DNA from: a virus | Taxonomy: Duplodnaviria > Heunggongvirae > Uroviricota > Caudoviricetes | Length of the DNA: 9,834 bases | IMG/VR virus record: IMGVR_UViG_2526164631_000019 | Reading direction: 5' to 3' (one strand) | In this document: positions 1 through 9,834 of the stretch, in pieces | Layout of the letters: each line of letters begins with the position of its first letter | How positions within the stretch are numbered: position 1 is the first letter of the stretch | The notes under the pieces: model-generated | Database searches by the model: none | Told to the model about the DNA's origin: nothing | The model's input: the letters and a program-made list of their open reading frames with translations, nothing else | Made by a program: the position numbers and the translations under genes

Positions 1-1101
1 GCTATCCATTCCGGGATTTTTGCCTCAAGCTCAAGCTGCGTGGTAAAGCCGCTGTTATCAATGGTGTGCCCGGCTTTTGCAATAATCCAGTCCTGATTAT
101 CAATCTCGCTTTTAAATCCTGTTACCGTGCCATGCATTTCGGGGTAGAGTTCTGCTCGTCCACGTGCCAGCGTGATGGAGAATGATGCGGCTCCGCGTTG
201 TAGTTGTTGCCACTTTGCCGCCGCTGCGCGTCTTGCTGCCTGCTCGTTCTGATAAGTCTTGCGTAACACAAACACATTGCCTTCCGCGCCTTCCATATAG
301 TCACCTTCACGGCTGCTGCTTTTCTCCTTTTTTGGGTTTGGCGGTTTTACGGCGTTTTCACGTCTGACTTTTTTTCTTTTCCCGTAATTAAGATCAAGTC
401 CAGTAGGCGCGTACCCCCGTATACGCTTCGCGGTCAGCAATGCGGAACTGATGGCGATCGCCGCTGCTGCGTGTGATGGCGAACGATGGCAACGGCTGGC
501 CCTGTGCGTTCACGCCACCGCCGGGCATGATGAATAACAGATTACCGCTTTTTACCGTGGTGATTGCGCCCAGCATTTCCGCCATGCGCGTAAGGAAGGA
601 CATGTCGCTTTCTTCGGTCTGGTCGGCGTGGTCGATTTCGATATCCATCAGCATTTCGCTGATTTGCGGTTTCAGACCATACCGATGAGCGATGGCGGAT
701 ACCACACGCTCAACGGTCACATCATGCCAGGACACCTCACGTTTAACGTTAAATTCATCCCGAAAATCTGCGCTTCTGGCTGAAACAGTCAGCCTGTCCG
801 GCGGTCCTTCGTGAGCGATTTCATCAACAATGTAAGTGCCTTTTTCTGTCAGCGGTTCTCCCTTCCAGCCAATGAGAACCGTCAGGCGCGCGCCCCGTGG
901 CGGTAGCTGCAACTGACCATCCGCATCATCCAGCGTGATGGTGAGCTGGTCCGCCTCAAATCCCCGGTTGTCGGTCAGTGACAGGCTCATCAGGCGCTCT
1001 GCCACGCCTGACAGCGTTTTACCCTCCGCGAGAATATCAAAATCCGGCATTTTCACGGGGTCTGTGCCCTGACTGAGCAATTGCATGGTGGTGTCGGTCA
1101 T
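1..1101 (-). CDS. Phage tail protein D (P2 gpD / late control D family); apparent frameshift near 392-401, 3' end beyond left edge of window
   Basis: ORF 394..1233(-) contains the motif SLSLTDNRGFEADQLTITLDD, typical of the gpD family as recalled. The likely start is the ATG at 1099-1101 (MTDTTMQLL), preceded by GGGAGGGAG. The frame ends at a TGA at 394-396, but another minus-strand frame continues as DLNYGKRKK...KWQQLQRGAASFSITLARGRAELYPE...GFTTQLELE to position 1, which reads like the gpD C-terminal half. Confidence 0.8.
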
Positions 1102-1258
1102 CTGCTCCCTCCCTGTGCGGCATGGTCGCATGTGCGTGCGGAGGGGGTTACTGCTTTTTGTTGTCGCCGGGTCGGGAGAACGGCGCAGGGGTGAGATTAC
1201 GCGCGTGGTGGGTGATGATTGTTGCCGAATCATTTAACGGATACAAGGGGCTGAAGCT

Positions 1259-2442
1259 ATGAGTGAAACTCGTTTTCATGGTGCCCGTGTTACGGAAAAT
1301 ACCGACCTGGTAACAGCGATTAACGATGTTGATTCCAGCGTTATCGGTATCGTGGCAACGGCGGATGATGCGGACGCGAAGCTGTTCCCGCTGAACAAGC
1401 CCACACTGCTGACCCGCGTTAATGACGTGCTGGGAAAATGCGGGACAACGGGGACGCTTTATCGTGCGCTTAAGGCCATCGCAGACCAGGTGAGCACAAA
1501 GGTGATCGTCGTTCGCGTGGCTGAACACAAAGAAGAAGACGGAAAGACGCAGGATCAACTGGTTATCGGTGGTTCTGAGGATGACGGCAGCTATACGGGG
1601 ATGTATGCGCTGCTTGTTGCAGAGCAGGATGAAAGCATCGGATACCGTCCGCGTATTCTGGCCGCGCCGGAGCTGGACACGGAGGCGGTGACAAAATCCC
1701 TGTGCGTGATTGCGGGTAAACTGCGCGCGTTTGTGTATGCCTCATGTCACGGCTGTAACACGATGGCTGAGGCGATTACCTACCGCCAGAAATTCAACGA
1801 ACGTGAGGTGATGCTCTTATGGCCGGACTTCATCGCCTACAACCCGAAAAGTGGCAAAAACGAACGTTCCCCGCGCCTGCCTATGCGTGCGGCCTTCGTG
1901 CGTACATTGACCATGAGCAGGGATGGCACAAATCACTGTCCAACGTTCCGGTTAAAAATGTGCTGGGGATGTCGAGGCATGTGTTCTGGTCGTTGCAGGC
2001 CGAAGACAGCGATGCCAACAGCCTCAACAACAAAGAAATCACGACCATTATTCGTCGCAACGGGTTCCGCTTCTGGGGCAACCGCACACCGGAAACGAAC
2101 GCCTACATCTTTGAGGTGTATACCCGAACCGCACAGGTGCTGGCTGATTCAATTGCAGAAGCGCAGTTTGAAACCATCGACAGTCCACTGACGCCTGCGA
2201 ACGTGAAGGATGTTATCAGTGCCATCAGGGCAAAACTGGATTCACTGGTTACTGCCGGGAAACTGATTGGCGCGGAGTGCTGGTATGACGTGGTGGATAA
2301 CAGCACCACGGATTTACGTCAGGGACGTGTGCGTATTCGCTATAAATATACGCCCGTTCCGCCACTGGAAGACATGGAGCTTTACCAGACGTTTACTGAT
2401 GAATACTTTGAACCCGCATTTGCGGTGCTGGGAGGTGCCTGA
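1259..2442 (+). CDS. Contractile tail sheath protein (P2 FI-like); apparent frameshift between about 1856 and 1872
   Basis: ORF 1259..2191 carries the N-terminal two thirds (MSETRFHGARVTE...LLWPDFIAYNPKSGKNE). ORF 1819..2442 in another frame carries the conserved C-terminal part (IDHEQGWHKSLSN...RRNGFRFWGNRT...YTRTAQV...YKYTPVPPLE). The AAGGGG ribosome-binding site lies about 10 nt upstream of the ATG at 1259. Joined length is about 394 aa, typical for sheath. Confidence 0.88.
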
Positions 2443-2953
2443 TGGCTGTGCCAAAACATCTTCGCTTTTTTACGCTGTTTGTGGATGGTGAAAACGAAGT
2501 GGGTAAGGTGACGTCCGTCACTCTGCCCAAACTGACGCGCAAAACCGACAGCTACCGGGGGGGCGCATGATGGGTGCGGTAAGTATTGATCTCGGTCTGG
2601 ACGACTCCGCGCTTGATGCGAGCTTTGTCATGGGGGGCGCAGTTCGTGAGCTGTTCCTTAAGTATGGCGGCACGATTGACGGCACGCTGCTGCGTTTTGC
2701 GGGTGAATACTACACCGATGCAGAAAGCGACCTGTATGAAGTCGAAATGCGCGGACGTGTGACGGAAATTGATATGGGGGAAGCCAAACAGGGCGAAGCC
2801 ACATCACACACTTACGCCATTAAAAACACCTACTACAAGCTGAGTGTTAACGATCGCCCGTTGTGGGAGATTGACCTGCTGAACTTCATTTACCGGAAGG
2901 ACGGCAAGGACATTGTGCCCGATCGCATCCGTTCCGCGCTCGGGCTTGGCTGA
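2442..2953 (+). CDS. Tail tube protein (P2 FII-like); apparent frameshift at G7 homopolymer 2557-2563
   Basis: The ATG at 2442 overlaps the sheath stop (TGATG). The N-terminal ORF reads MAVPKHLRFFTLFVDGENEVGKVTSVTLPKLTRKTDSYRGGA and stops at 2568-2570. ORF 2567..2953 in a different frame continues GAVSIDLGLDD...LRFAGEYY...EVEMRGRVTEIDMGEAKQGE. Both parts match the FII family as recalled (VTLPKLTRK, DLGLDD, MRGR..EID.GE.KQGE). Confidence 0.85.
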
Positions 2954-2965
2954 TAAGTAATATGC

Positions 2966-2986
2966 AGGCGGCGCAGTGCGTCGCCT
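2966..2986 (+). promoter_or_regulatory. GC-rich stem-loop between tube and E genes (possible attenuator or mRNA stability element)
   Basis: AGGCGGCGC agt GCGTCGCCT gives a 9-bp stem with one G-U pair and a 3-nt loop. It sits between the tube stop (2951-2953) and the E ribosome-binding site. No U-tract follows, so it is not a classical intrinsic terminator. Confidence 0.3.
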
Positions 2987-3007
2987 CTGACTGAAAGGAG
3001 TTTCCTG

Positions 3008-3373
3008 ATGAAAGAGACGAAAAACATCGATACCGAAAACACGGTCGTTGCTGACACTGTGAAAGAAACCAGTGAGCGTGGCATAAAACTTACCCAACCA
3101 ATTGAGCGAGGCGGCGAAAAAATCACGTATGTGGAGATCACCGGAGCTATTGAGCAGGCTGGATCTCTGCGAGATTTGTCGTTGTCTGATGTGCTGAATC
3201 TGAAAGCGGAATCCATGTTTACGCTGCTGTCACGCGTGACATCACCGCGACTGGATGAAGTGACGATCAAAAAAATGGCATCCCGTGACTTTATTCAGTT
3301 ATGTGTGGTTGCCGTAAATTTTTTGAGCGGTGCGGACTCTGGCGGGAAGAACGAACAGGCGACGGAAGCCTGA
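3008..3373 (+). CDS. Tail assembly chaperone (P2 gpE-like)
   Basis: 121-aa ORF with AAAGGAG 7 nt upstream of the ATG. Its position directly between tube and tape measure is conserved for this chaperone in contractile-tail clusters. It contains the slippery heptamer T_TTT_TTG at 3319-3325. Confidence 0.75.
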   Translation: MKETKNIDTENTVVADTVKETSERGIKLTQPIERGGEKITYVEITGAIEQAGSLRDLSLSDVLNLKAESMFTLLSRVTSPRLDEVTIKKMASRDFIQLCVVAVNFLSGADSGGKNEQATEA

Positions 3374-3537
3374 TCACGGTTGTGTGCTTTGAGCACATAG
3401 AAGACTTTGTGGCAGATATTGCCGTTATTTTTAACTGGTCGCCCGCCGAAATCTTCATGATGACGCCCGGCGAAGTGGTTAGCTGGCGTGAGCGGGCGGC
3501 ACTTCGCAGCGGGAATGCAGACAATGAAGACTCTTGA
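3008..3537 (+). CDS. Frameshift-extended chaperone (P2 gpE+E'-like), predicted -1 ribosomal frameshift at 3319-3325
   Basis: The -1 frame opens exactly at the slippery site and runs to a TGA at 3535-3537, encoding FERCGLWREERTGDGSLITVVCFEHIEDFVADIAVIFNWSPAEIFMMTPGEVVSWRERAALRSGNADNEDS. Its end overlaps the tape-measure start. Confidence 0.6.
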
Positions 3538-6331
3538 TATCCGGGTCGCTTTCAGCGCCGTTGACAGGCTGACCCGGCCTGCCGAAAACGCCCGCCGCCT
3601 GATGGGGCAGTTTGGTGACTCCATCCAGCGAACGCAGGGGGCGATCAAAAATCTCGAGCGTCAGGCGCGTTCATTTGAGCGCGCCCGCGACGCTGTCAGT
3701 AAAGCGGATGCGGGTATCGTGAAAGCACGACGCCAGCTTAACGCCCTTAATCAGTTACAACGCACGGGTACAGTGCTCAGCGAAAAGCAACAAAAGCTGA
3801 TGCAGCAGTTAAGCACCCGGCTTGAACGCCTGAATGAATCGCGCACACGGGAAATTCAGAAAATGCGGGAGCTTGGCGGAGAGCTGAAACGCCACGGCAT
3901 TTCCCTGACAGGCAGCGATAGCACCATCCAGCAGGCCATCAGACGCACCGAACAGTACAACAACCAGCTTGAACGCGAACGGCAGGCGCTTGCGCGTGTA
4001 ACACGTGCGCGTGAGCGGTATTCGCGCGCGCAGGAAACCGCGGGAAAACTGAAAACAGGTGGTGCGCTGGCAATTGGTGCGGCAGCGGCTGGCAGCTATG
4101 CTGCCGGGCGTTTTTTGCAGCCTGCGATCGGGTTCGGGAAAGAGATGTCCCGCGTTCAGGCACTGACGCGAATCGACCAGAACAGCCCGCAGTTTAAGGC
4201 GCTGCGTGAACAGGCGTTAAAACTTGGCTCTGAAACGCAGTTCACTGCAGGCGATGCCGCCAGTGGGCAGGCATTTCTTGCAATGGCTGGCTTCACTCCG
4301 CAGGCCATTCAGGCTGCGCTTCCCGGCGTACTGAGCATGGCAACGGCTGGCGGTATGGATCTCGGCGAAACGGCAGATATTGGCTCAAATATCCTGACGC
4401 AGTTCGGCCTTTCTGCTGACCAGATGGACCGGGTCGGTGACACGCTCACCGCAGCGTTTACCCGTACCAACACTGACCTTCGCGCACTGGGCGAAACCAT
4501 GAAATATGCAGGTCCGGTGGCGGGCAAGCTGGGAATATCGCTGGAGCAGGCCGCAGCGATGGCGGGCGTGCTGGCGAATATGGGTATCAGGGGAAGTGAT
4601 GCCGGGACGGCAATGCGTGCCAGCCTGGCTCGTCTGGCATCACCGCCAAAGGCGGCAGCAGAGGCGCTGAAAGAGCTTGGTGTGGCAGTCTCTGACGCGA
4701 ACGGCAAAATGCGCCCGATGGAGGATGTGCTGGCTGACCTTTATAAAGCCACCCGCAAATACGGGGAAGTTGACCGGGTATCGTTCTTTAAGGATATTGC
4801 CGGAGAAGAGGCTTTCACATCATTTATGGCCCTCGTTGATGCGGCAGGTGACGGCTCCTTACCCAAACTGAGAAAAGAACTTGAAGGCGCGCGCGGTGAG
4901 GCTGAACGCACAGCAAAGGTTATGGCCAACAACCTTGACGGCGATCTGAAATCACTCGGCAGTGCATGGGAAGGGGTGCGCATCCGCATTGCAGATCTGA
5001 TTGACGGTCCGCAGCGTTCTGTCACGCAGTGGCTCACGCGGGTGGTATCGAAGGTGACGGCGCTGGCGCAGGCCCATCCGGCACTGACGCGCCAGCTACT
5101 GGTTGCAGGCGGTGCTCTGCTGGCAATGACTGCAACCATAGGCTCGTTGTCGCTGGCTATTGGTGTGCTTGCTGGCCCACTGGCAAAACTGCGTCTTGGT
5201 TTTTCCCTCCTGACCGGATCATTGAATGTTGTCAGGGTTCTGCCTGCATTATGGGGAATGGTGACGGGTTCCATTTCGTTACTGGGAGGCGCTATCGGGG
5301 CGCTGTTCAGTCCGGTCGGATTGATTGCTGCTGCGTTTGTGGCTGCGGCGGTTCTCATCTGGAAATACTGGGAACCCATCAAGGCGTTTTATGCAGGGGT
5401 GTTCAGTGGGATTATGGAGCGACTGGCCCCGTTGCGCGAAACCTTTGAACGGTTTGGCCCTGTTTTTGACGCAATCGGAAGCGGGATCAGCCAGGTGTTT
5501 AACTGGTTTAAATCGCTGCTGTCACCGATGGAGTCCAGCAAGGAAACGCTGGATAAATGTACCAGTGCTGGCGAGATATTCGGTAACGTTCTTGGCGGTG
5601 CGTTACAGCTTGTTCTGACACCTGCAAAAATGCTACTGGATACGCTGGCGTGGATACTTGAAAAACTCGGTGTGCTTCCGGATGAAGCGGAAAGGGCGCG
5701 CAAGAAAATCGAAGACGCACAGCGTGCGGCCATTCTTCAGGACAAGGTTGCCTTGCTTCAGGGGGACCTGGCGAAAATCAATCTGCCGAAGCCTGTGGAA
5801 AATGGCAATGGCACCGGAGGTGATAAACCCAAAGACAACAAACCGCTCACAGACAGCAATACCGGTACGCTACGCAGACTCAGCAAAATTGCTGATAACA
5901 CAGGTAAGCTGGTTGATGAGACGAAAAAACGCATTGGCCCCGGCGATATTGTCTTTAAGAACCTGCCCCGCGCACTTGCTGTTCGTGGGGAGTGGCAGGA
6001 GCGGAAGATTGCGCAGGTCAGTAAGCCTGCTTCCGCAATCAACATCACACCCGTGGTCCCGACTCCTCTGCCTCCGGCGCTGGTCCCTGTTGTTGCGGCC
6101 AGCTCCCGCCCGGTGGCGGAGGCCATACGATCGCCAGTGGCATCAGTTCCTGCAACTTCCCGTAACCGGGAGCCTGTTGTCTCCGGATTTGGCGGTGAAA
6201 TTCATGTTCATCTGCATAACGTTGTTACGCAGAATCCCCGCGAACTGGCGAAACTGGTCGGTGAAATGGTCAGGGCAGAATTGGAACGACGCGACCGTGC
6301 CGGACGTGGCAGTTTTTACGATAAAGATTGA
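3515..6331 (+). CDS. Tail tape measure protein (P2 gpT-like)
   Basis: Uninterrupted ORF of roughly 940 aa. The N-terminal region is rich in charged, coiled-coil-like sequence, the central region has long Gly/Ala/Leu-rich hydrophobic stretches and the C-terminus is Pro-rich, which is typical for tape measure proteins. Candidate starts are GTG 3488, ATG 3515 and ATG 3524; the exact start is uncertain. Confidence 0.9.
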   Translation: MQTMKTLDIRVAFSAVDRLTRPAENARRLMGQFGDSIQRTQGAIKNLERQARSFERARDAVSKADAGIVKARRQLNALNQLQRTGTVLSEKQQKLMQQLSTRLERLNESRTREIQKMRELGGELKRHGISLTGSDSTIQQAIRRTEQYNNQLERERQALARVTRARERYSRAQETAGKLKTGGALAIGAAAAGSYAAGRFLQPAIGFGKEMSRVQALTRIDQNSPQFKALREQALKLGSETQFTAGDAASGQAFLAMAGFTPQAIQAALPGVLSMATAGGMDLGETADIGSNILTQFGLSADQMDRVGDTLTAAFTRTNTDLRALGETMKYAGPVAGKLGISLEQAAAMAGVLANMGIRGSDAGTAMRASLARLASPPKAAAEALKELGVAVSDANGKMRPMEDVLADLYKATRKYGEVDRVSFFKDIAGEEAFTSFMALVDAAGDGSLPKLRKELEGARGEAERTAKVMANNLDGDLKSLGSAWEGVRIRIADLIDGPQRSVTQWLTRVVSKVTALAQAHPALTRQLLVAGGALLAMTATIGSLSLAIGVLAGPLAKLRLGFSLLTGSLNVVRVLPALWGMVTGSISLLGGAIGALFSPVGLIAAAFVAAAVLIWKYWEPIKAFYAGVFSGIMERLAPLRETFERFGPVFDAIGSGISQVFNWFKSLLSPMESSKETLDKCTSAGEIFGNVLGGALQLVLTPAKMLLDTLAWILEKLGVLPDEAERARKKIEDAQRAAILQDKVALLQGDLAKINLPKPVENGNGTGGDKPKDNKPLTDSNTGTLRRLSKIADNTGKLVDETKKRIGPGDIVFKNLPRALAVRGEWQERKIAQVSKPASAINITPVVPTPLPPALVPVVAASSRPVAEAIRSPVASVPATSRNREPVVSGFGGEIHVHLHNVVTQNPRELAKLVGEMVRAELERRDRAGRGSFYDKD

Positions 6332-6337
6332 GGAGTC

Positions 6338-6832
6338 ATGGCCATGATGATGATCTACGGCATGTTTGTTTTTGAGCTGCGCACATTGCCGCATCAGCAG
6401 TTACAGCAAAATAAAAGCTGGCGGCATGTGAAAAATGAACGCGTTAACCGTTCAGCAAGCTGGCAGTATATCGGGGCAGGCGATGATCGCATCGTGCTTT
6501 CTGGTGTGCTTTATCCTGAAATCACAGGTGGCGAAGTGTCGCTGTCGCTGCTGACCACGCAGGCGTATACAGGACGCCCCTGGCCTCTGATTGATGGCGT
6601 CGGACAGATTTACGGCATGTATGTACTGACTGAAACGAATACGACCCGCTCCGAGTTTGATCGCTACGGTAAGGCGAAAAAGATAGAATTTTCACTGACT
6701 CTTGAACGCTGTGATGAGGATTTGCGGGAGCGCCTGCAATCCTCATCGTTCAGTGATATGCTGTCCGGCTTCAAAGATAAGGTCACATCATCCCTTAACA
6801 GCGCGGCCAGCTCCGTTAAAGGGCTGTTTTGA
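6338..6832 (+). CDS. Tail protein U (P2 gpU-like)
   Basis: The product begins MAMMMIYGMFVFELRTLP and contains WRH...LSGVLYPEITGG...WPLIDG...IYGMYV...RSEF, matching gpU as recalled. GGAG at 6332-6335 favours the ATG at 6344 as the true start. The gene follows the tape-measure stop directly. Confidence 0.85.
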   Translation: MAMMMIYGMFVFELRTLPHQQLQQNKSWRHVKNERVNRSASWQYIGAGDDRIVLSGVLYPEITGGEVSLSLLTTQAYTGRPWPLIDGVGQIYGMYVLTETNTTRSEFDRYGKAKKIEFSLTLERCDEDLRERLQSSSFSDMLSGFKDKVTSSLNSAASSVKGLF

Positions 6833-6839
6833 TTAACGC

Positions 6840-6869
6840 AAAACCGCTAATGGTCAGATTAGCGGTTTT
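6840..6869. terminator. Hairpin terminator between convergent gpU and invertase genes
   Basis: AAAACCGCTAAT ggtcag ATTAGCGGTTTT is a perfect 12-bp stem with a 6-nt loop, followed by a T-rich run (cattttcc) on the plus strand. It starts 8 nt after the gpU stop and overlaps the last codons of the invertase ORF. Confidence 0.6.
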
Positions 6870-7458
6870 CATTTTCCTGAGTCTGCCTGGTTGTTTCTTC
6901 AGCCTGTATATCGCCTACAGGGTGATAACGATAAATCGTCGATATGCCGATGTCGTAAATGATCGCCAGTTGTTTCCTGTCATGACCGTTTTTAATCAGC
7001 CTCGCTATTTGCTCGTGTTGTTCTTTTGTCAACTTCGGGCGACGTCCGCCAATGCGTCCTTGTGCGCGTGCTGCTGCCAGCCCGGCCAGTGTACGCTCTA
7101 CAATTAATTCACGTTCCATTTCGGCTAAAGCTCCCATGACGTGAAAAAAGAAACGCCCCATGGGTGTTGATGTGTCAATGCTGTCCGTTAGACTACGGAA
7201 ATTAACACCTTTTTCCCGCAATTCCTCAATAAGCGTGATCAGGTGTTTCATACTTCTGCCCAGTCTGTCCAGCTTCCAGACAACCAGCGTATCTCCTTCT
7301 GATAGCGTTCTGAGCAGTTTTTTCAATCCCGGTCTGGCTGATTTCGTTCCGCTGATTTTATCTTCAAAAATCAGTTCACATCCTGCGCACTCCAGCGCGT
7401 TACGCTGCAATTCTGTATTCTGGTCATTTGTTGATACGCGGACATAGCCAATAAGCAT
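6859..7458 (-). CDS. Serine site-specific DNA invertase, Hin/Gin/Cin/Pin family
   Basis: The 199-aa product begins MLIGYVRVSTNDQNTELQRNALECAGCELIFEDKISG and contains TLVVWKLDRLGRSMKHLI, FRSLTDSIDTSTPMGRFFFHVMGALAEMERELI and GGRRPKLT, nearly identical to Gin/Hin over the catalytic domain as recalled. The catalytic Ser is at position 9. A C-terminal helix-turn-helix region follows, then a tail of about 15-20 extra residues. Confidence 0.95.
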   Translation of the reverse strand: MLIGYVRVSTNDQNTELQRNALECAGCELIFEDKISGTKSARPGLKKLLRTLSEGDTLVVWKLDRLGRSMKHLITLIEELREKGVNFRSLTDSIDTSTPMGRFFFHVMGALAEMERELIVERTLAGLAAARAQGRIGGRRPKLTKEQHEQIARLIKNGHDRKQLAIIYDIGISTIYRYHPVGDIQAEETTRQTQENENR

Positions 7459-7513
7459 GATGGATCCCCTGAATAAAAACCGGGGATGATGCCAGTTAGC
7501 CGTAATCTCTGCA

Positions 7514-7539
7514 TTTTCTTAAACGTTGGTTTAGGAGAA
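7514..7539. repeat. Crossover site 1 for the invertase (hix/gix/cix-like 26-bp site)
   Basis: TTTTCTTAAACG TT GGTTTAGGAGAA. Its reverse complement TTCTCCTAAACC AA CGTTTAAGAAAA resembles the hix consensus TTCTTGAAAACC AA GGTTTTTGATAA. The central dinucleotide is at 7526-7527, 68 bp from the invertase start codon. Confidence 0.8.
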
Positions 7540-7884
7540 GCGGCAAAACGGAATGTGGGCACAGGAGATAATCAGATACCGGATATGGGAGCATTCGCTT
7601 CTGGTTCGGGATGGTTCAGGCTACCAGGTGGATATATTGTTCAGTTTGGCACTTTTGCAGGAAACACGACCCGCTTTATCAGTGGACACTTCCCTATACC
7701 ATTCCCTAATCAGCCGATGGTTTCAGTCAGTGTTATGTCTGATGCCGTTCAGTCAGACCCGTCGATTCCTGCCCCGCAGGTTTTGTCTGTAAATTTTGAA
7801 CATATCAGTAATTCAGCGTGGCGTGTGGCAACCAGTGATATCTCACAGCAATACAGATTCAGTTATATTTCGATAGGACGGTAG
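7528..7884 (+). CDS. Silent alternative tail-fibre C-terminal cassette (no start codon of its own; expressed only after inversion)
   Basis: An open frame starts at the crossover core and encodes [62 protein letters not shown]...[12 protein letters not shown], ending at TAG 7882-7884. The first codons (GGT TTA GGA GAA = GLGE) match those just inside the site in the expressed fibre gene. A tail-fibre assembly gene follows 2 nt downstream. Confidence 0.7.
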   Translation, partial: [118 protein letters not shown]

Positions 7885-7886
7885 AA

Positions 7887-8327
7887 ATGCAGAAATATAT
7901 TTTCAGTGCCGATAAAAATGCGTTTTTCCCTGTGGAGCTTAAAATCGCTTATCAGGAATCCGGCGAATGGCCCGATGATGGAATCGAAATTGACGACACT
8001 GTTGCTGCCGAATTTATGAAGGAAGCACCAGAAGGAAAATACAGAGGTGTCATCGACGGAATGCCTGCATGGATTGATATTCCACCGCCAACTCATGAGG
8101 AACAAATTGCCGCAGCCGAACTGAAAAAGCAGCAATTGATTAATCAGGTCAACGAATACATAAACAGTAAGCAATGGCCTGGTAAAGCGGCGATTGGTCG
8201 CCTGAAAGGTGAGGAACTGGTGCAATATAATTTGTGGCTGGATTATCTGGACGCACTGGAACTGGTCGATACTTCCGGTGCGCCAGATATTGAATGGCCT
8301 ACGCCTCCGGCAGTTCAGGCCAGATGA
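7887..8327 (+). CDS. Tail fibre assembly protein (Tfa), partner of the silent cassette
   Basis: 146-aa ORF with AGGA 8 nt upstream of the ATG. The C-terminus LVDTSGAPDIEWPTPP is the Tfa-type motif also found in the convergent Tfa (TDTSTAPDVIWPELP). Its position directly after a fibre cassette fits the role. Confidence 0.85.
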   Translation: MQKYIFSADKNAFFPVELKIAYQESGEWPDDGIEIDDTVAAEFMKEAPEGKYRGVIDGMPAWIDIPPPTHEEQIAAAELKKQQLINQVNEYINSKQWPGKAAIGRLKGEELVQYNLWLDYLDALELVDTSGAPDIEWPTPPAVQAR

Positions 8328-8892
8328 CATCCGGTGCGGTGCTGGTATCTGTTGCCGTCACCGCGTCAATATAATCCAGCACAGCGTTAAGTCGGGTGTT
8401 TTCTGGCTGCGTCAGCTTCCGCACGGCCTGTAATTTCAGTTGAATCAGACTGATGGAAGCCATTGCAGCATCAATCAGCGACTGGCGCTTTACTTCTGCC
8501 GCGTCTAGTGCGGCGCTATGCTGTGCCTCGGTATCCGTCACCCATTTCTCACCATCCCATTTATCGTATGGCGTTAACGGTGAAAGCGTGACATAACCGT
8601 CTTTGATGGCACCGATATAATCCACTGTAACAGCTGCGCCATTTTCGATTGAGTAAACAGTCTCATTGCGGTGGTCTTCTTCATGGCTCCATCCCTTACC
8701 CGTAAATACTGCCACTCTTCCCGGAATGTATTCGCCCGGGTCAATACCAGTGGAACAAGCGGGCATACTTACGCCAGTATTAATATATTCATCAGACCAG
8801 CCAGTATATTCATACGTAACTGCCTCATAATAAAAACAACGCATATTACCCGGTACTGTAGCCAGCCCATTTTCATCAAAAACAGGTTTCAT
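8299..8892 (-). CDS. Tail fibre assembly protein (Tfa), partner of the currently expressed fibre C-terminus
   Basis: 197-aa ORF whose ATG overlaps the fibre stop codon by 1 nt (TAATG). The C-terminal motif is TDTSTAPDVIWPELPEA. It lies inside the invertible segment. Confidence 0.85.
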   Translation of the reverse strand: MKPVFDENGLATVPGNMRCFYYEAVTYEYTGWSDEYINTGVSMPACSTGIDPGEYIPGRVAVFTGKGWSHEEDHRNETVYSIENGAAVTVDYIGAIKDGYVTLSPLTPYDKWDGEKWVTDTEAQHSAALDAAEVKRQSLIDAAMASISLIQLKLQAVRKLTQPENTRLNAVLDYIDAVTATDTSTAPDVIWPELPEA

Positions 8893-9834
8893 TATTTAGC
8901 CCTCACTAGAAAGTTAAATGCAATATTTCGTGGGCGGGTTTCTGTACCTACATTTCCACTAATTTCACCATAACGTTTAACGCTACGAGAGCTAATAGCT
9001 CGTAGTGAGGAAGGCACCCTAAGACCGGGTTCGTCCGTTTTAACTATTCCCCCGTCACCATATGTAGCCAGTATTCCTGGGTTTACTCCTTCCCGTGTAC
9101 TTCCTGCGACAAGCCCGTCCCCCGTCCACAATTCCATATTGTGTGCATGATCCATAATTGTGTGTGATTGCCCTGAAAGTAGGGTACGTCCGACATCAAT
9201 CCCGCGTCCGTCATCCCAGATACGAATGAAATCACCGCGTGCGTCAGGTAATGCCAGCGCCGGAAACACTTTCGCCAGCACAGGGTAATCAGTGGCAGAG
9301 AATTTCGCGCCGTTGAACTTCAAAAACACCATGCTGGACCAGCTATCGATTACGGTATCTGGCATTGCTGCGGACGGCCAGAAGAACGGAACGCCAATAG
9401 CTGGAGCACCTTCTCCCAAACCAAGGTAATCAAGAACTCCCTGAGTGCTGGTTTTACCAAGAATGGCACGTCCAACACTTGTCAACGCGGTTAACGCGGC
9501 ACGATCTGCCCCTGTAAAATATGGGAGTTTATCTGCTGATGTAGCAAGCTCCGCCAGCGCCGTCAGGGTGGCATCCTTCGGTTGCTTACCCGCAAGCGCG
9601 TTAGTCATGGTGGTCGCAAAATTCGGGTCATTGCCCAGCGCCGCAGCCAGTTCGTTCAGCGTGTTCAGTGCATCAGGTGACGAATCTACAAGTGCGGCAA
9701 TCGCAGCCATAACGAAAGCCGTGCTTGCGATCTGGGTACTATTAGTCCCCTGTGGCGCTGTTGGTGTTGTTGGCGTTCCGGTCAGTGCCGGGCTGTTTAA
9801 TGGTGCTTTCTTGTTCGTTTCATCCATTACCGCC
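8892..9834 (-). CDS. Tail fibre protein (P2 gpH-like constant region fused to variable C-terminal domain); 5' end beyond right edge of window
   Basis: The frame is open to the window edge, so the Met at 9827 is internal. The constant part (DETNKKAPLNSPALTGTPTTPT...NTLNELAAALGNDPNFATTMTNALAGKQPKDATLTALA) resembles P2-type fibres as recalled. The part downstream of the crossover site contains a tail-collar-like motif (LPDARGDFIRIWDDGRGIDVGRTL). Confidence 0.9.
   Translation of the reverse strand, partial: AVMDETNKKAPLNSPALTGTPTTPTAPQGTNSTQIASTAFVMAAIAALVDSSPDALNTLNELAAALGNDPNFATTMTNALAGKQPKDATLTALAELATSADKLPYFTGADRAALTALTSVGRAILGKTSTQGVLDYLGLGEGAPAIGVPFFWPSAAMPDTVIDSWSSMVFLKFNGAKFSATDYPVLAKVFPALALPDARGDFIRIWDDGRGIDVGRTLLSGQSHTIMDHAHNMELWTGDGLVAGSTREGVNPGILATYGDGGIVKTDEPGLRVPSSLRAISSRSVKRYGEISGNVGTETRPRNIAFNFLVRAK
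9411..9436. repeat. Crossover site 2 for the invertase, inside the fibre coding sequence
   Basis: TTCTCCCAAACC AA GGTAATCAAGAA is inverted relative to site 1. The half-site inside the segment matches the reverse complement of site 1 at 11 of 12 positions, and the core AA is identical. On the minus strand it encodes VLDYL-GLGE with the core in codon positions 2-3, the same phase as at site 1. Confidence 0.8.

Follow-up and report, generated by a model that had tools for sequence, protein, structure and literature searches.

A split gpD gene in a draft contig of Escherichia coli DEC12A is very probably an assembly artefact

The stretch of DNA analysed here (9,834 nt, referred to throughout as the window) raises the question of why a gene for a baseplate hub protein should be divided between two reading frames. 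On the minus strand at the beginning of the window, a gpD-type reading frame stops early, and the remainder of the gene continues in another frame. The break could be a mutation of the prophage, a device for regulated or recoded expression, or a fault of the sequence record. We therefore considered the gene as it stands in the record, its counterparts in a finished genome and in related prophages, and the condition of the neighbouring tail genes.

Gene D as read in the record

The minus-strand ORF 1101..394 encodes 235 amino acids of a gpD-type protein. It begins with an ATG at 1101-1099 (MTDTTMQLLSQG...ADREAYTGVRAYWT) and ends with ...YTGVRAYWT at a TGA located at 396-394. A second minus-strand frame, read from position 398 (LDLNYGKRKKVRRENAVKPPNPKKEKSSSREGDYMEG...ELEAKIPEWI), contains no stop codon down to window position 1, and the contig edge lies 13 nt short of the stop codon of D in orthologues. 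Instead of the single ORF of approximately 365-390 amino acids that characterizes this gene, the record therefore holds an ORF that is broken at codon 236, whose 235-residue product carries the accession EHX22381.1 ('bacteriophage late control protein [Escherichia coli DEC12A]'). Deletion of one base at the junction fuses the two halves. A preliminary description of this DNA had placed the end of the N-terminal half at this TGA after YTGVRAYWT, and its coordinates, peptides and stop codon are all correct.

The same description had assigned the adjacent frame, up to the window edge, to a gpD-like C-terminal half, and Pfam family PF05954 (Phage_GPD) bears this out. The N-terminal half matches profile positions 48-190 with 28.1 bits, and the C-terminal half matches positions 213-304 with 26.3 bits. 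Each half taken alone scores below the gathering score of 30.1, on complementary parts of the profile, whereas the intact strain 12A orthologue, taken from the finished genome, matches positions 48-304 with 63.3 bits. A broken gpD gene is thus genuinely present in the sequence record. This is far beyond chance, since intact D genes from P88-like phages and from over 1,100 E. coli genomes show 97-99% DNA identity to it.

The gene itself is an ordinary and well-known D gene of the P2/P88 type ('late control D', PF05954, VgrG/Pvc8-like), which encodes the baseplate hub. The first 1,300 bases of the window are 97-98% identical to the D region of phages P88, Shae_phiSM and PhiR44_2 (Xuanwuvirus, Peduoviridae), and they are found at 95-99% identity in over 1,100 complete E. 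coli genomes. In the P88-like phage and E. coli records, D is one ORF of 1,110 nt (369 amino acids). The neighbourhood is also that of P2/P88-like D genes, with D oriented divergently from the sheath-tube-E-T-U block and with contig genes of the Phage_sheath, Phage_tube, GpE, PhageMin_Tail and GpU families placing it in a P2-type tail cluster. Downstream of D, the orthologous loci carry ogr and hok. The record departs from its relatives in the split at codon 236, in a scrambled linker of 17 residues, and in its end 13 nt before the stop codon.

Alignment with orthologues identifies the base that breaks the frame as an extra A at position 399. The coding strand reads TGG-A-CTT (TGG^CTT), where orthologues carry TGGCTTGAT, encoding W L D, and the inserted base creates the in-frame TGA. 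The preliminary description had proposed that removal of one T would fuse the halves. A one-base deletion does so, but the inserted base is A399 and not a T, because orthologues read Y-W-L-D-L at this place and deletion of a T would give Y-W-T-D-L.

A399 does not stand alone. Eight differences unique to the window, all of them involving A, fall within the 67 nt from 333 to 399 of gene D. On the D coding strand, A5GA6 has become A4GA7 at 376/375, an A has been added at 363 (CAG^CGT), A3 has become A4 at approximately 358 and again at approximately 348, and A4CCCA5 has become A3CCCA6 at 336/333. The pairs at 376/375 and 336/333 are formally readable as double substitutions, although a change in run length suits the context better. 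The downstream frame of D stays open because the three extra A residues at 363, ~358 and ~348 sum to +3. The preliminary description overlooked seven further indel-type differences within 67 nt downstream as well as the mosaic structure of the D end described below. It had also noted the lack of a long homopolymer at the indel. It is true that A399 lies outside any run; this is nevertheless no argument for a real mutation, because the site borders on a stretch at the end of the contig in which run-length differences, all of them in A, are densely packed.

Table 1. Positions of the features of gene D, of the neighbouring lesions and of the allele patches in the window.
Feature	Position	Strand	Remarks
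gpD N-terminal part (baseplate hub, Phage_GPD)	394..1101	-	235 aa, premature TGA, EHX22381.1
gpD C-terminal part, +1-shifted frame	1..398	-	open to contig edge
Frame-shifting extra A (T on + strand), between TGG and CTT	399..399	-	without counterpart in the strain 12A copies and in 118/118 readable IMG/VR loci
Cluster of A-only run-length differences, Lys-rich linker	333..376	-	net +3 nt; KKKKVSVKRRKPPKPKK to KRKKVRRENAVKPPNPKK
Copy-2 allele patch	48..282		7/7 discriminating positions: 48, 70, 84, 156, 165, 207, 282
Second copy-2 allele patch	427..523		6/6 discriminating positions: 427, 442, 475, 487, 520, 523
One-base deletion in the sheath gene, AAA to AA	1862..1865	+	relative to both strain 12A copies; same error class
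One-base deletion in the tube gene, GG to G right after G7-C	2564..2566	+	relative to strain 12A copy 1; same error class

Comparison with a finished genome and with orthologous loci

In its entirety, the window is contig AIHA01000057.1, which belongs to a draft assembly (GCA_000250215.2) from 2012 of E. coli DEC12A, a strain of serogroup O111. The AIHA prefix belongs to drafts of the DECA collection published in 2012, whose genome announcement is reportedly that of Hazen et al. 2012. The complete chromosome of E. coli O111:H2 strain 12A (CP077479.1), for which a literature search for CP077479 found no paper, matches the whole window at 99.7%, while the next best genomes reach at most 97.4%. 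Base-by-base alignment of the window with prophage copy 1 of CP077479.1 yields only 26 differing columns. Positions 3215-9834, which include the highly strain-specific tail-fibre and invertase part, are identical to copy 1. On the basis of name, O111 serogroup and sequence identity, strain 12A is very probably DEC12A.

Strain 12A carries two P88-like (P2-type) prophages. The second copy, located near 2.23 Mb, is 98-99% identical to copy 1 across the tail region corresponding to window positions 1-6500. In both copies D is an uninterrupted ORF of 369 amino acids, and the copy-2 protein is annotated as WP_000132785.1, the same accession as the intact D of strain 99-3165. The lesion is therefore missing from both prophage copies in an independent sequence that is very probably of the same strain, which provides the resequencing that the preliminary description had proposed as a check. 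When the extra A is disregarded, the gpD of the window equals the strain 12A proteins outside the linker, save where the two copies differ. A search of strain 12A with the D region of the window returns three D-like places. The third cannot hold the version seen in the window, because all places in all records are at most 95% identical over positions 300-460, but it could have supplied reads to the scrambled consensus.

Two further tail genes on the contig are damaged in a similar manner. The sheath gene (1259..2442) is split into an ORF of 310 amino acids (1259..2191) and a second frame that ends at 2442. The tube gene (2442..2953) is split into ORFs of 42 amino acids (2442..2570) and 128 amino acids (2567..2953), and the altered run there is the GG beside G7 rather than G7 itself. 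Both genes are annotated as intact in the two strain 12A copies. Sheath, tube and hub are three essential tail genes, and each is broken by a single-base indel on one contig of 9.8 kb.

A three-way alignment reveals the origin of the substitutions. Wherever the window shows a substitution relative to copy 1 (16 positions), it carries the copy-2 allele. Most are grouped in the two patches of Table 1, of which the second is bounded by copy-1 alleles at 406 and 544, and isolated copy-2 alleles occur at 933, 3182 and 3214. Up to position 6500 the window otherwise agrees with copy 1, at 104 positions that tell the two copies apart (for example 300, 327, 349, 406, 544, 862 and 908). Over 900 nt the window thus passes from the alleles of one copy to those of the other at least five times, and does so more densely towards the contig end. 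These alternating patches indicate that a repeat was collapsed into a chimeric consensus, most strongly at the D end. Among the differences unique to the window there is no unambiguous substitution, and each is readable as an indel or as a change in run length, so that relative to the finished genome the window differs only by changes of this kind and by alleles of the paralogous prophage.

The survey of orthologous loci gives the same picture of gene D. The sequence TACTGGCTTGATCT lies in one frame at 118 of 118 IMG/VR loci with a readable junction, an intact D of 369 amino acids is encoded by at least 91 of 120 IMG/VR loci, and the canonical linker occurs in at least 120 IMG/VR contigs. The junction string of the window has no exact match in IMG/VR. 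The truncated 235-residue protein is found on exactly one contig in an index of 153 billion genes. With the C-terminal frame as protein query, no match at full coverage rose above 93% identity, which is weak evidence since this search compares only representatives of 90%-identity clusters. The alignment with intact orthologues that had been suggested as a check accordingly finds the split in none of the orthologues examined, and gpD similarity in the downstream frame.

We also considered whether the linker of the window might be a natural variant. This was rejected, as the DNA encoding VRRENAVKPPNPKK has no exact match in IMG/VR, and none of the 5,426 complete E. coli genomes exceeds 95% identity over positions 300-460.

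Some variation of the linker is seen in other records. The second A-run of the linker is shortened from A6 to A5 at 5 of 119 orthologous IMG/VR loci, one of which has a compensating change from A4 to A5 further downstream, and the D linker of phage P88 has an in-frame deletion of 9 nt. To judge from these sequences, the Lys-rich linker of D is length-variable or error-prone across databases generally.

Competing explanations for the split

Cryptic P2-like prophages with inactivated tail genes are common, and the broken gene could in principle be one more pseudogene. In such a case the DEC12A stock of 2012 would have carried a decaying P88-like prophage with real frameshifts in D, sheath and tube, and with gene conversion from the second prophage at the D end. 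The occurrence of A6 to A5 variants in the linker of other loci, and the fact that the extra A residues at 363-348 total +3 and keep the frame open, are compatible with this account. We nevertheless regard it as very unlikely. D, sheath and tube are intact in both copies of the finished genome, which is very probably from the same strain, and the truncated product is a singleton. Moreover, about ten indels with no unambiguous unique substitution over 9.8 kb do not constitute a mutational spectrum, and decay would have to be reconciled with the repeated allele switches in the 900 nt at the contig end. Highly improbable, too, is the related proposal that the Lys-rich linker is a real indel hotspot and that the hub gene of the 2012 stock was truly frameshifted (phase-variable or recently inactivated), this state being later lost, or absent, in the stock that yielded the finished genome. 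A further proposal, in which slipped-strand switching in the A-runs of the linker turns the hub gene on and off and the draft caught the OFF variant of part of the culture, is extremely unlikely. The linker does hold A5GA6, A4 and A5 runs, and the one-nucleotide change of A6 at five of the 119 orthologous loci, once with compensation downstream, is what slippage might produce, although those variants may be draft errors too. However, the frame-breaking A399 is outside any run, runs of five or six A residues are short for efficient slippage, and eight simultaneous changes are unlike a switch. A prophage also gains no obvious benefit from turning off its own baseplate hub.

The arrangement of the two frames invites a different thought, namely that full-length gpD is made by a programmed +1 ribosomal frameshift at ACU-UGA, similar to that of prfB. 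A slip at ACT TGA gives ...YWT-DLNYG..., exactly the fused protein, and a G-rich stretch (GGGGG) lies upstream at 416-412. This G-run is, however, approximately 13 nt from the shift codon, whereas the stimulator of prfB is 3 nt away, and re-pairing from ACU to CUU is not cognate. The junction TAC TGG ACT TGA TCT contains neither an X_XXY_YYZ heptamer nor a CUU_UGA motif. The two-frame arrangement is not conserved either, as the orthologues, including both strain 12A copies, are all single ORFs with TGGCTTGAT. With an arrangement unique to one contig and no slippery site, programmed frameshifting in D has a negligible probability and is in practice excluded. The same window provides a true programmed site for contrast. 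The slippery heptamer T_TTT_TTG at 3319-3325 (+) is in frame in gene E (ORF 3008..3373), and the -1 frame ORF 3301..3537 carries the GpE (PF06528) part. This site corresponds to the established programmed frameshift E/E+E' of the P2-type tail assembly chaperone, a genuine tail gene of the same cluster that uses two frames. The D junction differs from it in having no slippery heptamer, in needing a +1 shift, and in an arrangement that is not conserved in orthologues.

A chimeric draft consensus and its consequences

We consider it highly probable that the break in D is an artefact of the draft assembly published for E. coli DEC12A in 2012, produced by a chimera of two prophage copies together with miscounted A residues, and that the real gene is a single ORF of 369 amino acids. 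This conclusion follows from the presence of single-base indels in three tail genes, the lack of any unambiguous private point mutation, and the absence of the lesions from the finished genome. The frameshift in the D gene of the record is very probably not biological. The pattern of differences matches errors of run length and not mutational decay, in which substitutions should outnumber indels. It resembles errors in early next-generation drafts in that the differences are of the indel type and nearly all concern the lengths of mononucleotide runs, in that those unique to the window are absent from the finished genome, and in that they crowd together at a contig end that lies within a near-identical repeat.

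While the lesion's absence from the finished genome and the difference pattern are observed, we infer the platform and the cause at the level of reads. The draft contig would have run into a repeat of about 6.5 kb that is 98-99% identical, and near the contig end the assembler would have mixed reads of both prophage copies into a chimeric consensus. In the A-rich and homopolymer-dense Lys-rich linker, base calling or consensus formation would then have miscounted A residues eight times, and one spurious A (399) would have brought TGA into frame in what is presumably a single 369-residue ORF for a P2 gpD-type baseplate hub. The DECA drafts were presumably made from 454 Titanium reads with the Celera assembler. 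A 2012 paper that involved sequencing at the same centre describes 454 Titanium paired-end reads and the Celera assembler. Two of the changes do not conform to a simple homopolymer miscount. Unlike homopolymer errors, the insertions at 399 (TGG^CTT) and 363 (CAG^CGT) extend no existing run and put a new single A between G and C. These two insertions might derive from misaligned reads of the paralogues or of the third D-like place.

The two kinds of explanation differ in what they predict for the DNA. An assembly artefact predicts TACTGGCTTGATCTTAATTACGGGAAAAAGAAAAAAGTCAGCGTGAAACGCCG across window positions 300-460, whereas a real mutation predicts TGGACTTGA with the alleles of one copy. For purposes of quality control, no conclusion about split tail genes, recoding or prophage decay should be drawn from the contig, and EHX22381.1 and the neighbouring deposited fragments are to be regarded as probable truncation artefacts. 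Where a draft contig ends in a repeated prophage, a practical test is to align it with every paralogue of that prophage in a finished sequence of the strain. If all substitutions are alleles of paralogues and all other differences are indels, then the 'frameshift' is technical.

Several observations on annotation and on the remainder of the contig were made along the way. In several finished genomes the RefSeq annotation of D is only a 'VgrG/Pvc8 family' CDS of 266 amino acids that starts from an internal codon (e.g. CP077479.1 copy 1, locus L005, 11736-12845, and locus L003), and a partial antisense 'hypothetical protein' pseudo-CDS overlaps the 5′ part of D in those genomes. This call is an annotation inconsistency and not a lesion, because the full 369-residue ORF is open, at least in L005. 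The product names in OR565851.1 (Citrobacter phage Shae_phiSM, L004) are apparently off by one gene, with a sheath-sized CDS named 'late control gene D protein' and a D-sized CDS named 'ogr/Delta-like zinc finger'. Elsewhere in the window, a gene for a serine recombinase of the Gin/Cin type (Resolvase + HTH_7; 6859-7458, minus strand) adjoins oppositely oriented tail-fibre-assembly genes at 7486-8892, and a gp53-like C-terminal fragment is also located beside the recombinase. Together, these two regions look like an invertible tail-fibre (host-range) segment.

Follow-up and report, generated by a model that had tools for sequence, protein, structure and literature searches.

A 9,834-nucleotide stretch of tailed-phage DNA (the window) raises the question of why three structural genes of a contractile tail, encoding the late control protein D, the sheath and the tube, are broken within its first 3 kb when an inversion switch for the tail fibres stands intact beside them. 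The first-pass annotation left two explanations side by side: the letters contain localized indel errors, or the locus is a decaying prophage or tailocin remnant in which the invertase module has outlasted particle production. The window is the entire contig AIHA01000057.1 of GCA_000250215.2, a 2012 draft of Escherichia coli DEC12A, which has serogroup O111 and belongs to the Michigan State University (MSU) strain collection, and the broken products carry the label ‘Escherichia coli DEC12A’ at NCBI.

The window holds every part of a P2-type contractile tail module, namely sheath, tube, the E/E+E' chaperone pair with its slippery site, tape measure, U and D, with Pfam matches to PF04984, PF22671, PF17482, PF04985, PF06528, PF10145, PF06995 and PF05954. 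Gene D (late control D or baseplate hub, PF05954) occupies 1..1101 on the minus strand; it starts at 1101, and the left contig end is reached 12 nt short of the stop, leaving the final four codons outside. On the plus strand follow the sheath gene FI (1259..2442), the tube gene FII (2442..2953), the chaperone pair (3008..3537), an intact gene for a tape measure protein of 935 aa (3524..6331) and an intact gpU gene (6344..6832). The closest named phages are P88 and its Xuanwuvirus relatives among the P2-like Peduoviridae (e.g., 500465-2 and P884B11), with DNA 93-95% identical over 79-93% of the window; for P88 itself the identity is 95.2% over 79%, and it is the tail region alone that the window covers. 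The gene order is shared as well: D lies on the opposite strand, and the sheath, tube, E/E', tape measure and U genes converge on the invertase and fibre cassettes. Fibre cassettes vary by isolate in this group, and the three frameshifts are absent from its phage records and from finished E. coli genomes.

Alignment to intact homologues bore out that D, sheath and tube are each frameshifted within the first 3 kb of the deposited letters. The lesion in D had been described as one frameshift; the loss of frame is there (at codon 235 of 369, with a net shift of +1), but it is not a single event. When positions 1-3100 were aligned to two finished E. coli genomes, extra single Ts were found at 345, 355, 363 and 399, together with two compensating shifts of T runs, at 333/336 and 375/376. 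The cluster at 333..399 thus packs eight anomalies, all of them involving T only, into 67 bases lying 333-399 nt from the left contig end, and two of the T insertions sit outside any T run. In the sheath gene, one A is absent between 1862 and 1863, where CGAAACG has become CGAACG, and the break falls at codon 201 of 394 in a run of three As. In the tube gene, one G is absent after 2564, next to a run of seven Gs; G7-CGGC has become G7-CGC, with the G7 itself kept and the break at codon 41 of 170. The rest of the window, beyond these three genes, shows no other disruption.

The comparison with the same locus in related strains, which the first-pass annotation had proposed, was made against 5,426 complete E. 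coli genomes. One of these, NZ_CP077479.1 (E. coli O111:H2 strain 12A), matches positions 3300-9834 of the window at 100.0% identity, hypervariable fibre cassettes included, and the runner-up complete genome reaches 96.6-97.2% over the same interval. Strain 12A is evidently DEC12A, on the basis of its name, its O111 serogroup and this unique sequence identity. Another member of the same accession series, ‘O111:H21 strain 15A’, differs from a DEC15 draft contig by two substitutions and three indels in 9.5 kb, which supports the view that the series consists of DEC strains sequenced anew. The finished genome matches the window exactly from 3215 to 9834, and the chaperone, tape measure, gpU, invertase, both Tfa and fibre cassette genes have open reading frames, so that the earlier description of them as intact stands base for base. 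In strain 12A, both of the prophage copies described below have uninterrupted frames for D (369 aa), sheath (394 aa) and tube (170 aa), and complete genomes in general are without the lesions.

The annotation of strain 12A by PGAP might suggest that D is broken there too, as a 267-aa VgrG/Pvc8 protein and a pseudo fragment, and we rejected this candidate, since translation gives an open reading frame of 369 aa. The same treatment of D was seen in many genomes (e.g., locus L001, 7988-9097), where 369 codons are open and yet the annotation gives a 267-aa ‘contractile injection system protein, VgrG/Pvc8 family’ next to a pseudo fragment, and this inconsistency of annotation could be mistaken for gene disruption.

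The P88-like locus is common: roughly one in four complete E. coli genomes carries it (~1,370 of 5,426). Short queries centred on the D, sheath and tube lesions nevertheless found no perfect match in any of the 5,426 complete genomes, the ~1,370 with the locus and all copies in strain 12A included; the D cluster had no complete-genome match above 93.6%, and the best match of the sheath site, like that of the tube site, was 99.2% with one gap. An exact look-up across 153 billion gene positions returned the 310-aa product of the frameshifted sheath gene from this contig alone. For other loci, the lesion regions were compared by coordinate-based alignment. One of them (L022, GCA_010257095.1) shares the insertion site and lacks the lesions, and it had been considered as a same-strain control; it was rejected as such, because it is more distantly related and differs at hundreds of positions. 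The lesions are thus reproduced neither in the independent sequencing of the same strain nor in close relatives, as would be expected of pseudogenes.

Strain 12A carries two prophages of this type. Copy 1 lies between pheA and raiA, and a second, paralogous P88-like prophage (copy 2) lies beside tRNA-Leu/pgsA. The relevant coordinates in NZ_CP077479.1 are 1,359,839-1,362,836 for copy 1 and 2,228,368 onward for copy 2. Identity between the two is 96.4% over the span that begins at hok/ogr and ends at the invertase, and 96-99% in the stretch from D to the invertase; the fibre cassettes of the one are unrelated to those of the other. In a three-way comparison, all 18 substitutions that separate the window from copy 1 turned out to be copy-2 alleles, arranged with at least seven switches between the copies. 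From the left end, the window carries copy-2 alleles at 48-282, copy-1 alleles at 300-406, copy-2 alleles at 427-523, copy-1 alleles at 544-908, a copy-2 allele at 933, copy-1 alleles from 1054 to 3083, copy-2 alleles at 3182 and 3214, and copy-1 alleles onward. Positions 1-330 have a perfect match in no copy of strain 12A, which makes the left end a true mosaic rather than a third copy. Nor could a third matching place in strain 12A rescue the lesions, since they are unmatched anywhere in the complete genomes. The differences private to the window amount to six net indels and two shifts of T runs, with not one private substitution in 9.8 kb relative to copies 1 and 2. A draft contig of a sister strain, AIHC01000010.1 of DEC12C (L032, corresponding to window positions 2203-5442), also mixes the copies, changing from copy-2 to copy-1 alleles between 2941 and 3083. 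It is another chimera, whose switch point differs from that of the window, and its tube gene is intact.

We therefore hold with high confidence that the broken D, sheath and tube genes are an assembly artefact in a collapsed repeat, the frameshifts being real in the file but not in the biology. The features that a collapsed repeat would produce, two near-identical copies in one genome and the alleles of both on one contig, were both found. The draft assembler would have merged reads of the two prophage copies into one contig, the consensus flipping between copy-1 and copy-2 alleles and gaining or losing single bases at differences between the copies and at base runs that are difficult to resolve. 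The resulting miscalls in or near homopolymer runs would break D, sheath and tube on the contig, and the three genes would be intact in the cell. The tube lesion fits such a scheme closely, as the copies differ within the G run at exactly that spot (2561 and 2564), with G7-C-GGC in the one and G4-T-GG-T-GGC in the other; the sheath deletion has no adjoining difference between the copies. We infer that read-level homopolymer or carry-forward errors acted together with the mixed-copy consensus, and the T-only pattern so close to where the contig stops points to flow-based (pyrosequencing-type) errors under low coverage, the platform being putative. The contig resembles other collapsed or chimeric repeat consensus sequences of early next-generation drafts in its two-copy mosaic, in private differences that are indels only, in their clustering at the contig end and at base runs, and in the differently chimeric draft of the sister strain DEC12C. 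It differs from a simple collapsed repeat with homopolymer miscalls in the two T insertions outside a T run, which need errors of the carry-forward type or of alignment.

Of the two explanations left open at the start, localized indel errors is thus the one that gained support, from the open genes of the finished genome, the two-copy mosaic, the privacy of the lesions and the ease with which they are undone. The first-pass annotation had named a corrected sequence with intact D, sheath and tube genes as the result that would speak against disruption, and six single-base edits (removal of four Ts, addition of one A and one G) reopen all three frames. With the A restored, the sheath gene encodes a 394-aa protein identical to that of copy 1 in strain 12A, and with the G restored, the 170-aa tube protein is likewise the copy-1 protein. 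With the four Ts removed, D is open for 365 codons, to the contig end, and differs from both copies only at the mosaic and run-shift positions.

The lesions are, after all, present in the deposited sequence, and prophages do decay, the integrase of copy 1 in strain 12A having already been cut by IS679. They could accordingly be read as a real and very recent pseudogenization of copy 1 in the DEC12A stock sequenced in 2012, absent from the stock that was finished later. We consider this very unlikely. A single stock would have had to gain at least six indels independently without any substitution, and eight changes within 67 bases that all involve T form an unnatural spectrum; natural decay would be expected to leave substitutions beside indels, and here the private substitutions number 0, the net indels 6 and the run shifts 2. 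Such decay also leaves unexplained both the mosaic of copies 1 and 2 and the different chimera in DEC12C, and the lesions are missing from all other assemblies. As to whether the finished genome might itself be at fault, sequencing errors are far likelier to destroy an open frame than to recreate one, and chance repair of six indels in strain 12A is not credible. Real lesions could in principle be lost when short reads are used to polish a sequence that contains paralogous copies, and finished genomes are not free of error, as strain 15A, with a tube frameshift of its own, illustrates.

The position of the lesions near base runs brings up a different biological reading, in which slipped-strand variation at the G7 tract of the tube gene and the A6/A7 tract of D creates real sub-populations with the tail switched off, one of which was caught by the draft consensus. 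Tract variants do recur. A 128-aa split tube product is recorded in 91 blocks of the sequence collection, and at the loci inspected the run of seven Gs has become G5, G6 or G8; a T5 variant of D turns up again in the DEC15 drafts and in further assemblies; and the G6 variant has a gapless match in two finished O145 genomes. In the window, however, the G7 tract is kept and the tube lesion falls in the CGGC that follows, the D lesions include T insertions outside homopolymers, and the sheath lesion falls in a run of only three As. Most assemblies with tract variants also have many other broken genes, as is seen in error-prone long-read assemblies, and this points to sequencing error; the intact tract is found in more than 99% of finished genomes. 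Slippage as the source of the lesions in the window is thus extremely improbable. The broader proposition, that the G7 and A6/A7 tracts of P88-like prophages are slippage-prone switches turning the tail on and off, with the DEC12A and DEC15 drafts representing off-variants rather than errors, we regard as highly improbable.

The DEC15 drafts (at least DEC15A and DEC15B, under four accessions) share T5 in D and G6 in the tube gene (L013, positions 7803 and 9990; L016, positions 8364, 10552 and 10627). Finished strain 15A has T6 and G7, yet one G is absent further on and the tube gene is annotated as frameshifted. The pair of DEC15 draft and finished 15A had been meant to show cleanly whether homopolymer errors ran through the whole project, and it was set aside as ambiguous, the T5/G6 of the one standing against the T6/G7 of the other in a finished genome with a missing G of its own.

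Frameshifting is also a legitimate part of gene expression in this operon, and the breaks in D, sheath and tube might be taken for programmed recoding sites akin to the slip between E and E+E'. The canonical slippery heptamer T TTT TTG at 3319-3325 in the E chaperone gene, with an open reading frame for the E' extension in the -1 frame (3301-3537), is a site that we take, from established knowledge of P2, to be a genuine programmed -1 frameshift in the same operon. The likelihood that the three breaks are of this kind is practically nil: essentially all relatives, the same strain included, have D, sheath and tube each in one uninterrupted frame, and a slippery heptamer is found at none of the three lesions. 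By analogy with P2, the E/E+E' slip is predicted to be the sole genuine programmed frameshift in the window.

The other half of the initial question concerns the inversion switch, which had been called intact, and this description holds up. The serine DNA invertase (6859..7458, minus strand) is intact, with Resolvase and HTH_7 domains. The left hix-like crossover site, TTTTCTTAAACG TT GGTTTAGGAGAA, lies at 7514..7539 (plus strand), and the right one, whose reverse complement is TTCTTGATTACC TT GGTTTGGGAGAA, lies inside the fibre gene at 9411..9436 (minus strand). These two 26-bp sites are in inverted orientation and have a 15-mer in common, and two such sites were found where 0.01 would be expected by chance. 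Between them and around them lie a silent alternative C-terminal fibre cassette with its Tfa (7486..8327, plus strand; cassette 7486-7884, Tfa 7887-8327) and the expressed Tfa and tail fibre gene H (8299..9834, minus strand; Tfa 8299-8892), with H represented by its C-terminal 314 codons and its N-terminus past the contig end. Since the right site lies within the fibre gene, inversion would swap the C-terminus of the fibre together with its Tfa. Two related draft contigs, AIHE01000075.1 of DEC12E (L025, 1-2519) and JICD01000138.1 (L024, 198-3222), have window position 9424 joined to 7540 in reverse, which is the junction expected for the opposite orientation (window 7526-7540 and 9410-9424). 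The cultures that were sequenced thus contained both orientations, and inversion evidently occurs in culture.

These elements, a serine invertase and two inverted sites bracketing alternative fibre C-termini with their Tfa genes, are those of the Din-family switches, such as Mu Gin with the G segment, P1 Cin with the C segment, e14 Pin and Salmonella Hin. The likeness extends from the serine recombinase with Resolvase and HTH_7 domains to the inverted pair of 26-bp hix-like sites, one of them in the fibre gene, and to the two fibre C-termini that each have their own Tfa. A P88-like prophage with an invertible fibre switch is already well-described biology, which the broken tail genes leave untouched, and the locus is an ordinary one. 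The switch of the DEC12A prophage would be a working-looking part of a complete prophage. The same JICD01000138.1 contig holds, at 1-197 of L024, a piece of sheath sequence (window 1349-1545) fused directly to window position 6461, and this joint is either a deletion from tube through tape measure or another misassembly. In related prophages beside tamB, a SopE-like gene (PF05364/PF07487) lies between gpU and Tfa (L004, 14764-15486; also L005, L008, L009, L011 and L012), occupying the place of the window's invertase and second fibre cassette.

Biologically the finding matters little, and its use is as a warning. Where a short draft contig lies inside a multi-copy prophage repeat, apparent pseudogenes on it are not to be counted as prophage decay or domestication, and such cases are quickly settled by a finished genome of the same strain together with the paralogous copy.

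The remaining alternative, a decaying prophage or tailocin remnant that has retained its invertase, fails on the gene content of the locus in strain 12A. Copy 1 encodes an integrase, a replication endonuclease, the portal, both terminase subunits, scaffold, capsid and head completion proteins, holin, endolysin, spanins, baseplate and fibre, and the locus is a complete P2/P88-type prophage. R-type tailocins such as pyocin R2 and carotovoricin Er have the P2-like contractile tail gene set in common with it, and carotovoricin has a fibre invertase too. An R-type tailocin would be missing head, packaging, replication and integration genes; all of these are present in strain 12A, where the locus adds portal, terminase, scaffold, capsid, head completion, replication and integrase genes to what the tailocins have. 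A tailocin remnant is ruled out by this full prophage in the finished genome.

In copy 1 of strain 12A, the integrase gene is interrupted by the IS66-family element IS679, with a 47-codon remnant beside pheL (L015, 4884-8585; NZ_CP077479.1, 1,326,883-1,330,584). It is the only genuine sign of decay that we saw, it lies outside the window, and the insertion may lock the prophage in place, so that the prophage may not excise although its tail genes are intact. At the prophage end past ogr there are genes for a Hok/Gef toxin, a TM2-domain protein, a Com-like zinc-ribbon regulator and a DNA methyltransferase (L001, 5781-7494), which are accessory cargo beside the attachment site. One relative carries HxsD, two radical-SAM genes and a fourth gene between ogr and D (L006, 3867-7264), an interval that looks like a cargo hot spot of the P88-like group.

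Follow-up and report, generated by a model that had tools for sequence, protein, structure and literature searches.

Genes of the window and its relationship to P88

The window, which is the whole stretch of DNA analyzed here, comprises 9,834 nucleotides. Gene identities and strands were assigned using the list of open reading frames, Pfam and tblastn with the proteins of phage P88, and they agree with an earlier note on this DNA, as do the spacers at both ends of the tail block (Table 1). The genes FI, FII, E, T and U (1259-6832, plus strand) diverge from gpD on the minus strand and converge on a gene for a serine invertase (6859-7458, minus strand). With homologues of FI, FII, E/E', T, U and D all present, the window contains the contractile tail module of a P2-like phage (Peduoviridae). 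The Pfam scores were above the cut-off for PF04984/PF17482/PF22671, PF04985, PF10145 and PF06995; the truncated D fragment reached a score of 28.1 against PF05954 with a cut-off of 30.1. The last few codons of gpD fall beyond the left edge of the window. PF21882 and PF02413 are the basis for the assignment of the fibre/Tfa cassettes. In the RefSeq annotation of a 99.7%-identical relative, E and E' are called 'tail protein' and 'GpE family phage tail protein', and the counterpart of H is a 'phage tail protein' (L001 28890-30554).

Table 1. Positions of genes and predicted features in the window.
Feature	Position	Strand	Basis or remark
gpD (late control D / tail hub protein)	start codon 1099-1101, runs past left edge	-	PF05954; 92.7% identity to P88 gpD
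D-FI spacer	1102-1258		divergent, 157 bp
Predicted pD -10 hexamer GACCAT	1122-1127	-	35-40 nt past the other end of the dyad; predicted start ~1115
Candidate activator dyad, Ogr/Delta/B type	1162-1179		TGTCGCCGGGTCGGGAGA; TGT-N12-AGA
Predicted pF -10 hexamer GATGAT	1214-1219	+	35-40 nt past the dyad; predicted start ~1226
FI, tail sheath	1259-2442	+	PF04984/PF17482/PF22671
FII, tail tube	2442-2953	+	PF04985
E, tail assembly chaperone pair with E'	3008-3373	+	96.7% identity to P88 E
E' extension, tail assembly chaperone pair with E	3382-3537	+	
T, tape measure protein	3524-6331	+	PF10145; 96.6% identity to P88 T over 935 aa
gpU, tail protein, final gene of the inverted block	6338-6832	+	PF06995; 99.4% identity to P88 U
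U-invertase spacer	6833-6858		convergent
Predicted bidirectional intrinsic terminator	6840-6869		A run, 12-bp stem, T run (terminator scan)
Serine DNA invertase, Hin/Gin/Cin/Pin type	6859-7458	-	PF00239 + PF02796; 86% identity to P88 invertase
Alternative fibre tip	7486-7884	+	
Invertible fibre segment	7514-9436		1.9 kb; two 26-bp sites in inverted orientation
Left site	7514-7539		TTTTCTTAAACGTTGGTTTAGGAGAA
Alternative Tfa	7887-8327	+	
Tfa	8299-8892	-	
H, fibre gene	8892-9834 and beyond; 5' part off right edge	-	ORF 8892-9827; tblastn P88 H residues 290-430
Right site	9411-9436	-	TTCTTGATTACCTTGGTTTGGGAGAA

Three of the tail genes are interrupted by single-base indels in the window copy. The reading frame of gpD is broken by four single-T insertions at positions 345, 355, 363 and 399, called relative to NZ_CP077479, whose D gene is an intact ORF of 369 aa. 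Using tblastn, residues 1-261 of P88 gpD were found in frame -1 (1101-316) and residues 235-362 in frame -2 (398-3). A deletion of 1 nt within an A run at about 1862 splits FI into the overlapping ORFs 1259-2191 and 1819-2442, and P88 FI matches two frames. In FII, 1 nt is deleted within a G run at about 2564, and P88 FII matches with residues 1-42 in frame 3 and with residues 40-170 in frame 2. P88 does not have these frameshifts. All three had been overlooked by the earlier note.

An E. coli O111:H2 chromosome matches the window with 99.7% identity across the full window length, and collinearity over at least 80% of the window was found in 139 genomes. The phages P88, 500465-2, P884B11 and Citrobacter Shae_phiSM are collinear with the window at 93-95% DNA identity; P88 covers 79% of it, since the fibre tip and Tfa cassettes differ. 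The tail proteins of the window show 92-99% identity to their P88 counterparts (tblastn), and P88 proteins show 30-54% identity to those of P2. On the strength of its DNA identity to P88-type genomes, with which it is collinear, the window belongs to a P2-like prophage of E. coli of the P88 type (genus Xuanwuvirus, Peduoviridae). Phage P88 is inducible and lytic, and PhiSM gives plaques and lysogens (PMC5285337; PMC6456863).

Orientation of the FI-U block in P2-like phages

The P2 record shows the order V W J I H G, fun(Z), FI FII E T U D ogr on a single strand, and Fels-2 likewise has the P2 order. The window deviates from this arrangement, in which H and G are followed by FI FII E T U D in the same direction, because its genes FI to U run opposite to H, G and D. 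The inversion of sheath to U relative to P2, which had been proposed from the sequence of the window, was thus confirmed. The same layout is present in the annotation of P88, where H G, G' H' and the invertase are followed by U T E' E FII FI on the other strand and then by D.

The frequency of the two arrangements was determined in complete E. coli genomes. Of 5426 such genomes, 1356 (about a quarter) carry the native D-FI junction, whereas the alternative junction, corresponding to the P2 order, was found in none of the 1412 E. coli genomes that matched the test query. An additional survey covered 80 loci from genomes of other species, which were compared by the identity of their gpD to P88 gpD. 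All 29 loci whose gpD reaches an identity of 61% or more to the P88 protein, spanning about 15 genera, carry U-T-E-FII-FI opposite to the D strand, so that the block diverges from D and converges on G or on the invertase; at identities of 54% or less, the P2 order was found in every locus showing the block. Of 521 phage records, 397 place U next to D on the same strand, and this adjacency is the widespread state across the Peduoviridae.

Taken together, these comparisons of gene order indicate that the FI-U orientation of the P88 type is, with near certainty, fixed throughout the lineage. The layout is already known as the standard order of a common, sequenced and cultured phage lineage. The synteny comparison suggested in the earlier note identified the inverted order as the norm among P88-type relatives, and the unusual rearrangement of this particular locus that the note had implied was refuted in the way the note itself had foreseen, as intact close relatives share the order (P88, PhiSM, the 1356 E. 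coli genomes and the 29 loci). Its second option, a different ancestral arrangement, turned out to be right for the P88-type lineage, in which close relatives with intact genes show this arrangement as the norm. The orientation could also be an assembly error or a rearrangement private to this genome and tied to the decay of the prophage, as the interrupted tail genes might suggest. This reading has a negligible probability, since phages sequenced independently and over 1300 complete genomes have the same order with intact genes, and since the indels are point changes unrelated to the order of genes.

Relative to the otherwise conserved P2 order, the operon FI-FII-E-E'-T-U would have been inverted once, long ago, and then fixed in the clade. 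A single inversion is the most parsimonious explanation, and a history of several steps may also account for the layout. Nucleotide-level mapping of the breakpoints is not feasible, since the proteins of the closest relatives that retain the P2 order are only about 50% identical.

Instead of an inversion in place, illegitimate recombination with another phage could have brought in a foreign tail module in the reverse direction. P2-like genomes are mosaic, and H, G, I and J depart from the identity pattern of FI, U and D, both of which fit such an acquisition. A foreign block is nevertheless unlikely, as the distance of the FI-U proteins of P88 from P2 and Fels-2 does not exceed that of D or of the head proteins: the identities to P2/Fels-2 are 42-48% for FI, FII and U, 49-54% for D, and 41-51% for Q, P and N. 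Furthermore, the identities of FI, of U and of D each split the 80 loci into two groups with zero overlap. Because the three proteins give the same two groups, the block and D share a common inheritance.

A published description of the FI-U inversion was not found in the literature covered, which was incomplete and in which that on Xuanwuvirus yielded nothing relevant. The P88 paper mentions neither the inversion nor the orientation nor the invertase; in the PhiSM paper the word 'inversion' is absent and the invertase is mentioned once. A paper on Xenorhabdus tailocins and another on a Burkholderia P2-like phage deal with inversions of the fibre region or IS repeats only.

The invertible fibre segment and the serine invertase

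A pair of inversely oriented 26-bp sites lies inside the fibre gene and encloses the alternative fibre tip, the alternative Tfa, Tfa and the current fibre tip. The junctions of this segment are found in both states among E. coli genomes, flipped in 10 and native in 4. With an invertase, inverted sites, fibre/Tfa cassettes and both orientations, 7514-9436 has all the features of a segment of the Hin/Gin/Cin/Pin type.

As the invertase gene directly abuts the FI-U block, it was considered whether the enzyme flips this block of about 5.7 kb as well, either as a switch or in a recent event, using a secondary site in the D-FI spacer. A scan for identity to the 26-mer invertase sites indeed gave the best non-self match of the window in this spacer (1155-1180, 17 of 26 positions). 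As a recombination site this match was rejected: out of 300 random sequences with matched composition, 122 reached 17 or more identical positions, and the central dinucleotide is CC, in contrast to TT in the real sites. In its orientation it would pair with the right fibre site at 9411-9436 and not with a block boundary. At the right boundary of the block (6780-6900) no partner site is present, with a maximum of 14 of 26 positions. When a third invertase site was sought by pattern, allowing up to 3 mismatches, the query site itself was the sole match, and a generic repeat search comparing the two block boundaries gave only short inverted matches of chance grade, e.g. 960-978 with 7469-7487. 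The block boundaries consequently show no pair of inverted sites. The earlier note had reported no site at the left boundary; this holds in so far as there is no real site, but the chance-level match at 1155-1180 had been missed. The search of both boundaries for repeats, also suggested there, was carried out with the chance-grade matches described above as its sole result.

The distribution of the two arrangements also speaks against a switch. Both orientations of the block were not seen (0 of 1412 for the alternative junction compared with 1356 genomes with the native one), whereas the real fibre switch shows both states. An invertase match was absent in 25 of the 29 inverted-block relatives within the fetched DNA, which extended up to 10 kb on each side of gpD, and present in 4 of 29. 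Conversely, Fels-2 and three other loci with an invertase retain the P2 order. An inversion of the block by the adjacent invertase is therefore very improbable. The invertase flips only the 1.9-kb fibre segment, and the inversion of FI to U is not programmed and was not made by the neighbouring fibre invertase. This is in agreement with the earlier note, which had seen no evidence for the invertase as the cause. The counts of the D-FI junction, the distribution within the clade and the scarcity of the invertase point to one old inversion that was fixed independently of the enzyme.

Predicted transcription signals of the inverted block and comparison with known systems

For the analysis of the D-FI spacer, an alignment with 29 related loci and a profile anchored on the dyad were used. 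The late promoters of P2 are Ogr-dependent and have the consensus TGT-N12-ACA (PMC3931495). The dyad of the window differs from this sequence by one mismatch, and 25 of the 29 relatives contain the exact TGT-N12-ACA at the aligned position, 74-89 nt from the ATG of FI. Two Providencia loci have TCT-N12-AGA. The variant dyad CTTTTGTTGT...AGAAC is also present in the O-P (pP/pO) spacer of this prophage type itself (L001 38955-38976). The distances from the dyad to D (40-111 nt) are unreliable, because the D starts of distant loci were extrapolated imprecisely from tblastn; the dyad-anchored profile avoids this problem.

Beyond both ends of the dyad the profile contains predicted -10 hexamers of the type nAnnAT, and A36, A39 and T40 are the sole conserved distal positions. 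On the FI side 28 of 29 sequences have these bases at these offsets, and on the D side 26-27 of 29 do. The aligned sequences are kin, and part of the conservation could be inherited instead of selected; outside of the conserved positions the spacer is nearly unalignable, which counts against mere inheritance. The distance from the end of the -10 hexamer to the dyad centre is 49.5 nt for pF of P2 and 48.5 nt for the predicted pF of the window. The geometry of predicted -10 hexamers and dyad in the window equals that of pP/pO and pF of P2, for which annotated start sites are available. The predicted pD would have a leader of about 13 nt with the ribosome-binding site GGAGG ahead of the ATG of D. 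A scan of the window with the sigma-70 consensus gave matches not above those in shuffled sequences and none in the D-FI spacer, as expected for late promoters that depend on an activator. A gene similar to ogr/Delta adjoins D in the 99.7%-identical relative, outside of the region covered by the window.

These sequence features suggest, with a probability only somewhat above even, that the D-FI spacer is a bidirectional late promoter. A palindromic site of the Ogr type would be positioned about 56 nt upstream of two divergent predicted starts and would switch on FI to U rightward (pF) and D, probably together with ogr, leftward (pD). A single site of P2 that serves the divergent promoters pP and pO provides a parallel for this arrangement. 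We infer the binding of Ogr to the dyad and the activity of both promoters from sequence, in the case of pD from conserved geometry alone. It is also somewhat more likely than not that the inversion of the F operon deprived D of its promoter and uncoupled its translation from that of U, and that the Ogr palindrome of pF became a mirror-symmetric bidirectional promoter, which would have made D-ogr autonomous and activated by its own product.

At the other end of the block, the predicted terminator is situated between the convergent genes for U and the invertase, with the right arm reaching into the 3' end of the latter. RNAfold calculated -18.2 kcal/mol for the 70 nt past the stop codon of U. 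In many relatives GC-rich hairpins follow U as well, although these are non-homologous. The F operon would end at this terminator and meet the invertase gene and the fibre operon head-on. The account as a whole, a P88-type prophage with an old, fixed and non-programmed inversion, a bidirectional late promoter and a bidirectional terminator, is in our view very likely correct.

For annotation this means that a divergent D/FI pair beside an invertase should not be taken as a rearranged or invertase-flipped prophage. The order of FI to U versus D is a clean marker which sets the P88-type clade apart from phages of the P2, 186 and Fels-2 types. The value as a discovery is small, since the layout is ordinary for its lineage. 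If the proposed Ogr promoter is true, a palindromic activator site would have allowed an inversion to split an operon while late regulation was kept.

The gene order and strands of P88, 500465-2, P884B11 and PhiSM are the same as in the window. Fels-2 (Felsduovirus; Salmonella), whose proteins are about 40-54% identical to those of P88, also contains an invertase and an invertible fibre/Tfa segment between G and the tail operon, and its Hin-family invertase is 73% identical to the P88 enzyme. In contrast to the window, and despite the likewise placed invertase module, FI FII E E' T U D ogr are located on one strand in Fels-2; the genes U and D overlap by 4 nt there, and a separate promoter for D is lacking. 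The tail genes of P2 are homologous to those of the window, but an invertase is absent from P2, and G and FI are separated by fun(Z). In P2, the dyad ahead of FI works in one direction only, and the F operon ends with D. The similarity of the 1.9-kb fibre segment to the Mu G, P1 C, e14 P and Salmonella H segments (Gin, Cin, Pin and Hin) is confined to 7514-9436 and does not extend to the FI-U block. The layout of the D-FI spacer matches that of pP/pO of P2: both have one dyad of the type TGT-N12-(A/C)CA with -10 hexamers 35-40 nt past each end, and in both cases the starts are about 55.5 nt from the dyad centre, the hexamers and starts of the window being predicted ones. As far as shown by the literature searched, the putative bidirectional D-FI promoter would be a second pP/pO-like unit, undescribed for P88-type phages.

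Gene map and relatives of the prophage

The features of the window were mapped with an ORF list, a Pfam scan and tblastn with phage P88 proteins, and the coordinates and strands given in an earlier note were correct.

Features of the window and predicted signals
Feature	Position	Strand	Remark or basis
gpD (late control/tail hub)	left edge to 1101	-	
D-FI spacer	1102-1258		
Predicted pD start	about 1115	-	
Predicted pD -10 GACCAT	1127-1122	-	dyad-anchored conservation
Ogr-type dyad (TGT-N12-AGA)	1162-1179		spacer alignment
Predicted pF -10 GATGAT	1214-1219	+	dyad-anchored conservation
Predicted pF start	about 1226	+	
FI sheath	1259-2442	+	
FII tube	2442-2953	+	
E / E'	3008-3537	+	
T tape measure	3524-6331	+	
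gpU	6338-6832	+	
U-invertase spacer	6833-6858		
Hairpin	6840-6869		12-bp stem between A run and T run; ends F operon
Serine invertase	6859-7458	-	
Alternative fibre tip	7486-7884	+	
Alternative Tfa	7887-8327	+	
Tfa	8299-8892	-	
Fibre H	8892 to right edge	-	

The hairpin behind gpU could, judged from its structure, terminate the transcripts of U and of the invertase alike; many relatives carry other, differing hairpins at the same position. The two convergent Tfa genes overlap at their 3' ends by 29 nt (8299-8327) and have in common an 18-nt inverted repeat (89%; 8237-8254 and 8363-8380), which encodes the conserved C-terminal motif of both proteins (LDYLDA / LDYIDA).

A prophage of E. coli O111:H2 strain 12A is 99.7% identical over the whole window length, and at least 80% of the window is collinear in 139 complete E. 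coli genomes. Collinearity extends, at 93-95% identity, to Escherichia phages P88, 500465-2 and P884B11 (Xuanwuvirus, Peduoviridae) and to Citrobacter phage Shae_phiSM. The element belongs to a phage lineage that is known, has been cultured and is classified. The layout in the P88 annotation is exactly that of the window, and RefSeq annotates the closest chromosome in the same way, with FI, FII, E, E', T and U intact. P88 is an induced phage which lyses E. coli (PMC5285337), and PhiSM is released spontaneously, forms plaques and lysogenises K-12 (PMC6456863), so the inverted arrangement is compatible with a fully working virus. The earlier note had described the sheath-to-U block as inverted relative to P2 or as a different ancestral arrangement; the implied reading as an unusual rearrangement of this locus did not hold, since the same order is the norm in close relatives with intact genes. 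Public annotations already show this order, and no comment on the FI-U inversion was found in the literature searched. A P88-type prophage whose gpD shares 99% identity with the E. coli phage protein was also located on a 226-kb contig labelled Vagococcus sp. WN89Y, a Gram-positive (NZ_JBQPOM010000071.1); this label is probably due to assembly contamination or mislabelling.

Compared with the 99.7%-identical E. coli genome, D in the window carries four extra T residues, inserted singly within 55 nt (345-399); FI and FII have each lost one nucleotide, from an A run at 1862 and from a G run at 2564, respectively. The reading frames of all three genes are broken by these indels, and the frameshifts are seen against P88 too. 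They could be real decay of this prophage copy or sequencing errors of the long-read homopolymer type, and are unrelated to gene order. In the locus of the relative (NZ_CP077479, L001), PGAP gives gpD as a shortened 266-aa 'VgrG/Pvc8 family' CDS (L001 19988-20788) plus a pseudogene fragment. Because an intact 369-aa D ORF is open at L001 21097-19991, this looks like a start-site annotation problem and not a broken gene.

Inversion of the FI-U block relative to P2 and Fels-2

The annotated record of P2 bears out the order used as reference: V W J I H G, fun(Z), FI FII E E' T U D ogr, with all genes on a single strand. In Fels-2 the series H G, G' H', invertase, FI FII E E' T U D ogr likewise lies on a single strand, with a U/D overlap of 4 nt; the flipped FI-U block is the sole layout difference between it and the P88 type. 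Using a gpD alignment as query, 80 loci were taken from a collection with one genome per bacterial species, and J, I, H, G, invertase, FI, FII, E, T, U, D and ogr were placed on them by tblastn. In all 29 loci with a gpD at least 61% identical to that of P88, U-T-E-FII-FI runs on the other strand from D and ogr; these loci are spread over Salmonella, Kluyvera, Kosakonia, Enterobacter, Klebsiella, Providencia, Xenorhabdus, Photorhabdus, Rouxiella, Dryocola, Hafnia, Citrobacter, Morganella, Pectobacterium and Yersinia. Where gpD identity was 54% or less, all loci that showed the block have the P2 order. Identities of FI, U and D each gave the same two-way split without overlap. With a chimeric query of U plus D(1-200), 397 of 521 phage records, with hosts ranging from Escherichia to Burkholderia, Ralstonia, Pseudomonas and Vibrio, showed U and D side by side on the same strand; only P88-like records split the match in two. 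An origin of the block as a foreign module was rejected, since the FI-U proteins of P88 are as distant from P2/Fels-2 as D and the head proteins. The simplest reading is a single ancient inversion that defines the clade.

Unlike FI, U and D, the baseplate genes J and I gave identities that did not set the inverted clade apart from phages with the P2 order; G of P88 is 95% identical to its P2 counterpart, and H 65%. The fibre/baseplate region therefore seems to have recombined independently of the tail-tube module.

Invertase sites and the fibre switch

The FI-U inversion was not made by the invertase and is not a switch. The site scan, the sparse invertases and population junction counts all uphold the earlier statement that evidence for an invertase-made inversion is lacking. 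Within the fetched DNA (at most 10 kb on each side of gpD) an invertase was seen in only 4 of the 29 inverted loci, and it is present in Fels-2 and three further loci with P2 order. The true sites (7514-7539, +, and 9411-9436, -) flank the 1.9-kb fibre/Tfa segment. The best non-self match in the window, TTTTTGTTGTCGCCGGGTCGGGAGAA at 1155-1180 (17/26), was rejected as an invertase site: a score of at least 17/26 was reached by 122 of 300 composition-matched random sequences and is thus chance-level, the core is CC instead of the TT of real sites, and a site-identity scan of the window found no partner at the right boundary of the block. Its location inside the D-FI spacer is a curious coincidence; it overlaps the Ogr-type dyad, whose AGA half-site, the source of the resemblance to GGAGAA, is specific for the P88 subgroup.

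Of 5426 complete E. coli genomes, 1356 contain the native D-FI junction; an artificial P2-order junction, built from the 5' end of D and the 3' end of U, occurs in 0 of the 1412 with any query match. In the positive control, 10 genomes carried the fibre segment 7514-9436 with its junction flipped and 4 with the native junction. Switching of this segment is real, and the flipped form, in which H is fused to the alternative tip 7514-7813, is commoner than the orientation in the window.

A putative bidirectional late promoter between D and FI

The inversion would have severed D from its coupling to U and from pF, the inferred rightward late promoter of FI-U, so D would need its own signals. Spacers of the window and the 29 clade loci are nearly unalignable apart from a central dyad, TGT-N12-ACA, the consensus of P2 late promoters dependent on the zinc-finger activator Ogr (PMC3931495). 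It is exact in 25 of 29 clade loci; TGT-N12-AGA stands in its place in the window and the two relatives closest to it, and TCT-N12-AGA in two Providencia loci. When the spacers were lined up by the dyad, conservation at distal positions was confined to A36, A39 and T40 on both sides (28/29 on the FI side, 26-27/29 on the D side). From this conservation they may represent -10 hexamers (nAnnAT) 35-40 nt past each dyad end. A short leader bearing GGAGG lies between the predicted leftward start and the D ATG, and ogr adjoins D downstream in the 99.7%-identical relative.

The same variant motif, CTTTTGTTGT-N-AGAAC, occurs in the O-P spacer of this prophage type (L001 38955-38976, outside the window). 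About 32 kb of prophage-covering locus contains three matches, with 0.65 expected by chance, and two of them sit in the two divergent late spacers, D-FI and O-P; the exact TGT-N12-ACA is absent throughout the late region of this prophage (L001). The motif distribution suggests that Ogr of the P88 subgroup prefers an asymmetric TGT...AGA site.

Taken as a whole, the single dyad in the D-FI spacer would serve a bidirectional late promoter, with pD driving D leftward and pF driving FI-U rightward. Such a pD/pF arrangement may be undescribed and would be a direct analogue of pP/pO of P2, whose annotated starts lie in the same geometry 55.5 nt to either side of one dyad; the distance from the pF -10 end to the dyad centre is 49.5 nt in P2 and 48.5 nt here.

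Follow-up and report, generated by a model that had tools for sequence, protein, structure and literature searches.

The tail sheath gene of a P88-like prophage is split between two reading frames in the 9834-nt stretch of DNA analyzed here (the window). We attribute this frameshift to a sequencing or assembly artefact without biological significance, a reading that we hold with a probability of roughly 0.9. One A is missing from the record (GAACG in place of GAAACG; positions 1862-1866, plus strand), as established by pairwise alignments and by a tally over the fetched loci. The break is very probably an error of sequencing or assembly because the finished genome of what is near-certainly the same strain carries the gene intact. 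The preliminary description of this DNA had called the frameshift "apparent" and in need of a check at the level of reads. This wording was apt, as the complete genome CP077479.1 carries the extra A: the frameshift is present in the record and very probably absent from the organism.

The window is the entire contig AIHA01000057.1 of the Escherichia coli DEC12A draft assembly (GCA_000250215.2) and contains the tail module of a P2-type, P88-like prophage. Its DNA is 98.9% identical to that of Escherichia phage P88 (Xuanwuvirus, Peduoviridae), and about 1400 of the 5426 complete E. coli genomes have prophages that match the region. The gpD gene (late control D/VgrG-like tail protein), cut by the contig end, occupies positions 1-1101 on the minus strand. 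On the plus strand are the tail sheath gene (P2 gpFI-like, 1259-2442), read in the record as ORFs 1259-2191 and 1819-2442 and assigned from these ORFs, Pfam matches, and an alignment to a pyocin sheath, and the tail tube gene (gpFII-like, 2442-2953). The genes for the tail chaperone gpE/E+E' (3008-3537), the tape measure protein (3488-6331), and gpU (6338-6832) lie downstream. The ORF map and the annotations of matching loci thus show the sheath gene in synteny with tube, tail chaperone, tape measure, gpU, and gpD, and P88 has the same order: gpD (minus strand), sheath, tube, gpE/E', tape measure, gpU.

Two further features of the module were observed. Tail assembly chaperones of the P2 type are expected to use a programmed frameshift, and a canonical P2-type slippery sequence, T TTT TTG, was found at 3319-3325, near the end of gpE (3008-3373), with a -1 ORF that extends to 3537 (E+E'). 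At the other end of the contig (6859-9834), a serine invertase of the recombinase family (6859-7458, minus strand) adjoins alternative tail-fibre and tail-fibre-assembly genes, which follow it on both strands, the tail-fibre C-terminal and assembly genes being oppositely oriented. The arrangement is reminiscent of the invertible segments that govern host range in Mu (G segment) and P1 (C segment). The contig itself contains no strong inverted repeat; therefore, one crossover site probably lies beyond the contig end.

The exact site of the frame switch was determined by alignment to intact sheath orthologues. The 310-aa ORF (1259-2191) encodes authentic sheath sequence up to ...WPDFIAYNPKSGKNE (...NPKSGKNE) and is out of frame thereafter. 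The 207-aa ORF (1819-2442), one frame back, contributes ...FPAPAYACGLRAYIDHEQGWHK... and continues as far as the sheath C-terminus. The out-of-frame tail of the 310-aa ORF (…ERSPRLPMRAAF…; 1865-2191, plus strand), delimited by three-frame translation, has no Pfam hit and is not real protein sequence. The two-frame pattern is not a product of chance, because each half shows 100% identity to the intact protein WP_000005390.1 and the join between the frames falls within the Pfam Phage_sheath_1 domain. Where the orthologues read GGCAAAAACGAAACGTTCCCC, the window has GGCAAAAACGAACGTTCCCC; the gap falls at 1863/1864. The switch had originally been placed within 1856-1872, and the alignment bears this out, pinpointing a single missing A (GAAACG to GAACG). 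The A5 (1856-1860) and C4 runs to which attention had been drawn are both spared; the missing base belongs to a short A3 run between the two.

Re-insertion of one A yielded a sheath of exactly 394 aa, identical to WP_000005390.1, in agreement with the length of about 394 aa expected beforehand from a single-base repair. The restored protein scored 45.0 bits for Gp18_domIII_N, 71.6 bits for Phage_sheath_1, and 39.1 bits for Phage_sheath_1C, against Pfam gathering cut-offs of 27, 31.4, and 26.9 bits, respectively. With all three domains above their cut-offs, it is a contractile-tail sheath of the P2 gpFI/Phage_sheath_1 family. As written in the window, these domains are shared out between the two ORFs, and the 310-aa ORF matches Gp18_domIII_N only (residues 28-87). 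The P88 sheath (YP_009113092.1, P2 gpFI-like) and the prophage protein WP_000005390.1 are of the same length; compared with them, the window sheath lacks one A, and the gene is split in this record only. The restored sheath also aligned end to end (residues 6-384, E = 2.4e-47) with the R-type pyocin sheath PA0622 (PDB code: 3j9q), and the alignment passes straight through the break in a conserved block (PAPAYACGL/PASAYAAGL). PA0622 is a distant homologue from a tailocin rather than a phage, and it is cited here only because it shows the restored reading to be native.

The product of the 310-aa ORF is deposited as EHX22382.1, "major tail sheath protein [Escherichia coli DEC12A]", and occurs on one contig, AIHA01000057.1 itself. 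A 6620-nt part of the window (3215-9834), which takes in the variable tail-fibre and invertase region, shows 100.0% identity to CP077479.1, the complete genome of E. coli O111:H2 strain 12A. This match is unique among the 5426 complete E. coli genomes, the next best being 96-97% identical. On the strength of sequence identity and serotype, strain 12A is almost certainly the same strain as DEC12A; a literature search returned nothing on a stated link between the two or on the platform used to sequence the DEC drafts. In CP077479.1, the sheath gene (1185 nt) and the tube gene (513 nt) are both annotated as intact, so that this independent assembly of the matching strain does not reproduce the sheath lesion. 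The matching prophage (copy A) lies near raiA/bamD, and a second P88-like prophage (copy B) lies near tRNA-Leu/pgsA. Both copies, as well as phage P88, have GAAACG at the lesion site. Across positions 1200-3000, two missing bases, at 1863 and 2565, are the sole differences between the window and copy A. The strain 12A genome contains a third place that also matches the tail module. It was rejected as a plain source of the window, since no place in that genome matches 1800-1930 at 100%.

We then compared the substitutions and indels of the window with both prophage copies. Relative to copy A, the window has 16 true substitutions, and all 16 carry the copy-B allele. Within positions 1-933, the window switches between A and B alleles over less than 100 nt, and it does so again at 3182 and 3214. 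Because every substitution carries the copy-B allele, the contig reads as a mixed consensus assembled from reads of two repeat copies. The private differences, found in neither copy, number about 10 and are all 1-nt indels; no private substitution was detected against copies A and B. These indels are confined to the first 2.6 kb, and the other 7.2 kb is free of private differences, the 16 copy-B alleles aside. In natural E. coli mutation, substitutions far outnumber indels, as mutation-accumulation studies have found. The private changes do not follow this spectrum of substitutions and indels, and about 10 indels with no substitution therefore point to a technical cause. Errors of early draft genomes, namely homopolymer or short-run indels and consensus errors at collapsed repeats, offer a close parallel: the window likewise has private changes that are only 1-nt indels in short runs, mixed alleles of two repeat copies, and lesions that are absent from the finished genome of the matching strain.

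The second missing base lies in the tube gene, at about 2565 (2557-2570, codons R-G-G-G), where GGC GGC has become GGC GC. In the window, the tube gene is thereby split into 42 and 128 aa, and restoring the G gives a 170-aa protein identical to WP_000290450.1. The same 42-aa fragment occurs on five other contigs, from other strains, in three synonymous backgrounds (GGGGGGGCGC, GGGGTGGTGC, and GGGGGGGGGC). The possibility that the Logan contigs sharing this fragment come from the same strain was rejected, as their identity with copies A and B is 94.7-98.9%. Other frameshift products arise at the same codons, including a 49-aa product on 110 contigs and another 42-aa variant on 38. Since the same and other frameshift products recur on many contigs, the G-rich stretch is an indel hot spot, whether real or technical. 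The frameshift is rare in complete RefSeq genomes, with no 100% match among the best hits listed.

The remaining private indels, about 8 single-base events in 70 nt, are clustered at 333-399 in the lysine-rich KKKKVSVKRRKPKKEK region of gpD (minus strand): T5 to T6, T4 to T3, T3 to T4 twice, an added T at 363, T6 to T7, T5 to T4, and an added T at 399. The T added at 399 produces TGG ACT TGA, and the stop at 394-396 shortens gpD, the products of which are called as fragments of 235 and 99 aa. None of these indels is present in strain 12A copies A and B, in P88, or in the best complete-genome hits; each of these comparators is 4 nt shorter. The cluster belongs to the same error signature as the sheath lesion. 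The gpD region is also naturally variable in length, because P88 also differs there by an in-frame 9-nt indel. Separately, gpD in copy A of strain 12A (locus L001, 6793-7646) has an annotated length of just 801 nt (VgrG/Pvc8 family) and adjoins a small partial pseudogene, and in copy B it is full, at 1110 nt. The short annotation is also present in several other genomes.

The distribution of the sheath deletion was examined in complete genomes, viral contigs, and metagenomes. A search with positions 1800-1930 gave 1373 records from complete E. coli genomes and no 100% match; the best aligned at 131/132, and all the complete-genome hits listed are 1 nt longer than the window. The deletion is absent from the approximately 1370 complete genomes that carry the sheath gene. 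A 33-mer with the deletion matched no JGI metagenome contig and one IMG/VR contig, compared with at least 120 IMG/VR contigs for the intact 34-mer. Among the other fetched contigs having the site, 126 of 127 read GAAACG. The sole other occurrence of the deletion is on a contig (L013) of a 2012-era draft of E. coli EPEC C342-62 (EIQ70432.1), a different prophage sequence that is 97% identical to the window. There, in the stretch 7654-7803, the sheath gene lacks the same A and has gained a T 50 nt downstream (ACCATGAG to ACCATTGAG), which brings the frame back; the ORF is full-length at 394 aa, with 17 residues scrambled (RSPRLLMRAAFVRTLTI). This contig has further private homopolymer indels, and its sheath allele is found in no complete genome, being private to that contig. 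At the run of the missing A, a multiply frameshifted NCTC draft (L134) has GAAAAACG. We read the lesion site as one at which lower-quality assemblies are prone to error. The 79-aa C-terminal sheath ORF occurs on 33 contigs. The 10 places examined were mostly truncations at contig ends, with three NCTC drafts having indels elsewhere, and none has the lesion of the window.

A genuine pseudogene is the alternative that fares best, although we consider it improbable. It would require that the prophage in the DEC12A culture sequenced in about 2011 was decaying, with the sheath gene (together with tube and gpD) frameshifted, and that the culture used for the complete genome was free of the mutation. 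Prophage genes often decay through frameshifts, three adjacent tail genes are hit in the contig, the same A is missing from the independent EPEC C342-62 draft, and other assemblies, including some built from Illumina reads, repeatedly show tube frameshifts at the Gly-Gly-Gly codons. Against these points, every affected site is intact in CP077479.1, the excess of private indels over substitutions in 2.6 kb is unlike natural mutation, the contig is visibly mixed between two prophage copies, and the deletion is missing from the complete genomes that have the gene.

A related alternative, to which we give only a small chance, is that there is a real slippage hot spot in the short direct repeat AAACG-AAACG, where P88-like prophages would repeatedly lose a base and sometimes compensate for it. 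DEC12A and EPEC C342-62 would be two such cases, and the DEC12A stock of 2011 would have held a genuinely sheath-defective prophage. The missing A shared with EPEC C342-62 could indicate that the repeat is prone to slippage, and in this respect it counts against an artefact; the other private indels of the EPEC contig, and an allele not seen in complete genomes, temper the argument.

The two frames could in principle be joined into a full-length sheath if the ribosome underwent a programmed -1 frameshift, or the transcript slipped, close to the A5 run. Restoration of the frame requires a -1 shift, the A5 run lies just upstream, and the same tail module has a real -1 frameshift in gpE/E+E' (T TTT TTG). 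The sheath site differs from the P2 E/E+E' case, for which the canonical site is present in the window, in lacking a heptamer, a conserved two-frame layout, and a stimulatory structure. In the zero frame, GGC AAA AAC GAA CGT gives C AAA AAC, which does not fit the heptamer pattern X XXY YYZ. The 111 nt downstream are no more stably folded than shuffled sequence, with a minimum free energy of -29.3 compared with a shuffle mean of -30.1 (z = 0.24). The gene is a single ORF in approximately 1370 genomes and in at least 120 viral contigs. A run of five A residues is, moreover, too short for efficient transcriptional slippage. We therefore rejected recoding at the sheath site as extremely unlikely. 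A naturally split sheath, made as two polypeptides that assemble together, has the two ORFs of this record and nothing further in its favour, and it was rejected as scarcely credible because the split falls inside the Phage_sheath_1 domain, the upstream ORF runs on for 108 codons in a frame without homology, no start codon is present where homology begins in the downstream part, and the orthologue survey found the family unsplit, contrary to the natural split that had been named as a way in which the frameshift call might fail.

As for how an artefact of this kind may have come about, an erroneous base call or consensus in a draft of the 2012 era very probably accounts for the break, which is then not a property of the prophage. 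At least two P88-like prophages, about 97-99% identical, are present in the strain, so that the contig lies in a repeated region. At its left end, the assembler's consensus blends reads from both copies, and in these poorly resolved 2.6 kb it very probably gained or lost single bases in short runs, with AAA shortened to AA in the sheath gene, GG shortened to G in the tube gene, and several T runs altered in gpD. Some observations do not sit easily with this account. The sheath and tube indels fall in short runs (A3 and G2) rather than in long homopolymers, the insertions at 363 and 399 lie outside homopolymers, unlike typical homopolymer errors, and the indels cluster in the first 2.6 kb instead of being spread over the whole contig.

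The finding matters as quality control only. EHX22382.1 (310 aa, ending in 108 out-of-frame residues) and EHX22383.1 (79 aa of the C-terminal part, called from an internal start) are best regarded as artefactual fragments, as are the neighbouring tube and gpD fragments, and none of them should be counted as evidence of pseudogenes, prophage decay, or recoding. Were the frameshift real after all, one prophage copy would carry an ordinary inactivating mutation, which is likewise unremarkable. On the artefact reading, the sheath gene in the cell would be normal and intact, 1185 nt in length, and would encode a 394-aa contractile-tail sheath.

Follow-up and report, generated by a model that had tools for sequence, protein, structure and literature searches.

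The interruption of the tail tube gene in this contig of Escherichia coli DEC12A is, with a probability of roughly 85%, a base-calling or consensus error of the 2012 draft assembly and not a property of the organism. A consensus error is favored because the finished genome of apparently the same strain has an intact tube gene; further, errors of the same class are present elsewhere in the contig, since eight single-T length changes inside its gpD gene cannot be natural. Among the three options of the original prediction, namely an artefact, a genuine inactivating mutation and a reversible on/off tract, the evidence (an intact finished genome and the contig's private indels) favors the first. 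A tube gene interrupted at a run of seven G (G7) is best classed as not a real feature, and as saying nothing new about the gene.

The tail module and its divided tube gene

The window, which is the whole stretch of 9,834 nt that was analyzed, is identical to AIHA01000057.1 of GCA_000250215.2, the draft genome of E. coli DEC12A from 2012; the E. coli DECA collection drafts of that year include AIHA00000000 (PMC3558956). Gene tables and Pfam matches identify its content as the tail module of a P88-like prophage (Xuanwuvirus, Peduoviridae; P2 family), with the following genes.

1 to about 1100, minus strand: gpD (tail/baseplate protein D)
1259-2442, plus strand: sheath (gpFI homologue), split by a one-base deficit
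2442-2953, plus strand: tube (P2 gpFII homologue)
3008-3373, plus strand: E
to 3537, plus strand: E′ (via a -1 shift)
3524-6331, plus strand: tape measure
6344-6832, plus strand: gpU
6859-7458, minus strand: serine invertase
7486 to the end, both orientations: tail-fiber and assembly genes, with an invertible segment

In the window and its relatives, the tube gene sits in a contractile-tail operon of sheath, tube, chaperone E/E′, tape measure and U. The closest known phage is Escherichia phage P88, whose gene order around the tube (AIZ95156.1) is the same, with gpD on the minus strand followed by sheath, tube, E, E′ and T, and whose DNA is 98% identical to the window over 2300-3100. The sheath-tube-E-T-U block is opposite in strand to the gpD/ogr and fiber genes, and the same arrangement is found in P88. 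In P2, the sheath-tube-E-T-U genes are collinear with the gpD/ogr and fiber genes.

The tail-fiber region carries a genuine DNA switch. A 1.9-kb segment (7526-9427) is inverted in assembly UASE01 relative to the window and to strain 12A, although all three hold the same prophage. Imperfect inverted repeats similar to cix/gix sites, with the sequences CGTTGGTTTAGGAGAAG and the reverse complement of CCTTGGTTTGGGAGAAG, flank the segment; the crossover sites lie at about 7524-7540 and 9410-9427. The segment adjoins the Gin/Cin-type serine invertase (PF00239 and HTH_7; 6859-7458, minus strand). In seven other loci (L003-L005, L008, L009, L011 and L012), related prophages lie beside tamB and carry, in place of the invertase, a gene for a SopE-type guanine-nucleotide exchange factor (PF05364/PF07487) directly after gpU, at about 10764-11486 per locus, a cargo position like that of the SopE phage.

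As deposited, the tube gene consists of these parts.

2442..2570, plus strand: N-terminal tube fragment of 42 aa, MAVPKHLRFFTLFVDGENEVGKVTSVTLPKLTRKTDSYRGGA, ending ...SYRGGA; matches PF04985 positions 1-38 (E = 7e-10, 39.4 bits)
2557-2563, plus strand: G7 run (GGGGGGG) of wild-type length, within codons CGG GGG GGC of an Arg-Gly-Gly-Gly motif; not the site of the lesion
2565, plus strand: a lone G where every intact orthologue has GG, the one-base deficit that shifts the frame, as located by pairwise and four-way alignments
2567..2953, plus strand: C-terminal tube fragment in the -1 frame, 128 aa starting MMGAVSIDLGLDD; matches PF04985 positions 40-165 (E = 2.6e-29, 102.6 bits)

After the G7 run, the window reads C (2564), G (2565), C (2566) and then ATGATG from 2567, and a TGA stop stands at 2568-2570; both the run and the stop are thus where the original prediction had put them. 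The downstream ATG overlaps the upstream stop (ATGA, 2567-2570). In place of a single uninterrupted ORF of about 170 aa, which is absent from the window, there are 42 and 128 aa, and the 128-aa fragment corresponds without a mismatch to residues 43-170 of the 170-aa protein that the intact tube gene encodes in strain 12A and phage P88. Because the two ORFs match adjoining parts of PF04985 (Phage_tube, Phage tail tube protein FII), they are one tube gene that has been split, as predicted. Both fragments are deposited in GenBank under the name "major tail tube protein [Escherichia coli DEC12A]", the 42-aa piece being EHX22384.1. The gene belongs with P2 gpFII/PF04985 and the R-type pyocin tube (PA0623; PDB 3j9q, 5w5e and 6pyt), with sequence matches to the solved pyocin tube chains at E of about 1e-24 to 6e-25; unlike in that family, the window's match is divided over two ORFs in different frames.

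The presence of a G7 run in the window is unremarkable by chance: there is 1 such run where 0.94 is expected, and 103 of 200 dinucleotide-preserving shuffles contained at least one.

Position of the missing base

The finished genome of E. coli O111:H2 strain 12A (CP077479), a strain of English origin, aligns to the whole window at 99.7%, and the next genome reaches at most 97.4%. By name, serotype and near-identity, strain 12A and DEC12A appear to be one strain or, failing that, members of one clone; a literature search did not find a paper linking the two records. In 12A, the tube gene is an intact 170-aa ORF. Over 934-9834, the window and 12A are the same except for two synonymous substitutions (3182 and 3214) and two one-base deficits (1863-1864 and 2565).

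At the tube site, 12A reads CC GGGGGGG C GG CATGATGG, while the window reads CC GGGGGGG C G CATGATGG. The intact reading is TAC CGG GGG GGC GGC ATG ATG (YRGGGMM), and when intact orthologues are aligned, the missing base falls two positions past the G7 run in the downstream direction. The frame change was originally located inside the run itself; the deficit lies instead in the GG at 2565 (G7-C-G-CATG versus G7-C-GG-CATG). The premise that G7 had lost a G, which stood behind all three of the options offered, is therefore wrong, as G7 is the normal in-frame length. The proposed repair by one extra G does restore the frame arithmetically, yet it does not restore the wild type (YRGG-R-MMG versus YRGGGMMG). 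G8 was also considered as the true form and rejected, since the frame is lost when G8 precedes CGG and since G8 is absent from intact genes and from complete E. coli genomes. When the base at 2565 is restored, the tube protein is identical to that of phage P88 at 170 of 170 residues (compared via strain 12A), and the intact form scores 159.6 bits against PF04985 over positions 1-165, where the cut-off is 22.4.

The same prophage can be followed in further assemblies through its tape-measure protein, whose exact 935-aa sequence is confined, across the whole collection, to four assemblies: CP077479, the NCTC assemblies UGEB01 and UASE01, and the window's own contig. In a four-way alignment, 12A, UGEB01 and UASE01 all read G7-C-GG at the tube site, with the tube intact, and A5-CG-AAA at the sheath site, and all 28 of the 28 window-specific columns are private to the window. 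UGEB01 is intact at the tube site although it carries numerous indels that are private to it.

Recoding, or a functional split gene, would be a further way to account for the break: either a -1 slip at G_GGG_GGC (2558-2564) would yield ...YRGGRMMG..., or coupling through the ATGA overlap would yield two fragments that assemble. In favor of this, the step from the upstream to the downstream frame is indeed -1, the stop is closely preceded by a formally slippery heptamer and shares bases with the next ATG, and the same operon has what appears to be a programmed -1 frameshift, that of E/E′ at T_TTT_TTG (3319-3325). However, recoding sites are conserved, and the window allele, searched as a 67-mer, was found at 0 of 467 places in 429 complete RefSeq E. 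coli records and in 0 of the 120 listed viral contigs; it is also missing from the same prophage in three other assemblies. Moreover, the conserved tube fold is interrupted internally, the break lying between PF04985 positions 38 and 40. Recoding or a functional split is accorded next to no probability. Programmed frameshifting or transcriptional slippage at the G7 run was likewise rejected, as the configuration is not conserved.

The E frame contains the slippery E/E′ heptamer, and a PF06528 (Phage_P2_GpE) domain is encoded in the -1 frame. This site appears to be the programmed -1 frameshift that is conserved for the P2-type tail assembly chaperone, whereas the break in the tube gene is not conserved.

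Related length changes within the contig

The window contig carries ten private one-base length changes, one in the tube gene, one in the sheath gene and eight, each of a T, in gpD. In the sheath gene, the window has AA at 1863-1864 (A5-CG-AA), where every other locus examined has A5-CG-AAA, and the gene is split. The resulting 310-aa product occurs in this contig alone across the whole collection of 153 billion gene positions, and within that collection a second, independent assembly with the sheath frameshift was not found. The eight changes in gpD are gathered as follows.

328..399, minus strand: stretch of gpD with eight single-T length changes within 67 nt, relative to 12A and P88, which break the frame several times

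In particular, T5-GGG-T4 in 12A and P88 becomes T6-GGG-T3 in the window, and T6-C-T5 becomes T7-C-T4; in addition, two T3 runs become T4, and two T are inserted where the reference has none. Both 12A (369 aa) and P88 (366 aa) have an intact gpD ORF. Natural mutation is not a plausible source of eight T length changes within 67 nt. As a separate matter of annotation, RefSeq describes the 12A gpD gene (L001, 5692-6801) as a 266-aa "VgrG/Pvc8 family" CDS and a small pseudogene, though the 369-aa ORF is intact, and the O145 genomes show the same pattern; this appears to be a peculiarity of the annotation rather than a truncated gene.

The affected sites share a common form. In all four affected contexts (two in gpD, one in the sheath gene and one in the tube gene), a short run beside a longer run of the same base is miscalled. 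Contexts defined as a run of at least 5, followed by 1-3 other bases and a run of at least 2 of the same base, occur 16 times in the 12A reference beyond 930. Their short runs make up 36 of 8902 bases and contain both private deletions, for which the chance is about 1.6e-5, a figure that is indicative only, as the context was defined post hoc. Before 930, both such contexts, which lie in gpD, are altered in that a base has apparently moved from one T run to the neighboring T run.

A second instance of the tube allele shows a comparable pairing. The only other contig with the G7-C-G allele is L016, an independent Logan assembly from run SRR495239. Over 5.3 kb, it differs from its near-identical twin L023 at two places only, a T6-GG-T4 whose T4 is reduced to T3 and the tube site, and this pair of differences is the same signature as that of the window.

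The pattern of private indels fits flow-based (454-type) sequencing. Flow sequencing generates undercalls, overcalls and asynchrony (CAFIE) insertions near homopolymers (PMC3116506, PMC3711422), and the same sequencing center used 454 Titanium reads with Celera for contemporaneous E. coli drafts in 2012 (PMC3491183); the platform of the DEC12A draft was probably 454 Titanium. Like the errors of 454 and Ion Torrent instruments, the window's changes include one-base undercalls and overcalls in runs, insertions matching a nearby homopolymer and bases seemingly shifted between neighboring runs of the same base. The likeness comes with the caveats that survival of such errors into a consensus also needs low coverage or mixed paralogous reads, and that the DEC12A platform is a presumed one. 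Mechanistically, incomplete extension and carry-forward across a long homopolymer would disturb how the following run of that base is called, so that the draft would have called the GG after G7-C as a single G, shifting the frame by -1 and bringing in a stop five bases further on. Reads of a second, related (paralogous) prophage, merged at the contig end, may have aggravated the errors.

The contig end differs from 12A in other ways as well. In 1-933, there are 18 mismatch columns between the window and 12A, comprising 14 plain substitutions and 4 that result from the run-length shifts. Private substitutions relative to the 12A prophage number 16 in total, the 14 clustered at the contig end and those at 3182 and 3214. 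The 14 contig-end variants match alleles of other P88-like gpD genes, in which they occur singly, and one such locus (L013) has 11 of the 14. As donors of the contig-end segment, complete genomes, 12A included, gave no exact match over 400-1000, the best reaching 99.5% in unrelated strains. A second P88-like prophage in UGEB01 was considered as a donor and rejected, as it carries the 12A alleles at the variant sites. The contig end may be mosaic or chimeric, or a recombination patch.

These observations bear on the alternative that the tube and sheath deletions are genuine, having inactivated a decaying prophage in the 2012 DEC12A culture while being absent from the stock used for the finished genome. 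Structural genes of a prophage are free of selection in a lysogen, and frameshift alleles at this G-rich site are known elsewhere (G6 in RM9467-C1, G8 on at least 4 backgrounds and G7-C-G in L016). Against this, the affected element is a GG dinucleotide and the far more slippage-prone G7 was spared; the eight T changes in 67 nt of the same contig are demonstrable errors of this class; three other assemblies of the same prophage are intact; the sheath lesion occurs once among 153 billion gene positions; and the tube allele is in no complete genome. Genuine deletions are unlikely on this evidence, though they are the foremost of the alternatives to a consensus error. Two counterpoints to a consensus error should be weighed. 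If DEC12A and 12A are the same strain, the 14 substitutions in 1-933 call for a second explanation, for which a chimeric end is proposed. Further, G7-C-G occurs in another background (L016) and a GG-to-G change in two more loci (L013 and L015), and a recurrent real mutation could give the same result.

The tract across P88-like tube genes

Across other genomes, G7 is a minority synonymous spelling of Arg-Gly-Gly-Gly, whose commoner form is GGGGTGGTGGC, and it is not a conserved tract. The original prediction held that orthologues with the same G7 and an alternative in-frame reading would count against it, and such orthologues exist: the exact intact 68-mer with G7-C-GG, in frame, is present in 79 complete E. 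coli records. Phage P88 differs in that its tube gene is uninterrupted and its Gly codons are spelled GGGGTGGTGGC, with no G7 run. The IMG/VR survey sample comprised the first 120 matches listed, which include 97 with GGGGTGGTGGC, 11 with G7-C-GGC, 6 with GGGGTGGCGGC, 4 with G7-T-GGC, 1 with GTGGTGGTGGC and 1 that is frameshifted. Among these listed matches, 119 of 120 are in frame, G7 is found in 15 of 120, all of them in frame, and the window allele in 0 of 120. Complete RefSeq E. coli genomes contain the G6 allele five times and the G8 allele not at all.

Public assemblies nevertheless hold a variety of frameshift alleles at the tube site, including G5, G6, G8, G8C, G9C, GGGTGGTGGC and GGGGTGGTGC, and the GG-to-G allele is also found on P88-type sequence (L013 and L015). 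Among loci L003-L012, the tape-measure genes of many variant-carrying assemblies are broken at differing places (L004, L007, L009, L011 and L012), which indicates that these assemblies are error-prone; the long-read assemblies with G5 and G6 likewise have broken tape-measure genes. The G8 product is listed for 116 collection blocks and occurs with intact neighbors on four or more prophage backgrounds (L023-L027), and one G8 contig was seen in at least 20 samples. At many contig ends, partial tube products are on record that stop at the tract or immediately upstream of it.

Among finished genomes, O145 strain RM9467-C1 has G6 and is annotated as "frameshifted", while the near-isogenic RM9872 has G7, and this is the only internal difference between them in 10 kb. 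The alleles of RM9467-C1 (G6) and of the short-read G8 assemblies are like that of the window in affecting the same gene and the same 11-nt tract of Gly codons by a one-base change, and in splitting the ORF into about 42-49 aa and 128 aa. They are unlike it in that their change lies in the long G run, whereas the window retains G7 and is short by one in the next GG.

Overall, the tract is trouble-prone in general, and from assemblies alone the shares of mutation and miscalling are inseparable. The claim that the tract is prone to indels thus holds for other assemblies (G5, G6 and G8 alleles), while regulated or reversible switching is unsupported. A phase-variable homopolymer tract, that is, a contingency locus that switches production of the tail tube and hence of phage or tailocin, would draw on the fact that G5, G6, G7 and G8 lengths are all recorded, with G6 versus G7 between near-isogenic finished genomes. 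However, G7 occurs in both broken and intact alleles, so the off state is not made by the tract, and many of the length variants come from indel-riddled assemblies with broken tape-measure genes. Moreover, 97 of the 120 listed viral contigs and the functional phage P88 encode the same Gly residues as GGGGTGGTGGC, without a long run, whereas selection for a switch would predict the reverse. With the tract at its wild-type length here and not conserved among orthologues, the reversible on/off tract of the original prediction is not supported for this contig, and phase variation is very improbable as the cause.

A broader proposal is that G7-C-GG is a true mutational hot spot that repeatedly abolishes, and possibly restores, tail production in P88-like prophages. 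This is distinctly doubtful, though less so than phase variation. If it were true, the DEC12A lesion, the G6 alleles of finished genomes and the G8 in at least 20 samples would be real events, and prophage decay would usually begin at the tract, or the tract would act as a crude on/off switch. If the lesion alone were real, it would add just one more defective P2-like prophage in an EPEC strain.

Under the favored explanation, a consensus error of the 2012 draft, the finding is mainly a caution: the call of a tail-gene pseudogene in this early draft reflects assembly quality and not prophage decay or phase variation. Drafts of the DECA era would mislead the scoring of prophage intactness, of tailocin potential and of contingency loci, and the signature of a short run beside a long run of the same base offers a quick flag for such errors.
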